Shown here: positions 1 through 57,556 of the stretch, piece after piece | How positions within the stretch are numbered: the first letter of the stretch is position 1 | How the letters are laid out: each line of letters starts with the position of its first letter | Origin: a virus | Taxonomy: Duplodnaviria > Caudoviricetes | Length of the DNA: 57,556 nucleotides | IMG/VR virus record: IMGVR_UViG_3300044210_000034 | Span: 1-57,556 of that record | Direction: 5' to 3' (one strand) | Made by a program: the position numbers and the translations under genes | Notes under the pieces: generated by a model | Told to the model about the DNA's origin: nothing | The model's input: the letters and a program-made list of their open reading frames with translations, nothing else | The model's database searches: none

Positions 1-381
1 CGCATCGTGGCGCCGGACGTGGTGATGCTCCCCCGGGGCTTCATCCTTGGTCCGCTCGAAGGGATCGGACCGCTCGCGCTGATCTTGTCGGTGAGGGAAG
101 ACACCGGCCAGCGCGTGACGACGTTCGTCGCCGCCGAGATCCTGCACGACCTGATCGGAATCGACGAGGACGGCGACGAGGCGCTCGACCTGAGCAAGGT
201 CGACCCCGAGCAGTTCTGCCGGGCCGTGGCGCTCGGCTGGCCCAACGAGTGGGCCGAGGACGGCGCGGGCTGGCACATCGCCAACGGGATGACCGCCGCA
301 CTGCTGGCGGGCATCCCGTGGCACCAGGTGCGGACGCGCTGCGAGCGAGCCGCCGCACTCAGCACGGCAGCGCTCAACTGA
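1..381 (+). CDS. Hypothetical protein, 5'-truncated; allele of 55857-56261
   Basis: Same protein (APDVVMLPRGFILGPLEG...LSTAALN) as the intact copy near the right end. Confidence 0.75.
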   Translation, partial: RIVAPDVVMLPRGFILGPLEGIGPLALILSVREDTGQRVTTFVAAEILHDLIGIDEDGDEALDLSKVDPEQFCRAVALGWPNEWAEDGAGWHIANGMTAALLAGIPWHQVRTRCERAAALSTAALN

Positions 382-441
382 ACGACCGCCCGGCACCCGC
401 CGGGCGGCGATGCAAGGCCACCGGAAAGTGAGAACAGCATC

Positions 442-1125
442 ATGACCGAGCAGTCCACCATCGTGGCGACCGCCCCCACCGAGGGCGTCGTCGTCCCGAC
501 CAACTACTCGCTGAAGGTCGACGGCTTCCTCGCCGCCGACCCCGACCCCGGCTACGTCTACGGCTCGACGATCACCGGCACGTTCGAGGGGTTCGTCACC
601 GGGCGTGGCGTCAGCCGCGACTACAAGGGTGACACCGACCTCGACTACACGATCGAGGTCAAGACCTTCGACGCCGCCGACGCGGCGGGCGAGCCCCCGC
701 TCGTGACGGCCGACAAGGTGACCCTGAGCTTCGACGGCCGGTTCGAGCTGGCGGGCGACCCCGGCTTCCTGCACGGCCGCCCGGTCAGCGGCCGGTTCGT
801 CGCCCGGGTCGACGGCGACCGGACGTCGAGCGACTACTCGGGCGTGCGCCGGGTCTACCGGATCATGGTCACCGAGATCGAGGTCGAGGGCGTCGTGCGC
901 AAGCCCGTGGCGCCGGTCTCGACCGGCCTGCCCGGCGTGGTGGCGACCCTGCTCGGCCGCCCGACCCCGGCCGCGACCGAGCCCGAGCCGACCGGCCGGG
1001 TGCGCCGGGCGTGGAAGTCCTTCCGGCGCGGTCCGTTCGGGTGGGTGCCGATGTGGCTCGGCTTCATCGCCGCGTGGGTCGGCATCACCCTGACCCTGCG
1101 CGCGGTGGTGGCGATCCTCGGCTGA
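442..1125 (+). CDS. Membrane-anchored protein with two tandem ~60 aa repeats and a C-terminal TM helix; allele A
   Basis: Internal repeat DG-x5-DPG-x3-G-x3-G-x-F twice; hydrophobic C-terminus; homolog at 56324-57034. Confidence 0.8.
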   Translation: MTEQSTIVATAPTEGVVVPTNYSLKVDGFLAADPDPGYVYGSTITGTFEGFVTGRGVSRDYKGDTDLDYTIEVKTFDAADAAGEPPLVTADKVTLSFDGRFELAGDPGFLHGRPVSGRFVARVDGDRTSSDYSGVRRVYRIMVTEIEVEGVVRKPVAPVSTGLPGVVATLLGRPTPAATEPEPTGRVRRAWKSFRRGPFGWVPMWLGFIAAWVGITLTLRAVVAILG

Positions 1126-1142
1126 CCGCCCGCCGATCCGAC

Positions 1143-1182
1143 CACTGCACCCCCTTGAGTGTATGCTCAAGGGGGTGTAGTG
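1143..1182 (+). promoter_or_regulatory. Palindromic promoter/operator
   Basis: CACTGCACCCCCTTGAG-TGTATG-CTCAAGGGGGTGTAGTG; TTGAGT-17-TAGTGT. Confidence 0.85.
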
Positions 1183-1226
1183 TTTCTACTGACCGCGACG
1201 TCCCCGAGTCCGACGAGGTGACCCCG

Positions 1227-1538
1227 ATGCACGACCTGCCCCGGCGCGCGGCCCGCGCGCCGCACGACGTCATGAAGAGCCACGCGCTCGCGCGTTGGCT
1301 GAACGAGCACGACCCCACCGACGACCCCTCGGGCTGGCAGATCAGCGACACCGGCACGGTGTGGACCGAGGTCGCCGCCCACCCGTCCACCGCCCGCGAG
1401 CGCCGCGCCCACGTGGTCGCCCTCGCCCGGGGGCTCTACCTGCTGGCCCTGCCGCTGTGCGACGTCGAGGGGCTCTACTCGCCCGAGGACTTCGCCACCC
1501 TGGCGGGGGCTCTCGCCTACTGGGAGGGGCGGGCGTGA
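1227..1538 (+). CDS. Hypothetical protein; allele of 57136-57453
   Basis: GAGGTG SD before ATG; conserved in the second copy. Confidence 0.75.
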   Translation: MHDLPRRAARAPHDVMKSHALARWLNEHDPTDDPSGWQISDTGTVWTEVAAHPSTARERRAHVVALARGLYLLALPLCDVEGLYSPEDFATLAGALAYWEGRA

Positions 1539-1732
1539 TGGACCACATCGACCGCCCGGCCGGGCAGGTGAGCCGGTTCGAGCACGACGTGCGCCGCGCG
1601 CTCGCCGCGCTGATCGACGGCGGCACCGTCGCCGACGCCCGTAGCGAGATCCACATCTGGCACGACCCGGCCGAGAAGCGCCGGGCCATCCGCCTCGTCG
1701 AGCAGCTCGCCGAGGCAGTGAAAGGATCATGA
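1538..1732 (+). CDS. Small hypothetical protein
   Basis: GGAGG upstream, coupled start and stop; start repeated at the contig end. Confidence 0.6.
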   Translation: MDHIDRPAGQVSRFEHDVRRALAALIDGGTVADARSEIHIWHDPAEKRRAIRLVEQLAEAVKGS

Positions 1733-2052
1733 CGATGACGACCCGAGACGTGGCCGCGCCCGAGCTGCCCGCCACCGACGCTAGCACGACCCCCGGCGGG
1801 CGCTACGAGGCGCCGCAGGCCACCGACGTGCTGCGCCGCATCCCCGATCTGCTGATCGGCGACCTGATCACGTTCGAGGGCCGGGTGCGTGAGGTGGCCC
1901 GGGTCCGGCTCAACCCGCAGCGTCCCGGCGAGGTGTGGCTCGGGCTGGTCGACGACCCGATCGACGAGGGCACCGGCCACCCGATCGTGCGCCGGTACGT
2001 GCACGAGGTGCGCGTGCGAGTGCTGCGCTCGCACTGGCAGGCGCCGCAGTGA
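1729..2052 (+). CDS. Hypothetical protein
   Basis: AAAGGA SD, ATGA overlap with upstream gene. Confidence 0.65.
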   Translation: MTMTTRDVAAPELPATDASTTPGGRYEAPQATDVLRRIPDLLIGDLITFEGRVREVARVRLNPQRPGEVWLGLVDDPIDEGTGHPIVRRYVHEVRVRVLRSHWQAPQ

Positions 2053-2267
2053 CCGCGCCGTACCGGGACATGCAGCCGTGCTCGCCCGGGTTCTGCTTCC
2101 AGGCGAGCGCGGTCGGGTCCGAGCTGACCTGCTTCGGCGAGTGCGTGGCGGCCCGGTACCTGCGCGGGCGCCCCGTGGCCGACGTGGACCTGCCCGCCGA
2201 CGGGTCCGACATCGAGCCCGCGCCCGAGTCGGCCGCGCAACTGCTGTGCCCCGGCTGGACGACGTGA
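2049..2267 (+). CDS. Small Cys-containing hypothetical protein
   Basis: GTGA coupling; ends just before the next palindrome. Confidence 0.55.
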   Translation: MTAPYRDMQPCSPGFCFQASAVGSELTCFGECVAARYLRGRPVADVDLPADGSDIEPAPESAAQLLCPGWTT

Positions 2268-2284
2268 CCGCCCGCCGATCCGGC

Positions 2285-2324
2285 TACTGCACCCCCTTGA
2301 CGCACTAGTCAAGGGGGTGCAGTA
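2285..2324 (+). promoter_or_regulatory. Palindromic promoter/operator
   Basis: TACTGCACCCCCTTGAC-GCACTA-GTCAAGGGGGTGCAGTA, perfect 17 bp arms. Confidence 0.85.
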
Positions 2325-2364
2325 TTGAGGGAGGACGAACCCACCGGAACAGGAGAGCACGACC

Positions 2365-2790
2365 ATGACCATCCCCCACCGCGCGGCCGGGTCCGCGCCG
2401 GACACCGTGCCGCTCGACGTGCGCCGGGTGCGCGAGCTGGAGTCGGCGGCCGACCAGACCTACCGCGTGCTGCGCGCGGCGCAGGGCGCCTACGAGATGG
2501 CCTGCCGCGACAGCGACTACGACAACCTCGACGAGGACCCGCACGTGATCGCCACCCGCGAGCTGCGCGACGGCGCCGAGCGCGCCCACGCCGCCGCACA
2601 GGACCGGCTCGACGACGTGCTGACCGACGGACCGACGATCCTCACGGCGGCCACCACGACGCCGCAGAGCCGCCGCGCGCTCGGCCGGTGGGCCGACGCC
2701 CGGGGCGGCGGCGAAGAGCTGGCGGGCGCCGTCCGGCAGATCGTGACCGCGCTCGCACGCGGCCGGACCGTCAAGATCGAGGTGATCTGA
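2365..2790 (+). CDS. Hypothetical helical protein
   Basis: AGGAG SD; first gene after the palindrome. Confidence 0.7.
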   Translation: MTIPHRAAGSAPDTVPLDVRRVRELESAADQTYRVLRAAQGAYEMACRDSDYDNLDEDPHVIATRELRDGAERAHAAAQDRLDDVLTDGPTILTAATTTPQSRRALGRWADARGGGEELAGAVRQIVTALARGRTVKIEVI

Positions 2791-3206
2791 TGCAGACCTT
2801 CCTGCCCGAGCCGGACTTCGCCGCGTCGGCCGCCGTGCTCGACCGGCAGCGGCTCGGCAAGCAGCGGGTCGAGGTGATGCAGCTTCTCGGCGCGCTGACC
2901 GGCCAGCGCGCCGGGTGGGCCAGCCACCCGGCCGCCCGGATGTGGCGCGGCCACGAGGTCGCGCTCGCCCGGTACGGGCTGGCGGTGGTCGCCGAGTGGA
3001 CGTCGCGCGGCTACCGCGACACCTGCGGGCCGAAGATCGAGGCGCTCGCCGCCGGGCTGGCCGACGCCGGTCCGCCCCGGTGGCTCGGTGACGAGGCGTT
3101 CCACCTCGCGCACCGCTCGAACCTGGTCCGCAAGCTGCCGGGGCACTACGCCCCGCTGTGGCCCGGCGTGCCCGACGACCTGCCCTACGTCTGGCCCGAG
3201 CCCTGA
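2790..3206 (+). CDS. MSMEG_6728-family / pyrimidine-dimer DNA glycosylase (DenV-like) protein
   Basis: MQTFLP...LDRQRLGKQRVE...HPAARMWRG...HRSNLVRKLP..Y...YVWP. Confidence 0.8.
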   Translation: MQTFLPEPDFAASAAVLDRQRLGKQRVEVMQLLGALTGQRAGWASHPAARMWRGHEVALARYGLAVVAEWTSRGYRDTCGPKIEALAAGLADAGPPRWLGDEAFHLAHRSNLVRKLPGHYAPLWPGVPDDLPYVWPEP

Positions 3207-3214
3207 CCGGCCGG

Positions 3215-3256
3215 ATACTCCACCCCCTTGCGCAGATGCTCAAGGGGGTGTAGTAT
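3215..3256 (+). promoter_or_regulatory. Palindromic promoter/operator
   Basis: ATACTCCACCCCCTTGCG-CAGATG-CTCAAGGGGGTGTAGTAT. Confidence 0.85.
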
Positions 3257-3307
3257 TGTCTCATCAGCGAGGGGGAACGGCCCCCGAGCCGGGCGAAGGG
3301 CACCGAG

Positions 3308-3625
3308 ATGACCGCGATCACCACCGACACGACGTTCGTCACCGAGACCCTGGTCACCGACACCGTGACCTACGAGATCATCGGCCGGACCGCCAAGACG
3401 ATCACCATTCGGACCACGATCAGCGGCGACGTGGTGAAGAGCCAGGACCCGGGCAGCGGCTACCCGCAGGTGTGGTGCGAGGCGATCAGCGACCCCGAGG
3501 GCGCGACCTACACCCTGCGGCTGCGCAAGGACGGCACGTACCGGCGGGCCACGTGGGCGAACGCGCTGCGCCCGGCGGCCGTGATCGACGGCAAGCCGGT
3601 CAGCTACACCGACTACTCGTTCTGA
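3308..3625 (+). CDS. Hypothetical protein, single-gene cassette
   Basis: GAAGGG SD; bounded by palindromes on both sides. Confidence 0.75.
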   Translation: MTAITTDTTFVTETLVTDTVTYEIIGRTAKTITIRTTISGDVVKSQDPGSGYPQVWCEAISDPEGATYTLRLRKDGTYRRATWANALRPAAVIDGKPVSYTDYSF

Positions 3626-3632
3626 CCGCCAC

Positions 3633-3672
3633 TACTGCACCCCCTTGACATCATGCTCAAGGGGGTGCAGTA
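3633..3672 (+). promoter_or_regulatory. Palindromic promoter/operator
   Basis: TACTGCACCCCCTTGACATCATGCTCAAGGGGGTGCAGTA; consensus TTGACA -35. Confidence 0.85.
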
Positions 3673-3713
3673 TTGAGACATCAGCAGGGCACCACCGAGA
3701 GAAGGGCACCGAG

Positions 3714-3974
3714 ATGAGCGCGCAGGCCGAGACCAGCCCCGAGCGGTTCGTCATCTTCGAGATCGAGGGCGGCTGCACCTGCTGCCAGCCCGGCGCCCGC
3801 GAGACGGTCCTGCCGTCCGGCTGGCGCGAGCGGGCCGAGGACGCCGGGATCTTCTCGGTCGCCGAGCTGCTGGCCGCCCCGCACGGGGTCGACCCGGCCC
3901 GGATCGTGCAGGTCGCCGCGTGCAACGCGCCCTTCGACCGCGCGCACCTGGACTGGCTGCGCTCGCTCGCCTGA
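3714..3974 (+). CDS. Hypothetical protein with a CTCC motif
   Basis: Same leader (AAGGGCACCGAGATG) as the 3308 gene. Confidence 0.7.
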   Translation: MSAQAETSPERFVIFEIEGGCTCCQPGARETVLPSGWRERAEDAGIFSVAELLAAPHGVDPARIVQVAACNAPFDRAHLDWLRSLA

Positions 3975-4046
3975 GCCCCTCCCGGCCCGGCCGCCCCACC
4001 CGGCGGCCGGGCCGACCCGTACCGAGCACCACCGGAGGAACCGACC

Positions 4047-4565
4047 ATGACCACGACCACCGACCTGCCCGCGCCGACCGAGACCGCCGTGCAGGCGTAC
4101 GACACCGCCGTCGAGGCGCTGCGCCTGGTGGACGCCCTGACCGGCGGCCGGGACGGCAACGGGACCGACGTCGACACCGACGCCCACGACGCCGCCACCG
4201 TGGCCCTGCGCGCCTCGCTGGCCGCCTTCCTGGTCATCACCTGCCCCGGCGGCGAGCGCGACTACTACGCCGCCGCCGCGACCGAGCTGTACGCCGACAT
4301 GTTCGGCGAGGGCCGGGGCGTCGCCGAGTCGCTCGGGGTCTTCCTGACCCTCGGCTTCCAGCACGCCGACCCGTTCCGGGCCGGGCACCAGCCGTACACC
4401 GAGGACGCCGTTCGGCTCGCCGCAGGCCCGGCCGTGCGCGGCGCGTGCACCTGCGGGTGGTACGGCCCGGACCGGCCCGACATCGAGCACGCCGAGGCGG
4501 ACGCGCTCGGGCACGCCGAGTGGGAGATCGTCCCGCCCGTCATGATGGTGCCCACCGGCAAGTAA
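4047..4565 (+). CDS. Hypothetical protein with C-terminal CxCGW...H motif
   Basis: GGAGG SD; GACTCGWYG...H suggests a Zn ribbon. Confidence 0.7.
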   Translation: MTTTTDLPAPTETAVQAYDTAVEALRLVDALTGGRDGNGTDVDTDAHDAATVALRASLAAFLVITCPGGERDYYAAAATELYADMFGEGRGVAESLGVFLTLGFQHADPFRAGHQPYTEDAVRLAAGPAVRGACTCGWYGPDRPDIEHAEADALGHAEWEIVPPVMMVPTGK

Positions 4566-4574
4566 GAAATCTGC

Positions 4575-4612
4575 CGCACCCGCTTGACAGGATGCTAAAG
4601 GGGGTGCAGTAT
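4575..4612 (+). promoter_or_regulatory. Strong SigA-type promoter in a degenerate palindrome, upstream of the RNA locus
   Basis: TTGACA (4584-4589)-17 bp-CAGTAT (4607-4612); predicted TSS near 4619. Confidence 0.8.
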
Positions 4613-4618
4613 AGAGAT

Positions 4619-4907
4619 GTAAGGAAGAGCAAGGGACAACAGAACAGAGACCGAGGGCGCACAGCCTCTCCGGACCGGATGAGGAACCCTAAGCCGAAAG
4701 GTACGGGCGCGGCGGAACCGAAAGGCCGCACGGTAAAGCGCACGAACACTGGCGACGCACGTCCCCTGACGCCTTGGCGGGCACCTATGGAGCCTTCCTC
4801 ACGGGCTATACGGATCGGCCACGAACCAGGGTCGGCAATCTAGAAGTCGGCCGCGACGCTGTGAGAACGGCCCCCCTCGGTTTCTTCTGCCCCTTGCTCT
4901 TCCTTAC
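4619..4907 (+). ncRNA. Putative large structured ncRNA, domain 1 (~290 nt)
   Basis: Perfect 17 bp terminal helix 4619-4635/4891-4907 extended by further pairings; two GAAA tetraloops; CCUAAG/UACGG receptor-like motif; no credible ORF. Confidence 0.75.
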
Positions 4908-4971
4908 CGAGAACCTCCACCGGGTGCGGCGTGACCGCGACCCCGCCGCCCCCGGTGGTACCAACGTCCGA

Positions 4972-5069
4972 CCGTCGCCAAGGTGGAGCAATGCCAGCGG
5001 GGCGCACCAAGACCCGGGCCGCAACCCGGTGAGGCACGAGGGGTTCGAGTCCCCACCACGCAGCGACGG
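4972..5069 (+). ncRNA. tRNA-like module with a T-arm, not a canonical cloverleaf
   Basis: GGGG-TTCGAGT-CCCC (5040-5054), closing stem CCGTCGC/GCGACGG, inner TGCC/GGCA and CCGGG/CCCGG stems. Confidence 0.55.
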
Positions 5070-5076
5070 AAAGGCA

Positions 5077-5180
5077 GGGGGCAGGCGTATGGAGCGCGGG
5101 CGGGCCGGGTGCGCACCGGCCGCTCGATCCGGTCGAGACCGGAGCCCCCACTACCCGGCCGGAAACCACCGGACCGGACC
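5077..5180 (+). ncRNA. Third structured RNA segment (multi-hairpin)
   Basis: GGGGGC/GCCCCC closing stem, hairpin TCCGGT-CGAG-ACCGGA, GGCCGG...CCGGCC hairpin. Confidence 0.45.
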
Positions 5181-5198
5181 GACAAGGGAAGGTAACGC

Positions 5199-5420
5199 AT
5201 GACCTCCACCACACGAGCCCGCAGGCGCGGCATCACCGCCGCCCTGGTCGGGCTCTTCTCGTTGCTGGCGGTGTTCCTCGCCACGGGGGACGCCCGCGCC
5301 GCGAGCAACGCCGGTGCCTGCGTCGATCACTGCTGGACGCAGACGAACGCCTCGGTGTTCTCGCCCGAGGCGACCCGGATCAACAGCACGATGGACTACC
5401 AGTGCGACGTCGGCTGCTGA
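5199..5420 (+). CDS. Secreted peptide, possibly truncated
   Basis: GGAAGG SD; basic N-region, hydrophobic core, ARA cleavage motif; stop codon lies inside the 115 bp duplicated segment. Confidence 0.6.
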   Translation: MTSTTRARRRGITAALVGLFSLLAVFLATGDARAASNAGACVDHCWTQTNASVFSPEATRINSTMDYQCDVGC

Positions 5421-5526
5421 CCTACGTGCCGCTCGACGACGGCGCGGCGGTCGCGGCGGCGTGACGTCATGACGCTGTGGGTCTGCTCGGCGTGCTCGAC
5501 GCGGTACAGCGTCGGCGCGCCGAGCT
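5412..5526 (+). repeat. 115 bp exact copy of 24209-24323
   Basis: Base-for-base identity from GGCTGCTGACCTACG to GCGCCGAGCT. Confidence 0.95.
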
Positions 5527-5634
5527 CGGCACCCCGGCCGACGTGCCGGTGAGCCCGCCCGGCAAGAGCTGACCGACCCTCCCGCAGTCGGTCATGGCGC
5601 CCCGGCCCACAGCACCACGGGCCGGGGCGCTGCC

Positions 5635-5678
5635 ATGCTCAAGGGGGTGTTGCGCCGGTACTCAAGGGGGTGTAGTAT
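5635..5678 (+). promoter_or_regulatory. Promoter with two direct half-sites; leaderless transcript
   Basis: CTCAAGGGGGTG twice; TTGCGC-17-TAGTAT with ATG 6 nt downstream. Confidence 0.75.
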
Positions 5679-5684
5679 CGGAGC

Positions 5685-5882
5685 ATGACGACGACGCAGG
5701 GCACCGAGGGCAACCCGTTCGTGATCGTGTTCGCCTGCGAGATCTGCGAAGAGATCTTCAAGGCCGAGCCCGAGCGGTCGCTGTGCGGCGACGTCACCAC
5801 CGCGTGCGAGACCTGCGTGCGCGAGCACGTGGCACTGTGCGCCGACTGCACCGCCCAAGAGCGCGACGCGCTCGACGAGTGA
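5685..5882 (+). CDS. Small Zn-binding protein
   Basis: CEIC, CETC, H, CADC motifs. Confidence 0.7.
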   Translation: MTTTQGTEGNPFVIVFACEICEEIFKAEPERSLCGDVTTACETCVREHVALCADCTAQERDALDE

Positions 5883-5892
5883 GGAAGGGACC

Positions 5893-6141
5893 ATGACCAC
5901 CGGAAACCCCACACCCACCCTCGACGACGCGCAGGCCGCGCTGATCGAGGCGCTGACGGTGTTCGAGGACAACGAGCGCACCACCGAGACCGGCCACGAC
6001 ATCGGGGGTGTCGAGGACGGCGGGGCCGCCCGGCACGACCGCGTGGTGATGTTCACGCTGTCGATGCCGGACGGCACGAGCAAGACGTTCGCCGCGACGA
6101 TTACGGAGGAAGAGGACGAGTGGAACCCCGACGAGAACTGA
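5893..6141 (+). CDS. Small acidic hypothetical protein
   Basis: GAGGAAGGGA SD. Confidence 0.7.
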   Translation: MTTGNPTPTLDDAQAALIEALTVFEDNERTTETGHDIGGVEDGGAARHDRVVMFTLSMPDGTSKTFAATITEEEDEWNPDEN

Positions 6142-6380
6142 CCGCGACCGCGCACAAGACCTGCGCGCACAAGGGCTGCACCCGCGAGGCGCTGATGGCG
6201 ATCAGTACCACCCGGGGCAAGACCCTGTTCAGCCGGGTGTTCTACGACGTGGCCGAGGCGCCGCCGAGCGCGAGCCCGTACTGCCACGAGGACGGCGTCG
6301 CCACGATCGTGGCGCTGATCTCTACCCTCGTGCCCGCCGACCAGCCCGGCCAGCCCGAGAGCCCGGCGGTGGCCCCGTGA
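6120..6380 (+). CDS. Hypothetical protein
   Basis: Fills the operon; CAHKGC and YC motifs. Confidence 0.55.
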   Translation: MEPRRELTATAHKTCAHKGCTREALMAISTTRGKTLFSRVFYDVAEAPPSASPYCHEDGVATIVALISTLVPADQPGQPESPAVAP

Positions 6381-6685
6381 GTCGCCCGGCGCGCCGGTCG
6401 GTGCCGCCCGTCGAGCTGGCGCGCGGCCCCGAGGCGATCCGGGCCGCGTACCGCTACGTCGTCAACGGCGACGCCCCGGCGGTGGTGCACACCCACGGGC
6501 AGCCCGGCCGCGCGATGACCGCGTTCGAGCTGTGGCAGTTCCTGCTCGACGTGCCGGACGGCGAGCAGCCGGTCGTCGCCGAGCTGGTCACCGACGGCGG
6601 CGGCACCCGCCGGTTCGAGGTGCGCGGCGCGTACGCGGCCGACGGCATCGGCGAGGCGGTCGTCGAGCTGGTCGAGCGCGGCTGA
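6377..6685 (+). CDS. Hypothetical protein
   Basis: GTGA coupling; ends before a palindrome. Confidence 0.65.
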   Translation: MSRPARRSVPPVELARGPEAIRAAYRYVVNGDAPAVVHTHGQPGRAMTAFELWQFLLDVPDGEQPVVAELVTDGGGTRRFEVRGAYAADGIGEAVVELVERG

Positions 6686-6703
6686 ACCGACCCGCCGAAC
6701 CGG

Positions 6704-6746
6704 ATACTCCACCCCCTTGCGCATCGTGCTCAAGGGGGTGTAGTAT
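6704..6746 (+). promoter_or_regulatory. Palindromic promoter/operator (7 bp spacer variant)
   Basis: ATACTCCACCCCCTTGCG-CATCGTG-CTCAAGGGGGTGTAGTAT. Confidence 0.85.
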
Positions 6747-6792
6747 TTCTTCTGTCAGGCACCGCAGGGCACGACCACCGGAGATGATCAGA

Positions 6793-7383
6793 ATGACCGC
6801 CGCCGACCTCGACTTCGACGACATCGAGACCTTCGTTCGCAAGCCCACCGACGGGCAGATGCAGTTCGTCACCGACCTGCGCAACGACTGGCAGCGCGCC
6901 GAGAACGAACTGTCGGTGCTGGCCGGTCGCCCCGCCCGCAACCCCGCATGGGCCGACCCGACCTCGTTCGAGCAGGCGTCCGAGATGATCGAGAACGGCA
7001 AGGCCGCCCGGACCGCCATCCGCGAGCAGCTCACGCAGGCGCGCCGTGCCGCCCGGCTCACCGCCGACGGCAGCCGCTACGACGTCACCGAGGGAATGTG
7101 GATCGTCGGCACCGTTGGCGCCGAGGGGTGCCGGATCTTCAAGGTGCAGCGCGCCGTCAACGGCTCGGGCCGCCTGTACGCCAAGGAACTGATCGACGAC
7201 TCGTTCGAGTACCTGCCCGGCGGGATCACCACCGTGGCGACCACCGCCCGCAAGATGGCGCTCGCCGAGGCGCAGGCGTTCGGTCGGCTCTACGGCACCT
7301 GCTGCAAGTGCGGCCGGACGCTGACCGACGAGGGCAGCATCGCGGCGGGCATCGGCCCGGTGTGCGCGGGCAAGGGCTGGTAG
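6793..7383 (+). CDS. DUF6011-like Zn-finger protein
   Basis: C-terminal CCKCGRTLTDEGSIAAGIGPVC. Confidence 0.75.
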   Translation: MTAADLDFDDIETFVRKPTDGQMQFVTDLRNDWQRAENELSVLAGRPARNPAWADPTSFEQASEMIENGKAARTAIREQLTQARRAARLTADGSRYDVTEGMWIVGTVGAEGCRIFKVQRAVNGSGRLYAKELIDDSFEYLPGGITTVATTARKMALAEAQAFGRLYGTCCKCGRTLTDEGSIAAGIGPVCAGKGW

Positions 7384-7394
7384 CCGGTGCGTTC

Positions 7395-7430
7395 GAGAGC
7401 CCCCGGGTGTCGACTCCCCCGGGGGCTCTC
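7395..7430 (+). terminator. Stem-loop terminator
   Basis: GAGAGCCCCCGGG...CCCGGGGGCTCTC just after the stop. Confidence 0.65.
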
Positions 7431-7565
7431 TCGCGCGAACCGGGCTCGCCCCGCTGGCAGGCAGGAACGCCCGGCGCCGACAGGGTATGCGCCACCCTTG
7501 CAGTAGTCAACCCCCTTGAGCTACATTCTGTGCATACCTACTGACCCCTACCAGGGAGGCTGACC

Positions 7566-7997
7566 GTGGTCCGCGTGCCACCGACCGACACCGAGCTGCA
7601 CGAGTTCTACGCGAGCTACCCCACGGCCTACGCGCAGTGCCGGACGTGGAAGCACGGCCCCGAGCGGCCCTACACCGTCGAGCGCCCGAACGGGCGCAAC
7701 GGCGTCATCGAGGTGACCCGGGTCTGCCAGTGCGGGCGCCTGGTCACCCGGGTGTTCACCGCCGCCTACCAGCGGTTGCCCGAGCAGACCCGGGTCGTTT
7801 ACCCCTCGAACCCGCGCTACCTCGCGCTGCCGGGCACCGGCGGCGTCGACCGCGACCTGATCGCCCGCCGGGCGATCGAGGGCGACATCGAGCAGATCGA
7901 GGCGGCCACCGCCGCCCGTCCGGCCGCCGCTCGGCGTGGTGGCCGGACGGGTAACGGCAACGGCTCGACCGGCCGGAAGCGTCCACGCAAGAGCTGA
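7566..7997 (+). CDS. Hypothetical protein with a basic tail
   Basis: GGGAGG SD; C..H..CQCG motif. Confidence 0.7.
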   Translation: MVRVPPTDTELHEFYASYPTAYAQCRTWKHGPERPYTVERPNGRNGVIEVTRVCQCGRLVTRVFTAAYQRLPEQTRVVYPSNPRYLALPGTGGVDRDLIARRAIEGDIEQIEAATAARPAAARRGGRTGNGNGSTGRKRPRKS

Positions 7998-8046
7998 CCC
8001 GGCGAGACCATGTGCTCGCCACCACCACCCCACCGGAGAGAAGATC

Positions 8047-8712
8047 ATGACCATGACGCAGCCGCCGCCCACCGAGCGGGTCAACTACCGGGTGCCGGAC
8101 GCTCGGCCGTACCCGCCGCCCCCGCCGGTGGCCTACCGGCCGCAGTACCGCCCGCCGGTGGCCGACCCCGAGCGCCCGCCCCGGGTCATCACCGGCACCA
8201 CTGTGGCGGTGACGCTGCTCGGGGCGGCCCTGCTCGGCTCGGTGACCGGGCTCGGGCTCGGCGCGCTGCGCATCATGGGCCAGCCGGACGCCCCGGCGCC
8301 CGCACCGGGCGGCACGTCCGTGGTCGTGGTCGCCTCGCCGTCGGACACGCCCAAGGCGCCCCCGCGTCGGGCGAACCCCGTCCGGACGACCGTCCGGTCG
8401 GTCGAGGTCACCCCGTCCGCGTCCGAGTCGGCCAGCCCGGACAAGCCGTCCGGACGTCCGTCCGACCCGGGCGCGCAGGGCAACGGGCAGGCGTCCGGCC
8501 AGCCGGACGGGCAGGCGTCCGGCAGCCCGGACGCGCCGGACCCCGGCAAGCACAAGGGCGAGGTGCTCTGCCCGGACGGCACGGTGCTGCCGCCCGGCAC
8601 GCCGCTGAACCAGTGCCCGAGCGCCTCGCCGTCCGACCCGAGCCCGCCCGGCGGCGACAGCCCCACCGGGTCGCCGTCCGGCCCGTCCCCCGCCCCCTCG
8701 GCCACCGCCTGA
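8047..8712 (+). CDS. Single-TM Pro/Ser-rich membrane protein
   Basis: GGAG SD; hydrophobic segment followed by a low-complexity region rich in CGTCCG. Confidence 0.65.
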   Translation: MTMTQPPPTERVNYRVPDARPYPPPPPVAYRPQYRPPVADPERPPRVITGTTVAVTLLGAALLGSVTGLGLGALRIMGQPDAPAPAPGGTSVVVVASPSDTPKAPPRRANPVRTTVRSVEVTPSASESASPDKPSGRPSDPGAQGNGQASGQPDGQASGSPDAPDPGKHKGEVLCPDGTVLPPGTPLNQCPSASPSDPSPPGGDSPTGSPSGPSPAPSATA

Positions 8713-8722
8713 GCGGACGCAC

Positions 8723-8769
8723 GAGAGCCCCGGCACCGATCAGGGAAGAGAGATCGGGCCGGGGCTCTC
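8723..8769. terminator. Bidirectional terminator between convergent units
   Basis: GAGAGCCCCGGC...GCCGGGGCTCTC; second hairpin ATCGAGCCCCGCCGTC-GAGAG-GACGGCGGGGCTCGAT at about 8801-8838. Confidence 0.65.
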
Positions 8770-8864
8770 ACGTACCACCGGAAGACACCAGCCTCGCAGC
8801 ATCGAGCCCCGCCGTCGAGAGGACGGCGGGGCTCGATCGGCTCGGGGGGTCCGCGTCGCGACCG

Positions 8865-9422
8865 TCAGGCCAGCGTAGACCCCCACCACATCTCGGCCAT
8901 GAGCACCAGTGCCAGCACCACCGTGAACGCCGACTCGGCGAACGAGTGGGTGCGCCGCGAGCCCGCGAGCCGCTCGACGGCCGACTGCTTGGCCGAGACC
9001 CGCAGTCCGAGCCCGTGCCTCGGGCTGCCCCGCCACGGCCAGCGCGGGATGCCCTTGGGGATGGACCGGCCGCCCTTGCCGAACAGGTAGTCGAACGGCC
9101 AGAGGTGGGAGAACCAGCCGAGGGCCGGGCCGAAGCACGGCCACGGCAGCCCGGCGACGGCCACCCCGACCAGGACGGCCACCGGCCAGCCCCACCAGTG
9201 CAGCGCCCGCCGGTGCCCGAGGCGCCGCTTGAGCCACCCCCGGTTGTCCGCGTCCGGGCTGAACCGCCCGGCCGAGAACGGGACGGCCAGCGCGGCGCAG
9301 GCGGCCACCTGCCCGAGCGGCAGGGGATCGAACTGCCCCGTCCGGCGGGCGACCTCGATCTGCACCAGGCCGAGCCCGAACGTGAACGCCGCCGCCCCGA
9401 TCATGTGTCCCGGACCCATCAT
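8865..9422 (-). CDS. Membrane-bound metal-dependent hydrolase (YdjM/DUF457-like)
   Basis: MMGPGH, PDAD, HRRALH and SH...D motifs among TM segments. Confidence 0.65.
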   Translation of the reverse strand: MMGPGHMIGAAAFTFGLGLVQIEVARRTGQFDPLPLGQVAACAALAVPFSAGRFSPDADNRGWLKRRLGHRRALHWWGWPVAVLVGVAVAGLPWPCFGPALGWFSHLWPFDYLFGKGGRSIPKGIPRWPWRGSPRHGLGLRVSAKQSAVERLAGSRRTHSFAESAFTVVLALVLMAEMWWGSTLA

Positions 9423-10351
9423 GACGTCCGCCTCCCCGCACGCTTACGGGCCGCCTCGGGGTTGGTGCCGAGCAGGGCTGCCAGGGTCGGCCAGTCGTTC
9501 GGCCGTCCGGCCGCCTCCCACGCCTTCCAGACGTCCGCCTCGGGCAGCCCGGCGTCCGGGGCGTCCGCCCATGCCGTCCGGCCGGACGCGGGCCGCTCGG
9601 CGACCGCCGTCCGGGCCAGCGTCCGGACGGCGCCGTTCGCGTGCCCGACCGTCCGGGCGGGCTCGGCCGGACGCAGCGCGTCCGGCAGGACGAACGGGTG
9701 CGTCCGGACGGGCAGACTGTCCGGGCGTCCGCCCGGCTCGACGTCCGGGCGGGCGCCCACCGTCCGGGCGGGCGCGTCCGGCTCGGCGTCCGGGCGGGTA
9801 GCCTCGGCCGCGTCCGGGCGGGCGTCCGTCGTGGCGTCGTGGCGCCCGTCCGGCTCGGCGGCCGGATGGACGTCCGGGCGTCCGGGCATCGGCCGGTTGG
9901 CGAACCACAGGGCGATCACGGACGCGACCGCGAGCCCGTCGACCGCCACGGCCCCGGTGACCCGCAGCAGCCACGGCTCGCCCCACGAGGCCAGCAGCAG
10001 CACCGTGTGCCAGAACGACAGGCTGTAGGCGCAGACGCCGATGCCGAGCATGACCGGCAGGGTGGCCCGGCCGAGCAGTCGCCGCGCCACCTGCTCGGCG
10101 GCGATCAGCACCATGACCGGCAGGGTGGCGGCGAACGCTGCGAACCCCCACGAGCCCACCTGGTGCGGCACCGGCAGGCCAGCCTTGACCAGCTCGGCCG
10201 CCTCGTACGCCGAGGGCACGTGCGGGCTCGCGTGGGCGATGTTGACCGCGACCGACACACCGGCGGCGAGCAGCGCGCCCGCCCATGCCCATGCGCGGTC
10301 ACCACGCGAGGGCGCGTGCCCTGCGTGCTCGGCGGGCGGGTTGATTACCAT
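9419..10351 (-). CDS. DUF2637/SpdB-like spread protein: TM helices, repeat linker, C-terminal HTH-like segment
   Basis: SVAVNIAHA and AVDGLAVAS motifs, several TMs, WPTLAALLGTNPEAARKR tail. Confidence 0.6.
   Translation of the reverse strand: MVINPPAEHAGHAPSRGDRAWAWAGALLAAGVSVAVNIAHASPHVPSAYEAAELVKAGLPVPHQVGSWGFAAFAATLPVMVLIAAEQVARRLLGRATLPVMLGIGVCAYSLSFWHTVLLLASWGEPWLLRVTGAVAVDGLAVASVIALWFANRPMPGRPDVHPAAEPDGRHDATTDARPDAAEATRPDAEPDAPARTVGARPDVEPGGRPDSLPVRTHPFVLPDALRPAEPARTVGHANGAVRTLARTAVAERPASGRTAWADAPDAGLPEADVWKAWEAAGRPNDWPTLAALLGTNPEAARKRAGRRTS
9504..9886 (+). repeat. Dense CGTCCG direct-repeat array inside a CDS (clt-like)
   Basis: About 20 copies of CGTCCG counted in ~380 bp, in all three codon phases. 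Confidence 0.8.
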
Positions 10352-10370
10352 GATCCGTCACTCTCTGTAA

Positions 10371-10500
10371 GATCGTCCAGTGCGTTGGACGATGCGCGTG
10401 CAACCGATGCGTGACCTTGCCCTATAGCCCCCGGAAACCGTCCAACCATGATCCAACTGGACGATCTTCCGGACGATCCTTGGACGATCCTTGGACGATT
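10371..10500. repeat. GGACGAT iteron-like array and inverted repeat
   Basis: GGACGAT at 10459, 10471, 10482, 10493; inverted pair ATCGTCC (10372)/GGACGAT (10387). Confidence 0.8.
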
Positions 10501-10540
10501 CGATCACGCAGAGTGAGCCGTCCAGTGCTCCACCCACAAC

Positions 10541-10578
10541 ACTACACCCCCTTGAGCATCGACTCAAGGGGGTGTAGT
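10541..10578 (-). promoter_or_regulatory. Palindromic promoter/operator oriented leftward
   Basis: Reverse complement reads ACTACACCCCCTTGAG-TCGATG-CTCAAGGGGGTGTAGT. Confidence 0.8.
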
Positions 10579-10600
10579 AGAACGGGGTGCACTACCGGCG

Positions 10601-13186
10601 TCACGCCCGGCGGCGCACCTTCCGGTGGCGCTCGCCGAGCCGGTAGACGTCGGCCCCGTTCGGCCCGGCGCCGCGCAGCCGTTCGAGGTGCCCCTGATTG
10701 GCGAGCACCCGCAGGTAGGCGGCCACGCTCGACCGCCCGTCGGTCGCCTCGACACTGGCGAGCGCGTCCTGCGCCTCGGCCCGGGTGAACCCCGCCTCGC
10801 CCCGCGCCGAGGCCAGCGCCGACAGGCAGGCGTTGACCGCGTCCGGCAGCCGCTCGCCCTGGTCGAGCTGCCACGTCCGGTCACGCCAGGCACCGACCAG
10901 CTCGGCCCGCTCGGCGGGCGTCCGGCCGCGCTCGCGGGCGGCTGCCCACGCCGTCACGTCGAGCGCCCGGTCGATCTTGACGCTCATCTCGTCGAGGGAG
11001 TCCATCCCGTCCGTCCTTCCTGCCTCGGTGTCCGGCAGCACCTCGTCGTCGAGTTCGCCCGCCTCGGCCGCCTCGCGCATCATCCGCTCGATGGCCGCCT
11101 CGTCGTCCTCGTCGTCCGTCCGGGTGGACGCGGGTGCGTCCGGACGCAGCGGCCGGACGTTGGCGACGTCCGCCTGCACCGCCCGGTCGGCCGCCTCGTC
11201 GTCCTCGGCGTCCGGGCCGGACAGGTGCACCCCGTCCGCCCGCGTCCGGGCAACCGCGTCCGCGTCCGGGCGTCCGGGCGCGTCCGTCCGGGGGTCCGGA
11301 CGGGCCACCGGCGCGGCGGGCGCCGTCCGGGTGGCCGGACGGTCGCCGAGTCTCGGCACGATGTCGCCCTCGGCCGCCGGGGGCAGCGCCTCGTCGACCT
11401 CGTCGTCGAACCCGAGGTCGTCCGGGACGTCCGGGCCGTCCACCCCGTCGGCGGGCGGCTCGGATAGCAGCGGGTCGACCGCGACCGGGGCCGCCGGGGC
11501 GGACACCGAGACCGCCCCGGCCGCGACCGGCGCGGCGCCCACGATCATGCCCTCGTTGCCCGGCAGACAGCGCGAGGTGCTGATCTTCCGGATGGTCATG
11601 ACGTCGTGCAGCTCGAACGTCCGGCCCGCCGACCACTCGTCGTTGAGCGTGATCAGCACGGTGCCCTTGGCGCCGTCGCCGAACTTGCTCATGTCCGGCA
11701 TCCCCCGGTCGCGCCAATCCGGGATGATGTTGGTCTGCTCGATCGCCCGGCGGACCGGCAGCACGGCGATGCCGAAAGCGTTCGCCTTGACGTCGCCCGA
11801 GCCGAGGTGTTCGAGCACCGCCCGCTGCGAGGCAATGATCAGAATGACCATCTCGGACGCGCCCGCCTTCAGGATGCCGTTCACCAGCTCGATGGCCCTG
11901 CGGCCCTCGGGCGTGCGCTTGGTCATCAGGAACGACGCCTCATCGACGATGATCAGCTCAATGGGCTCTTCGGCGGTCGGGACGTGCTTCGAGCGGCCAC
12001 GCCGCCCGTTCAGCTCGGCCCGCTCGGCGATCAGGTCGACCGCCCGCTGAAGCGCGGACAGCGCGCCGTGCACCGCCTTGGGGCCGCCGTAGACCCGGTG
12101 CACGGCGGGCGCCCAGTTCGCGGCGTCCTTCATGCCCTTGAGAATGTCGATCATCGTGATGCGCACGAGCGGCCGGTTCGCGCCGTCCCGCGCCCGGGTG
12201 AGGTGCTCGACGATGTTGTTGATCAGGTTCGTCTTGCCGCCCCGGGTACCGGCGATCAGGACCCAATGCACCCCGCCGTCGCTGTTGACGATCTCGATGG
12301 TGAGGTCGCGCTCGGTCTCGGGGTCGCGCCCGATCACGAACGGGCCGATCGGGTCGACCCGCTTCAGCCCGAAGTCGGGCGCGAGCGGGTGCGGGATGCC
12401 CTTCGCCCACGGGTTCGACAGCCACTCGCTGATCTCGATGTGCCCGGCGTGCGTCGCGGACGGCGCGACCCGGACCTTGCCCGGCGCCATCCCGGCCGCC
12501 GCCGCGAGCTGCTCGGCAAGCTCGCCGTTCTTCGCCAGCGTCGAGGCGGTCTTGCCGGTGCCCCGCACGTCGATCGTCTTGCGGGTGCCGACGGCGGTCT
12601 GCGTGGTCCGGACGATGGCCGCACCGGCAAGCCCGACCCGGCGGGCGACCGGGGCGAAATCGCGCTGCGCCCGCTCCCACGCCACCTTGCCGCCCACGAA
12701 CTTGGCGACGTACAGCCACGCCCACGCGCAGCAGCCGAACAACCAGTAGGCGAGCAGCATCGGCTCATTGATCACGTCCTTGCCGAACGGCACGCCGAGG
12801 TGGTGCTTGCTCCACCAGAGCATGACCCACCCGGTGCCGACGATCGGCAGCGCGGTGGTGCGCAGCGCCCACTGACGGGCCATCGCCTCGGACCCGGGCA
12901 CGTGGCGGTTCACCGCGTAGGTGATGATCGCCAGCCCGAGCCCGATGCAGATGATCAGCGCCGGGTCGCCCCAGAACGCCAGCGGGATGCCGATCATCAG
13001 CAGCAGCAGGAGAAAGATCGGGGTCAGCCGGGTGGCGACCCGGCGCCCGATCCACTGCGCCGCCGAGATGGCGGCGACCGTCTTCAGCCCGACGGGGCGC
13101 GAGCGGATGTACCCGCCGCGCCCGCCGTGGCCGCCGTGATGCCCACCTCCCCCGTACGGGTCGTAGGGCTCGACTTCCCTGCTCAT
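10601..13186 (-). CDS. FtsK/SpoIIIE-family DNA translocase, TraB-like
   Basis: N-terminal TMs; Walker A GTRGGKT, Walker B LIIVDEAS, SQR motif; acidic linker; C-terminal wHTH-like FTRAEAQ...SSVAAYLRVLANQGHLERL...GADVYRL. Confidence 0.85.
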   Translation of the reverse strand: MSREVEPYDPYGGGGHHGGHGGRGGYIRSRPVGLKTVAAISAAQWIGRRVATRLTPIFLLLLLMIGIPLAFWGDPALIICIGLGLAIITYAVNRHVPGSEAMARQWALRTTALPIVGTGWVMLWWSKHHLGVPFGKDVINEPMLLAYWLFGCCAWAWLYVAKFVGGKVAWERAQRDFAPVARRVGLAGAAIVRTTQTAVGTRKTIDVRGTGKTASTLAKNGELAEQLAAAAGMAPGKVRVAPSATHAGHIEISEWLSNPWAKGIPHPLAPDFGLKRVDPIGPFVIGRDPETERDLTIEIVNSDGGVHWVLIAGTRGGKTNLINNIVEHLTRARDGANRPLVRITMIDILKGMKDAANWAPAVHRVYGGPKAVHGALSALQRAVDLIAERAELNGRRGRSKHVPTAEEPIELIIVDEASFLMTKRTPEGRRAIELVNGILKAGASEMVILIIASQRAVLEHLGSGDVKANAFGIAVLPVRRAIEQTNIIPDWRDRGMPDMSKFGDGAKGTVLITLNDEWSAGRTFELHDVMTIRKISTSRCLPGNEGMIVGAAPVAAGAVSVSAPAAPVAVDPLLSEPPADGVDGPDVPDDLGFDDEVDEALPPAAEGDIVPRLGDRPATRTAPAAPVARPDPRTDAPGRPDADAVARTRADGVHLSGPDAEDDEAADRAVQADVANVRPLRPDAPASTRTDDEDDEAAIERMMREAAEAGELDDEVLPDTEAGRTDGMDSLDEMSVKIDRALDVTAWAAARERGRTPAERAELVGAWRDRTWQLDQGERLPDAVNACLSALASARGEAGFTRAEAQDALASVEATDGRSSVAAYLRVLANQGHLERLRGAGPNGADVYRLGERHRKVRRRA

Positions 13187-14205
13187 CAGGCCGTCTCCCC
13201 CCAGTAGGTGTTGTTCGGGTCCATCCCGGGGATGTGCCCGTCGGTCGCGGCGGCGGTCTCCCGCACGCCCTCGTAGGTGCTCATGTAGTCCTGCGCGTGG
13301 TTGGTGATGCCGCTCGCCGCCTCGCTCAGGTGCTCGGCCGCCTCTTCGAGCCCGGCCATCACCGAGGGGTGCATGTTGACCTCTGCTTCGAGCAGCTCGC
13401 GGTGCTCGCGGAGCTTCTCGCCGAGGTCGCCGAGATCCTGCGCGAACTGCTCGGCCCACTGCGCGTGCGCGGCGTCGGTCTCGGGGGCTTCCCCGAGCGC
13501 GTCCGCCCCGCCGCCGTAGCCGCCGCCGCTGGTGGGCTGAGACATGGTGGTTCCTCCACTGGTGGGTGCTGGTGCCGGTGGTGCCGCTGGTGCCGGTGCC
13601 GGGGCTGGCGCCGGGGCTGGTGCTGCTGGTCGGTGGGGCAACCTCGTAGGCTGCCCGGTGGTGCCGCCGCGCGGCGCTGGCCCGCTAGTCCCCGGAGAAG
13701 GCCGCCGACCCGTCGGCGCAGGGGAAGCAGGTCGCGGCGGGGGCGCAGGCTGTCCGCCCCCGCCGCCCGCACCGCCGCCTCGCGGGATGCCCGAGCCGGT
13801 CATCGTGGTGCCGCCGACCTGCCACCACTTGCGCTTGGGCCGGGTGCCCTTGGGGTAGACCACCATGCCGGGGCCGACCTTGTAGGGCTTGGGCTGCCCG
13901 CTGCTCGACGGCCGGGAGGACGGGCGCCCGGTGCCCTTGCCGCCCGTTCCGCGCCCCTTGCCGCCAGTCCACGAGCCGCGCAGCGGGATCTCGCTCTTGC
14001 CGTGACGGCGCCGCCAGCGGTTGACCGCCCGGATGACCGAGCGGCCCGCCGCCCCGCCGACGCGGTGCCGCAGGTTGTCGGTGTGGGTGTGGTGCCGGAA
14101 ACCCGCCCAGAACCCCCGGCCGCCACGCCGCCGGGTGGTCGTGCGACGGCGCCGGGGCGGGTAGCTGTACCCGCCCCGGCTGCCGCGTCCGCGCCTGGTC
14201 GCCAT
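13186..14205 (-). CDS. Arg/Gly/Pro-rich protein with C-terminal helical (WXG100-like) domain; strong internal start at 13545
   Basis: Stop overlaps the translocase ATG; GGAGG SD before MSQPTSGG. Confidence 0.6.
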   Translation of the reverse strand: MATRRGRGSRGGYSYPPRRRRTTTRRRGGRGFWAGFRHHTHTDNLRHRVGGAAGRSVIRAVNRWRRRHGKSEIPLRGSWTGGKGRGTGGKGTGRPSSRPSSSGQPKPYKVGPGMVVYPKGTRPKRKWWQVGGTTMTGSGIPRGGGAGGGGGQPAPPPRPASPAPTGRRPSPGTSGPAPRGGTTGQPTRLPHRPAAPAPAPAPAPAPAAPPAPAPTSGGTTMSQPTSGGGYGGGADALGEAPETDAAHAQWAEQFAQDLGDLGEKLREHRELLEAEVNMHPSVMAGLEEAAEHLSEAASGITNHAQDYMSTYEGVRETAAATDGHIPGMDPNNTYWGETA

Positions 14206-14211
14206 CGCCGG

Positions 14212-14454
14212 TCACCCGCCCAACGACCAGAGCCAATCCCACAGGGCGCGGCCGACGGGCGACCCTCCCAGCAGGGTGAAGAACACGCCGGTGAAGAGCA
14301 GCTCGATCGCCCACAGCCGCTTGGCGGCCACGAGGGCGACGATGCCGATGAGGGCACCGGCCATGAGCAGGCCGACGATCGCCACGTTGGCGTGTCCCTG
14401 CGATGATCCACTGGCAGCCGCGACAGCGGTTGCCTGCTCTACCATGTGCAGCAT
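14212..14454 (-). CDS. Small two-TM membrane protein, first gene of the transfer-like operon
   Basis: AGGGGA SD; two hydrophobic helices. Confidence 0.65.
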   Translation of the reverse strand: MLHMVEQATAVAAASGSSQGHANVAIVGLLMAGALIGIVALVAAKRLWAIELLFTGVFFTLLGGSPVGRALWDWLWSLGG

Positions 14455-14523
14455 CGGTTCCCCTAGGTGTCAACAGGTCCTACTCACTCCACTGTACTAC
14501 TCAACCCCCAGGACGGCCAAGCC

Positions 14524-15087
14524 ATGAAGTGTGAAGAGTGCGGCGGGCTCGGCGAGGTCCCCGAGCCGGTCGTCGGCACGCAGATCAGGACCCACCGGGG
14601 CAAGCTCGAACGGGGCTGGCGGCGCACGTGGCTGATCGGCAAGCTCGCCCGGTCCGAGGGCACGAACGCCGCGCTCGCCGAGGCGCTCGACGTCGTGCCG
14701 TCCGCGATTCAGCAGTTCAAGGCGCGCCACGCCGCCGACATCGAGGCCGAGCGCGAGCGGCTGGCCGACCAGATCACCGGGCTGTGGATCGCCGACAAGC
14801 TCGCCCGGCTGGCCGAGCATCAGCAGGACGTCGAGGACATCAACGGGATCATCGAGGGCAAGCTCGACGCGGCCACCCCGACCCCGTGGAACCCGTTGGA
14901 GCCCGAGAACGACGGCGCGAGCAAGCCCTCGGCGGTCGACGACCTGCCCGCGTGGCTGCGCGTCAAGACCGCCATCCTGCACGCGGCGGCCGAGGAGTTG
15001 GGCCAGCTCCCGCAGCGGGTCAACGTGCAGGTCGGCGGCAGCCTGGTCACGTACAAGATCGAGGGCGTCGACATGGACCGGGTGTGA
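14524..15087 (+). CDS. terS: Terminase small subunit (putative)
   Basis: Directly before terL; HTH-like segment and typical VQVGG..VTYKIEGVD tail. Confidence 0.7.
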   Translation: MKCEECGGLGEVPEPVVGTQIRTHRGKLERGWRRTWLIGKLARSEGTNAALAEALDVVPSAIQQFKARHAADIEAERERLADQITGLWIADKLARLAEHQQDVEDINGIIEGKLDAATPTPWNPLEPENDGASKPSAVDDLPAWLRVKTAILHAAAEELGQLPQRVNVQVGGSLVTYKIEGVDMDRV

Positions 15088-15091
15088 TCGC

Positions 15092-16471
15092 ATGAGCGCG
15101 CAGCCCGTCGAGCTGATCCACACCTTCCGGCCCCGGGGGAGCGCCGTCGAGGTGCTGCACGCCCGCGAGGCCGAGGTCGTGATGTCCGGCCCGGCGGGCA
15201 CCGGCAAGAGCCGGGCGTGCCTCGAAAAGCTGCTGCTGCAAGCACTGAAGTACCCCGGGATGCGCGGGCTCATCCTGCGCAAGACGCAGGTCAGCCTCGG
15301 CCCGTCGGCGCTGAAGACGTGGCGGCGCGACGTGGCCGTCGAGGCGCTGCGCAACCGCACCCTGTGGTTCTACGGCGGCAGCGCGGAGGAGTCGGCGCAG
15401 TACCGGTTCGCGAACGGCAGCTCGATCGTGGTCGGCGGGATGGACAACCCGACCAAGATCATGAGCACCGAGTACGACGTGATCTACGTGCAGGAGGCCA
15501 CCGAACTGACGGTGACCGACTGGGAGTACGCCCTCACCCGGCTGCGCAACCACCGGATGCCGTACCAGCAGATTTACGCCGACTGCAACCCGGACACCCC
15601 GACGCATTGGCTCAAGGTCCGGTGCGACGCCGGGCGGGCGCGGATGATCTACTGCCGCCACGAGGACAACCCCGTGCTGTTCGACGAGGTGGCCGGTCCG
15701 GACGGCGAGCCCGAGTACGTGCTCACCGAGCAGGGCGCCGAGTACATGGCGAAGCTCGACAGCCTGACCGGCGTGCGCTACCTGCGCCTGCGCAAGGGGC
15801 TGTGGGTCGCGGCCGAGGGCGTGATCTTCGAGGACTTCGCCCCCGACGTGCACCTGATCGACACGATGCCCGACGGGTGGGAGAGCTGGCCGAGGTACTG
15901 GTCGGTCGACTTCGGCTACACCAACCCGTTCGTGTGCCAGATGTGGGCCGAGGACCCCGACGGGCGGCTGTACCTCTACCGCGAGTTCTACATGACCGGG
16001 CGCACCGTCGACCGGCACGCCCGGGACATCCTGAAGGTGATCACCAAGCCGGACCGGTTCGGCAACCCGGTGTGGACCGAGCCCCGGCCGCACATGATCC
16101 TCGCCGACCACGACGCCGAGAACCGCGCCCGGTTCGAGAACGAGATCGGGCTCGGCACGACGGCGGCCGACAAGAACGTCAAGGACGGCATCGAGGTCAC
16201 GCAGGCGCGGTTCCGGCTGGCCGGTGACGGCAGGCCGCGCATCTTCCTGCTGCGCACCGCACTGGTCGAGCGCGACGGCAACCTCGAAGACGTCCGCAAG
16301 CCCTGCTCGACGGTCGAAGAGCTGCCCGGCTACGTGTGGCTGCCCTCGAAGGACGGCAAGGCAGTCAAGGAAGAGCCGCTCAAGCTCAACGATCACGGGA
16401 TGGACGCGATGCGCTACCTCTGCAAGGAACGAGACCCGCTCGCGCGGCCCGGCATCCGGATCATCCGGTGA
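15092..16471 (+). CDS. terL: Terminase large subunit (PBSX-like)
   Basis: GPAGTGKS, YVQEATE, DCNP, VDFGYTNP, DHGMDAMRY. Confidence 0.95.
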   Translation: MSAQPVELIHTFRPRGSAVEVLHAREAEVVMSGPAGTGKSRACLEKLLLQALKYPGMRGLILRKTQVSLGPSALKTWRRDVAVEALRNRTLWFYGGSAEESAQYRFANGSSIVVGGMDNPTKIMSTEYDVIYVQEATELTVTDWEYALTRLRNHRMPYQQIYADCNPDTPTHWLKVRCDAGRARMIYCRHEDNPVLFDEVAGPDGEPEYVLTEQGAEYMAKLDSLTGVRYLRLRKGLWVAAEGVIFEDFAPDVHLIDTMPDGWESWPRYWSVDFGYTNPFVCQMWAEDPDGRLYLYREFYMTGRTVDRHARDILKVITKPDRFGNPVWTEPRPHMILADHDAENRARFENEIGLGTTAADKNVKDGIEVTQARFRLAGDGRPRIFLLRTALVERDGNLEDVRKPCSTVEELPGYVWLPSKDGKAVKEEPLKLNDHGMDAMRYLCKERDPLARPGIRIIR

Positions 16472-16566
16472 ACCGGCTCGCCCCGGTCGGCCGGGTGCTG
16501 CTCGTGCTCGCCGCCGTCCTCGCGGTCATGTGGGTGCTCACCGCCATCACGGGCGGTGGCCGGTGA
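16468..16566 (+). CDS. Tiny membrane peptide
   Basis: GTGA overlaps on both sides; hydrophobic. Confidence 0.45.
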   Translation: MNRLAPVGRVLLVLAAVLAVMWVLTAITGGGR

Positions 16567-16856
16567 GGCGGCTCGCCCCGGCCCGGCGGTACGTCGGCGC
16601 GCTCGCGGTGGCCGCGTGGGCTCGGGTCCGTCGTCCGGCCGCGCAGCGCCGAGCCCGCCGGGCGGTGGTGTTCGCGCTCGACGGGCTCGGGCTCGGGTTG
16701 ATCATCGCGGCAGCGTGCCTGATCAGCGTTGCCCTAGGCTTGCTGGTGGCAGGTGTGATCGCCCTCGGCGTGGCGGTCGTCGCATCGCCTACCGACGACG
16801 ACGGTCACTCGACCGGCGCGGACGGCGACGGGACGGAAGGGGCCACCGAGTCGTGA
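16563..16856 (+). CDS. Small membrane protein between terL and portal
   Basis: Two hydrophobic segments; common position in HK97-type clusters. Confidence 0.6.
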   Translation: MRRLAPARRYVGALAVAAWARVRRPAAQRRARRAVVFALDGLGLGLIIAAACLISVALGLLVAGVIALGVAVVASPTDDDGHSTGADGDGTEGATES

Positions 16857-17005
16857 TGGGCGCAGTGCGCGTTGCAACAGCCGCAGATGTTCCACGTCTC
16901 GCGGCGGCACCAGCAGGCGACCGCCCGCTCGCGGGCATCACCGCTCGGCGCGGTGGGGTGCACGGCGGTCTCGAAGTTCTTGATCGGAAGCAGGGTCCGG
17001 GGCAT
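16805..17005 (-). CDS. Antisense Cys/His-rich small protein
   Basis: GGAAGGA SD; CWC...CGCCNAHCAHH. Confidence 0.45.
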   Translation of the reverse strand: MPRTLLPIKNFETAVHPTAPSGDARERAVACWCRRETWNICGCCNAHCAHHDSVAPSVPSPSAPVE

Positions 17006-17028
17006 CGTCGGTTCCTTCCGGTGGAGGC

Positions 17029-18492
17029 GTGATGTCGTTCCTCACTGCTATCGGTCGTCGCGCAGGGTCGGCTGTAGCCGCCGTTCGGGTGACCGACTCG
17101 GCGCCGGTGCCGTACGTCGCGGCCGGGCGCACGAACGTGTTCAGCCCGATGAACCAGGTCGGTGACCAGACCGCGCAGATGCGGGCGATGGGTCAGGTCG
17201 GCGTGCTCTTCGCCATGATCGACAAGCTGTCGACGGGCGTCGCCTCGGCGAACTGGCGGTTGTACCGCAAGGCGCGCAGCGGCCGGAAGGAAGACCGCAT
17301 CGAGGTCACCGAGCACCCGGCCCTGGTGGTGCTGAACAAGCCGAACCCGTTCTACACGCGGCAGGAGTTGTTCGAGGCGTCGCAGCAGCACCAGGACTTG
17401 ACCGGCGAGACCTGGTGGGTGCTGGCCCGCAACGCCCGGGTCGGCGGACTGCCCGTCGAAATCTGGCCGGTCCGCCCGGACCGGATGCAGCCGGTCACGA
17501 GCCCGACCGAGTTCATCACCGGCTACGTCTACACCGACCCCGACGGCCGCAAGGTCCCGCTCGACCTGAACGACGTCATCTTCATCCGGCGGCCGAACCC
17601 GCTCGACCCGTTCCGGGGCATCGGCCCCGTGCAGTCAGTGCTCGCGTACATCGACGGCGAGCACTACTCGGCGATGTGGAACCGCAATTTCTTCCTGAAC
17701 GGCGCCATTCCCGGCGGCATCATCGAGGTCGAGAAGCGCCTGAGCGACCCCGAGTTCGACCAGATGTCGGCCCGCTGGAAGGAACAGCACCAGGGAATCG
17801 CCAACGCGCACCGCGTCGCCATTCTCGAACAGGCGAAGTGGATCGATGTCAAGTACACGCAGGAAGACATGCAGTTCGCGCAGCTCTCTGCGCTGTCCGA
17901 CGAGAAGATCCGGCAGGCGCTCGGCTTCCCCAAGCCGATGCTCGGCACCGTCGAGGACGTCAACCGCGCCAACGCCGAGGCGGCGGCGTTCGTGTTCGCC
18001 GCGTGGTGCCTGGTGCCGCGCCTCGACCGGATGCGCGCCGCGCTGAACGCCGACTTCCTGCCCAAGTTCCCGGCGTCCGACGGGTTGGAGTTCGACTACG
18101 ACTCGCCGGTGCCCGAGGACGAGGCGGCCGAGAACACCGCCCGCACCTCGAAGGTCGACGCGGTCACCAAGCTGGTGGCGGCCGGGTTCGACGCCGCCGA
18201 GGTGCTGGAGTGGGCCGAGATGCCCGCCCTCACCTACTCCAAGCCCGCGCCGCCCGCGCTGCCCGGTCCTCCACCCGGTCAGGGCGGCGCGGGCTTGGAC
18301 ACCGAGAAGGACCCGGCCCGCACCGAGATCGAGAAGGGCGCCGACGAGGGCGCGCAGACCGACGCGGTGTACCAGCTCGGCCGGTTCATCATGGAAGCGC
18401 CCGAGGGCGCCGAGCGCGAGCGCCGGATCGAGGCGCTGCGCGCCCTCGCCCGCGCGGCCGACGCGCAGCGGGACCGGGCACTGCCGTGGTAG
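17029..18492 (+). CDS. Portal protein (HK97 family)
   Basis: HPALVVLNKPNPFYT, GIGPV, FFLNGAIPGG, NRANAE. Confidence 0.93.
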   Translation: MMSFLTAIGRRAGSAVAAVRVTDSAPVPYVAAGRTNVFSPMNQVGDQTAQMRAMGQVGVLFAMIDKLSTGVASANWRLYRKARSGRKEDRIEVTEHPALVVLNKPNPFYTRQELFEASQQHQDLTGETWWVLARNARVGGLPVEIWPVRPDRMQPVTSPTEFITGYVYTDPDGRKVPLDLNDVIFIRRPNPLDPFRGIGPVQSVLAYIDGEHYSAMWNRNFFLNGAIPGGIIEVEKRLSDPEFDQMSARWKEQHQGIANAHRVAILEQAKWIDVKYTQEDMQFAQLSALSDEKIRQALGFPKPMLGTVEDVNRANAEAAAFVFAAWCLVPRLDRMRAALNADFLPKFPASDGLEFDYDSPVPEDEAAENTARTSKVDAVTKLVAAGFDAAEVLEWAEMPALTYSKPAPPALPGPPPGQGGAGLDTEKDPARTEIEKGADEGAQTDAVYQLGRFIMEAPEGAERERRIEALRALARAADAQRDRALPW

Positions 18493-19319
18493 ACGCCCCG
18501 CGCCCGCCTGCCGGTGTGGCCGCCGAGCTGCCGGACGGCGCCGACCCGGCCGACCTCGACAAGGTGCAGGTCAGCTACGAGCGCAGCCTCGACGACCTGC
18601 TGCACCGGTGGCTCGACCTCTCGGCCGCGCAGACGCAGGCCATCCTCGACGCCATCGAGCACAACGTCTCGGCGGGCGACGTCATCGGGCTGCTGTCGGT
18701 GTCGGCCAGCTCGACCGAGGCGGCGGCCGTGCTCGAACGGGCGATGCTCGACCTCGGCAACGAGGCGGGCGCTCAGGTGGTGGCCGAGGCGGTCAGGCAG
18801 GGGCTCGCCGAGGGAGACCTGCACGCGACCCCGCCCGAGCGGCTGCGCACCGCGCAGGCCGCGCAGGTCTACGCCGCACAGACCGCCGCGTTCCTGGTCG
18901 GCTCGGCCATCGGCGAGGCGATGCGGGTATGGTCCCGGGGCCGGACGGCGGCCGACGTGCGCGCCGACGTGGCCGCCCACCTCGGCACCCTCACCGACGC
19001 CTACCCCCGCCTGGTGCTCGGCGGGGCGCTGACGCAGGCGCAGCACGACGGCCGGTGGGGGACGATGCTCGGCGGCCCCGAGGCGGCCCTGTACGCCGAC
19101 GAGGTGCTCGACAAGAACACGTGCGAGCCGTGCCGGACGATCAACCGGAAGTGGATCGGCAACGCCAGCGACACCCTGCCCGCGCAGTCCTACCCCGTGG
19201 CGGGGTACATCGGGTGCAAGGGCCGGTGGCGCTGCCGTGGGCAGGTCGTCGCGGTGTGGCGCGGGGGCGACAACTGGCGCGAGTGGGTCGAGCTGCCCGC
19301 GCAACGTACGGCGCCCTGA
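18486..19319 (+). CDS. MuF-like minor head protein
   Basis: DKNTCEPC...GCKGRWRCRG; follows portal. Confidence 0.7.
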   Translation: MVDAPRPPAGVAAELPDGADPADLDKVQVSYERSLDDLLHRWLDLSAAQTQAILDAIEHNVSAGDVIGLLSVSASSTEAAAVLERAMLDLGNEAGAQVVAEAVRQGLAEGDLHATPPERLRTAQAAQVYAAQTAAFLVGSAIGEAMRVWSRGRTAADVRADVAAHLGTLTDAYPRLVLGGALTQAQHDGRWGTMLGGPEAALYADEVLDKNTCEPCRTINRKWIGNASDTLPAQSYPVAGYIGCKGRWRCRGQVVAVWRGGDNWREWVELPAQRTAP

Positions 19320-19345
19320 CGGGCCAGCGCGCTACGGTCGTCCTC

Positions 19346-19642
19346 ATGATGCCTACCAGCCTCCAACAGCCCGCCAGCGCCGCGCCTGCGCCCGCCGCGC
19401 AGCAGTTGCCGCCGGTCGACCCGGGTAACCCGCACCTCGCCCCGGTGGCCGCGAGCCTGAGCGTCTCGCACGTCAAGCTGTCCGGCCCCGAGATCAAGGA
19501 CGGCGGCGACCGGGTGCTCGCCACCTTCCGGATCGGCCCGGCCACCGTGACGGCGTTCCTCACCCGGGACGACGCCGAGTCGTGGTCGAAGCTGCTCGCG
19601 TCCGGCGCCCGGCAGTGCTCGCCGCTGGTCATCCCGGGCTGA
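19346..19642 (+). CDS. Hypothetical protein
   Basis: Plausible globular sequence ending before a terminator. Confidence 0.55.
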   Translation: MMPTSLQQPASAAPAPAAQQLPPVDPGNPHLAPVAASLSVSHVKLSGPEIKDGGDRVLATFRIGPATVTAFLTRDDAESWSKLLASGARQCSPLVIPG

Positions 19643-19660
19643 CCGCCCAGATCCGGGAGA

Positions 19661-19705
19661 ACGCGAGAGCCCGGCACCCCACGGACGGGGCGCCGGGCTC
19701 TCGTG
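19661..19705. terminator. Bidirectional terminator
   Basis: CGAGAGCCCGGCACCCC...GGGGCGCCGGGCTCTCG. Confidence 0.7.
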
Positions 19706-19714
19706 CGTGCGGGG

Positions 19715-20263
19715 TCAGCTCGCGGGCAGCTCGGCGGTGAGCACCCACACGCTCGCCGTCGCGGTCTGGTCACCGGTCAGGTTCGGGCCGACCACCGACG
19801 CGGTGAACGAGCGGGTCGTCTGGCCGGGGGTCGGCGCCACGGCGGTGAACTTCACCGTGACGCCGGCGGGCGCGACGCCCTGCACGCTGCCGGACACCTC
19901 GGGGCCGCCCTTGACGTAGGCGGGCAGGCCGGACACCACGACCGTGGCGGTGGCGTGGGTGGCGTCGAGCTTGACGGCGGTCTGCTTGATCACGCCGACG
20001 CTCTTCGGGATCTCGATGCCGAATGCGTCCTTCAGGCTGGCCGGACCCCAGTACGGGTCGGGGCACTTGTGCGTCGCGGCGACCAGCCACAGCGAGCGCG
20101 GCTCGCCGGTGCCCTGCTTGATGCACAGGCCGCGCTCGGTGGTCGACAGGACCGGACCCGAGGCGTTGGCGACGTTCGCGGCGAGCAGCCCGGCGGCGGC
20201 GATGAAGACGGCCACGAGCGCGGCGAGACCGACGCGCGCCCGGGTGGTGAGCCTGCGGAACAT
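19715..20263 (-). CDS. Secreted protein (moron-like, antisense within head genes)
   Basis: GGAAGGA SD; signal peptide ending ANA; two Cys; beta-rich. Confidence 0.75.
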   Translation of the reverse strand: MFRRLTTRARVGLAALVAVFIAAAGLLAANVANASGPVLSTTERGLCIKQGTGEPRSLWLVAATHKCPDPYWGPASLKDAFGIEIPKSVGVIKQTAVKLDATHATATVVVSGLPAYVKGGPEVSGSVQGVAPAGVTVKFTAVAPTPGQTTRSFTASVVGPNLTGDQTATASVWVLTAELPAS

Positions 20264-20459
20264 GGTGATCCTTCCGATGGGGACATGGTCAGCGAGTGAT
20301 CTCGCGGCGAGCCGAGCCTAGCGACGCCCGGTAGCAGCTCGCAGGGATGATCGGGACCTGAGCGAACTTGCTCGCGATCGGCTACCCTGCCGATCAAGTG
20401 GGAGTGGAGGCCCGCGACCAACCGTTTTGATCTTGGTCGAGCCTCCGAGGTGTTCCCGC

Positions 20460-21887
20460 ATGAGCCGTCGCGCCGCACGCAAGACCGTGCCCGGCGCACG
20501 CCCGGCGTTCGCCGCCCGCGTGCCGCTCGCTGCCGTCCGCAACCGCACCGCCCCCGACGCTCCCGGCCGTCCCGCGCCCGCTCTCGTGACCGAGGCGCCG
20601 CGTCAGTTCTGGCAGGCCAAGGCCGCCGCCACCGAGGACGACGCCGACGAACTGTGGATCTACGACGAGATCGGGTTCTCGTGGTTCGACGAGGGCGTGA
20701 CGGCCGCCGGGTTCGCCAAGGACTTGGCGGCCCTGAAGGGCAAGCGGCTCACCCTGCGAGTGAACAGCCCCGGCGGCGACGTGTTCGACGGGCTCGCCAT
20801 CAAGAACCTGATCGCCAACCACCCCGCGCACGTCACCGCCCGGGTCGACGCGCTCGCCGCCTCGATCGCCTCGGTGATCATCCAAGGCGCCGACGAGGTC
20901 ATCGTCGAGCCGCACGCGCAGATCATGATTCACGACGCCTCGGGCGTGTCCTTCGGCAACGCCGACGAGATGCGCGAGATGGCCGATCTGCTCGACATGA
21001 TCAGCGACAACATCGCGCAGGTGTACGCCGACGCCGCCGGGGGCACCTCGGGCGACTGGCGCAAGGTCATGAAGGGCGAGAAGTGGTACACCGGCGACGA
21101 GGCGGTCACCGCCGGGCTCGCCGACCGCGTGGGCGACGCGGGCACCTCGCGCAAGACCCGGGCGTGCCCCGACTGCGACGGCAGCGACCCGAACTGCGCC
21201 ACCTGCGACGGCACCGGCCGGGTGTCCGGGGACGGCGCGCCCGACCAGGACGAGGACAAGGCCAAGGCGCGCGAGCGCCTGCGGGTGGCCGCCTCGTGGT
21301 GCCGTCAGCTCTTCCCCGGCCACGAGAGCCGGTTCGAGAACGTCCTCGCCGAGCTGGCCGACGGCCAGACGCCCCCCGAGGACGGCGACGCAGACCCGGC
21401 CGCCGGGAGCGTCGAGGACGACGCCCCCGGGGTCGACACCGACCCCGCGCTTCCCGCCCCGGCGGCGCAGGGCGAGGGCGAGCCGGTGCCGGACACCCCG
21501 CGCGCCCCGGCCCCCCCCGAGGGGGAGCCCGAGCAGCTCGCGTTCGCGTGGGACGCGAGCCTGCTCACCGGCGCCGTGCAGGCCGCCGTCGCCCCGCCCC
21601 GGATCGACCTCGGCGACTGGCGCGCGTGGTTCAGCGAGGCGCCCGCCGCCCGTGAGCCCGAGCGCAACCTGCCGGTCGACATCGGGCCGCCGCCCGAGCG
21701 CCCGGTCGAACCCGAGACCCCCCGAAACGCTCTCGCCGAGCTGATCGGGTCGGCGGTCCGTCTGGCCGCCAATGACCAGCCCGCGCCCGACGCCCCCTCG
21801 GCGCCCGAGCCCGAGCTGCCAGCACTACCACCCATCCGACTGGACGTCGCCGACGTCCGGCGAGCAGTCCGAGAGGCGAGGTACTGA
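20460..21887 (+). CDS. ClpP-type prohead protease with long acidic/Pro-rich C-terminus
   Basis: VNSPGGDVFDG, LAASIASVI, IMIHDA, EKWYTGDEAV..GLAD. Confidence 0.92.
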   Translation: MSRRAARKTVPGARPAFAARVPLAAVRNRTAPDAPGRPAPALVTEAPRQFWQAKAAATEDDADELWIYDEIGFSWFDEGVTAAGFAKDLAALKGKRLTLRVNSPGGDVFDGLAIKNLIANHPAHVTARVDALAASIASVIIQGADEVIVEPHAQIMIHDASGVSFGNADEMREMADLLDMISDNIAQVYADAAGGTSGDWRKVMKGEKWYTGDEAVTAGLADRVGDAGTSRKTRACPDCDGSDPNCATCDGTGRVSGDGAPDQDEDKAKARERLRVAASWCRQLFPGHESRFENVLAELADGQTPPEDGDADPAAGSVEDDAPGVDTDPALPAPAAQGEGEPVPDTPRAPAPPEGEPEQLAFAWDASLLTGAVQAAVAPPRIDLGDWRAWFSEAPAAREPERNLPVDIGPPPERPVEPETPRNALAELIGSAVRLAANDQPAPDAPSAPEPELPALPPIRLDVADVRRAVREARY

Positions 21888-21888
21888 G

Positions 21889-23253
21889 ATGCCCGAGCTG
21901 GTCATCCCGACCTCGGCGAGTGAGCTGGAAGAGCTGCTCGCCGACGGCAAGCGTGTGCAGGAGGTCATGAACGCCGGTCGGTTCGGCGAGCTGGTGACCA
22001 ACTACGCGCGCACCACCTACGACCGGGACATGGACATCCGGCGCCAGGTGCAGGAGCAGACCGCCACCGCGCTGGCCGAGTTCCTGAAGTCCGCCGAGAA
22101 CGAGGGCGACGTCGTGCGCCCGAACCTGACCGTGCCGCAGGTCAACGCGCAGTTCCGGCCCGGCAACGCCCGGAACGTCGCGATCCACAACCCGCGTGCG
22201 ATGGGCGCCGCGATCGACAAGGACTTCGAGAACAGCGCCGACTACTTCCGCACCATCTGGCACAACGCCAACCGGACCGCCGACAACCAGGCGCGCCTCG
22301 GTCGCATCCGCAACGCCTTCAGCTCGACGGTGCCGAGCGAGGGTGGCTTCCTCATCCCCGAGACGCTGCGTTCCGAGCTGCTCATGGTGGCGCTGGAGAA
22401 CAGCGTCGTGCGCCAGCGCGCCCGGGTCATCCCGATGGAGACCCTGCGGGTGCCCTTCCCGGCCATCGACTCGACCTCGAACGCGACGTCGGTGTTCGGC
22501 GGCATCGTGGGCTACTGGACCGAGGAAGGCGCCGCGCTCACCGCGTCGTCCGCCAACTTCGGCCGGATCGTCCTCGACGCCAAGAAGCTGACCGCCTACA
22601 CCGAGCTGCCGAACGAGCTGATCGCCGACTCGGCCGTGTCCTTCCAGGCGTTCATCGACCAGCTCTTCCCCGAGGCGCTGGCCTGGTACGAGGACATCGC
22701 GTTCCTCAAGGGCACCGGCGTGGGCGAGCCGCTCGGGTCGCTGTCCTCGGCGAACCCGGCCCTCGTCGCCGTCACCGGCGAGTCCGGCCAGGCGGCGGGC
22801 ACGATCGTCTGGGAGAACATCGTCAAGATGTTCGCCCGGATGCTGCCGAGCAGCCTCGGTCGCGCGGTGTGGGTGGCGGGCATCGACACCTTCCCCGAGC
22901 TGGCGACGATGGCCCTGTCGGTCGGCACCGGCGGTTCGGCCATCTGGCTGAACAACGGCGTGCAGGGTCCGCCCATGACGATCCTCGGCCGCCCGGTCAT
23001 CTTCACCGAGAAGAGCACCGCCGCGCTCGGCACGCAGGGCGACATCTCGTTCGTCGACTTCAGCTACTACCTGATCGGTGACCGGCAGGTCATGTCGGCG
23101 TCGAGCAGCCCGCACTACAAGTTCGCCAACGACCAGACCGCCTACCGCATCATCGAGCGGGTCGACGGTCGGCCGTGGCTCCAGTCGGCGATCACTCCGC
23201 AGAACGGCAGCTCTTCCACGCTGACCCCGTTCGTGCAGCTCGCCACCCGCTGA
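21889..23253 (+). CDS. Major capsid protein (HK97 fold)
   Basis: EGGFLIPE, KKLTAYTELPNELIADS, GTGVGEPLG, TILGRPV, IERVDGRP. Confidence 0.95.
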   Translation: MPELVIPTSASELEELLADGKRVQEVMNAGRFGELVTNYARTTYDRDMDIRRQVQEQTATALAEFLKSAENEGDVVRPNLTVPQVNAQFRPGNARNVAIHNPRAMGAAIDKDFENSADYFRTIWHNANRTADNQARLGRIRNAFSSTVPSEGGFLIPETLRSELLMVALENSVVRQRARVIPMETLRVPFPAIDSTSNATSVFGGIVGYWTEEGAALTASSANFGRIVLDAKKLTAYTELPNELIADSAVSFQAFIDQLFPEALAWYEDIAFLKGTGVGEPLGSLSSANPALVAVTGESGQAAGTIVWENIVKMFARMLPSSLGRAVWVAGIDTFPELATMALSVGTGGSAIWLNNGVQGPPMTILGRPVIFTEKSTAALGTQGDISFVDFSYYLIGDRQVMSASSSPHYKFANDQTAYRIIERVDGRPWLQSAITPQNGSSSTLTPFVQLATR

Positions 23254-23353
23254 CGCACGAAAGCCGGGCGGGCAATAAACCCCCCGCCCGGCTGCACCAC
23301 CCGACCCGGCAGCCTCGCCCCGGGCGGTTCCTCCGAAGAGAAACGAGAAGATC

Positions 23354-23791
23354 ATGGGGATGCAGGCTCTCGGCCGCACCTTCAACTGGCAGTACCTCAT
23401 GGACGGCAAGTACGTGAACCTGAAGAACGTCGCCGGTGTGGCGTTCCTCTGCTACCTCGGCGGCGGCGCCGGGGACACGTACACCCTCGTCGAGGCCAAG
23501 GACGCGAGCGGCACCGGGGCGCAGAACCTCGTCACGGTTACCGAATACTGGACGTGCACCGGCGACGGCTCGGACGCATGGACCAAGCGCACGCAGGCCG
23601 CCGCCGCGACGGTCACCACGGCCGCCGCCGCGACGCAGAACTGCATGGTGTTCGAGGTGCAGTCCGTCGAGCTGTCCGACACGTACAAGTACGTCAAGGT
23701 CACCTCGACCGGCGCGGGCATCGTCACCGCGCTGCACACCAACCTGCTCGTGCAGCGGACCCCGGCGAACCTCGCCGCGATGGGGGTCTGA
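23354..23791 (+). CDS. Virion protein (decoration-like)
   Basis: Follows capsid; beta-rich, YKYVKV. Confidence 0.6.
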   Translation: MGMQALGRTFNWQYLMDGKYVNLKNVAGVAFLCYLGGGAGDTYTLVEAKDASGTGAQNLVTVTEYWTCTGDGSDAWTKRTQAAAATVTTAAAATQNCMVFEVQSVELSDTYKYVKVTSTGAGIVTALHTNLLVQRTPANLAAMGV

Positions 23792-23793
23792 TC

Positions 23794-24261
23794 ATGAGCG
23801 TCTACGTGGACCCCGCGAGCCTGCGGCTGTGGAACATGGGGCTCCGGGTCAACCGGGCCACCGCCACGCTGCCGCAGACCGCGACGGCGACCCTGTTCAC
23901 CGTCTCGGGTGGGCGAATCCTGCTCACCTCGCTGATCGGCAACGTGACGGTCGCGACCGGCGCGACCGCCACCAACCTGAAGATCACCTCGACGCCGAGC
24001 GCCGGTACGGCCGTGGACATCGCCACCAACGTGGCGGCGGCGTCCAAGGAAGTCGGGGCGCACTTCAGCGTCAACTGCGTGACCATCGGCGCCCTCACCG
24101 TCGGCAACGCCGGTGGGCTGGCGATGGCGGGCGGCTCGGGTGGCCTGATCATCCCGGCCGGTTCGATCCAGTGGACGACCGACGCCAACGACACCGGCTC
24201 GATCAAGTGGCTGCTGACCTACGTGCCGCTCGACGACGGCGCGGCGGTCGCGGCGGCGTGA
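23794..24261 (+). CDS. Virion protein (decoration-like)
   Basis: Thr/Ala/Gly-rich; C-terminal YVPLDDGA. Confidence 0.6.
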   Translation: MSVYVDPASLRLWNMGLRVNRATATLPQTATATLFTVSGGRILLTSLIGNVTVATGATATNLKITSTPSAGTAVDIATNVAAASKEVGAHFSVNCVTIGALTVGNAGGLAMAGGSGGLIIPAGSIQWTTDANDTGSIKWLLTYVPLDDGAAVAAA

Positions 24262-24323
24262 CGTCATGACGCTGTGGGTCTGCTCGGCGTGCTCGACGCG
24301 GTACAGCGTCGGCGCGCCGAGCT
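24209..24323 (+). repeat. Probable source copy of the 115 bp repeat at 5412-5526
   Basis: Exact identity; spans a natural gene junction here. Confidence 0.95.
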
Positions 24324-24637
24324 GCCCCCACTGCGGCAGGAAGCGTCACTACGAGGAAGGGGACGACGTGCCTCGCAACACCGTGGACACCGGCACCTCG
24401 CACGAGGACGCCGGGGTCAAGGCCGACGGCGCACAGCCCGAGGCGCCGCAGGAGACCGCCCCCGCGCCCGAGCCCGAGGCGACCCGGGAGGCGGCGGGCG
24501 AGCCGACGTCGGACGTCGAGACGCCGCAGGGCGACGAGGCGGGCGCCGCCGAGGGCGACGACGGCTCGCAGGTGGAGGGAAGCGACGAGGCGCCCAAGGC
24601 GCCGCCGTCGCGCACGTCACGGCGCAAGGGCGCCTGA
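24266..24637 (+). CDS. Zn-ribbon protein with acidic disordered tail
   Basis: CSAC...CPHC. Confidence 0.65.
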   Translation: MTLWVCSACSTRYSVGAPSCPHCGRKRHYEEGDDVPRNTVDTGTSHEDAGVKADGAQPEAPQETAPAPEPEATREAAGEPTSDVETPQGDEAGAAEGDDGSQVEGSDEAPKAPPSRTSRRKGA

Positions 24638-24675
24638 CGACGGATCGACGGCGACGGGCGAGGGAGGTGTGAGCG

Positions 24676-24885
24676 GTGGCGGATGCGCAGGGCTCCAACG
24701 GTTGGTGGGGCTACCTGGCGATCCTGAAGGACGCCGCCGACACGCAGACCTCGCTCGCCGCCGTCGGCCCGATCTCGTGCCCGAACGACGGCGAGCCGCT
24801 CGTGCAGGCTTCCGACGGCGGGCTGTTCTGCAAGTTCGACGGCTGGCGGCCGGGGCCGTCGGCGCAGGGGGCGAGCGCGCGATGA
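24676..24885 (+). CDS. Small hypothetical protein
   Basis: GGAGG upstream; CPNDG...CKFDG. Confidence 0.65.
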   Translation: MADAQGSNGWWGYLAILKDAADTQTSLAAVGPISCPNDGEPLVQASDGGLFCKFDGWRPGPSAQGASAR

Positions 24886-25130
24886 GCTGCCCCGCCCCGA
24901 CCACGACCGCGATTCCGCTGCACCACCTGCTCGTGCAGCCGGACGAACCCCCGATGCACGGCCCGGCGATCCTCGCGCTGCTCGACGGCAGTCGCACCGA
25001 TCCCCGGCCGGTCGAGGTCGTCCGGGTGGCAGGCACCCCGCACTACCGGATCACCAACGGGCGGCACCGCTTCCTGGCCGCCGTCCTGCGGGCCGACCCG
25101 AGCATCGACTGCGTGATCACTGACAACTGA
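24882..25130 (+). CDS. Stand-alone ParB-N/sulfiredoxin-like domain
   Basis: PVEVVR...YRITNGRHRFLAA...IDCVI. Confidence 0.55.
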   Translation: MSCPAPTTTAIPLHHLLVQPDEPPMHGPAILALLDGSRTDPRPVEVVRVAGTPHYRITNGRHRFLAAVLRADPSIDCVITDN

Positions 25131-25202
25131 AGCAACACCGCATCCCCCACGGTCGCCGCCGGTCCCGGCGAGGACCGACGCCAAGAATGCAAGGGACAGG
25201 GA

Positions 25203-26255
25203 ATGCCTACCTGGTACTGCACGGTCGAGGACGTCCGAGACGCCCTCGAAGAGAAGGCGAGCGCCTACGACCTCGCCGCCATCAAGCGCGCCATCGCCGC
25301 CGGTTCCGACGACGTGGACGATGTGACGCAGCTCAACGGTGGCAACTTCCGCCCGCGCACCGAGACCCGCTACTACCGCTGGCCCGACCAGCAGACCGCG
25401 TACTACTACCGGCTGTGGCTCGACGGCAACCAGCTCATCAGCGTGGACACCCTGACTTCCGGCGGCGACACCATCCCGTCGACCGACTACTACCTCGAAC
25501 CGCAGCAGTACGGGCCGCCGTACAACCGGATCGAGATCAACCTCTCCCGGTCCTCGGCGTTCGGGTTCGCCGGGACGCCGCAGCGGGCCATCGCCGTGAC
25601 CGGGCTGTGGGGGCACACCGACGACCAGGAGGCGGCCGGGACGCTGGTCGGCGGCATCAACGCCTCGGTGACCTCGCTCATCGTCAGCGACGGCTCGAAG
25701 GTCGGCATCGGCGACCACCTGAAGATCGGCACCGAGCGGCTCGAAGTGACCGACCGGACGTGGACGGCGGTCACTGGCGGCGACACCGCCGGGTCGCTGT
25801 CCGCCTCGAACGCCGACCGCACCCTCGCGGTGGCCGACGGCACCAAGTACCACACCGACGAGGTGCTGCTGCTGAACAGCGAGCGCCTGAAGGTCGTCGA
25901 CATCGCGGGCAACAACCTCACCGTGCTGCGCGCGCAGGACGGCAGCGTGCTGGCGACGCACACCAGCTCGACCACGGTCTACGCCTCCCGCTCGCTGACC
26001 GTCACCCGGGGCGCGCAGGGCTCGACGGCCGCCTCGCACCTCGACGGCGTGGCCGTCACCCGGCACGTGGTGCCCGGCGCGGTGCGCGAGCTGGCGCTCG
26101 CCTCGGCGCTCACCTCGCTGCTGGCCGGACGGCGCGGCTACGCGCAGGCCGCCGGGCCGCAGGGGGCCGCCCTGATGAAGGCGGGCAGCCTCGACGAACT
26201 GCGCGAGCGGGTGGCGAACCTGCACGGCCGCCAGGCGCGCACGAGGGTGGTGTGA
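25203..26255 (+). CDS. Head-tail adaptor with inserted repeats
   Basis: YCTVEDVR start, VTGLWG, VPGAVRELA. Confidence 0.75.
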   Translation: MPTWYCTVEDVRDALEEKASAYDLAAIKRAIAAGSDDVDDVTQLNGGNFRPRTETRYYRWPDQQTAYYYRLWLDGNQLISVDTLTSGGDTIPSTDYYLEPQQYGPPYNRIEINLSRSSAFGFAGTPQRAIAVTGLWGHTDDQEAAGTLVGGINASVTSLIVSDGSKVGIGDHLKIGTERLEVTDRTWTAVTGGDTAGSLSASNADRTLAVADGTKYHTDEVLLLNSERLKVVDIAGNNLTVLRAQDGSVLATHTSSTTVYASRSLTVTRGAQGSTAASHLDGVAVTRHVVPGAVRELALASALTSLLAGRRGYAQAAGPQGAALMKAGSLDELRERVANLHGRQARTRVV

Positions 26256-26259
26256 GCCG

Positions 26260-26646
26260 ATGCCCGACGCGATCGAGATCACGCTCAAGGGGCCGATCTT
26301 CACCGGCGAGGCCAGCGCCGCCGCCCACGAGTGCACCCGGATGATCGTCGACCGGGTGGCCGCGTACGCGCTGCAAGAGGTGCAGCGCAACCTCGACGGC
26401 TCGATCAAGCACCCGACGCCGTACTACGAGACGCAGATCACCATCGACCGCCGGGTCGACGACCGGGTCGTCACCGACCGGGGCGTGATCTACGGGCCGT
26501 GGCTGGAGGGCACCGGCAGCCGCAACCGCACGACCCGGTTCAAGGGCTACGCCAGCTTCCGGCGCGCCCGACAGACCACCGAGCGCGCGGTGCGGCACAT
26601 CGCGGGCGGCGTGGTCTCCCAGTACCTACAGCGGATGAGGGGCTGA
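26260..26646 (+). CDS. Neck protein (HK97 gp10-like)
   Basis: YGPWLEGTG motif and position. Confidence 0.65.
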   Translation: MPDAIEITLKGPIFTGEASAAAHECTRMIVDRVAAYALQEVQRNLDGSIKHPTPYYETQITIDRRVDDRVVTDRGVIYGPWLEGTGSRNRTTRFKGYASFRRARQTTERAVRHIAGGVVSQYLQRMRG

Positions 26647-26647
26647 C

Positions 26648-27106
26648 GTGGCACTCGCGGTGGAGACCATCCTCGACGGCATCGTGTCGCCGATGCTCGC
26701 CTCGGGCCTGTTCGCCCGGGTCAACGCGCACGAGCCGAAGAGCGCGCCCGGCGGCGGGCTCACGGCGGCGGTGTGGCTGGACAGCACCGCGCCCGCGCTC
26801 GGCGGCTCGGGGCTGGCCGCGACGTCGGTCCGGCTGGTGTTCAAGGTGCGGCTCTACACCTCGATGCTGGCCGAGCCGCAGGACGCCATCGACCCGGACA
26901 TGCTGCGCGCCCTCGACGCGCTCATGGGCGCGTTCTCGGGCGACTTCGACCTCGGCGGCACGGTGCGTCAGGTCGACCTGCTCGGCGCCTACGGCGTCCC
27001 GCTGTCGAGCCAGGCGGGCTACCTCAATCAGGACGGCAAGCTGATGCGCATCCTCGACATCACCCTGCCGTTGATCGTCAACGACGTGTGGACGCAGTCC
27101 GCCTAG
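26648..27106 (+). CDS. Tail terminator (putative)
   Basis: DFDLGGTV motif and position. Confidence 0.6.
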   Translation: MALAVETILDGIVSPMLASGLFARVNAHEPKSAPGGGLTAAVWLDSTAPALGGSGLAATSVRLVFKVRLYTSMLAEPQDAIDPDMLRALDALMGAFSGDFDLGGTVRQVDLLGAYGVPLSSQAGYLNQDGKLMRILDITLPLIVNDVWTQSA

Positions 27107-27119
27107 GAAGGGGTGAACG

Positions 27120-27860
27120 ATGGGCAAGAGCACGGGACTCGGCGACAACTTCTACGTCGACGGGTACAACCTCTCGGGCGACACGCAGTCGCTCGGCAAC
27201 GTCGGCGGCGGGCCGCAGACCATCGACGTGACCGGCATCGACAAGAGCGCGCACGAGCGCATCGGCGGGTTGCGCGACGGCCGGATCGAGTGGGTGTCGT
27301 TCTTCAACGACGCGGCGGGCGCGGCGCACCCCAAGCTGTCAGCGCTGCCGACGGCCGACGTGGTGGCGTCCTACTTCCGAGGGACCACGCTCGGCAACTC
27401 GGCCGCCTCGGTGGTGGCGAAGCAGGTCAACTACGACGGCACCCGGGCCGCCGACGGGCAGTTCACGTTCGCGGTGCAGGCGCTCTCGAACGCCTACGGG
27501 CTGGTGTGGGGGCGCCAGCTCACCGCCGGGCTGAAGACCGACACGACCGGCACCAACGGCACCGGGGTGGACACCACGGCGAGCGCCTCGTTCGGGTGGG
27601 CGCTCGCGGTGCACTGCACCGGCGTGACCGGCACCAGCGTGACCATCAAGGTGCAGGACAGCGCCGACAACGCCACGTTCGCCGACATCACCGGCGCCAC
27701 GACGACCGCCTTCACCACGGCCGGGGCGCAGTTCATCATCGCCAGCAGCTCGACGGCCACCGTCCGGCGCTACGTCCGGTACGTCAGCTCGGGCGTGTTC
27801 ACCTCGGCCACGTTCGCGGTCAACTTCGTGAAGGGTGAGGGCGTCGCCCTCGTGCTCTGA
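27120..27860 (+). CDS. Tail tube-like protein with extra C-terminal domain
   Basis: DVTGIDKSAHERIGGLRDG. Confidence 0.7.
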   Translation: MGKSTGLGDNFYVDGYNLSGDTQSLGNVGGGPQTIDVTGIDKSAHERIGGLRDGRIEWVSFFNDAAGAAHPKLSALPTADVVASYFRGTTLGNSAASVVAKQVNYDGTRAADGQFTFAVQALSNAYGLVWGRQLTAGLKTDTTGTNGTGVDTTASASFGWALAVHCTGVTGTSVTIKVQDSADNATFADITGATTTAFTTAGAQFIIASSSTATVRRYVRYVSSGVFTSATFAVNFVKGEGVALVL

Positions 27861-27862
27861 TC

Positions 27863-28294
27863 ATGCGACCGATGAACCGGATCGAGCCCGCCGGACCGGC
27901 GGCGGCCTACAAGACCTACACCATCGACTCGCCCCGGGACACCACCGAGCGGGCCGCCTGCGTGCAGGTCGGGTGCGCGGCCTACCGCAACGGCTGGCGC
28001 ACCCTCATCGACGAACGGACCGACCTCGGCAAGAACCAGGCCGAGTACATCCGCACCCGCTCGCGGCGCACCTTCCGCGAGCAGCGCACCGGCGACGGAC
28101 TGACCGCCTTCATCTTCGAGAGCGGGCAGCGCTGTTTCGCCGACCACAGGACCCGGCCCGAGACCTACGCCGTGCACCTCGGTGACTGGCGGCAGGACTT
28201 CGGGACGGTAAGGACCCACGTCCGCGCGGCGGACTGGGTGGACGACTTCGGCGAGCACCAGCAGAGGATCGCCGACCAGATCGAGAGGGGATGA
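27863..28294 (+). CDS. Hypothetical tail-region protein
   Basis: C..C...GW and CF.DH motifs. Confidence 0.65.
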   Translation: MRPMNRIEPAGPAAAYKTYTIDSPRDTTERAACVQVGCAAYRNGWRTLIDERTDLGKNQAEYIRTRSRRTFREQRTGDGLTAFIFESGQRCFADHRTRPETYAVHLGDWRQDFGTVRTHVRAADWVDDFGEHQQRIADQIERG

Positions 28295-28300
28295 TCTCCC

Positions 28301-28711
28301 GTGGCGAAGGAATCGGGCCTTGGGTGGACGACCTGCTCTGTCGACGACAGCGGCGGTACTCCACAGGCCATCAAGAACGACATCACCAACCTCCAGTTCT
28401 CCACCCCGCGCGGGGTGCAGGACGTGACCGGCATCGACAAGAGCGCCTACGAGCGCCTGCTGCTGCTGGCCGACTTCTCGATCACGCTCAACGGCGTGTT
28501 CGACGACAGCTCGGCGGCGAACGCGCACGCGGTGTTCAAGACGGTGCCGAGCACCTCGGTGGCTCGGACGGTCACCCTCACGGTGTCCGGCGACACCCTC
28601 GCCAACGAGGTGCTGTTCACCGACTACCCGCTGACCCGTGCCGCCTCGGGTGAGCTGACCTTCGCGGTGCCCGGCGTGCTGGCCGACGGCACCGTGCCGA
28701 CGTGGGCGTGA
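28301..28711 (+). CDS. Tail tube-like protein (paralog of 27120 N-domain)
   Basis: DVTGIDKSAYERLLLLAD. Confidence 0.7.
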   Translation: MAKESGLGWTTCSVDDSGGTPQAIKNDITNLQFSTPRGVQDVTGIDKSAYERLLLLADFSITLNGVFDDSSAANAHAVFKTVPSTSVARTVTLTVSGDTLANEVLFTDYPLTRAASGELTFAVPGVLADGTVPTWA

Positions 28712-28861
28712 TCCCGATGCCCAAGACGCACCGCGACGGCAAGGTCACCGACGCCTCGGTCGGGGTCAGCGGCAGGCAGACGCCCGCCGCCCGGGACGCG
28801 GCCGAGAAGGTCAAGTTGCGCACCGAGCAGGTGCGCAAGGGCGAGAGCACGAGGTAGCACG

Positions 28862-29317
28862 GTGGGCTACAAGGCACCGGTGCGCCGCCTGGTCACCCTC
28901 ACGTTCGAGGGTGACCGGGCGGGGCTCGAAGTGGTCGTGCGGGCCGCCTCGCAGTCGGCGTTGCGCGCGGCGGCGAAGCTGCTCGAACTGAGCGACGGGC
29001 CGGACATCACCGAGGCGGACGCCGAGGTGATCCTCGACCTGTTCGACCGGTTCGCGCGCTCGCTGGTCTCGTGGAACGTCGAGGACCCCGAGACCGGCGA
29101 GCCGGTCCCGGCCACCAGCGAGGGGATCGCCGACCTCGACGACGACTTCGTGCTCTCGATCATCATGGCGTGGCTGACGACCGTGCAGCACAGCGGGCAG
29201 GGCGGCACCGGCGTGGTGGCCGCCGCCGAGCGCCACGCCGAGCGGGCGCAGGCCACGGCCGACGAGGTGCTCGCAGCCACGCTGCCGGTCGAGCCGCTCG
29301 CAAGCACTGACGACTGA
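28862..29317 (+). CDS. Tail assembly chaperone
   Basis: LVSWNVED..GEPVP; precedes tape measure. Confidence 0.7.
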   Translation: MGYKAPVRRLVTLTFEGDRAGLEVVVRAASQSALRAAAKLLELSDGPDITEADAEVILDLFDRFARSLVSWNVEDPETGEPVPATSEGIADLDDDFVLSIIMAWLTTVQHSGQGGTGVVAAAERHAERAQATADEVLAATLPVEPLASTDD

Positions 29318-29333
29318 AGGGAGGTGAGCCCCG

Positions 29334-31586
29334 GTGGGCAACGAGATCGACATCACCGTACGGTCGACCGACCAGTCGGCCCGGGGGCTGGACTCGGCGC
29401 GCCGGTCCGGCGAGGGCTTCAAGAACACCCTCAAGGACATCGGCAAGACCGCCGCCGGGGTACTCACCGCCGACATCGCCGCCCGCGCCGCGCAGGGCTT
29501 CAAGAACCTGGTCACCGACTCGGTGCGGGCGGCGTCCGACCTCAACGAGTCGCTGAACGCCGTCAACGTCACGTTCGGGTCGAGCGCCAAGGAAGTGCTC
29601 GACTGGGGCAAGACGAACGCCGCCTCGTTCGGCTTGTCGCAGAAGGCGTTCAACGAGATGGCGACCCCGCTCGGGGCCATGCTCAAGAACACCGGGCTGT
29701 CGATGCAGGACACGACCAAGTGGACGATCGACCTCACCAAGCGCGCCAGCGACATGGCGAGCGTGTTCAACACCAGCGTGCCCGATGCGCTCGAAGCGAT
29801 TCAGGCGGGGCTGCGCGGCGAGGCCGACCCGCTCGAACGGTACGGCGTCGGGCTGTCAGCGGCCAAGGTGGAGGCCGAGGCGCTGGCCGAGACCGGCAAG
29901 CGCACCGCGTCCTCGCTGACCTCGCAAGAGCTGGCGACCGCGCGGCTCAACCTGATCATGAAGCAGACGTCGCAGACGCAGGGCGACTTCCAGAACACCA
30001 GCGACGGCGCGGCCAACGCCGCCCGGATCGCCTCGGCGCAGTTCGAGAACGCCAAGGCGTCGCTCGGCAACGCGCTGCTGCCGGTGCTCGCCAAGGCGGC
30101 CACGGCGGCGGCCACCCTCGCCGAGGGCTTCAACAAGCTGCCCGGCCCGATGCAGTCGACGGTCGTCGTGGTCGGCGCGCTCGGGACGGCCGCCGTCCTG
30201 CTCATCCCCAAGATCCGGATGATCAAGACCGAGCTTGCCGAGCTGGGCACCGGCGCGCTGTCGGCCGAGACCAAGATGGGCGCGCTGGCCCGGGGCGCCG
30301 GGCGGGTCGCCGGGGCGCTCACGCTGATGGCGACCGCCTCGGCGCTGATGGCGTCCGACGCCGGGGCGAAGGGCGTCGACACCACCCGCAAGGCGCTCGA
30401 CCAGTTGCACCGCACCGGCAAGGACTCCACCGGCGCGCTCGAACACATCGACTTCGACCTGAAGAACATCAACCAGTCGGGCCGGGGCGCGGGCGCCGCG
30501 ATCGAGACCTTCACCGGGTTCATCGCCGAGGGGCTCGGGCGCGGCTGGGAGAAGATCGCCGCCGTCGATGAGCGGATGAAGGCGCTCGACGCCACCCTCG
30601 CCGGGCTGGTGTCGAGCGGTAACGCGCAGGAGGCCGCCGCCGACTTCGAGGTGATCCGGAAGAAGGCCGAAGAGCAGGGCACGAGCCTCGAAAAGCTCAA
30701 GGAGTTCTTCCCGCAGTATCAGAACGCCCTCGACGCCGCCGCCCGCGAGAACGAGAAGACGGCGGGCTCGGCGGACAAGCTCACCGAGTCGGTCGACAAG
30801 CAGCGCGAGTCGCTCGACAAGGCCGCCGACGCCCTGCTCGGCCAGCGCGACGCGATGCGCGGGCTCGAAGCGAGCTACGACGACGCCAGCGACGCGATCA
30901 AGAAGAACGGCAAGACCCTCGACATCGGCACCGAGAAGGGCCGCGCCAATCAGGCGGCGCTCGACGACATCGCCGAGGCGGCGCGCAAGGCGTCGCAGGC
31001 CATCATCGACCAGGGCGGCTCGCAGGCCGACGCGAACCGGGTCATGGCGACCGCCCGGACCCGGTTCGAGGCGACCGCGCGGGCGATGGGCATGAGCGCG
31101 GCCGAGGCGAAGAAGCTCGCCGACAAGCTCTTCGCCATCCCCAAGAACACCACCGCCAACGTCAGCGTGAACACCGGCAACGCCGACGCCTCGATCGCTC
31201 GCCTGCGGGCGAAGCTGTTCGCCCTCCAGGGGCTCGCGGCCGACATCCACGCGGGCGAACAGGGGCACGGCGCGGGCGTCTACGCCCCGGGGATGTACAA
31301 GGCCACCGGCGGCATCGTGGGCCGCGCGGCCACCGGCGGCGTCCGCTCGAACCGGGTCATGGTCGGCGAGCACGGCCCCGAGATCGTCGACCTCGCGCCG
31401 GGCAGCCGGGTGCACTCCAACCCCGACAGCATGGGGATGCTCACGGGGGTGTCGGGCGGCGCGGCTACGCTCGTGCTTGAGATCAACTCGTCGGGTTCGC
31501 GCACCGACGACCTGCTGCTCGAAATCCTGCGGAACGCCATCCGGGTGCGCGGCGGCGACGTGCAGGTCGTCCTCGGGAGGTCATGA
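29334..31586 (+). CDS. Tape measure protein
   Basis: Ala-rich helical; RASDMASVFN, GEADPLERYG, ATGG...MVGEHGPEIV. Confidence 0.92.
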   Translation: MGNEIDITVRSTDQSARGLDSARRSGEGFKNTLKDIGKTAAGVLTADIAARAAQGFKNLVTDSVRAASDLNESLNAVNVTFGSSAKEVLDWGKTNAASFGLSQKAFNEMATPLGAMLKNTGLSMQDTTKWTIDLTKRASDMASVFNTSVPDALEAIQAGLRGEADPLERYGVGLSAAKVEAEALAETGKRTASSLTSQELATARLNLIMKQTSQTQGDFQNTSDGAANAARIASAQFENAKASLGNALLPVLAKAATAAATLAEGFNKLPGPMQSTVVVVGALGTAAVLLIPKIRMIKTELAELGTGALSAETKMGALARGAGRVAGALTLMATASALMASDAGAKGVDTTRKALDQLHRTGKDSTGALEHIDFDLKNINQSGRGAGAAIETFTGFIAEGLGRGWEKIAAVDERMKALDATLAGLVSSGNAQEAAADFEVIRKKAEEQGTSLEKLKEFFPQYQNALDAAARENEKTAGSADKLTESVDKQRESLDKAADALLGQRDAMRGLEASYDDASDAIKKNGKTLDIGTEKGRANQAALDDIAEAARKASQAIIDQGGSQADANRVMATARTRFEATARAMGMSAAEAKKLADKLFAIPKNTTANVSVNTGNADASIARLRAKLFALQGLAADIHAGEQGHGAGVYAPGMYKATGGIVGRAATGGVRSNRVMVGEHGPEIVDLAPGSRVHSNPDSMGMLTGVSGGAATLVLEINSSGSRTDDLLLEILRNAIRVRGGDVQVVLGRS

Positions 31587-31587
31587 G

Positions 31588-34500
31588 ATGGCGTTCCCCG
31601 CCACCGCACTGCCGATCGGCATCGAGCTGCTGATCAACGGCACGTGGACCGACATCAGCGGCGACGTCTACACCCGCGACAAGGTGCAGATCACGCGCGG
31701 CCGGTCCAACGAGAGCAACAACGCCGAGCCCGCCCGGATGAACGTCACGCTCGACAACCGCACCCGCAACTACAGCCCGCGCAACCCGAACGGCAGCTAC
31801 TACGGGCAGATCGGGCGCAACACCAAGGTGCGCGCCTACGTCAAGAACGGCCAGCCCCGGTTGCGACTGACCAGCGGGCAGCAGTTCACGTGCGCCGACT
31901 CGGCGGGCATCAGCATCACCGGCGACATCGACATCCGGGCCGACGTCGCGCTCGCCACGTGGCGGCCGACGTCCTCGGCCTACTTCGGCGCCCTCTACAA
32001 GGGCGGCAGCTACGGGATGTACCTCAACAGCGACGGCACGCTCGTGCTGTGGTGGTACCAGGCGACCGTGTTCAAGAGCGCCACCAGCACCGAGCCGGTC
32101 CCCGGCGCGACCACCGGGCGCAAGAGCGTGCGGGCCACCCTCGATGTCGACAACGGCGCGGCCGGGCGGACCGCGACGTTCTACTACTCCAACGACGACA
32201 CGATGGATGGCACGTGGGTGCAGTTCGGCTCGACGGTCATCACGGCGGGCACGACCTCGATCGACGACACCGCGCAGGCGATGGGCGTGTACGCCTCGGG
32301 AGACGCCTGCCCCTGCGAGGTCAACGAGGGGCGGGTCTACCAGGGCATCGCGGGCACCAAGCGGGCGAGCCCGAAGTTCATCTCGCAGGCGACCGGCACG
32401 ACGTCGTTCGCGGACGCCGAGGGCAATACCTGGTCGGACTCGGGCGCGACCGGCGCGGCTCTCGACAACAAGCACTACCGGTTCTGGGGCGACGCCTCGT
32501 CGTGGCAGCCCCGGCGCGACCGGTCCGGCAACGACCTCTACGTCGAGCTGGAGTGCAGCGGGCAGACCCGCCGCCTCGGGCAGGGCTCGACGCCGCTCAA
32601 GTCCGCGCTGCGCCGGGGCATCCCGGCCATCGGCTCGAACCTGGTCGGCTACTGGCCGTGCGAGGACGGCGAGAACGCGACCAGCCTCGAACCGGGGCTG
32701 TCCGGCGAGGCAGCGGGCCGAGTCATCGGCAAGCCGACGCTCGGGGGCTACTCCGACTTCGTGGCGAGCGCGCCGGTGCCGACCTTGCAGTCGGGGCGGC
32801 TGCTCTTCCAGGTGCCGCAGTACGCGAACACCAACTCGTTCCAGGTGCGGTTCGTCATGCACGTGCCCGCGAACACCATCCCGAACAACACGGTGCTGCT
32901 GCGCATCAAGACCAACTCGTCGTTCGGCTGGGTCGATTGGATCTACCAGACCGGCGACGTCATGTACTTGCAGGCGTACACCAACCTCGGGGTCGCCACC
33001 GCCGCCGGGACCACGCTCGACATCACCAACCAGGTGAACGGGCAGGACACCCGGGTCTCGCTGGAGTTCACCAAGAACGGCACCGGGGTGGACATCAAGC
33101 AGGTGGTGCTGCCGATCGGCGAGACGTCCGGCTACCTGACCACCGACACGCTCGCCTCGATCACCCTCGGCTCGTGCACCTCGATCGACGTCAACCCGGG
33201 CCGGGCCGCGCTCGGCGACTTCGCCATCGGGCACGTCACCGTCGAGAAGGCGATCACGAGCGTGTTCGACTCGGTGCACGCCCTCGAACGGGCCTACCAG
33301 GGCGAGGCGGCGCACACCCGGATCGCCCGGCTGTGCGGCGAGAACAGCGTGACGTGCAGCCTGCGCGGCGGCGGCGAGGGCGCCGAGTTCCTCGGCTACC
33401 AGGCGCGCTCGGACCTGCTCTCGCTGCTGCAAGAGGCGGCCACCGCCGACGGCGGCATCCTCACCGAGCAGCGCAACGCCGACGCGCTGATCTACCGCAC
33501 CCGCGAGTCGATCTACAACCAGCCGAGCCGGGCGACGATCAACTACGCGGCCGAGAACCTCCAGAGCTTCACCCCGGTGGAGGACGACCAGCGCACCCGC
33601 AACAAGGTCACCGTCACCCGGTCCTCGGGCCAGTCGGCCACCGTCGAGGACACCGACTCGCGGATGAGCACCAGCACGATCGGCACCTACGACGACAGCG
33701 CCTCGGTGTCGCTCTACTCCGACGGGCAGGCGCAGCACCAGGCGGGATGGCGGGTCCGGCTCGGCACGGTCGACGAGGCGCGGTTCCCCACCGTCGAGGT
33801 CAACCTCGCCCACCCGGACTACTCGGCCGACAGCTCGCTGACCCGGCAACTACTGGCCCTCGACGTCGGCGACCGGCTCACGGTGACCAACCCGCCCGCC
33901 GACCTGCCGCCCGAGACCATCGGGCAGATCGTGCAGGGCTACACCGAGACGTTCTGGCAGTTCGAGCACACGATCGTGTTCAACCTGGTGCCCTCGGCGC
34001 CGTACCGGGCGGCGGTCTACGAGGACCACCCGAACACGCTCAGCCGGTTCTCGAACGAGAACACCACGGTGAACGGCGCGCACACCAGCGGCACCACCTC
34101 GCTGTCGGTGGCCTTCACCGCCGGGCCGATCTGGACGATCGCCGACGGCTCGTTCGACATCATGGTCAACGGCGAGCGGATGACGGTCACCAACGTGGCC
34201 GGGGGCAGCTCGCCGCAGACCCTCACGGTGACCCGCAGCGTCAACGGCGTGGTCAAGGCGCACTCGAACGGCGAGGCGGTCAAGCTCTTCGACCCGGTCT
34301 ACTACGCCCTCGGCGCGAGCCCCGGCAGCGGGCTGTACGTCGATGTCGACGAGGGACGCAAGATGCGCGCGCTCGACTACTCGCTTCCGGACGTGGTGAC
34401 CGAGTACGGCAACGGCACGAACACCATCACCTCGACGTCGTTCGCCGCGCTACCGACGGCGCCGGTCAAGACCTCGATCACCAACCCGCACCCGGGCGCC

Positions 34501-34818
34501 AAGATGCTGTGCATCGTCGGGTTCGGGGCGTGGGGCTCGGCGAGCGCGAACGACGTCCGGCTCGCGCTGCGCGTCTCCCGGGCCGAGCAGGACTACGTCA
34601 GCGCGGGCATTGGCTCGGGCGCCTCGATCGGATGGGGCGAGATCCCGGCCGAGGCGCTCACCACCACGTCGAGCATGTTCGCCACGGTGACGGTCTCGCT
34701 CGACCCGAGCCCGATCCCCTACGTGTTCGAGGTCTACGCGCTGCGCACCACGGCGGGCACGCAGGACGTCCGTTACGCCACCGTGCGCATCGTTCCGTTG
34801 CGCTATATCAACATTTGA
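31588..34818 (+). CDS. Large minor tail / tip protein
   Basis: WTDISGDV..ITRGR, YWPCEDG, NKVTVTR, LDVGDRLTV. Confidence 0.85.
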   Translation: MAFPATALPIGIELLINGTWTDISGDVYTRDKVQITRGRSNESNNAEPARMNVTLDNRTRNYSPRNPNGSYYGQIGRNTKVRAYVKNGQPRLRLTSGQQFTCADSAGISITGDIDIRADVALATWRPTSSAYFGALYKGGSYGMYLNSDGTLVLWWYQATVFKSATSTEPVPGATTGRKSVRATLDVDNGAAGRTATFYYSNDDTMDGTWVQFGSTVITAGTTSIDDTAQAMGVYASGDACPCEVNEGRVYQGIAGTKRASPKFISQATGTTSFADAEGNTWSDSGATGAALDNKHYRFWGDASSWQPRRDRSGNDLYVELECSGQTRRLGQGSTPLKSALRRGIPAIGSNLVGYWPCEDGENATSLEPGLSGEAAGRVIGKPTLGGYSDFVASAPVPTLQSGRLLFQVPQYANTNSFQVRFVMHVPANTIPNNTVLLRIKTNSSFGWVDWIYQTGDVMYLQAYTNLGVATAAGTTLDITNQVNGQDTRVSLEFTKNGTGVDIKQVVLPIGETSGYLTTDTLASITLGSCTSIDVNPGRAALGDFAIGHVTVEKAITSVFDSVHALERAYQGEAAHTRIARLCGENSVTCSLRGGGEGAEFLGYQARSDLLSLLQEAATADGGILTEQRNADALIYRTRESIYNQPSRATINYAAENLQSFTPVEDDQRTRNKVTVTRSSGQSATVEDTDSRMSTSTIGTYDDSASVSLYSDGQAQHQAGWRVRLGTVDEARFPTVEVNLAHPDYSADSSLTRQLLALDVGDRLTVTNPPADLPPETIGQIVQGYTETFWQFEHTIVFNLVPSAPYRAAVYEDHPNTLSRFSNENTTVNGAHTSGTTSLSVAFTAGPIWTIADGSFDIMVNGERMTVTNVAGGSSPQTLTVTRSVNGVVKAHSNGEAVKLFDPVYYALGASPGSGLYVDVDEGRKMRALDYSLPDVVTEYGNGTNTITSTSFAALPTAPVKTSITNPHPGAKMLCIVGFGAWGSASANDVRLALRVSRAEQDYVSAGIGSGASIGWGEIPAEALTTTSSMFATVTVSLDPSPIPYVFEVYALRTTAGTQDVRYATVRIVPLRYINI

Positions 34819-34832
34819 CGGAAGGGGGAGGG

Positions 34833-35324
34833 GTGAGCAACCGAGGGATCATCGCCGGTGCCGTGCTCGACGGTACCGACTGGAAGCTGCCCGCGATCGT
34901 GCAGTCGTTCGGCAACGGCGCGAACGCGGTCACCTCGGCCACGTTCGCCGTGCTGCCGACGACCACCTGCTCGGCCAGCATGACCAACCCGCACCCGTCG
35001 GCCCGGCTGCTCATCATGGCCGAGTACGGCGCGTGGATGATCGGGAACACCACCACCGGCGACGTCCGGGCCTGCCTGAACGTGTCCGGCTCGGTGAGCA
35101 TCTCGGCCGGGCTCGGCGGCGGCAACGGCGGGCCGGTCGGGTGGGGCGAGGTGCTGTATCACACCGCCCTCGGCTACCAGCAGCGCAAGGCGATGTGCAC
35201 CTACGAGCTGCCCGTGTCCGGCTCGGCCGCGACGTTCGACTTCTACGCGATGCGCAACGGCTCGGGCACCGTCAAGTGCGACTTCCCCACCATCCGCCTG
35301 ATCCCGCTTCGCTACCTCTACTGA
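34833..35324 (+). CDS. Tail-tip domain paralog 2 (putative receptor binding)
   Basis: GNG.N..T...F..LPT, TNPHP, GWGE and R.IPL.Y shared with neighbours. Confidence 0.75.
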   Translation: MSNRGIIAGAVLDGTDWKLPAIVQSFGNGANAVTSATFAVLPTTTCSASMTNPHPSARLLIMAEYGAWMIGNTTTGDVRACLNVSGSVSISAGLGGGNGGPVGWGEVLYHTALGYQQRKAMCTYELPVSGSAATFDFYAMRNGSGTVKCDFPTIRLIPLRYLY

Positions 35325-35337
35325 AGGGGGTTGGACG

Positions 35338-35820
35338 ATGACGCGCCTCGCCGGGTCCAAGCTGCTCGCCGACGACTTCCAGATCCCGGACGTCGTGACG
35401 GCGTTCGGCAACGGCACCAACACCATCACCGCGACCACCTTCACCGACCTGCCGACGAACACCTGCGTCGCCGCCATCACCAACCCGCACCCGACCGCGA
35501 GCCTGCTCGTGCTGGTCGAGTTCGGCTGCTGGGCGGTCGCCTCGGCGAACGCCGTCCGGATGTGCCCGAGGGTGTCCGGCTCGCTGACGCTGGCGGCCGG
35601 GATCGGCTCGGGCGGCAACGGCCCGATCGGGTGGGGCGAGATCCCGCTCACCGCCAACACCGTGAACCCGCAGCAGGTGCAGGGCTGCGCCAACTACACG
35701 CTGCCCGCCTCGGCCACCCCCGCGACGTTCACCATGCAGGCGTTCCGGGACAGCGCGGCCGGGACGCAGAACGTGAACTACCCGACACTGAGGATCATTC
35801 CGCTCTACTACAGCCTGTGA
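35338..35820 (+). CDS. Tail-tip domain paralog 3 (putative receptor binding)
   Basis: Same motif set. Confidence 0.75.
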   Translation: MTRLAGSKLLADDFQIPDVVTAFGNGTNTITATTFTDLPTNTCVAAITNPHPTASLLVLVEFGCWAVASANAVRMCPRVSGSLTLAAGIGSGGNGPIGWGEIPLTANTVNPQQVQGCANYTLPASATPATFTMQAFRDSAAGTQNVNYPTLRIIPLYYSL

Positions 35821-35913
35821 CACCTCGGCCGTCCGGCTGCTTGCGAGAGGCACCAGGTCAGGGCACCGTTGCAGTACAACCTCAGCCGGGGCCAGGGCGA
35901 GAGGTATCACGCT

Positions 35914-36354
35914 GTGACACCGGAAGCATGGCAGGCGCTCGCCGCCATCGTGGGCACCGTCGGCACCGCCACGAGCGCCATCGCCGTGGCGATGCTGACC
36001 CGCACCAGGCGCGACGCCAAGCGCGGCGCCGAGGCCGCCGAGTCGGCGGCGGCCAACACCGAACCGATCTCCGACGGGTTCGCCAAGCGGACCACCGAGA
36101 CGCTCGCCGACCTCGGGCGGCGCTCGCGGGCGCACGAGGCGCGGCTGACGTGGATCACCGACGCGCTCGGCCAGCACCTCACCCTGCACCACGCGGACGA
36201 CCTGCGCCGCAACGGAATGCGAGCCGCGCCGCCGTCGAGCTGGTGGCCGCCGGGCGGCGAGGAAGCCGCCGACATGCTGTTCGGGTTCGGCGACCTGAGC
36301 CCGGACGACGAGGACCGCGCCGACGAGGGCCGGTGGGGCAGCTCACACGGGTGA
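35914..36354 (+). CDS. Membrane protein of the lysis cassette
   Basis: N-terminal TM then helical region; start uncertain. Confidence 0.55.
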   Translation: MTPEAWQALAAIVGTVGTATSAIAVAMLTRTRRDAKRGAEAAESAAANTEPISDGFAKRTTETLADLGRRSRAHEARLTWITDALGQHLTLHHADDLRRNGMRAAPPSSWWPPGGEEAADMLFGFGDLSPDDEDRADEGRWGSSHG

Positions 36355-36454
36355 TCGAATTGCCTGCGGAACGCACCGTGCGGTGCCACACTCCGATCAG
36401 CACCGCCGCGACGCTCCACCTCCGCCCCACGAGCCCGACCCCGAGGACGATGCG

Positions 36455-37369
36455 ATGAATCGCGCCACGGTCCTGCCCGGCGCCAACCGAACCGCGCAAT
36501 GGTTCGCCGACGACCACCCCGGGACCGTGTTCGACTCCATCGAGAAGGTGCTGTTGCACACCACCGAGGGGTCGGGCTGGCCGGGGTACCAGGGCGGGGC
36601 GGTCGCCCCGAATCTGACCGGCTACCCCGACCAGGCGGCGCGGGCGATGCTGTGGCGCGCGCACTTCCCCGTGAACATGAGCAGCCGCGCCCTGATGCAC
36701 ACCCGCACGCAGCCGACCAACGGCGACCACGTGGTGCAGATCGAGCTTGTCGGCACCTGCGTGCCCGGTGGGCCGGGGCTGTACTGGCCGGGCGCGCCCG
36801 AGTGGGCGCTCGCGGGCGTGGCGGACATGCTCGCATGGCTGCACGCCGAGTGGGGCGTGCCCCTGGTCAGCACCGTGGCCTGGCGGGCGTACAACGCCCC
36901 CGGCGACGGCCAGCGGCTCAGCGACAACGCCTACGACGCCTACCGGGGCATCCTCGGCCACCAGCACGCCCCGCAGAACGACCACCGCGACCCGGGCGCG
37001 CTCAACGTCGCCCGGGTGCTCCAGCTCGCCACCACCACCGGAGGAACCGTGTCGCAGGAGAACCCCACGCTCCAGGAGATCCAGGGCGGGATCTTGTACT
37101 ACAAGCTCGACGCCAACCACGTGAACCCGCTCACGATGCTGACCCGCACCTACGACGCGGTGAACATCCTGCTCGCCAAGGAACAGGGTCAGGACGCGGT
37201 GCTGTCGGCCATCACGGCGGCGCTGCCCGGGCTGGCCGAGGACGTGGCCGCCCGGGTCGTGGCCGCGCTCCCGGCGACCGGCTCGGGCACGGGCGGGGCG
37301 ATCACCCCGGCGGACGTCAAGGCGGCGGTGCGCGAGGTGCTCACCGAGGGAACGGGAGGGACGCCGTGA
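36455..37369 (+). CDS. Endolysin, N-acetylmuramoyl-L-alanine amidase (Amidase_2)
   Basis: LLHTTEG, VQIE, GHQHAPQNDHRDPG. Confidence 0.88.
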   Translation: MNRATVLPGANRTAQWFADDHPGTVFDSIEKVLLHTTEGSGWPGYQGGAVAPNLTGYPDQAARAMLWRAHFPVNMSSRALMHTRTQPTNGDHVVQIELVGTCVPGGPGLYWPGAPEWALAGVADMLAWLHAEWGVPLVSTVAWRAYNAPGDGQRLSDNAYDAYRGILGHQHAPQNDHRDPGALNVARVLQLATTTGGTVSQENPTLQEIQGGILYYKLDANHVNPLTMLTRTYDAVNILLAKEQGQDAVLSAITAALPGLAEDVAARVVAALPATGSGTGGAITPADVKAAVREVLTEGTGGTP

Positions 37370-37608
37370 GGCTCATGGACTGGGTTCGGTACCTCAAGAA
37401 GGGGCTGATCGCCGCCACCGCCGCGCTCGGGGTGCTGGCCGACGCCCTGACCCCGGCGAGCGCGGGCGGCACGGCCGTCACGACCGCCGAGTGGGTCGCC
37501 ATCGCGCTGGCCGGGGTCGGCGCGGTCGGGGTGCTGGCGGCGAAGAACGGCGACCACCCCGACGAGGTGGCCGCGCGCCGCGCCGACAGCGCGACCGGTG
37601 GTGCGTGA
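37366..37608 (+). CDS. Holin (putative)
   Basis: YLKKGLIAA...VTTAEWVAIALA, two TMs, coupled to lysin. Confidence 0.75.
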   Translation: MRLMDWVRYLKKGLIAATAALGVLADALTPASAGGTAVTTAEWVAIALAGVGAVGVLAAKNGDHPDEVAARRADSATGGA

Positions 37609-37832
37609 GCGACGGCCGCCACGTCGAGCACGAGCCCGAGTGGTGCTGGGAGGTGCGGGCGCTGGCCTGCTTCCTGGCGGTGCTCGGGTTCGTGCTGTTC
37701 GGCGTCTGCCTGGCCTGCCTGTGGCTGACCGGCCCGACGGGCTACCTCGGGCGGCCGGTCGACGTCTCGTCGACCTCGATGTCGTCCGCCTCGTCGTCGC
37801 CGTCGAGCGGGTCCTCGTCGGCACCGGCCTGA
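37605..37832 (+). CDS. Small TM protein
   Basis: GTGA coupling; one hydrophobic helix. Confidence 0.45.
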   Translation: MSDGRHVEHEPEWCWEVRALACFLAVLGFVLFGVCLACLWLTGPTGYLGRPVDVSSTSMSSASSSPSSGSSSAPA

Positions 37833-38560
37833 AGCTGGGCGAGCCGGGCCTGAGCCTCGTCGGCCAGCCGCCGGGCGCGGCCGAGCGCGTTCATCTGCTC
37901 GATGACGTCCTCGACGGCCCGCAGCACCGGGTCGACCCCTTCCTCGGGGCGCACCCACCGCCCCGACGTCGGCGGGGCGAGTAGGTACAGCAGCGCGGCG
38001 GCCACCGTGCGGGGGCTGTCGTGGGCGCCGCCGAGCAGCTTGTGGTTGCACTCGACGCAGCAGCCGCCCCGCACCGCCCCGGTGCCGTGGTCGTGCTCGA
38101 CGGCGGGGGCGCGGTCGCGCTGGCGGTTGCGGCAGATGGCGCACCGGCCGCCCTGAAGCTCCATGATGGCCGCCCACGACTCGTCGGCCAGCCCGTACAC
38201 CGTTCGGCGCCTGGCGGCCTGCTGGGAGGCGCGTGCGCACGCCTTGCAGCGGGTGCCGGTGCAGTACCACAGCGGCACGAACGACTGGCAGCCCGAGCAC
38301 CACCGGAAGCCCTCGGGCCACTCGACGGCGGGCACCCGCTCGCGGTGCGGCATCGCCGCCGCCTTGAGCCGTAGCTCGGCGGCGACCGCCTGCCCGGGGA
38401 ACGTGGTCCGTTCGAGCCGGTGCCAGTAGCACATCGGCGAGCGCGGGTCGACGGTGGTCTCGCGGCACGGCCCGACGTCTTCCTCCTTGATCACAATGCG
38501 CCGGTTGCACAGCCGGGGGTTGGTGACCCGGCGCGGCGCGGTGGGTGTGGCGGCGGTCAT
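37742..38560 (-). CDS. Recombination endonuclease VII-family protein
   Basis: YGL...QGGRCAIC...VEHDHGTGAVRGGCCVECN..LG. Confidence 0.85.
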   Translation of the reverse strand: MTAATPTAPRRVTNPRLCNRRIVIKEEDVGPCRETTVDPRSPMCYWHRLERTTFPGQAVAAELRLKAAAMPHRERVPAVEWPEGFRWCSGCQSFVPLWYCTGTRCKACARASQQAARRRTVYGLADESWAAIMELQGGRCAICRNRQRDRAPAVEHDHGTGAVRGGCCVECNHKLLGGAHDSPRTVAAALLYLLAPPTSGRWVRPEEGVDPVLRAVEDVIEQMNALGRARRLADEAQARLAQLQAGADEDPLDGDDEADDIEVDETSTGRPR

Positions 38561-38665
38561 GACGACCCCTTCCGGTGGGTAGACACACCGCGACGCCCGC
38601 CCCCGGGCCAGGTGGGGACGGGCGTCGCGAATGATCGTTGCAGATGGTGCCCGCGCCGACCAGGG

Positions 38666-38947
38666 TCAGGCGGGGGCGTTCTCGTCGGCGGTCAGCTCGG
38701 CCGCGTCGTCCGGCACGGTCTCGCCGAGGGCGGCCGACTCGGCGAGCGCGGCGGACACCTTCTCGCGCAGGTCGTCGGTCACCGCGCGGTGCTGGGCGTA
38801 CATCTCCAGGTCGCCGTCGGTGGAGTCGAGCCGGGCCTTGGCGTCGGCGTACCGCTCGGCGTGCTTGCGGACGACGGCGAGGGTCGTGTCGTGCTGTTCG
38901 AGCAGGCGCTCGACCTTGGCGACGGCGGTCGCGGCGTTCATTGCCAT
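38666..38947 (-). CDS. Small helical hypothetical protein
   Basis: Clean ORF between hairpins. Confidence 0.6.
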   Translation of the reverse strand: MAMNAATAVAKVERLLEQHDTTLAVVRKHAERYADAKARLDSTDGDLEMYAQHRAVTDDLREKVSAALAESAALGETVPDDAAELTADENAPA

Positions 38948-39080
38948 GACGAATGATCTTCTCTGTCTCGGAAGCGGTGGAGGTGGAACGGAACCGGGCG
39001 GGCGCTCGGGGGCTTCCCCACCCCGTCGCGCCCGGCCGGTGATCAGTGCTGGCCGATCAGGTGCTCAGGCGAGCCGGGGA

Positions 39081-39587
39081 TCACTCCCAGGGGTTCGACG
39101 CCTTGGCCTTGGCCGCCGCCGCACGGGCGTAGTCCTTGGCGAGCTGCACCTGCTCGGCGGTGGGCGCCTCCAGCACCCACGGGGCGTTGCGCCCGCGCTG
39201 GCTCGGCACGCCCTTGACCAGGACGCCGAGACCGCGCTTGCCGCGCTTCATCTTCTGCTTGAGGAACGAGGTCACCTGGTCGCCGGTGAACTGGAAGCCC
39301 TCCAGCTCGAACGGCAGGGACTCACCCTCGAAGAAGTCGGTCGGCATGGGCTCGCCGCCCTCGGACGGCGCCTGAAGCACCACGACGTCGCACTCGACCC
39401 ACACGTAGGTCTTGCCGTCGTTGTTCTTGCTCGGCCGGGTGCCCTCGTCGTAGGGCTTCATCAGGAGCAGGCACCCCTCGATGTCCTCCATGCGGGCGAA
39501 GGAAGAGCCGGTCGCGAGGGCGATGTCGTCGACACCCTCGTCGAGGTCGTCGAAGTTCTCGGGCGCCTCGGTGGTCTTGTTGACCAT
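39081..39587 (-). CDS. Putative ssDNA-binding / recombination protein
   Basis: GGGAGG SD; beta-rich core, NPWE end; next to exonuclease; function inferred from context. Confidence 0.45.
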   Translation of the reverse strand: MVNKTTEAPENFDDLDEGVDDIALATGSSFARMEDIEGCLLLMKPYDEGTRPSKNNDGKTYVWVECDVVVLQAPSEGGEPMPTDFFEGESLPFELEGFQFTGDQVTSFLKQKMKRGKRGLGVLVKGVPSQRGRNAPWVLEAPTAEQVQLAKDYARAAAAKAKASNPWE

Positions 39588-39810
39588 GATGTGATCCTCC
39601 CGGATCGAGTTGAGCTGAGCTGAGTTGGGTTGGGAGGTGCTTGTCACTCGGTCGTCGGGCCGGGCGCCTGCCGCTCGTACTGCTCGGTGCGGCGCCCCGT
39701 TTCTGGCGGGAAGTCGGGCGCCCGGCCCTTCGACCTACTCGGTCTTACTTGGTGTGGTTAGAACCTACCATGCTTCGGGGGGTGATGCAACCCCGAGATC
39801 GGAAGGATCT

Positions 39811-40899
39811 TCAGAATCCCTTGCCCACCAACGAGTTGACGTGCTCGGACAGGCTGTTGCGGTACCGGTCGACGGCCGAGTCGACGAGGTACTCGGGGGT
39901 CTTGACGGGGTAGATCTTCACCTTGCCGGTCTCGATCGAGGCCGACACGAGCCCGCCCACGTCCGGCACGAGGTCGGCGTGCCAGTCGTGGGTTTCGCCG
40001 GTGCGCCAGTCGTGCGGGCGGCAGCGCGAGTACATCGCGAGCTGCGTCGCGTGCGTGATCCACTGCATCTTGCCCGTTTTCTTGTCGACCACGATCACCG
40101 CGCCGACGTCGAGACTGGCGGCGGCCGAGAACTTGGTCGCCTTGACCACGCGGGCGAGGTGGTCGACGGTGCCCGCGAGCCGCCGGGCGTAGTCCACGCC
40201 GAACCGCTCGTGTTCGAGCAGTTCGAGACCGCACCGTTCGAGCGCCTCGTAGAACGCCTTCGCCGTGATGTCGTACTGCGCCAGCGTCGGCCCGAAGGTG
40301 GGGTCGATGACCGGCGCGCCGGGCACGGTGAAGGCGTGCCACGCGGTACCGCGGCTGGCCGCCGACAGCGTTCCGCCCATCGGCACGTGCGTCTCGCCGG
40401 GCTTCACCTTGATCATCTCGTCGATGTCGATCCCGTCGTCGGCCGCCCTGATGAGCAGCTCATCCGTGATCGCGTCGATGCGCTTACCGTCCTTGTAGAC
40501 GAGCCCGGCGAGCTCGGCCTGCAAGTCGGGGCGCCGCGCGAGCGCGAGCAGCGCCATCCGCTGCCGCCACAGCGACAGCCCGTGCGCTACGTCGTTCCAC
40601 CCGGCCGCGGTGCTCACCCGGGCGAAGTGGCGGCGGCCGTCGGCCGACTGGCGCTTCTCGACCTTGCCGTCGGGCCAGGCTGCCGGGGCGAGCCCCCACG
40701 CCGGGTCGGGCAGCAGCATCGGGCGCCCCCACTGATCACGCGGAACGCCGAGCTCTTCGAGCGGGTCGTAGGGCTTGGCCGGGCGCGCCGGGGCTGCCTC
40801 GATGTCGTCGAAGTCGAGCGGGTCGTGCAGATCCACGGGCTCGAAGTCGCACTCGTACACCTCGGGGCCGATGTCCTTCGAGAGGTCGAGGGAGCTCAT
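39811..40899 (-). CDS. PD-(D/E)XK exonuclease (RecE/Cas4-like)
   Basis: RDQWGRP, RVST, RGTAWH, AGTVD, VVDKKTG, QLAMY. Confidence 0.8.
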   Translation of the reverse strand: MSSLDLSKDIGPEVYECDFEPVDLHDPLDFDDIEAAPARPAKPYDPLEELGVPRDQWGRPMLLPDPAWGLAPAAWPDGKVEKRQSADGRRHFARVSTAAGWNDVAHGLSLWRQRMALLALARRPDLQAELAGLVYKDGKRIDAITDELLIRAADDGIDIDEMIKVKPGETHVPMGGTLSAASRGTAWHAFTVPGAPVIDPTFGPTLAQYDITAKAFYEALERCGLELLEHERFGVDYARRLAGTVDHLARVVKATKFSAAASLDVGAVIVVDKKTGKMQWITHATQLAMYSRCRPHDWRTGETHDWHADLVPDVGGLVSASIETGKVKIYPVKTPEYLVDSAVDRYRNSLSEHVNSLVGKGF

Positions 40900-41156
40900 C
40901 GCGTACCGCCCTCGGGCCAGCCGAGAGCGGCCGACGACTTGGTGCCCACGGTGAACAGGTACGTCGTCGGCAGGTGGCGCGCCTCGAACTCGGTTCCGTC
41001 CTGGTCGGTGTCCGGTTCGTAGGCGATGAACAGCTCGCCCACGTTCGGGTCGTAGCTGATCCGGAAGTAGCCGGGATCGTCGCCGTCGGCGTAGTCGGCG
41101 CACCCTTCGGCGATCAGTTCGACCAATTTAGCGATGGGCATGGGGATCTTGCTCAT
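40896..41156 (-). CDS. Hypothetical protein
   Basis: ATGA-coupled on both sides. Confidence 0.6.
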   Translation of the reverse strand: MSKIPMPIAKLVELIAEGCADYADGDDPGYFRISYDPNVGELFIAYEPDTDQDGTEFEARHLPTTYLFTVGTKSSAALGWPEGGTR

Positions 41157-41944
41157 GCTGCGTCTTCCTCCGATTCGGTGGACGGCGCCGGGTCCTCGGT
41201 CTTGCGACCCGGCTTGCCGGTCTTGCGGTGCTGCACGTTGGTGCCCGCCTCGTTGACGGGCAGGGCCGCCTCGACGAGCCACGGGTGATCCGGGTCGTTC
41301 TTCGACAGCCCCTTGAAGGTGACCTTCTCGGCCTCCACCTGCTCGCGCGACCTGCTGCCGGGCTTGAGCATCCGGATCAGCGCCTTGCCGTCGTCGCCGC
41401 GCCGGTAGAGCGTGCGTTCGAGGCTGGCCGCGCCCTTGTAGCCGAGCCGGTCGGCGATCTCGTCGATGGTGGCCCCGGGGTACTCGTCGAGGACCGCCGC
41501 CACGCGCTCAAGAAGCGGGACGCGGGCGGCGGCGGGTTTTCCCGGGGTGCCGGTGGCCGGGTCGAGGGCGGGGGTCTGCCCGGGGGACGCCTCGAAGTCC
41601 AGGCCGCCCCAGATGCCGAACGCCTGCCGGGTGTCCTCGGCCCACGACCGGCAGGTCGCCAGGACCGGGCAGCCGTAGCAGAGCATCATCGCCCGGTGCC
41701 GCTCGGCGGGCAGCGGGCTGAACCACAGCTCGGCGTCGTGAAGGCCCGAGGCGCAGGTGCCGCGCGAGCGCCAGTCGCGCTCGGCTTCCTCTGGTCGGGT
41801 GAAGGCCGTGCGCCGACGGATCGGCGGGCGGCCGGTGGGGGATGAGCGCCGGGCAGGGGTGCCCGTTGCCTCGGTCGGGTCGAGCTGTTCCGGTGGAGGC
41901 AACGGCACCCCTCGCGGCGGGGTTTCCGTCGTCATGCCCATCAT
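41153..41944 (-). CDS. whiB: WhiB-family regulator fused to a C-terminal HTH
   Basis: W..RGTC...WF...CYGCPVLATC...GIWGG, then TIDEIADRLGY. Confidence 0.88.
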   Translation of the reverse strand: MMGMTTETPPRGVPLPPPEQLDPTEATGTPARRSSPTGRPPIRRRTAFTRPEEAERDWRSRGTCASGLHDAELWFSPLPAERHRAMMLCYGCPVLATCRSWAEDTRQAFGIWGGLDFEASPGQTPALDPATGTPGKPAAARVPLLERVAAVLDEYPGATIDEIADRLGYKGAASLERTLYRRGDDGKALIRMLKPGSRSREQVEAEKVTFKGLSKNDPDHPWLVEAALPVNEAGTNVQHRKTGKPGRKTEDPAPSTESEEDAA

Positions 41945-41998
41945 GCTACTAGGTCCTGGTAGGACTGCGCAACAGGGTGGAGTAATGCGGCGGGTGTC

Positions 41999-42547
41999 CT
42001 AGTGGTGACGGTGCGGGGTCGCGGCGCGGCGGGACTCATGAAGGGCATGTAGCACGGCCGGGTCGCCCGGCGCTGCCAGATTCACCGGATCGTCGTCCGC
42101 GAGGGCGTGGAACAGGTGCAGGTGGGCCGCAAGGTGGTGCGGTGCCATCGTCCGAACGTCCGGGCAGTTCGCGGGTGCCGTCGGGTCGTCGAGGTCGCGC
42201 TCGGCCACCACGTGCGCCCCGAGCATCACCTGCACCAGGGCGCTGGCGAGCTGGCCCTGCGCCGCCTCGGACAGCCCGGCGACACGCTGCTCGGCGGCGG
42301 CCAGCTCGGGCGGGGCGACGTACAGCGTGTCGCCCGGCTGCAAGATCGTGACCATGTTCCCGGGCGGCGGCGAGCCGGTGCTCTCCTGCCCGCTACGGGC
42401 ATTGCGCATCGTGATCCGGTCGCCGCTGCGCGCCAGCACCCACCACACCCCGGACTTGAGCCGGACCACCGCGCCGACCGGCACGTGCCGCCACTCGTGC
42501 AGGGCCGCCTCGGCGGGGCTCTTCTCGATCTTGTCGGTGACGCTCAC
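41999..42547 (-). CDS. Hypothetical protein
   Basis: GGAGGA SD before GTG. Confidence 0.6.
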   Translation of the reverse strand: MSVTDKIEKSPAEAALHEWRHVPVGAVVRLKSGVWWVLARSGDRITMRNARSGQESTGSPPPGNMVTILQPGDTLYVAPPELAAAEQRVAGLSEAAQGQLASALVQVMLGAHVVAERDLDDPTAPANCPDVRTMAPHHLAAHLHLFHALADDDPVNLAAPGDPAVLHALHESRRAATPHRHH

Positions 42548-42999
42548 AGCGGGTTCCTCCCGGCGGTGTCGGCGTGGTCGAGGTCGGCGAGGTCGTCCAC
42601 CTCGAAGACGATCTCGGGCAGGGCGGCGAGGGCGTGCCGCTCGGCGTCGTCCCGGTAGGCCGCCGCGAGGCGCCCGGCGGCGCGCTCGGCCGCCTCGTCG
42701 GCGACGTCGGGCGTGCTCACGGGCGGCTCGGGCGGCTCGACGGTCCTCAGATCGGGCGTGTGCCCGGCCGGGCTCGCCAGCTCGAAGCACATCATCGACA
42801 GCCGGTCGTAGTGCTCGCCGAGGCGGCGCAGCCGGTGCAGGGACATCTCGGCCAGCGCGCGGCGGGCGCCGTCGGGGTCGTCGAGGTCGAGGTAGGCCAC
42901 CGCACGGGCGGTGGGGTCGAGGAAGTCGCGGGGGTCGACGCGCTCGACCGGGCCGTCGGACGGCGGCGCGTCGTGCACAGGGTGGTGCATGTCGGACAT
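42544..42999 (-). CDS. Hypothetical protein
   Basis: GAGGA SD. Confidence 0.6.
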   Translation of the reverse strand: MSDMHHPVHDAPPSDGPVERVDPRDFLDPTARAVAYLDLDDPDGARRALAEMSLHRLRRLGEHYDRLSMMCFELASPAGHTPDLRTVEPPEPPVSTPDVADEAAERAAGRLAAAYRDDAERHALAALPEIVFEVDDLADLDHADTAGRNPL

Positions 43000-43193
43000 C
43001 GGTGATCCTCTCGATCATGGTTCGGTGCGAGCGGCGGGGCGCGGGGGGATACTGCCGGGACCGCGACGTACCCGAGATCGAGATCATCGAGGTCACCCCC
43101 GTGACGCCCACCCTCGCCGGTGCTCTACCAGGTGCGGTACGATGCTACCAGCACCTAGTAGGACATGACTACGAGAGGGAGGGTGAGGGCGAG

Positions 43194-43403
43194 ATGGCGA
43201 CCTTCGAGGCGCAGCTTTCGGCGCAGATTTCGCAGGGGCAGAAGGACGAGATCGCCGCGCTGCTGGCCGAGGACCGGTCCAACGGCAAGACCAGCGAGGC
43301 GGACATCGTCCGGGCAGCTCTACGCGAGGGGCTGCCACGTCTGCGGCGCAAGTCGTCGGCGGACCGGCTGCGGCTGTACGCACAGATCAACCGGGGCGAG
43401 TAG
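43194..43403 (+). CDS. Ribbon-helix-helix (CopG-like) DNA-binding protein
   Basis: QLSAQIS strand, helix, SEADIVRAALREGL. Confidence 0.65.
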   Translation: MATFEAQLSAQISQGQKDEIAALLAEDRSNGKTSEADIVRAALREGLPRLRRKSSADRLRLYAQINRGE

Positions 43404-43492
43404 AAACGCGAAAGCGGCGGGTCCGACGCCGCCGCTTCGCTTGGAACGAGAGGTATTCCGATGTCCCTCCACACTGTAACCGGCGACCCCGC

Positions 43493-46282
43493 ATGAACGA
43501 CAAGGGGAAGCTGTCAGCGACTACCAGCGGCGAGACGGCCGAGCAGCGCGGGCGCGACGTGCCCGAGGTCTACGGCGTCGCCGCCCCCGACTACTTCCGG
43601 GCCGGGTGGCAGCCGCTGCCCCTGCCGCCCGGTCAGAAGCACGCCCCGCCGTCCGGGTACACCGGTGCCGAGGGCAAGATGATCGGCTCGATCCAGACGA
43701 TCAGGCAGTGGGCGAAGAACCCCCGGGTCGCGGCGGGCAACGTGGGGCTGCACCTGCTGCACCCGTTCGTCGGCATCGACGTGGACACCCACGGCGAGGG
43801 CGACGACGCCAAGGTCGGCGCCACCACCCTGGCGGCGGCCGAGGCCGACCTCGGCGCGCTGCCGCCGACCCTGATCTCGTCGGCGCGACCGGACCCGCTC
43901 GTGAGCGGCATCCGGATCTTCCGGCTGCCCGAGGGCACGCCCCGGCTCACCCCGGGCGCCGAGGGGCTGCTCACCGGCCGGTTCGGGCCGGACATCGACG
44001 TGATCTCGCAGGCGTACCGGTACATCGTCGTCGCGCCCTCGACCAACCCGGACGCGGGCGGCGCGCCCTACCGCTGGTACGTGCAGCACGAGGTGTACGA
44101 GGACGGCTCGGGCGGGCAGGTCGAGCCGCTCGACGGCGTGCCGGACTTCTCGGTGATCGCCACCCTGCCGCAGGCGTGGGCCGACCTGCTCACCTCGGAC
44201 TCGCGCGCCGAGGCGACCGCGCTCGACCCGGCTCGTGCACAGGCTCGTGCACAGGCTGTGGAAAAGGCGCTCGGGTCGGCCCCGAGCGGCCCGTCGGCCG
44301 ACCCGTTCGACCCGGACGACGCCGAGCTGCTCGACCTCGACATCGACGTCGCCGACGCGGCGACCCGGCTGTACTCCCGCGAGCGCGCCGAGGCCGAGGT
44401 CGCCGACCGGCTCGCCCTGGTGCGGGCGTCCCGGCGCGGCCGGATCAACCACACCCTGAAGGACGCGGTCACGTTCCTGTGGCACTTCGTGCCGCACTTC
44501 CTGACGCAGCAGCAGGCGGTCGACCTGCTGCTCGACGCGCAGCGCGACGCATGGGTGCGCTCGGGCGGCAAGGACGACGGCGACTACTCGGGCGCCATGC
44601 AGACGATCAACCACACGGTGAACACCTACATCCCGACGCAGATCAAGTTCGGGCAGTGGTGGGTCGCGGTGCCCGACGAGGACGACGAGGGGAACGAGGG
44701 GGAAACCGAGGGAAAAGCGCAGGTCGGGGCGCCGGTCGAGGCGGACCCCGACGAGGACGACCCGACCGAGATCGACGAGTGGGACGGGCCGAGCGCCTCG
44801 CGCAGCAGTTCGGCGGGCTCGGCGCCGTCGGCCGCGTCGTCTGGTCGGGACGACGTGAGCGAGGCTGACCGGGCCGACATCGAGGCGACCGCCCGCCTGC
44901 GCGAGCAGCGGCGCGCCGAGAAGGCCGCCAAGGTCGAGGCCGAGCAGCTCGCGCAGATGCTCACCGCCGAGCGGATGCGCCGCAAGGCCAAGGCCATGAT
45001 CGACGAGGAGGAAGCGAACCGGCAGGCCGACGAGGCGGCCGTCGCCGCCCTCATGAGCGAGTTCATCACGGCGGCCGACCTCGACGAGATCCCCCCGCCC
45101 GAGTGGCTGGTCGGCGGCGACCCGCACGACGCCAACCTGAAGGGCGCCGGACTGTTCTACCGCGAGACCGTCGCCCGGGTGGTCGGCGCGGGCGGCACCT
45201 ACAAGACCTTCATGATGCTGTCGATCGCTTCGATGGTGGCCCGGGGGCTGCCGTGGTTCGGGTTCTCCACCCGGCCCGGCCCGGTGGTCTACGTGATGGC
45301 CGAGTCCAAGAGCGGCGCCGCGCAGCGGGTGCGGGCGTTCGAGAAGCTCTACGGGCTGCACCCCACCCGGGACCTGCACGTGATCACCCGGCCGGTGCAC
45401 ATGACCGGCCCGGAGTGGCCCGCGTTCGTGGCCGCCTGCAAGCAGCTCGGCGCGGTCATGATCGTGCTCGACACGCAGGCGAAGATGACCACGGGACTCG
45501 AAGAGAACAGCGCGACCGACACCGGCAAGTGGGTGGCCGCCGCCGAGCGGCTGCGCCGCGAGACCGAGGCGTGCGTCGTCCTGGTGCACCACACCGGGCA
45601 CGGCAACAGCGGGCGCGGGCGGGGCAGCTCGGCCGCGTACGCGGGCATCGACACCGAGGTGATGGTCGAACCGGACGGCGAGCGGGTGCTCAAGTACAAG
45701 GTCGTCCGGCAGAAGGAGACCTCGACCGGGCAGACCGGCCGGTTGCAGATGGTCGACTCGGGCGAGTCCATCGCGGTGGCCCTGGTGGACGCCGAGACCG
45801 AGACCCGCGAGCAGCGGGCCAAGGCGATGGCGGCCAGCCTCGACATGACCGCGCTGGCGGCCGACAACCGGCGCGACGGGATCGCCCGGGTGCTGGCCGG
45901 GGTGTTCTCGGGCGGGCTCGGCGCGACCAAGGCCGAGCTGATCGCCACGTACAACGAGAAGCTGCGCGACCTCGGCAAGCTCGAAGCGGGCAAGACGGCC
46001 GCCAAGACGCCGATCTACAAGGCGCTGACCGAGCTTCAGCGCGACGGGCACTTCGAGTACAACCCGAAGCTGTCCGCCCGGTTCGTGCTCTCCCGCGAGG
46101 GCTGCAAGGCCATCGGCGAGGACTACGTGCCGCCCGCGTGGGCCGCCGAGGACGACGACGACCTCGGGGTCGGCGAGAGCGTCGGCGGGGCTGGTGTGGA
46201 CCCGGCGGACGCCCTGCGGGGGGCCATCGGCTCGGGCGGCACGCCCCCGTGGGACGACGAGGACGACATCGAGTTCGACTGA
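43493..46282 (+). CDS. Bifunctional primase-polymerase fused to AAA_25 (RecA-like) helicase
   Basis: GWQPLPL..GQK.P, NVGL, GIDVD, YIVVAPS; GAGGTYKT, IVLDT, LVHHTG, RGRGSSA. Confidence 0.9.
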   Translation: MNDKGKLSATTSGETAEQRGRDVPEVYGVAAPDYFRAGWQPLPLPPGQKHAPPSGYTGAEGKMIGSIQTIRQWAKNPRVAAGNVGLHLLHPFVGIDVDTHGEGDDAKVGATTLAAAEADLGALPPTLISSARPDPLVSGIRIFRLPEGTPRLTPGAEGLLTGRFGPDIDVISQAYRYIVVAPSTNPDAGGAPYRWYVQHEVYEDGSGGQVEPLDGVPDFSVIATLPQAWADLLTSDSRAEATALDPARAQARAQAVEKALGSAPSGPSADPFDPDDAELLDLDIDVADAATRLYSRERAEAEVADRLALVRASRRGRINHTLKDAVTFLWHFVPHFLTQQQAVDLLLDAQRDAWVRSGGKDDGDYSGAMQTINHTVNTYIPTQIKFGQWWVAVPDEDDEGNEGETEGKAQVGAPVEADPDEDDPTEIDEWDGPSASRSSSAGSAPSAASSGRDDVSEADRADIEATARLREQRRAEKAAKVEAEQLAQMLTAERMRRKAKAMIDEEEANRQADEAAVAALMSEFITAADLDEIPPPEWLVGGDPHDANLKGAGLFYRETVARVVGAGGTYKTFMMLSIASMVARGLPWFGFSTRPGPVVYVMAESKSGAAQRVRAFEKLYGLHPTRDLHVITRPVHMTGPEWPAFVAACKQLGAVMIVLDTQAKMTTGLEENSATDTGKWVAAAERLRRETEACVVLVHHTGHGNSGRGRGSSAAYAGIDTEVMVEPDGERVLKYKVVRQKETSTGQTGRLQMVDSGESIAVALVDAETETREQRAKAMAASLDMTALAADNRRDGIARVLAGVFSGGLGATKAELIATYNEKLRDLGKLEAGKTAAKTPIYKALTELQRDGHFEYNPKLSARFVLSREGCKAIGEDYVPPAWAAEDDDDLGVGESVGGAGVDPADALRGAIGSGGTPPWDDEDDIEFD

Positions 46283-46289
46283 GGAACCG

Positions 46290-46535
46290 AGGGGAAAACC
46301 GCAGGTCAGAGGTAGGGGAAAAGATCAACAGCCCCGTGACCTGCGGTTTTCCCCTTTTCAAGATCGCTAAGAGCCCGAAAGGGAAAGAAGGGGAATCGGA
46401 CATGTCGGGCGAGGGGAAAACAGGGGAACGCCCTGACCTGCGGTTTTCCCCTACTTTCCCCTTGTTTCCCCCCCCCCGGGGAAAGAGGGGGAAGACCCCC
46501 CGGGGGCCGTAGGCCCGGGGGTTTCCCCTTCCCCC
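46290..46535. other. Candidate replication origin
   Basis: AGGGGAAAACCGCAGGTCA at 46290 and its reverse complement at 46337 and 46434; many GGGGAA/TTCCCC tracts; directly after Prim-Pol. Confidence 0.6.
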
Positions 46536-46635
46536 ACCGGTCCGAGTGCGGGTACTTCCTCAAGATCACAGAACTACTCAAGCCGGCGTGGTAATGTATA
46601 GGGTGCAGTAAGTCCGACGAGAGGGAGATCATCCG

Positions 46636-46998
46636 ATGTTGTTCACCGAATGGCTCGGCAAGCAGACCGACCGGCCCGACCCGATCGGGGACGTCGCCAG
46701 GGACATGGCCCACGACATCGAGGCGGGGTGCTTCCCGGGCGAGCCGACCGGGTGGCCGGATGCCGTGGCGCACGTCGTGGTCGAGCATGCCCCGGTCGAC
46801 GCGGCGTTCGACGCGCTGTGGAGCGCGGTCACCGAGCACGTGGCGGGGCTCGACGGCCCCGGGCGGCTCGCCGAGCACGCGACCACGTGGACGGTGCTCG
46901 CCGAGTCGAGCCCGCTCGCCGTCCTGGTCTCGACCTCGATCAACCGGGCCGCCGAGGTGACCGGGCTGGCCGACGCCCTGCGGCGCGACCGGCCCTGA
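46636..46998 (+). CDS. Hypothetical protein (YozE-like N-terminus)
   Basis: FTEWL.KQ.DR.DPIGDVARD..D..FP. Confidence 0.6.
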   Translation: MLFTEWLGKQTDRPDPIGDVARDMAHDIEAGCFPGEPTGWPDAVAHVVVEHAPVDAAFDALWSAVTEHVAGLDGPGRLAEHATTWTVLAESSPLAVLVSTSINRAAEVTGLADALRRDRP

Positions 46999-47117
46999 CC
47001 GAACTTCTGCCCGTCCGGGCCGGAACGCCGCCACCAGCGCCCCGTAGCGGCCCGGACGGGCACCAGGACCCCCGAAGATTCATAACAGTGTCAGAACGTT
47101 GTGATAGCCTTTTAATC

Positions 47118-47579
47118 ATGAACGCCGCGACCTCCATCCCCCCGCCGCCCCGAGGCAACGGCAACGCTCCCTGGGCCAAGATCAAGTGCGTGTGGCGCGA
47201 GACGCCCTGCGGCGAGGACGGCGGGGCGCGCAACCTCTGCCGCGAGCACTACCAGCGGGCGTACTACACGAGGGTGATCGACCAGTACCCGCCGAGGGTG
47301 GCCCCGCCCAAACCCGTGGGCCGGTGGTCCAAGCCGGACGGCTACGTGATGTGTCGCCTCGTCGAGGACGGCCCGCTGTTGGTCGAGCACCGGCTCGTGA
47401 TGGAACGCAAGCTCGGGCGCGAGCTGCTGCCCGGCGAGAACGTGCACCACATCAACGGAGTGAGGCACGACAACCGGCCCGAGAACCTCGAACTGTGGCT
47501 CATCCCGCAACCCGCAGGGCAGCGCCGTGGCCAGCGCGCATCGCATTGTCCCGGGTGTCGGTGCGCCGAGCTTGCTTGA
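47118..47579 (+). CDS. HNH endonuclease
   Basis: EHRLVME..LGR.L...ENVHHINGVRHDNRPENLEL. Confidence 0.9.
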   Translation: MNAATSIPPPPRGNGNAPWAKIKCVWRETPCGEDGGARNLCREHYQRAYYTRVIDQYPPRVAPPKPVGRWSKPDGYVMCRLVEDGPLLVEHRLVMERKLGRELLPGENVHHINGVRHDNRPENLELWLIPQPAGQRRGQRASHCPGCRCAELA

Positions 47580-47795
47580 CCTTGCTTGACGCCGTGGCGC
47601 ACAGGGCCGCAGAGAGGCATGATCGACATGGACCGTCCCGAGTACCCACCCTCGGTGCCGCCCGCCTGCTCGGTCTGCGGCGCGGCGCTGGTCGGCCGGT
47701 CCTGCCCGGCCGCGCGCCGTCCCGGCGAGGTCACCCTCGCGGCGATGGCCGCCCTAGTGAGGCTGGTCACGGGCCGCCCCATGCTGCACCCCCTG

Positions 47796-47824
47796 TTGCA
47801 AGACCTGGTAGGTGCTGGTAGGAT
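47796..47824 (+). promoter_or_regulatory. Leaderless helicase promoter overlapped by CTACCAG repeats
   Basis: TTGCAA-17-TAGGAT, ATG at 47831; spacer holds CTGGTAGGTGCTGGTAG. Confidence 0.65.
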
Positions 47825-47830
47825 CGAGCC

Positions 47831-49618
47831 ATGACCGTGACCACCGACCGCCGCACCGGCGGCATCCGTCTTCGCCCCTACCAGACCGAGTGCGTCGATG
47901 TCTTGATCGACCACCTGCACCGACCCCGCCCCGAGGGCGCCATTGGTGACCATCCGCACGTCGCGGCCGTGCTGCCGACCGGAGCGGGCAAGACCGTGAT
48001 CTTCTCGGCGCTCGGCGACGCCTGGCACGCCCGCCACCCCGGCACCCGGGTGATGATCCTCGCCCACCGGGATGAGCTGGTCTCGCAGGCGGTCGCCAAG
48101 TACCGCAACGTCGTGCCGGACGCCAAGATCGGCGTGATCAAGGCCGAGCGGCACGAGGTGCGCGGCGTCGAGGTGATCGTCGCCTCGGTGCAGTCGCTCA
48201 ACGCCCGCCGCCGCGAGCGCACCCCCAAGCCGCACCTGCTGGTGATCGACGAGGCGCACCACAGCACGGCCAAGAGCTACCGCGACATCATCGCGTGGGC
48301 GAACTGCCCGGTCGTCGGGGTCACTGCGACGATGAGCCGGACCGACGGCAAGGCGCTCGGCCGGATCGGCGGCGGGGTGTTCGACGAGATCGTGTACCAG
48401 AAGTCGATCCTGTGGATGATCCGGCAGGGCTACCTGTGCGACGTCAAGGGTCAGCGCGTCGTCGTGGACGACCTCGACCTGACCGGGATGCGCAAGGTCG
48501 GCGGCGACTACTCCGACGGCGCGGTGTCCGAGCGGCTGCTCGGGTCGAGCGCGCCCGAGGCGGTCGCCAAGGCGGTGGCCGAGTACAGCGGCGGGCAGCC
48601 CGGCGTGATCTTCGCCCCGACGGTGGAGAGCGCGCAGGCGTTCACCGAGGCGATGCGCGCGGCCGGGTTCTCCTGCGAGACGGTGTGGGGCGCGATGCCG
48701 CTCGACCGGGACGTCACCAGCCCGCTCGGGGTGGTGGAGCAGAAGAGCCGCCGCCGGGTGCTGCGCGAGTTCAACCAGGGCAAGATCGACTGGCTGAGCA
48801 ACTGCATGGTGCTCACCGAGGGGTTCGACGCCCCGCGCGCCAAGGTCGCCGTGATCGCCCGCGCCACGCAGTCCAGCAGCCTCTACGTGCAGATGGTCGG
48901 CCGCGTGCTGCGCCCGTTCCCCGGCTCGACGCACGCCCTGGTCCTCGACGTCGTGGGCGCCACCGCGCAGCACGAGCTTGCCACGCTGGCCGTGCTCGGC
49001 GGCGACAAGCCCAAGGACACCCAGGGCAAGACCCTGCTCGACCTGTACGGCGCGCCGTGCGACGTCTGCATGATCCCCGCCGACGAGTGCCTGTGGCGCG
49101 ACGGCGAGGCGTGCTGCGAGGACTGCTCGCACCGTCCGGTCGAGGTCGACCGCGAGCCGGTCGAGATCCCGAACGCGATCAAGGCGGTCGAGGCCGACCT
49201 GTTCGCCGGGTCGCGCCAGCAGTGGTTGCAGACCTACGCGGGGTACTGGTTCATTCCGGCCGGTGACCGGGTGATCGCCATCGCGCCCCGGCCCGACGAC
49301 GGCTACGACGTGATCTGGGCGTGGCAGGACAAGCGCGGCGGCGACTTCCTCGTGCGGTGCGTGCCCGACCTCGGCTATGCGATGGCGCAGGGCGAGGCGT
49401 CGATCACCGTGCAGGAAGAGGTGCTCGCGCGCAAGGCGGGCCAGTGGCGCAAGCGCCGGGCCACGCAGAAGCAGATCGACTACGCCAAGCGGCTGGGCTG
49501 CTACACCGCCGGGATGGAGAACGCCCGCTCAGGCGAGGTGGCCGACGCGATCAGCATCCGAAAGGCGTCGGCTCGGGTCGACAAGATGATCACCAAGCGG
49601 CTGGAAGGGGCGGCGTGA
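47831..49618 (+). CDS. SF2 (DEAD/DEAH-like) DNA helicase
   Basis: LRPYQ, PTGAGKT, DEAHH, TAT, LTEGFD, QMVGRVLR. Confidence 0.93.
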   Translation: MTVTTDRRTGGIRLRPYQTECVDVLIDHLHRPRPEGAIGDHPHVAAVLPTGAGKTVIFSALGDAWHARHPGTRVMILAHRDELVSQAVAKYRNVVPDAKIGVIKAERHEVRGVEVIVASVQSLNARRRERTPKPHLLVIDEAHHSTAKSYRDIIAWANCPVVGVTATMSRTDGKALGRIGGGVFDEIVYQKSILWMIRQGYLCDVKGQRVVVDDLDLTGMRKVGGDYSDGAVSERLLGSSAPEAVAKAVAEYSGGQPGVIFAPTVESAQAFTEAMRAAGFSCETVWGAMPLDRDVTSPLGVVEQKSRRRVLREFNQGKIDWLSNCMVLTEGFDAPRAKVAVIARATQSSSLYVQMVGRVLRPFPGSTHALVLDVVGATAQHELATLAVLGGDKPKDTQGKTLLDLYGAPCDVCMIPADECLWRDGEACCEDCSHRPVEVDREPVEIPNAIKAVEADLFAGSRQQWLQTYAGYWFIPAGDRVIAIAPRPDDGYDVIWAWQDKRGGDFLVRCVPDLGYAMAQGEASITVQEEVLARKAGQWRKRRATQKQIDYAKRLGCYTAGMENARSGEVADAISIRKASARVDKMITKRLEGAA

Positions 49619-49836
49619 TGGCGAGCCGAGGGCGCGAGCTGACCCGGCGTCGGCACGCCAAGCACTGCGAGCGCAAGACCCGCTACGAGACCGAGCGGGC
49701 CGCCCGCGCCGACATGCGCGGGATCGTCGGCACCGGCGGGGCGCAGATCGGCTCGCTGAACGTGTACCGGTGCGTGGTCTGCAAGGGCTACCACATCGGG
49801 CACACCCCGACGCAGCGGCGGGCCGATCCCGCCTGA
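49618..49836 (+). CDS. Small Zn-finger protein
   Basis: C..K..Y...YRCVVCKGYHI. Confidence 0.7.
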   Translation: MASRGRELTRRRHAKHCERKTRYETERAARADMRGIVGTGGAQIGSLNVYRCVVCKGYHIGHTPTQRRADPA

Positions 49837-49843
49837 TCAGCGG

Positions 49844-49884
49844 TGCTACACCCCCTTGTGCAGATGCTCAAGGGGGTGTAGCAT
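49844..49884 (+). promoter_or_regulatory. Palindromic promoter/operator; leaderless
   Basis: TGCTACACCCCCTTGTG-CAGATG-CTCAAGGGGGTGTAGCA; ATG 6 nt after TAGCAT. Confidence 0.85.
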
Positions 49885-49890
49885 GTTCCC

Positions 49891-50151
49891 ATGCAGACCT
49901 CGAAGACCTTCACCACCCCGAGCGGCGCCAGGGTGAGCACCCGTGCGAACAAGCTCTACGCCGTCGTGGGCGTCGTCCGGACCCCGGACGGCCCGAGGGC
50001 GAGCGTGATCATGCGGACCGACTTCCTCGACAAGGCCACCGGCCGTCAGCGGTCCGAGGTGGGCCGGATGTCCTGCCCGTTCGCCGCCGTGCACGTCTTC
50101 CGCAAGGCCGACGGCGCCCGGCTGGTCGGCGGGGCATGGGTGGTCTCGTGA
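49891..50151 (+). CDS. Hypothetical protein
   Basis: Leaderless start after the palindrome. Confidence 0.7.
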   Translation: MQTSKTFTTPSGARVSTRANKLYAVVGVVRTPDGPRASVIMRTDFLDKATGRQRSEVGRMSCPFAAVHVFRKADGARLVGGAWVVS

Positions 50152-50426
50152 GCCTCGTCACCGAGCTGGCCGCGCTGCTGCACTCGATGCGCTGCCAATC
50201 GCTGTGGTGGTCGGCCGACTGCCGCGAGCCGGACGGCGGCCGTCACGCCCGCGCCACGTGGCGCCCCGCCGTGCGGGCCGCGCTCGCCGACGACGACCCC
50301 GCGCTCGCCGTGCACGACCTGGTGTGCGACGTCCACCTCGACCCCTGCCACGAGTGCCCGAACCGCGAACGGCACGCCGCGCTGCTGGCGCGGGCGTTCG
50401 ACATCCCCAGGAAGGCAACGCCATGA
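50148..50426 (+). CDS. Cys/His-rich hypothetical protein
   Basis: GTGA/ATGA coupling; repeated H..C...C...H. Confidence 0.6.
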   Translation: MSLVTELAALLHSMRCQSLWWSADCREPDGGRHARATWRPAVRAALADDDPALAVHDLVCDVHLDPCHECPNRERHAALLARAFDIPRKATP

Positions 50427-51349
50427 CCGACGTCCCCAAGCAGTTCCCCTACGGCGGCGGCCCGGCCCGCTACGTGAACCCCCGGCTCGCCGCCGCCCGG
50501 GGCGTCGAGGTCGCCGACCTGCCCGGCGAGGCGCCGGTCTACATCGAGCCCGCATTCGACGAGGCGGTCGACGACGGCTCGCCCGTCGTGGTGGCCGACC
50601 CCGGCGCGGACGCCGACGACCTGTTCGACCTCGACTTCGACGCCGGGTTCGTCGGCGCCCCGGCGCACGCCGACCGGGCCGCGCCCGAGCATGTCGGGAT
50701 CAGTGCCGCCGCCCACCTCCAGCAGGACGTGTTCGCCTACATGGGCTGGGAGTGCGACTGCAAGGCCACCGCCAAGACCGGCATCCCGCCGCGCCACTAC
50801 CAGCAGTACGACCCGGCCCTGCGCGAGGCGGGCACCGAGTGGCCCTACCGGATCATGGTCGCCCCGGGCCGGGGCGAGATCAAGCAGGGCAAGGGCGAGG
50901 GCAACGTCGTCGAGGACGACGCCGAGGGCGCCGAGAAGCTGCCCGCCGTCGAGTGCCCGACCTGGCGCCGGACGGTGCGCGAGTGGGTGCGCCCCGAGCG
51001 GGACTGGTCCAAGGGCAAGCACGGGATCAAGCCGCCCCCGGCGCCCGAGCCCGAGCCGGTGCCGGTCACCCATCCGGCCGGGCCGCTCGGCGAGCCGGTG
51101 CCCATCACCGTGGCCGACCTGCCGCCGCGCTGCACGGCCAAGGCGCTGATGCTGCGCGCGGACACCGCCCACCAGGTCAGCGGGCGCCGGGTGGACGACG
51201 GGCCGGTGGTGACCCGCATCCGGCTGCACGGGCGCACCGAGTCCGGCGCGGTGTGGGTCGCCTACTGGACCGAGGGCAAGTTCGACGGCGCAAGGGTCAA
51301 TGGGGTGCTGTTCAACCTCGCCGAGCTTCGGGCCTACTTGAAGGGATGA
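50423..51349 (+). CDS. Hypothetical protein
   Basis: AGGAAGG SD. Confidence 0.7.
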   Translation: MTDVPKQFPYGGGPARYVNPRLAAARGVEVADLPGEAPVYIEPAFDEAVDDGSPVVVADPGADADDLFDLDFDAGFVGAPAHADRAAPEHVGISAAAHLQQDVFAYMGWECDCKATAKTGIPPRHYQQYDPALREAGTEWPYRIMVAPGRGEIKQGKGEGNVVEDDAEGAEKLPAVECPTWRRTVREWVRPERDWSKGKHGIKPPPAPEPEPVPVTHPAGPLGEPVPITVADLPPRCTAKALMLRADTAHQVSGRRVDDGPVVTRIRLHGRTESGAVWVAYWTEGKFDGARVNGVLFNLAELRAYLKG

Positions 51350-51385
51350 CCTCCACAGCGCAGTGATCATGAAGGGTCAGCCGCG

Positions 51386-51733
51386 ATGACCTCGAAGCAA
51401 CGCCACCCCGAGCGCCCCCACGTCCGCGTGCCCCGCCAGCGCGCAGGCGTGGGGGCGCTGTCCGCGTTCCGCCCGCGCGAGCTGTTCGGGCTGCACCTGC
51501 CCGACCGGCTGCCGTGCGGGCACTGCGGCACGCAGTTGATCGCCTTCATCTGCTGGGACACCGAGATCGAGCGGCTGGCCTGCATCCGCTGCGCCGCCGC
51601 GCTGCACCGGCTCGACCCGACCCGGTTCCTCGCCGTCGGCACCGACGCGAGGGGGCGGGTCGAGGGGATGGGCTTCCTGGTCGCGGCCGACGCCATCGCG
51701 GTGCTGGTGCGCAACGGGGCGCGGATTCTCTAA
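51386..51733 (+). CDS. Zn-finger hypothetical protein
   Basis: CGHC...CIRC. Confidence 0.6.
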   Translation: MTSKQRHPERPHVRVPRQRAGVGALSAFRPRELFGLHLPDRLPCGHCGTQLIAFICWDTEIERLACIRCAAALHRLDPTRFLAVGTDARGRVEGMGFLVAADAIAVLVRNGARIL

Positions 51734-51973
51734 CACGTCCCGTGCATCTGCACGTGCAGGCACATACGACCTGGTCATGCCGATTGTCAAGGGACGACCG
51801 ACATTCACGTCTCGACGCGGTAACAATTCAGGCATACCGTGGTCGATGGACCACGCGCGAGCGAGTGGAGGCGCGGACGCTGGTCCCGGCCGGGGCAGGC
51901 AGTCCACCGCCCCGCGTGCGCTCGGACTCGGGGTCAGCGTCGCGGCGGCTGAAGAGCTTCGAGGGCACACGCA

Positions 51974-52011
51974 GAACGGCCCCTCTTCCCTGACGGGATG
52001 AGGGGCCGTTC
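51974..52011. terminator. Bidirectional terminator
   Basis: GAACGGCCCCTC-TTCCC-TGAC-GGGAT-GAGGGGCCGTTC. Confidence 0.7.
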
Positions 52012-52063
52012 CGTTGCGCCGCCGTGGGGGGTGCGGCGGGCGCGGACGCCGGGATGCGGGGGG

Positions 52064-52333
52064 CTACCCGGCGTCGTCGGTGTGTTCCTTCGTGATGTTG
52101 CCGATCGTGGTCTGCGAGACGCCGAGGATCTTGGCGAGCCGGTACTTGGTCACACGGTACTTGCCGTGCAGACCGAGCACGTCCGCGCGCCGCGTAGTGA
52201 TCAGGGCGTCGACCTCTTCCTGCTTCCGGTTGATGCGCTTCTGTGTGGCGATCATCCGGTCGAGCATGGCCTGCCCCTCGGCGTCGAGGCCGAGCTGCCG
52301 AACGAGCGCGTCCTGCGCCGACTGCGCGGTCAT
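52064..52333 (-). CDS. Small coiled-coil + HTH protein (repressor candidate)
   Basis: VTKYRLAKILGVSQTTIGNI. Confidence 0.75.
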   Translation of the reverse strand: MTAQSAQDALVRQLGLDAEGQAMLDRMIATQKRINRKQEEVDALITTRRADVLGLHGKYRVTKYRLAKILGVSQTTIGNITKEHTDDAG

Positions 52334-52539
52334 CCGCGTGCCTTTCCTTCTGTGGTCGTGACGGTGGCGATCTTGCCCGACCCGCCGCGTGCGCCATACA
52401 GCCACAGCAGCGCGGCGTCGACCACGGCGAACACCTCGGCCAGCCAGCCGAGGACGCCGTAGCCGGACAGCAGCAGCGCGATGGCCGACCCCTGGAAGGT
52501 CAGCCAGCCGAGCAGTGCGGCCACGACGACGAGTCTCAT
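52330..52539 (-). CDS. Small two-TM protein
   Basis: Hydrophobic; coupled to the HTH gene. Confidence 0.6.
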   Translation of the reverse strand: MRLVVVAALLGWLTFQGSAIALLLSGYGVLGWLAEVFAVVDAALLWLYGARGGSGKIATVTTTEGKARG

Positions 52540-52639
52540 GGCTCAACCATAGGCGCCACCCCCTTGAGTATGCAAGCCCCTGTAGCGTACGGTGTCAGTA
52601 GCACCTACCAGTTGTTCCCGACGCACCGGGGGAGATCCC

Positions 52640-53131
52640 ATGCTGACCACCGACCTGTTGGCCTACCCGCTCGCCGCTGCGGCCGGGTTCGTCGCCGCTC
52701 AGGCGCCGAACACCGCGCGGCTCTACTGGCGGTTCATCGCGCTGCCCACCGGCGTGATCGGAACCGCCGCGATCCTGACCCACGACGAACCGCTGTTCGC
52801 CCTCGTCGTGCACCTGTGGCTCGCCGCCAGCCTCGGCGCCGTCCTCGGCCTGTTCGTCGAGTTCGGCGGCGGCTGGTGGCGGCGCGGCCGGGACGACGAC
52901 GGAACGCCCGGCCCGTGGGGGCCGGACCCCGAGGACCACAAGCCGAGCGCCGAGCCGGTCGTGCACGAGGTGCCGACCTCGATCACCCGCGACGGCGCCG
53001 ACCTCGACCTGTGGGCCGACTTCGAGGCGGCACCGCCCGCCCCGGCCGAGCCCGACCGGATGCTGCCGGTCGACACCCGCGAGGGTGCCGCCCTGCGCGC
53101 CGGGCGACTGCGGGGGCGGCGGGCGCGATGA
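52640..53131 (+). CDS. Membrane protein
   Basis: GGGGGAG SD; three TMs. Confidence 0.65.
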   Translation: MLTTDLLAYPLAAAAGFVAAQAPNTARLYWRFIALPTGVIGTAAILTHDEPLFALVVHLWLAASLGAVLGLFVEFGGGWWRRGRDDDGTPGPWGPDPEDHKPSAEPVVHEVPTSITRDGADLDLWADFEAAPPAPAEPDRMLPVDTREGAALRAGRLRGRRAR

Positions 53132-53700
53132 GGTTCTACAAGGCCACGGTCCGGCGCCTCGTCGAGGTGCCGGGCCTGGTCGCCCTCGGGCACTACGCGG
53201 GCTGGCCCTGCGCCGTGCTGGCGCTCGCCATGCGGGTGGCGGCCGTGCTGTGGGGCTACGCCGCCTGCTACGCCGTCGGCGCCGCGCTGCTGCCCTTCCT
53301 GGTCGCGCTGCTGGCGCACGGCTCGGGCATCTGCACCCGGGGCGGCTGCGCCGTGCTGATGAGCGCCACGCCCACCGAGGCGGCGGCGCGCTACCGCTGG
53401 TGGCTGCACCACGTGCACCACCAGCTCACGAGCAAGGTCACGTGGTCGATCCTCGCCGCGTGGTTCGTGCTCACCTTCGTGATCGTGAACCCGATCGCCT
53501 CGGGCGTGCCCGTGGTCGCGCTGCTCGCGGTCGAGCTGCGCGCCATCCGGCTGCACTCGCGCCTGCGGCCGTGGTGCCGCTGGTGCAACGGGCGCGGCAA
53601 GGACGACGAGGACCCGATCGGCCCTCCGCCGCCCGGCGGCCTGGCCGTGCCGGTGCCCGCCGACCACCGGATCGAAAGGATCAAGGAACATGCACACTGA
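53128..53700 (+). CDS. Membrane protein
   Basis: Several TMs; HGSGICTRGGC and WCRWC. Confidence 0.65.
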   Translation: MRFYKATVRRLVEVPGLVALGHYAGWPCAVLALAMRVAAVLWGYAACYAVGAALLPFLVALLAHGSGICTRGGCAVLMSATPTEAAARYRWWLHHVHHQLTSKVTWSILAAWFVLTFVIVNPIASGVPVVALLAVELRAIRLHSRLRPWCRWCNGRGKDDEDPIGPPPPGGLAVPVPADHRIERIKEHAH

Positions 53701-54424
53701 CCCGGACGGGATCGTGCACCCCGTCACGCTCAAGGCCGAGGTCGAGTCGGCCGACGTGCACTACGCCGCCTGCGACGCCTGCGGGGCGCGCTGGGCCGGG
53801 CCGTTCACCACCCCCGCGATGGCGGCCCGGGTCGCCGAGCTGGCGAACGCCGACGCGCTCTACGACCTGCCCGGCCGGTGCCGGGTCGGCGCGGGCGGGC
53901 CGTGCTGCAAGAACGGCGTGCCGGTCGAGGCGCCGGTGCCCGGAGCGGCCCGGCTCGCCGACGACCAGGACGCCCCGCCGCTGCACACGCAGGTGCTCGA
54001 CGTCGCGCTCGGGCTCGGCAAGGGCGCGGTGCTGGTCGCCTTCCTGCTCTACACCACGGTGCGCGGGCTGGTCGGGTTCGTCCTCGGCACCGCCCGGTTC
54101 CTGGTCCGGCTCGGCTGGTGGTCCCTGGCGATCGTCGTCGCGGTCGCCGTGATGGGCCACGCGGTCGGCTCGGTGATGCCCGCGCCGGGCACCCTGGCGC
54201 CGCTCGTGCTCGGCGGGCTCGCGCTGGTGGCGATGTCGGTCCTGGTCGCCGTGCTCGGCCGCCGGGTGCTGGCCGACCTGCGGGCACCGGCCGCCGCGCC
54301 GAACTACTCAACCCCCTTGACTACGCAACCGGGTGGCGCTACCGTGGAACACGTCAGCACGACCCCGGCTGACGGCAAGCCCCAAGGGGTGACGGGGGGC
54401 GCCGCAGGTACGCGGCAACCGTGA
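53690..54424 (+). CDS. Cys-rich N-domain plus membrane protein
   Basis: AAGGA SD; CDAC; TM segments. Confidence 0.55.
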   Translation: MHTDPDGIVHPVTLKAEVESADVHYAACDACGARWAGPFTTPAMAARVAELANADALYDLPGRCRVGAGGPCCKNGVPVEAPVPGAARLADDQDAPPLHTQVLDVALGLGKGAVLVAFLLYTTVRGLVGFVLGTARFLVRLGWWSLAIVVAVAVMGHAVGSVMPAPGTLAPLVLGGLALVAMSVLVAVLGRRVLADLRAPAAAPNYSTPLTTQPGGATVEHVSTTPADGKPQGVTGGAAGTRQP

Positions 54425-54468
54425 CCGGCCCGGCACGGACCAACACCGGGCCACCGAAGGGAGATCCA

Positions 54469-54855
54469 ATGCCAGCAGCAGCCAGGCCGAGCAAGGCGGC
54501 GGCGCCCGCGCCGGTCGCGCCCGCCGAGATCACCGTGCCGGTGCTCGGCGAGCTGGTGGCCTACCAGAACCGGCAGGCCGACTTCGACGCCTTCCGGGCC
54601 ATCGGCGGCCGGGCGGTCGCCACCTGGTCGGCCACCAAGCAGGCGGGCACCACGCTGGCGACCGCCGCCGGGCTGAACGCCGTCGAGATGTGGGCGCTGG
54701 TCGAGGACGGCTCGCCGTTCGTCGTCCTGGCCCGTTTCACCCGCAAGAGTCGTGGCACCGTCGCGCACGCCGAGATCGTCGGCGCGGCGAGGACCGTTCC
54801 GGCGCCGGACACTGACGAGGTGACCGACGCCGCGAGCACCACGAGCACCGACTGA
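54469..54855 (+). CDS. Hypothetical protein
   Basis: AAGGGAG SD. Confidence 0.7.
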   Translation: MPAAARPSKAAAPAPVAPAEITVPVLGELVAYQNRQADFDAFRAIGGRAVATWSATKQAGTTLATAAGLNAVEMWALVEDGSPFVVLARFTRKSRGTVAHAEIVGAARTVPAPDTDEVTDAASTTSTD

Positions 54856-54940
54856 GCACGACCGACCCCGGGGCGACCGCCGCGAGCACCGCGCCCCGGG
54901 GTCGGGCTTCTGCACCCCGAGTCCGAGAGAAGTGATCACG

Positions 54941-55222
54941 ATGTCCGACGTCACCGTCGTGCCGAACACCTCCACCCTCACCCCGCTGCACTCGGCGATG
55001 ACCCACGACCCGCTGACCGGGTTCCGGGCGCGCCACGACTGCCCCGACGGCGGCCAGTGGATCGGCGCCCCCCGCCCGAGCGAGTTCGAGGCGTGGGGCG
55101 ACGCGGCCAGCCACGAGGCGGCCTGCCGCCACCGCCAGCACCGGACCGTTCCGGCGCGCCTGCCGCGCGTCACCGCCCGGGGCGGCTACTACAACATCCC
55201 GGCAGGTGAGCCGTGCGAGTGA
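54941..55222 (+). CDS. Hypothetical protein
   Basis: First of a coupled series of small ORFs (55219-55386, 55386-55559, 55556-55726). Confidence 0.55.
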   Translation: MSDVTVVPNTSTLTPLHSAMTHDPLTGFRARHDCPDGGQWIGAPRPSEFEAWGDAASHEAACRHRQHRTVPARLPRVTARGGYYNIPAGEPCE

Positions 55223-55777
55223 TCCTGCTCAGCCCCGAGGAAGCACTCGACGTGCTCGACGCCGTGCGCGACGCCACCGAGCGCGGGCTGTCCGTGCGGG
55301 TTGCGGACGACGAGGGCTCGTTCAAGGTCAAGATCGGCTACGGCGCCTGGTCGCCGCCCCTCGGCGTGGTCGAGGTGGATGACTGATGCGCTGCCGCGAC
55401 TGCGAGTTCGAGCTGCCCGACGACTTCCCTCTCGTGGCGACGGTGGACGCCACCACGGCCCGGGTCGAGGTGGCGCTGTGCGCGCCCTGCGCCCGCGCCG
55501 ACGAGGCCCGGGTGACCGGGCGCACCGTCGAGGCGCGCACGGGCGTGATGACCCCGTGAGCGACATCCCGCCGCCCTCGCGCTACCTCGACGGCCCCGAC
55601 CGGCCGGGCATGTTCCCGACGTGGAGTGAGGCGCTCGCCGCACTGACGGCGTGGGCCGTGCTGTCCGTGGCGATCGTCGGTACGGTGATCGGTCTCGGCT
55701 GGCTGGCCCTCCACCTGGTCACCTGAGCTGCCGCGCTCGTGCGCCTGGCCGGGGTGCACGAGCGCGGCGACACCCCG

Positions 55778-55819
55778 ACACTCCACCCCCTTGCGCAGAT
55801 GCTCAAGGGGGTGTAGTGT
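55778..55819 (+). promoter_or_regulatory. Palindromic promoter/operator
   Basis: ACACTCCACCCCCTTGCG-CAGATG-CTCAAGGGGGTGTAGTGT. Confidence 0.85.
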
Positions 55820-55856
55820 TGCTACCAGCACCGAACAGGAAAGGAGGGCAACCACC

Positions 55857-56261
55857 ATGGACCTGCCCGACATCACCCCGCGCATCGTGGCGCCGGACGT
55901 GGTGATGCTCCCCCGGGGCTTCATCCTTGGTCCGCTCGAAGGGATCGGACCGCTCGCGCTGATCTTGTCGGTGAGGGAAGACACCGGCCAGCGCGTGACG
56001 ACGTTCATCGCCGCCGAGATCCTGCACCCGCTCATCGAGACGGACGCGGACGGCGGCGAGGGGCTCGACCTGACGCAGGTCGACCCCGACCTGTTCTGCC
56101 GGGCGACGGTCGTCGGCTGGCCGGACGAGTGGGCACCGGGCGGACCCGGCCAGGTGCTCGCCAACGGGATGGCGGCGGCGCTGCTCGCCGGTACCCCGTG
56201 GCACCAGGTGCGGGCGAGGGCCGAGCGCCTCGCTGCACTCAGCACGGCATCGCTCAACTGA
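55857..56261 (+). CDS. Hypothetical protein, allele B (intact)
   Basis: AAGGAGG SD; homolog of 1-381. Confidence 0.75.
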   Translation: MDLPDITPRIVAPDVVMLPRGFILGPLEGIGPLALILSVREDTGQRVTTFIAAEILHPLIETDADGGEGLDLTQVDPDLFCRATVVGWPDEWAPGGPGQVLANGMAAALLAGTPWHQVRARAERLAALSTASLN

Positions 56262-56323
56262 TCACCCGCGCCCGGCGACCGCCGGGCGGTCACGCAAGGC
56301 CACCGGAAAGCGAGAACAGCATC

Positions 56324-57034
56324 ATGACCGAGCAGTCCACCACCGTGGCGACCCGGACCCCGGACGCCACCGAGGGCAGCATCGTCGACACCACCTACTC
56401 GATCAAGGCCGACGGGTACATCACCACGGCCGCCGACCCCGGCTTCCGCTACGGGCAGACCGTCACCGGCACGTTCGAGGGCCGGGTCAGCGGCACCGGC
56501 ATCAGCCGCCGGTGGGATAACAAGGCCGCCCGCGACTACACCCTGACGATCGACTCGATCGCGGTCGACGGCGAGCCCGGCGCTCCCGACGGCATCGCGG
56601 CCGACGAGGTGGTCGTCTCCCTCGACGGCCGGTTCGAGCTGCCGACCGACCCCGCCTACACCTACGGGCAGACCCTCGCCGGGACCTTCACCGGCCGCAT
56701 CGACGGCGAGAGCGTCCGGGCGGGCTACAACAAGACGACCCGGGTCTACCGGGTCAGCGTCACCGAGCTGGTCGGCGAGGGCATCGACGCCTCGTTCATC
56801 CGGCCCGAGTCGGTCACCGACGCGGCCGACGACGCACTCGCCAAGCTCGACCAGCTCGCCAAGGCCGTGATCCGGGTGCCCGCGCCCGAGCCGGTCGAGA
56901 CCAGCCGGGTGCGCCGGGCGTGGAAGTCCTTCCGGCGCGGCCCGTTCGGCTGGGTGCCGATGTGGTTCGGCTTCATCGCGCTGTGGGTCGGCATCACCTT
57001 GACCCTGCGCGCGGTGGCGCTGGTCCTCGGCTGA
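56324..57034 (+). CDS. Membrane-anchored two-repeat protein, allele B
   Basis: Homolog of 442-1125 with near-identical TM tail. Confidence 0.8.
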   Translation: MTEQSTTVATRTPDATEGSIVDTTYSIKADGYITTAADPGFRYGQTVTGTFEGRVSGTGISRRWDNKAARDYTLTIDSIAVDGEPGAPDGIAADEVVVSLDGRFELPTDPAYTYGQTLAGTFTGRIDGESVRAGYNKTTRVYRVSVTELVGEGIDASFIRPESVTDAADDALAKLDQLAKAVIRVPAPEPVETSRVRRAWKSFRRGPFGWVPMWFGFIALWVGITLTLRAVALVLG

Positions 57035-57051
57035 CCGCTCACCGATCCGGG

Positions 57052-57091
57052 CACTACACCCCCTTGAGTGAATGCTCAAGGGGGTGTAGTG
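57052..57091 (+). promoter_or_regulatory. Palindromic promoter/operator
   Basis: CACTACACCCCCTTGAG-TGAATG-CTCAAGGGGGTGTAGTG, perfect 17 bp arms. Confidence 0.85.
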
Positions 57092-57135
57092 TTTCTACTG
57101 ACCGCGACGCCCCCGAGTCCGACGAGGTGACCCCG

Positions 57136-57453
57136 ATGCACGAACTGCCCCGTCGCGCGGCTCGAAAGCCGCACGACGTCCTGAAGAGCCGCGCGCTGGC
57201 GCGCTGGCTGAACGAGCACGACCCCACCGACGACCCGGTGGGCTGGCAGATCAGCGACACCGGCACGGTGTGGACCGAGGCGGTGGCCTTCCCGGGCCGC
57301 TCGGTCGAGCACCGGGCGCAGGTGATCGCCATCGAGCCCGGCTTCTACCTGCTCGCCGTCCCGCTGTGCGACGTCGAGGGGCTCTACACCCCGCAGGACG
57401 TCACCACGCTGGCCGCCGCCAGCGCCTACCTCGAAGGAAGGAACACCCCGTGA
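57136..57453 (+). CDS. Hypothetical protein, allele B
   Basis: Homolog of 1227-1538. Confidence 0.75.
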   Translation: MHELPRRAARKPHDVLKSRALARWLNEHDPTDDPVGWQISDTGTVWTEAVAFPGRSVEHRAQVIAIEPGFYLLAVPLCDVEGLYTPQDVTTLAAASAYLEGRNTP

Positions 57454-57556
57454 CCGGGTTCGACCACATCGACCGCCCCGCCGGGCAGGTGAGCCGGTTC
57501 GAGCACGACGTGCGCCGCGCGCTCGCCGCGCTGATCGACGGCGGCACCGTCGCCGA

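What the first reader, a model, noticed from the sequence alone, without database searches (positions are those of the whole stretch)
4619..4907. Large structured RNA of unrecognised family behind a consensus promoter
Seen: TTGACA-17-CAGTAT places the TSS near 4619, the first base of a perfect 17 bp helix (4619-4635 with 4891-4907). The helix continues through AGAGACCGAGGG/CCCTCGGTTTCT and CACAGC/GCTGTG and closes a multibranch core with TGAGGAA/TTCCTCA, two GAAA tetraloops and CCUAAG-CC-GAAA-GG-UACGG. Established: CCUAAG/UAUGG is the 11-nt GAAA tetraloop receptor of large folded RNAs; this differs by one base. Inference: a tertiary-folded phage RNA (ribozyme, scaffold, Ms1/6S-like RNAP decoy or anti-defence RNA). 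I cannot assign a family.
Basis: partly seen in the sequence, partly recalled or inferred. Interest (0 to 1): 0.87.

Follow-up and report, generated by a model that had tools for sequence, protein, structure and literature searches.

The report
Orphan structured RNA domain in actinophage
A 289-base non-coding stretch just behind a strong early phage promoter is closed by a long helix and carries a textbook RNA docking motif, so it is probably a new structured phage RNA, but its overall fold and its job remain unproven.

Summary
The sequence features are real. The stretch lies in a 57.5-kb, 71% GC virus record, probably an actinophage. TTGACA-17-CAGTAT is one of 11 copies of the phage's palindromic promoter/operator element. 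It is the only copy followed by about 580 nt without a gene.

The outer helices (17, 4 and 12 bp) are certain in the folding model. The 12-bp helix matches a 50-nt 5' hairpin that 10 related loci have at the same place, with two compensatory pair changes.

The CCUAAG-CC-GAAA-GG-UACGG hairpin is far beyond chance. Two confirmed phage group I introns carry the same motif as their P4-J4/5-P5 part. A near-identical relative from another metagenome changes its G.U pair to A.C.

The roughly 200-nt interior has no further support. It folds no better than shuffles (z +0.97). No diverged homologue was found, so covariation could not be tested. It matches no Rfam family, and there is no RT, Ro60, tRNA or conserved ORF.

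Downstream in the same gap lie two tRNA-like modules with four compensatory changes.

Verdict: probably a lineage-specific structured RNA payload on a conserved 5' hairpin of a modular early non-coding transcript. Its function is unknown.

The parts
4574..4620 (+). Copy of the phage's palindromic promoter/operator element. -35 TTGACA at 4584-4589, -10 CAGTAT at 4607-4612.
   Evidence: One of 11 copies of family D1. The promoter pattern has 6 matches against 0 in shuffles. It is conserved after the homologous upstream gene in 11 of 13 related loci.
4619..4635 (+). P1 5' strand. It forms a perfect 17-bp helix with 4891-4907.
   Evidence: Read; mean pair probability 1.00. Absent from relatives.
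4891..4907 (+). P1 3' strand.
4640..4643 (+). P1a: CAGA paired with UCUG at 4886-4889.
   Evidence: Mean pair probability 0.97.
4646..4657 (+). P2 5' strand, paired with 4874-4885. This is the homologue of the stem of the 50-nt 5' hairpin found in relatives.
   Evidence: Mean pair probability 0.97. The 5' arm aligns to the relatives' GTACAGAGAACGGGACGGGG. Two pairs changed on both sides (A-U to C-G, G-C to A-U) and one changed G-C to G-U, read.
4874..4885 (+). P2 3' strand.
4660..4665 (+). Candidate P3: CACAGC with GCUGUG at 4858-4863.
   Evidence: Complementary, but mean probability is 0.01. Enforcing it costs 4 kcal/mol.
4680..4686 (+). Candidate helix UGAGGAA with UUCCUCA at 4795-4801.
   Evidence: Complementary, mean probability 0.02. 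It competes with the local hairpin 4665-4684, which has probability 0.96. It appears on its own once P3 is enforced.
4687..4707 (+). Hairpin CCCUAAG-CC-GAAA-GG-UACGGG: an 11-nt-receptor-like internal loop capped by a GAAA tetraloop.
   Evidence: Unique in the window, 0 of 100 shuffles. Pair probability 0.61-0.91. The same motif is P4-J4/5-P5 of group I introns L028 and L029. The X2 relative changes G4693 to A and U4702 to C.
4712..4729 (+). Candidate second hairpin GCGG-AA-CC-GAAA-GG-CCGC.
   Evidence: Read. Mean probability only 0.17-0.19. The X2 change at 4710 lies just outside it.
4914..4962 (+). Empty 'platform' hairpin. It is the closing stem of the relatives' roughly 145-nt module B, with the interior reduced to 10 nt.
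   Evidence: The covariance model of module B hits here with E 0.002 and 107 model positions deleted. It gives no hit inside 4619-4907.
4966..5075 (+). Module D: a cloverleaf-like RNA with T-arm GGGGUUCGAGUCCCC (5040-5054) inside a closing stem.
   Evidence: 87% identical to L010. Compensatory changes with L010. Not called as a tRNA.
5077..5149 (+). Module E: a tRNA-like RNA with a 6-bp acceptor-like stem, a long central arm and a T-like arm at 5128-5143. It ends ACUA here, ACCA in L010 and GCCA in L016.
   Evidence: The L016 counterpart gives a weak tRNA-Sec match (19.7 bits, E 0.44).
5199..5420 (+). First gene after the non-coding stretch: 73 aa with a signal-peptide-like N-terminus. It is a short form of a longer protein in relatives.
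   Evidence: GC3 0.93. The homologous longer ORF follows the RNA modules in L006, L012, L014 and L015.

Best explanation
The stretch is the 5'-terminal domain of an early, roughly 580-nt non-coding transcript of a high-GC phage, probably an actinophage.

Transcription from one of the phage's 11 conserved promoter elements is inferred to start at or next to the first base of a long, nearly continuous helix of 17 + 4 + 12 bp. That helix buries the 5' end. The inner 12-bp part is an old 5' hairpin shared with related phages. In this lineage its loop carries a roughly 200-nt payload and its base has gained a 17-bp extension.

The payload contains at least one genuine tertiary-contact module: an 11-nt-type receptor capped by a GAAA loop, the same unit that group I introns use as P5.

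I think it most likely acts as a stable, independently folded trans-acting RNA, either binding a protein or associating with itself. The helix would protect it from 5'-end-dependent decay. Processing at the downstream tRNA-like modules may set it free.

Shown: the sequence features, the non-coding character, the conserved promoter, the homology and compensation of the 12-bp helix, and the non-chance nature of the motif.

Inferred: transcription, the start site, stability, the global fold and the function.
For: - Promoter family: 6 matches against 0 in shuffles; 11 copies. From, at the other copies that face a plus-strand gene the ORF starts within about 45 nt or overlaps the element. Here the gap is 579 nt.
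- Non-coding: GC3 is flat at 0.57-0.67 in six frames against 0.93-0.98 in the neighbouring genes, and GC is 63% against about 71%. No high-GC3 ORF lies in 4566-5198. The open frame has no protein homologue in 5.8 billion proteins of 40-130 aa.
- Helices: P1, P1a and P2 have probability 0.97-1.00; z -4.78.
- Hairpin platform: all 10 related loci shown have a 50-nt hairpin right after the same promoter. Its 5' arm aligns to the window's P2, with 2 pairs changed on both sides.
- Motif: unique in the window, 0 of 100 shuffles. The pattern found 7 viral loci. Two of them are Rfam group I introns in which the motif aligns to P4-J4/5-P5.
- Wobble position: at the G.U position, the 7 loci have G/U in 6 (three distinct sequence types) and A/C in 1 (L030), and never a Watson-Crick combination. 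The X2 relative from another study changes exactly these two bases, G.U to A.C, among 4 changes in 151 nt.
- The locus makes RNA: in L008 and L016 the modules end at a terminator-like hairpin followed by the next promoter. Modules D and E show 4 of 54 pairs changed on both sides, 2 changed on one side and none broken, between the window and L010.
Against: - The interior alone is not more stable than shuffles (z +0.97).
- The minus strand folds equally well.
- No diverged homologue of 4636-4890 turned up. BLAST matched it in 0 of 13 related loci. It was absent from the 4 whole related virus records searched. Exact-pattern scans of viral contigs and of genome contigs found nothing. The fold therefore has no comparative support.
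- The G.U to A.C change rests on one 151-nt contig of depth 2. Both changes are also synonymous third positions of a 54-codon ORF, 4679-4843.
- No RNA data exist.
- Relatives do without this payload, so it may be dispensable.
Confidence: 0.45

Rival explanations
1. A passenger with no function of its own. A fragment of another structured RNA, for example the P4-P5 part of a group I intron or a piece of a former RNA gene cluster, was captured in the loop of the conserved 5' hairpin. It is simply tolerated there. Only the hairpin matters.
For: - The payload is missing from all 10 related loci, which keep a 13-nt loop instead.
- The interior is no more stable than shuffles.
- The only clearly non-chance part is a 26-nt motif shared with group I introns.
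- The neighbouring platform hairpin shows the reverse case, with the payload present in relatives and absent here. Gain and loss of inserts is therefore common at this locus.
Against: - The helix was extended by a perfect 17 bp around the insert, which looks like adaptation rather than decay.
- The G.U to A.C change keeps wobble geometry in the motif.
- The promoter has the full TTGACA, which only 2 of the 11 copies have.
- A-rich loops are kept in a 71% GC genome.
Confidence: 0.25
2. A cis-acting 5' leader of the downstream gene (5199). The terminal helix stabilises the mRNA, or the domain regulates read-through or translation of the secreted-protein gene.
For: - In L006, L012, L014 and L015 the RNA modules run without a terminator-like hairpin into the homologue of gene 5199.
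- The window has no obvious terminator between 4907 and 5199. The two terminator-like sites in 3000-8000 are both on the minus strand.
Against: - In L008 and L016 the modules are followed by a terminator-like hairpin and a new promoter. In L010 they are followed by a terminator-like hairpin alone. The homologue of gene 5199 follows them in none of the three, so they stand alone as RNA.
- The window's gene is a 73-aa stump of the longer protein.
- No riboswitch or leader family matched.
Confidence: 0.15
3. A DNA-level element. The roughly 46-nt imperfect inverted repeat would be the ends of a small non-autonomous transposon, or a protein-binding or cruciform site.
For: - The arms are an inverted repeat among the longest in the window, and it holds a perfect 17-bp run (I7).
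- Both strands fold equally well.
- The element is present or absent between relatives.
Against: - The genome holds no second copy.
- No target-site duplication flanks it (AGAGAT / CGAGAA).
- No exact match was found in the viral or genome collections.
- The inner arm is homologous to a hairpin that relatives already have, so the arms are not imported ends.
- P2 contains a G.U pair, and the candidate hairpin 4829-4851 contains two. These pairs form only in plus-strand RNA.
Confidence: 0.07
4. It belongs to a known family that the models miss, such as a degenerate group I intron, or it encodes the 54-aa basic peptide (4679-4843).
For: - The P4-J4/5-P5-like motif.
- Rfam finds nothing in L024 and L030 even at E<=0.1, although they carry the same motif. 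If they are introns, the model can miss members.
- Two of the 3 X2 changes inside the ORF are synonymous.
Against: - No Intron_gpI match at E<=10.
- The strand that would pair with GAGG lies 88 nt after the hairpin instead of right after it, which is not group I topology.
- The element does not interrupt a gene.
- ORF GC3 is 0.65, against at least 0.93 for real genes, and there is no protein homologue.
Confidence: 0.05

Closest known systems
P4-J4/5-P5 region of phage group I introns (Rfam RF00028)
   Same: GAGGAA-N-CCUAAG-NN-GAAA-NN-UAUGG is the same 26-nt unit. In L028 and L029 it aligns to the P4 5' strand, J4/5 and a P5 hairpin that carries the 11-nt receptor under a GAAA loop. The hairpin of L024-L027 differs from the window's at 1 of 19 bases.
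   Different: - The window has UACGG, not UAUGG.
- The partner of GAGG lies 88 nt further on.
- No P7/P3/P8 core was recognised.
- No Intron_gpI match at E<=10.
- It lies at a transcript's 5' end in a non-coding gap, not inside a gene.
Large phage- and bacteria-associated RNAs of unknown function (GOLLD, ROOL, raiA, OLE, HEARO), as held in Rfam
   Same: Long, non-coding, promoter-driven, phage-borne, and using GNRA-loop/receptor-type contacts. That those families use such contacts is recalled, not tested here.
   Different: No sequence or structure match to any of 4227 Rfam models. It is smaller (289 nt). It is known from one phage plus one near-identical partial relative.
5'-terminal stem-loops that stabilise bacterial and phage transcripts (recalled examples: ompA leader, T4 gene 32)
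   Same: The helix begins at the predicted first transcribed base. Relatives have a plain 50-nt hairpin at the same place, with compensatory changes.
   Different: Such stabilisers are simple hairpins. This one encloses a 200-nt payload with a tertiary motif.
Viral decoy RNAs closed by a terminal stem (adenovirus VA RNA; recalled) and bacterial Y RNAs (YrlA; PMC4201824, passages read)
   Same: A long stem formed by the 5' and 3' ends, plus a variable structured module. tRNA-like modules lie in the same transcript.
   Different: - No GNCGAAN0-1G motif.
- tRNA-like arms are in normal order, not T-acceptor-D order.
- No Ro60/TROVE gene in the record.
- No binding partner is known.

Membership tests
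Any Rfam 15 family (6S, Ms1, RNase P, GOLLD, ROOL, raiA, group I/II introns, riboswitches, tRNA, tmRNA) | Covariance-model score at or above the family's gathering score | tested here: not met
   0 matches in the whole window at gathering score. In 4400-5400 at E<=10 there were only 5 weak hits (11-21 bits). One lies wholly inside the element (DUF805b, 11 bits) and one overlaps it on the minus strand (IRES_Bip, 12 bits). ARAGORN found 0 genes.
11-nt GAAA tetraloop receptor (definition recalled: CCUAAG...UAUGG) | CCUAAG opposite UAUGG in a helix, with a G.U wobble next to the AA platform | tested here: inconclusive
   CCUAAG/UACGG is 10 of 11 bases; the odd base is the one recalled to be bulged. 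At the wobble position only G/U or A/C occur, across the 7 pattern hits, the window and X2. Docking of a GAAA loop was not testable.
Group I intron | P4-J4/5-P5 unit | tested here: met
   The same 26-nt motif aligns to P4-J4/5-P5 in L028 and L029.
Group I intron | Complete core (P3-P9 with the P7 guanosine site) recognised by RF00028; P4 3' strand directly after P5; insertion in a gene | tested here: not met
   No RF00028 match at E<=10. The complement of GAGG lies 88 nt after the hairpin. The flanks are non-coding. Caveat: RF00028 also finds nothing in L024 and L030, which carry the motif.
Bacterial Y RNA (YrlA) | GNCGAAN0-1G near the 5' end; T, acceptor-like and D stem-loops in that order; encoded next to Ro60 (Rsr). 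Features as stated in PMC4201824, passages read. | tested here: not met
   No such motif in 4619-4660. No TROVE match in the record. Module D has normal tRNA arm order.
Retron msr-msd RNA | Inverted repeats flanking the RNA, next to a reverse transcriptase gene | tested here: not met
   The inverted repeat is present, but there is no RVT_1 match anywhere in the record.
Miniature inverted-repeat transposable element | Terminal inverted repeats, target-site duplication, several copies | tested here: not met
   Inverted arms are present. The flanks differ. It is a single copy in the record. Exact-pattern scans gave no match elsewhere.
Sigma-70-type (actinobacterial housekeeping) promoter | -35 and -10 hexamers at 16-18 nt, with a mapped start | tested here: inconclusive
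   TTGACA-17-CAGTAT is repeated 11 times as a conserved element and lies before genes. The -10 matches TATAAT at only 3 of 6 positions, so the generic scan does not call it. No start site has been mapped.

The most novel reading that the evidence does not exclude
This group of phages carries an early 'RNA cassette' locus. A few conserved stem platforms sit behind one strong promoter. Different lineages load them with different structured RNA payloads: here a 200-nt tetraloop-receptor domain on the first platform, in relatives a 145-nt domain on the second. These are punctuated by tRNA-like modules with encoded CCA ends that serve as processing signals. The payloads would be interchangeable trans-acting RNAs, for example decoys for host nucleic-acid-sensing or tRNA-targeting defences, or self-assembling RNAs built on loop-receptor contacts.
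Probability: 0.18. Interest if true: 0.85.

Novelty: new variant of a known kind. Interest (0 to 1): 0.58.

Why it matters
Phage-encoded structured RNAs are few, and almost none has a known function. Very little is described for high-GC phages such as this one: my two literature searches found nothing relevant.

This locus offers a compact, promoter-defined RNA that can be synthesised. It has a recognisable tertiary module and natural 'with payload' and 'without payload' versions in related phages, which is a ready-made comparison for function tests.

If the modular reading holds, it would show that phages shuffle structured RNA domains on fixed stem platforms much as they shuffle protein genes. 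It would also give tRNA-like elements a punctuation role in a phage non-coding transcript.

Tried and rejected
**Homologue hunting**
- blastn 'distant' of 4560-5200 against 50,697 phage records: no match.
- Upstream protein against viral contigs: none.
- Alignment A1 of 19 homologues: 8 metagenome loci, 4 viral loci, and none in genome contigs.
- BLAST of the gap against 13 loci: promoter only, plus modules D/E in L010.
- Four whole related records: promoter only. L013 is not held and was not searched. L013 is a chimeric contig.
- Exact patterns from the interior: none in viral contigs or genome contigs.
- Module D pattern: none in viral contigs.

**Sequencing runs**
- Two holders, both DNA; no RNA holder listed.
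- X1 is probably the source sample.

**Tests of specific ideas**
- Similarity between the payload and the relatives' module B: local alignment is not above shuffles (56 of 300 and 8 of 300 shuffles score as high), and the covariance model gives no hit. Rejected.
- Module B alignment of 6 sequences: only 1 pair changed on both sides, too little divergence to be useful.
- YrlA, retron, transposon and group I membership: see the membership tests.
- Literature: two searches on non-coding RNAs of actinobacteriophages and Streptomyces phages gave nothing relevant. I saw the listings only.

**Tools and sources not available or not used**
- Supplements of PMC4201824 (YrlA lists and models) were not seen.
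- No structure or complex prediction was run, because the question concerns RNA.

Full report
**Setting**

The window is a complete-looking 57,556-base virus record with about 71% GC. It has a terminase, a portal, a ClpP-type protease, an HK97-type capsid protein, a WhiB-like protein, a primase-polymerase and a helicase. The nearest cultured relative by portal protein is Streptomyces phage Dagobah, at 46.6% identity over 73% of the protein. An actinobacterial host is therefore an inference.

**Observation**

- The 289 nt fold far better than shuffles (z -4.78).
- The signal comes from the outer arms only. P1 (17 bp), a 4-bp CAGA/UCUG step and P2 (12 bp) have pair probabilities of 0.97-1.00.
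- The interior 4665-4861 alone gives z +0.97.
- The minus strand folds equally well.
- A fold containing both inner helices is only 4 kcal/mol above the minimum. It is possible but unsupported.

**Promoter**

TTGACA-17-CAGTAT is part of a 47-nt palindromic element (consensus roughly CTnCACCCCCTTGAg-N7-CTCAAGGGGGTGyAGTAT) that occurs 11 times in the record. The promoter pattern has 6 matches against none in 100 shuffles.

I compared the element positions with the high-GC3 ORFs. At the other copies that face a plus-strand gene, the ORF starts within about 45 nt or overlaps the element. This copy is followed by 579 nt without a gene. The generic sigma-70 scan does not call it. The start at 4619 is inferred.

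**Non-coding character**

- GC3 is 0.57-0.67 in all six frames of 4619-4907, and 0.63-0.69 over 4566-5198. The flanking genes have 0.98 and 0.93.
- The element has 63% GC.
- The open plus-strand frame (74 aa) has no homologue among proteins of 40-130 aa in a database of 5.8 billion.
- A 54-codon ORF (4679-4843) exists, but its GC3 is 0.65.

**Relatives**

The upstream 172-aa protein has 18 homologues. Twelve loci were fetched with their alignment.

- In 11 of the 13 loci searched (those twelve plus L005, fetched), the promoter follows the gene. In 0 of 13 is there any match to 4619-4907.
- Four whole related virus records gave the same result.
- Instead, all 10 loci shown have a 50-nt hairpin just after the promoter. 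Its 5' arm, GTACAGAGAACGGGACGGGG, aligns with the window's GAACAGAGACCGAGGGCG.
- Reading the pairs: two pairs differ on both sides (A-U to C-G, G-C to A-U) and one differs on one side (G-C to G-U).

So P2 is an old, conserved 5' hairpin. The window lineage has a roughly 200-nt insert in its loop and an extra 17-bp helix at its base.

The next hairpin, 4914-4962, shows the mirror case. A covariance model of the relatives' roughly 145-nt module B matches it only as the closing stem, with 107 model positions replaced by 10 nt (E 0.002). The model does not match the window's payload.

In L008 and L016 the modules end at a terminator-like hairpin followed by the next promoter, and in L010 at a terminator-like hairpin alone. 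In L006, L012, L014 and L015 they run into the homologue of gene 5199.

**The motif**

CCUAAG-CC-GAAA-GG-UACGG occurs once in the window and never in 100 shuffles.

- Scanning viral contigs with GAGGAANCCTAARNNGAAANNYAYGG gave 7 loci, all of low GC.
- Of the 4 that I tested, L028 and L029 are Rfam group I introns (93.8 and 64.3 bits). In them the motif aligns to the P4 5' strand, J4/5 and the P5 hairpin.
- L024 and L030 gave no Rfam match even at E<=0.1. L025-L027 repeat L024 and were not tested.
- The pattern allowed all four base combinations at the position of the receptor's G.U pair. The 7 loci show G/U six times (three distinct sequence types) and A/C once (L030), and no Watson-Crick pair.
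- An independent freshwater metagenome run (X2) holds a 151-nt contig covering 4600-4750 with four changes: 4657 G>A, 4693 G>A, 4702 T>C and 4710 C>G. The two middle changes turn exactly this G.U into A.C.

That pattern is what a wobble-geometry constraint predicts; the isostery of G.U and protonated A.C is recalled knowledge. The caveats are that the contig has depth 2, and that both changes are also synonymous in the 54-codon ORF. The third base of UACGG differs from the canonical UAUGG. I recall that this base is bulged out in the solved receptor, but I did not test this.

**Known families**

- No Rfam family matches at gathering score or meaningfully at E<=10.
- RF00028 specifically gives nothing at E<=10.
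- The group I topology is not met, because the partner of GAGG lies 88 nt after the hairpin.
- The record has no reverse transcriptase and no Ro60/TROVE protein.
- The YrlA features given in PMC4201824 (passages read) are absent.
- The transposon reading lacks target duplications. There is only one copy in the record.

**Rest of the gap**

Window 4966-5160 is 87% identical to L010. It folds with L010 into two modules: 54 pairs, of which 4 changed on both sides, 2 changed on one side and none are broken.

- Module D is cloverleaf-like, with a GGGGUUCGAGUCCCC T-arm inside a closing stem.
- Module E has a 6-bp acceptor-like stem, a long central arm and a T-like arm. It ends ACCA in L010, GCCA in L016 and ACUA in the window.
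- Neither module is called as a tRNA. The L016 and L010 counterparts give only weak tRNA-Sec scores (E 0.44 and 0.93).

This shows that the locus encodes RNAs under structural selection. It also suggests, by analogy with tRNA punctuation (recalled), that these modules could be processing signals.

**Judgement**

The element is real, non-coding, promoter-proximal and built on a conserved hairpin, and it contains one bona fide tertiary-interaction module. Whether the whole payload is a folded, functional RNA is open.

I put 0.45 on a functional, trans-acting structured RNA domain. I put 0.25 on a tolerated passenger fragment, 0.15 on a cis-acting leader, 0.07 on a DNA-level element, and 0.05 on a missed known family or a small ORF.

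Noticed in passing
window 4966-5149; L010 2797-2981; L016 about 3892-3982: Two tRNA-like modules lie in the same non-coding gap, with compensatory changes between phages. Module E ends in an encoded CCA in 2 of the 3 phages. tRNA finders do not call them.
   Followed up: partly
L006 3655-3800 and the same module in L007, L008, L012, L015, L016: A roughly 145-nt structured module closed by two copies of the palindrome CCACCGGTGG. L016 has a different, longer inner hairpin. There is no Rfam match. The window keeps only the closing stem.
   Followed up: partly
L006 about 3807-3902, also L007, L010, L012, L015: A roughly 100-nt module closed by CACTACGGyAGGGG / CCCTGCCGTAGC with an inner CGAAA loop. 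It is conserved between loci that differ in their other modules and is absent from the window.
   Followed up: no
window, 11 sites (1145, 2287, 3218, 3635, 4574, 5640, 6708, 10542, 49846, 55781, 57054): A 47-nt palindromic promoter/operator-like element. Some copies also match the promoter pattern on the minus strand, so they may be divergent promoters, or repressor sites and hairpin terminators.
   Followed up: partly
window 46283-46635: A non-coding stretch after the primase-polymerase gene. It has three copies of GGGGAAAACCGCAGGTCAG (one direct, two inverted) and many GGGGAA/TTCCCC runs. It looks like an iteron-type replication origin.
   Followed up: no
window 5412-5526 and 24209-24323: A 115-nt repeat that is 100% identical. 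The first copy starts at the end of the truncated 73-aa gene. Contigs of run X1 branch here (depth rises, with loose ends at 5412). This could be a real duplication or an assembly join.
   Followed up: partly
window 1-1635 and 55881-57556: The two ends of the record are direct repeats that are only 75-96% identical. They may be diverged terminal duplications, or two strains merged in the assembly.
   Followed up: no
L024-L027 and L030 (viral contigs, 35-37% GC): These loci carry the group I P4-P5-like motif. In L024, L026 and L027 it is followed by an ORF that looks like a GIY-YIG homing endonuclease (my reading). L025 ends just after the motif, and I made no such reading for L030. Rfam finds no intron in L024 or L030 even at E<=0.1.
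   Followed up: partly
L013 (metagenome contig, 1696 nt): A chimeric contig. The phage gene breaks off at residue 104 and continues as a lower-GC membrane-protein gene.
   Followed up: no

Follow-up and report, generated by a model that had tools for sequence, protein, structure and literature searches.

Arrays of a lineage-specific 7-8-bp word in linker-coding DNA of a phage FtsK/TraB-like translocase module: candidate clt-like recognition sites

The window, the whole 57,556-nucleotide stretch of DNA analyzed here (a 57.5-kb genome), belongs to a phage of high-GC actinobacteria; its terminase, portal, primase-polymerase, and WhiB genes identify a tailed phage rather than a plasmid. No DNA-level relatives were found among the 185,579 species genomes searched, and those recovered are all viral or metagenomic contigs. 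Gene frames and strands were assigned by GC3 frame analysis. The plus-strand gene g1 (8047-8712; GC3 0.92 in frame) encodes a small putative membrane protein with a P/Y-rich N terminus, a single hydrophobic segment, and a tail rich in S, P, D, and G, and the correct frame returns no Pfam match. On the minus strand, g2 (8865-9422) encodes a hydrophobic protein that is kept in the relatives L001 and L002 (74-77% identity) and carries no motif cluster. The adjacent minus-strand gene g3 (9419-10351; GC3 0.93) combines a hydrophobic N-terminal half, a linker rich in RPD, RT, and PDA, and a short basic C-terminal tail. It has no Pfam match at E values up to 1, including DUF2637 (PF10935) and any HTH; its Atlas feature score of 0.88-0.89 to DUF2637 (+HTH_23) clusters, with DUF2637+HTH_23/HTH_38 clusters among the neighbors, makes a resemblance to DUF2637 membrane/HTH proteins a lead only. 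The upstream gene of the same module, g5 (13186-14205, minus strand), encodes a protein with an R-rich N terminus and a helical C terminus, and contains a low-complexity PAPAP stretch.

The central gene, g4 (10601-13186, minus strand), encodes an FtsK/TraB-like dsDNA translocase of 861 aa. Hydrophobic N-terminal stretches (long ones at residues ≈55-165, read directly and conserved in the alignment) are followed by a motor, an acidic, RPD-containing linker, and a winged helix, a TraB/FtsK architecture that agrees with the translocase and C-terminal wHTH named in an earlier note on this DNA. The protein matches PHROG 1358 (FtsK/SpoIIIE-like, 3.4e-9), and a Walker A motif, GTRGGKT, and a Walker B motif, IIVDEA, are read in the translation. 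It has no match to Pfam FtsK_SpoIIIE (PF01580) at the gathering score; five of the 15 members of its family match that profile weakly (best E 0.0023). The motor (11519-12514, minus strand; modelled residues 225-556, AF2 mean pLDDT 82.0, pTM 0.80) is predicted to have the RecA-like FtsK fold: the best PDB match of the model in Foldseek is the Escherichia coli FtsK motor (2ius_F, E 1.2e-12, TMq 0.66), followed by TcpA and EccC. The C-terminal domain (about 10637-10843, minus strand; AF2 mean pLDDT 82.8) is modelled as three helices plus a beta hairpin. The best PDB matches checked are all winged-helix DNA binders (E ≈0.01, probability up to 1.00), and the matches include Fur/Zur, ArsR/CadC, MarR, MukE, and histone H1; the FtsK gamma domain is not among the matches listed. 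The homologous domain in the relative L018 scores above the Pfam cut-off for FaeA and also matches HTH_29, and the putative recognition helix of the g4 domain is VAAYLRVLAN. In tblastn searches, full-length g4 has no match at E 1e-5 among plasmids and g4 has none at that threshold in the phage collection; the motor domain finds weak plasmid matches (best 7e-6), with 23 of the 27 records from Streptomyces.

When every 6-mer and 7-mer of the window was scanned without bias, CGTCCG and CGTCCGG ranked highest for clustering. CGTCCG occurs 171 times throughout, compared with 170.57 expected (sd 13.05) from dinucleotide shuffles, so the signal is one of clustering and not of overall excess. Seventy-two of these sites lie between 8000 and 11500, 6% of the window, an interval that holds three clusters. 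The other 99 (104.4 expected under a maximal-order Markov model) are spread at 1.83 per kb over both strands, and further clusters are absent, with no other 400-bp window of the genome holding at least five sites. Cluster 1 (8315-8680, in g1) has 12 copies on the plus strand and 5 on the minus strand; cluster 2 (9504-9886, in g3), the densest, has 20 and 4; and cluster 3 (11113-11433, in g4) has 15 and 4. The earlier note had put the counts at about 12, 20, and 15, and its label of translocase linker for the third cluster is correct, since the motor and the C-terminal winged helix flank 11113-11433 on either side. The positions are tail- or linker-coding parts of g1, g3, and g4, and the 19 word copies in the translocase linker constitute a short-repeat cluster at or overlapping the 3′ part of g4. 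Sparser plus-strand copies continue from cluster 3 down to 10840. The array word spans 7-8 bp, (G/C)CGTCCGG(G/C), with a repeat unit of about GCGTCCGG. A plus-strand bias despite opposite gene strands, also claimed previously, is found for the three clusters together (47 versus 13, with g1 on the plus strand and g3 and g4 on the minus strand), but by our own estimate the 12:5 split of the g1 cluster alone is not significant, and L001 and L002 show no strand preference (15:15 in the translocase gene). Given this absence of polarity in both relatives, orientation is not a conserved feature.

The clusters exceed expectation at the level of composition and of codon choice. Local dinucleotide shuffles (500) yield means of 2.3, 2.9, and 3.5 sites for clusters 1, 2, and 3, with maxima of 7, 9, and 10, against 17, 24, and 19 observed. 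Synonymous-codon nulls built on whole genes never reach the summed count observed in g1, g3, or g4 (0 of 5000 permutations each). Synonymous permutation of the linkers alone predicts 6.6 (maximum 14), 12.6 (maximum 20), and 9.2 (maximum 16) sites in clusters 1, 2, and 3, and again none of 5000 permutations reaches the observed count in any of them. Individual codons reflect this excess: xCG-TCC-G spells nine of 12 [PAST]-S-(G..) tripeptides in g1, although TCC makes up 14% of the Ser codons used in reference genes; R-T is CGG-ACG in 7/7 cases and P-D-(G..) is CCG-GAC-G in 8/8 in g3; and CGG-ACG spells seven of the 11 R-T dipeptides in g4. The word also falls in different codon phases. Sense-strand CGGACG in g3 coincides with R-T in seven cases, with x-D-x (such as PDA or PDV) in 11, and with x-G-R in three, and sense-strand CGTCCG in g1 lies mainly on P/A-S-G/D. 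These results bear out the varied phases described in the earlier note and support selection or structure at the DNA level and not on peptides alone.

The arrays recur in relatives. In L001 and L002 (70-71% amino acid identity), CGTCCG is clustered in the translocase linker and in g3, in L002 also in the g1 equivalent, and the clusters exceed codon nulls (0/3000). Third codon positions of the window inside motif sites are identical to L001 and L002 at frequencies of 0.88 and 0.84, compared with 0.57 and 0.61 outside sites (Fisher p 0.001 and 0.013), values that may be inflated by the tendency of low-complexity DNA to align motif with motif. More distant relatives carry other words. L013 and L015, 35-36% identical to the window and 46% to each other, have TGACCC in the translocase and g3 linkers; a rare T-ending codon precedes GAC-CCN in six of nine cases in L013 (T3 5.4%, p 2e-6), and a T-ending codon does so in 4/4 (translocase) and 3/4 (g3) in L015. 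L017 has GTGGCC in both genes, where 2/3000 and 0/3000 permutations reach the count. The matrix of matched and mismatched words is block-diagonal: the three lineages reach densities of 39-65, 19-53, and 50 per kb with their own words and 0-8 per kb with those of the others. The DNA-level signal is therefore strong and lineage-specific: the arrays exist, beat peptide and codon expectation, recur in relatives, and change their word with lineage. Covariation of repeat and winged helix, suggested in the earlier note, is found insofar as the motif tracks lineage and the recognition region is conserved within word-sharing lineages and different between them. The C-terminal tail of g3 covaries with lineage in the same way, however, so that covariation does not single out the translocase. 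L003 (49% identity), with a similar C-terminal half of the helix, has neither the long linker nor a CGTCCG cluster.

A second set of repeats occupies the g4-g3 spacer (10352-10600, minus strand). A perfect 16-nt hairpin (10541-10578) is followed by four direct copies of ATCGTCC(A/G) with an 11-bp period at about 10458-10499 (3.7 copies in TRF), flanked by TGGACG, and an inverted pair, ATCGTCCA..TGGACGAT, stands immediately ahead of the g3 start. The fourfold ATCGTCCA array is distinct from the linker word and is in the classical clt position, directly downstream of the translocase gene. The ATCGTCCA word recurs at the same position in L002, L013, and L015 despite their different linker words.

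Among FtsK-family systems, FtsK-KOPS and SpoIIIE-SRS are similar in that an FtsK-fold motor and a winged helix would be expected to read an 8-bp asymmetric word. KOPS and SRS are distributed across the whole chromosome and skewed towards dif. Outside the three clusters, by contrast, the word here is at background density without strand skew, as seen in 2-kb bins of the window, G001, and G002, and we rejected orienting sequences of the KOPS/SRS type given the absence of a genome-wide skewed distribution in all three.

The closest likeness is to TraB and clt (TRS repeats) of the Streptomyces conjugative plasmids pSVH1, pJV1, pIJ101, and pWTY27. PMC4447253, PMC3583192, and PMC4170104 describe a hexameric, FtsK-like dsDNA pump that is anchored in the membrane and ends in a winged helix, as proposed for g4, and that binds clustered 8-bp clt repeats, in line with the earlier note. 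They also describe element-specific words of 7-9 bp grouped beside the 3′ part of the tra gene or running into it, and membrane-protein genes (spd) after the pump gene, where putative membrane-protein genes also follow g4. According to PMC3583192 and PMC4447253, TraB contacts the 8-bp repeats through helix alpha-3 of the winged helix, and the pWTY27 clt lies partly inside traA. The present arrays differ in belonging to a tailed phage and not to a conjugative plasmid or AICE, and they are larger (17-24 hexamers each, 72 in 3.5 kb) and sit inside the linkers of three genes, whereas the clt loci in those same texts span 50-180 bp and are mostly non-coding. We tentatively favor, at a little short of an even chance, the explanation that the arrays are clt/TRS-like sites recognized by the winged helix at the C terminus of the FtsK/TraB-like pump that the phage itself encodes. 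Counting against it are the strand balance of L001 and L002, the lack of a long linker and a CGTCCG cluster in L003, the covarying g3 tail, the separate ATCGTCCA array at the classical clt position, and the missing PF01580 match of g4.

Slippage, unequal recombination, or conversion of GC-rich units could instead have spread an 8-bp unit through linker DNA with no reader protein, which we judge somewhat unlikely. Within the clusters, TRF detects periods of 8, 12, 24, and 45 at 59-92% matches, and three 8-bp units make an in-frame 24 bp, which would place the word in all three phases. The translocase linkers of L001 and L002 contain an extra motif-rich insertion of ≈90-100 nt relative to the window, only six to seven of 14 window sites are conserved in place, and strand polarity is not conserved. 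Duplicated DNA carries its codon choices along and would also beat synonymous nulls. Against this origin, the spacing between sites is irregular (4-114 bp), the tandem structure is weak and irregular around a unit of ≈8 bp, and no long near-identical segments link the clusters. One word appears in three different genes and on both coding strands, but other low-complexity stretches carry other words; the PAPAP stretch of g5, an internal control free of CGTCCG clusters, has its own k-mer, TGGTGCCG. Synonymous positions are more conserved inside sites than outside, and the sharing of one word by translocase and g3 in each of three lineages is not expected from neutral slippage acting on the genes separately.

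The sites may also be read by a different product of the module, with the HTH-like C-terminal tail of g3 as the simplest candidate, or by another regulator, with a role in tethering, stability, or spreading; this we consider quite unlikely. The densest cluster lies within g3 itself, every g3 homolog examined (the window, L001, L002, L013, L015, L017, L003, and L020) has some clustered word in or near the linker, and the Atlas neighbors with DUF2637 and HTH_23/HTH_38 offer a lead. The core CGTCCGG is common to the linker word and the spacer word ATCGTCCGG. As a precedent, PMC4170104 describes SpdA2 of pIJ101 binding sps palindromes inside its own gene, a site embedded in the coding sequence of a Streptomyces transfer/spread module and visible as the recurrent peptide SRDD/E. 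There, sps is a 12-bp palindrome in two to three copies that is conserved across plasmids, whereas the word here is a 7-8-bp asymmetric one, present 17-24 times per gene and lineage-specific. Asymmetric 7-8-bp arrays correspond to the FtsK-family winged-helix mode, and dimeric HTH regulators prefer palindromes, like the spacer repeats. Moreover, Pfam detects no HTH in g3 of the window, the translocase linker carries the word at equal density, and the linker word TGACCC of L013 and L015 differs from the spacer word.

Selection on repeated peptides (RPD, PDA, RT; PSG, PSD), for example as interaction or modification motifs, would make the DNA word a side effect. Translocase and g3 linkers do have peptide repeats in common within a lineage (RPD/RT in the window, VTP in L013 and L015, VAP in L017), which leaves room for some peptide-level cause. 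Yet codon choice yields the word far above expectation when the peptides are held fixed, and the word spans three phases and unrelated peptides, P-S-G/D in g1 against P-D-A and R-T for the same strand; the synonymous-codon tests largely refute this explanation, and we hold it to be very improbable. Equally improbable are packaging (pac) or replication-origin repeats lying in genes by chance: the terminase genes begin at 14.5 kb, ≈3 kb away, and phage origins can lie inside linker-coding DNA, as lambda ori does within gene O, but across lineages the arrays follow the translocase and g3 linkers and not the terminase, and a non-coding, iteron-like AGGGGAAAA/TTTTCCCCT array in both orientations (≈46290-46540), directly after the primase-polymerase/helicase gene, is a better origin candidate.

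PMC13587820 and PMC10117723 report FtsK/SpoIIIE-like proteins without an assigned role in Streptomyces phages, and the passages covered describe no cis-acting site or winged-helix target for them. Under the clt-like reading of the arrays, words of 7-8 bp would be written into those parts of the translocase gene and two neighboring membrane-protein genes that code for sequence-tolerant tails and linkers, and their putative reader would be the winged helix of a membrane-anchored, hexameric FtsK/TraB-like pump. Two steps of this reading are inferred: binding of the word by this domain, and transport of phage dsDNA by the pump. The arrays would then form a clt/TRS-like loading zone of ≈3 kb that marks phage DNA for the pump, which may carry it from one hyphal compartment or cell to another, for instance, much as TraB transfers plasmids.

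CGTCCG shows no overall excess in the window, since 171 copies are seen against 170.6 expected. Its distribution is clustered, with 72 copies lying within 8000-11500, and we confirm three clusters at 8315-8680 (12 copies on the plus strand and 5 on the minus strand), 9504-9886 (20 and 4), and 11113-11433 (15 and 4), exactly where an earlier note on this DNA had placed them. Nowhere else in the window does a 400-bp interval hold at least five copies, and when all 6- and 7-mers are scanned without bias, no words in the genome cluster more strongly than CGTCCG and CGTCCGG; the extended consensus is CGTCCGG(G/C)C. Local dinucleotide shuffles yield 2.3, 2.9, and 3.5 copies per cluster as compared with the 17, 24, and 19 observed. 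Outside the clusters, 99 copies are observed against 158 under dinucleotide shuffles; because this depletion vanishes when the expectation is taken from a maximal-order Markov model (104), we claim no avoidance of the word.

The 57.5-kb virus genome (72% G+C) encodes a large terminase (14636-16471), a portal (16984-18492), a primase-polymerase/helicase, a ResIII helicase, a WhiB-like protein, and endonuclease VII; no integrase was found among the window ORFs scanned. The genes around the clusters were called by GC3 frame analysis as g1 (8047-8712, plus strand) and, on the minus strand, g2 (8865-9422), g3 (9419-10351), g4 (10601-13186), and g5 (13186-14205), and a long plus-strand ORF at 8010-10028 was discarded as spurious on account of its wrong GC3 pattern. 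Directly upstream of the translocase gene g4 lies g5, whose product combines an R-rich N-terminus with a PAPAP run and a helical C-terminus and matched no family. By tblastn it is kept alongside the translocase in the related loci L001, L002, and L003, and in L013 an ORF fragment on the upstream side of the translocase resembles it by eye only. Elsewhere in the genome, non-coding DNA at 46283-46635, directly after the primase-polymerase/helicase gene, contains AGGGGAAAA / TTTTCCCCT repeats in both orientations together with a C/G run, which makes it a candidate iteron-bearing replication origin.

All three clusters lie in low-complexity coding DNA, namely an S/P/D tail in g1, an RPD/RT linker in g3, and an acidic/RPD linker in g4, and we compared them with three codon nulls that keep the protein sequences fixed. 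Resampling from phage codon usage predicts 1.4, 6.3, and 8.6 dominant-strand copies in g1, g3, and g4, respectively, against 12, 21, and 20 observed; shuffling synonymous codons within each gene predicts 4.2, 9.5, and 11.2; and the summed count is reached in 0 of 5000 trials under either null. Permutation within the linkers only, the strictest of the three, gives 6.6, 12.6, and 9.2 against 17, 24, and 19 observed and again reaches the count in 0 of 5000, so that the enrichment over codon-shuffled sequence, a check named in the earlier note, holds under every synonymous null. The excess arises from fixed codon-pair choice: R-T is spelled CGG-ACG at 7 of 7 positions in g3 and 7 of 11 in g4 (≈13% expected), P-D-(G..) is spelled CCG-GAC-G at all 19 positions over the three genes, and [PAST]-S-(G..) is spelled xCG-TCC-G at 9 of 12 in g1 (TCC makes up 14% of Ser codons in reference genes). 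As the earlier note had described, CGTCCG falls in different codon phases, occupying all three and encoding unrelated peptides. Spacing within the clusters is irregular (4-114 bp), and the clusters share no long common segments, on which ground gene conversion or recent duplication between them was rejected. Together with the exceeded nulls and the three phases, these features indicate a DNA-level pattern in g1, g3, and g4 beyond peptide and codon composition, in keeping with the suggestion that selection acts on the DNA.

The translocase family comprises 18 proteins, known only from metagenomes and viral contigs; for roughly ten of them, among these P0004, P0005, P0008, P0009, P0011, P0012, P0014, P0015, and P0017, the protein sequence alone was at hand. 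Its closest members to the window reside on two syntenic viral contigs, L001 and L002 (records G001 and G002), which are 70-71% identical to it. The same word clusters recur in the translocase linker and g3 of both, and also in the g1 equivalent of L002; they are the sole such clusters in the 69-kb and 56.5-kb records, and codon permutation reaches them in 0 of 3000 trials. Across the aligned translocase linker, six to seven of the window's 14 7-mer sites are kept in place, and third-codon identity is 0.84-0.88 within sites versus 0.57-0.61 outside (Fisher p 0.001 and 0.013), a comparison to be read knowing that aligners tend to pair repeats. The plus-strand polarity reported earlier is real in the window (47:13); word orientation is balanced in L001 and L002 (15:15 in the translocase gene), so the polarity is not conserved and is a feature of the window genome only. 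An apparent strand switch around the G002 clusters was rejected, as full counts in 2-kb bins reveal no skew. G002 also carries a dense tandem array at ≈7230-7700, with 18-26 copies of the words ACCTGTCC and GCCAACCTG and no counterpart seen in the window. L001 has an additional gene, placed between translocase and g3, in which the winged-helix region from the translocase C-terminus occurs a second time (9272-9469; 39% identity to g4 residues 791-854).

More distant loci use other words in the same places. L013 and L015, which share 35-36% identity with the window and 46% between themselves, carry TGACCC(C)(G) in place of CGTCCG, with nine copies in the translocase linker and five in the g3 linker of L013, and seven and 14, respectively, in L015. 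Almost all of these copies share one orientation, and they exceed codon expectation. Where TGACCC falls on D-P, the preceding codon has a rare T end in 6 of 9 cases in L013 (T3 frequency 5.4%, p 2e-6); for L015 it does so in all 4 cases in the translocase and in 3 of 4 in g3. A further locus, L017, has GTGGCC in both translocase and g3, with counts reached in 2 of 3000 and 0 of 3000 permutations. When the three leading 6-mers from the linker of each locus were counted in every g3, the resulting table was block-diagonal, with 39-65, 19-53, and 50 per kb within lineages and 0-8 per kb across these three lineages. We consider the DNA-level, lineage-specific nature of the arrays to be well supported.

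Two loci were uninformative for this comparison, L003 because it lacks a long linker and L020 because no word stands out clearly in its linker. In L003, the translocase stop is followed directly by a non-coding GGGTCGGTTC array (7303-7410; ≈3 copies per strand; 21-nt inverted arms, 95% complementary), in the classical position of clt, the TraB-binding repeat locus of Streptomyces conjugative plasmids. L020, a distant relative, shows two further features, at 2846-2990 and ≈3460-3900: direct and inverted GTGACTGTGA / TCACAGTCAC repeats in the spacer after the translocase, and clustering of GTCCGCG within the g3-like gene's linker. Searches of phage and plasmid collections (blastn and tblastn, 1e-5) found no near relative, and neither did a species-genome scan. 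A metagenome scan contributed L013 as its single useful locus, plus a fragment; two additional viral scans yielded no new relatives, and a scan with g3 returned none. A relaxed motor-domain search gave weak Streptomyces plasmid matches only, and the motif array was not found in the best of these, L021.

The g4 protein has hydrophobic stretches at its N-terminus, followed by a motor whose model (pLDDT 82) best matches the Escherichia coli FtsK motor (E 1.2e-12), with TcpA, a conjugation coupling protein, and EccC as the next matches. At the sequence level it is not assigned to Pfam FtsK_SpoIIIE, and a PDB sequence search gave no match. The C-terminal domain beyond the linker is modeled as three helices and a beta hairpin (pLDDT 82.8); the structure matches listed for it are winged-helix DNA binders only, with weak E values, and its L018 homolog matches Pfam winged-helix families. 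The putative recognition region is conserved within word-sharing lineages and differs between them. By language-model features only, g3 resembles DUF2637(+HTH) membrane proteins. In some family members (L003 4701-6040 in G003; proteins P0013, P0016, and P0018), the translocase is interrupted directly after its Walker A lysine by an intein that contains a LAGLIDADG_3 (PF14528) domain.

A second array occupies the g4-g3 spacer (10352-10600). A perfect 16-nt hairpin at 10541-10578 is followed by ATCGTCC(A/G) in four direct copies with a period of 11 bp, and an inverted pair closely precedes the start of g3. The core of this word, CGTCC(GG), overlaps the linker word of the window. The spacer word is found at the same position in L002, L013, and L015 and thus also in lineages with the TGACCC linker word, which marks it as a separate, more conserved site; the spacer array is probably an operator.

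On Streptomyces plasmids, the available text of published studies describes TraB as assembling at clt, where its C-terminal winged helix recognizes 8-bp TRS repeats; clt words vary among plasmids, and the pWTY27 clt extends into traA by 16 bp (PMC4447253, PMC3583192, PMC4170104). SpdA2 is likewise described as binding palindromes within its own coding region (PMC4170104). In searches covering the main texts of open-access papers, we found no description of clt-like arrays in phages or within translocase linkers. By analogy with these systems, and from the co-variation of words and helix regions by lineage that the earlier note had looked to, the most economical reading is that the arrays are candidate recognition sites for the translocase winged helix, a reading we hold tentatively and rate at somewhat short of an even chance; the co-variation is shared by g3 as well. 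It is possible, though unlikely, that the arrays are a by-product of repeat dynamics; tandem structure in the clusters, with a unit of ≈8 bp, is weak. Binding by another protein of the module is a still more doubtful account, and g3 co-varies with the words as the winged helix does. Selection at the peptide level is highly improbable given a pattern that exceeds peptide and codon composition, and a role as packaging or origin repeats is just as improbable.

Taken further, recognition by the winged helix would fit a speculative joint reading, which we think rather unlikely as a whole, of an actinophage family with a Streptomyces-type conjugation pump and lineage-specific, dual-coding loading arrays. 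The pump gene and two neighboring membrane-protein genes would contain the loading sites in their disordered linkers, and the phage genome could move as naked dsDNA over hyphal cross-walls or from cell to cell without virions. The linkers would then be kept long and low in complexity as DNA sites first and peptide spacers second. The pairing of CGTCCGG, TGACCC, and GTGGCC with different winged helices offers natural material for a specificity swap. If the arrays are loading sites, selection on DNA words can shape long disordered linkers, which would urge general caution in interpreting low-complexity protein regions and could allow codon-level anomalies to predict binding words. FtsK/SpoIIIE-like genes are often annotated in Streptomyces phages with no role assigned in the available text (PMC13587820, PMC10117723), and such arrays would give them their first cis-acting target and would point to plasmid-style dsDNA transfer or spreading by a phage in a mycelial host.
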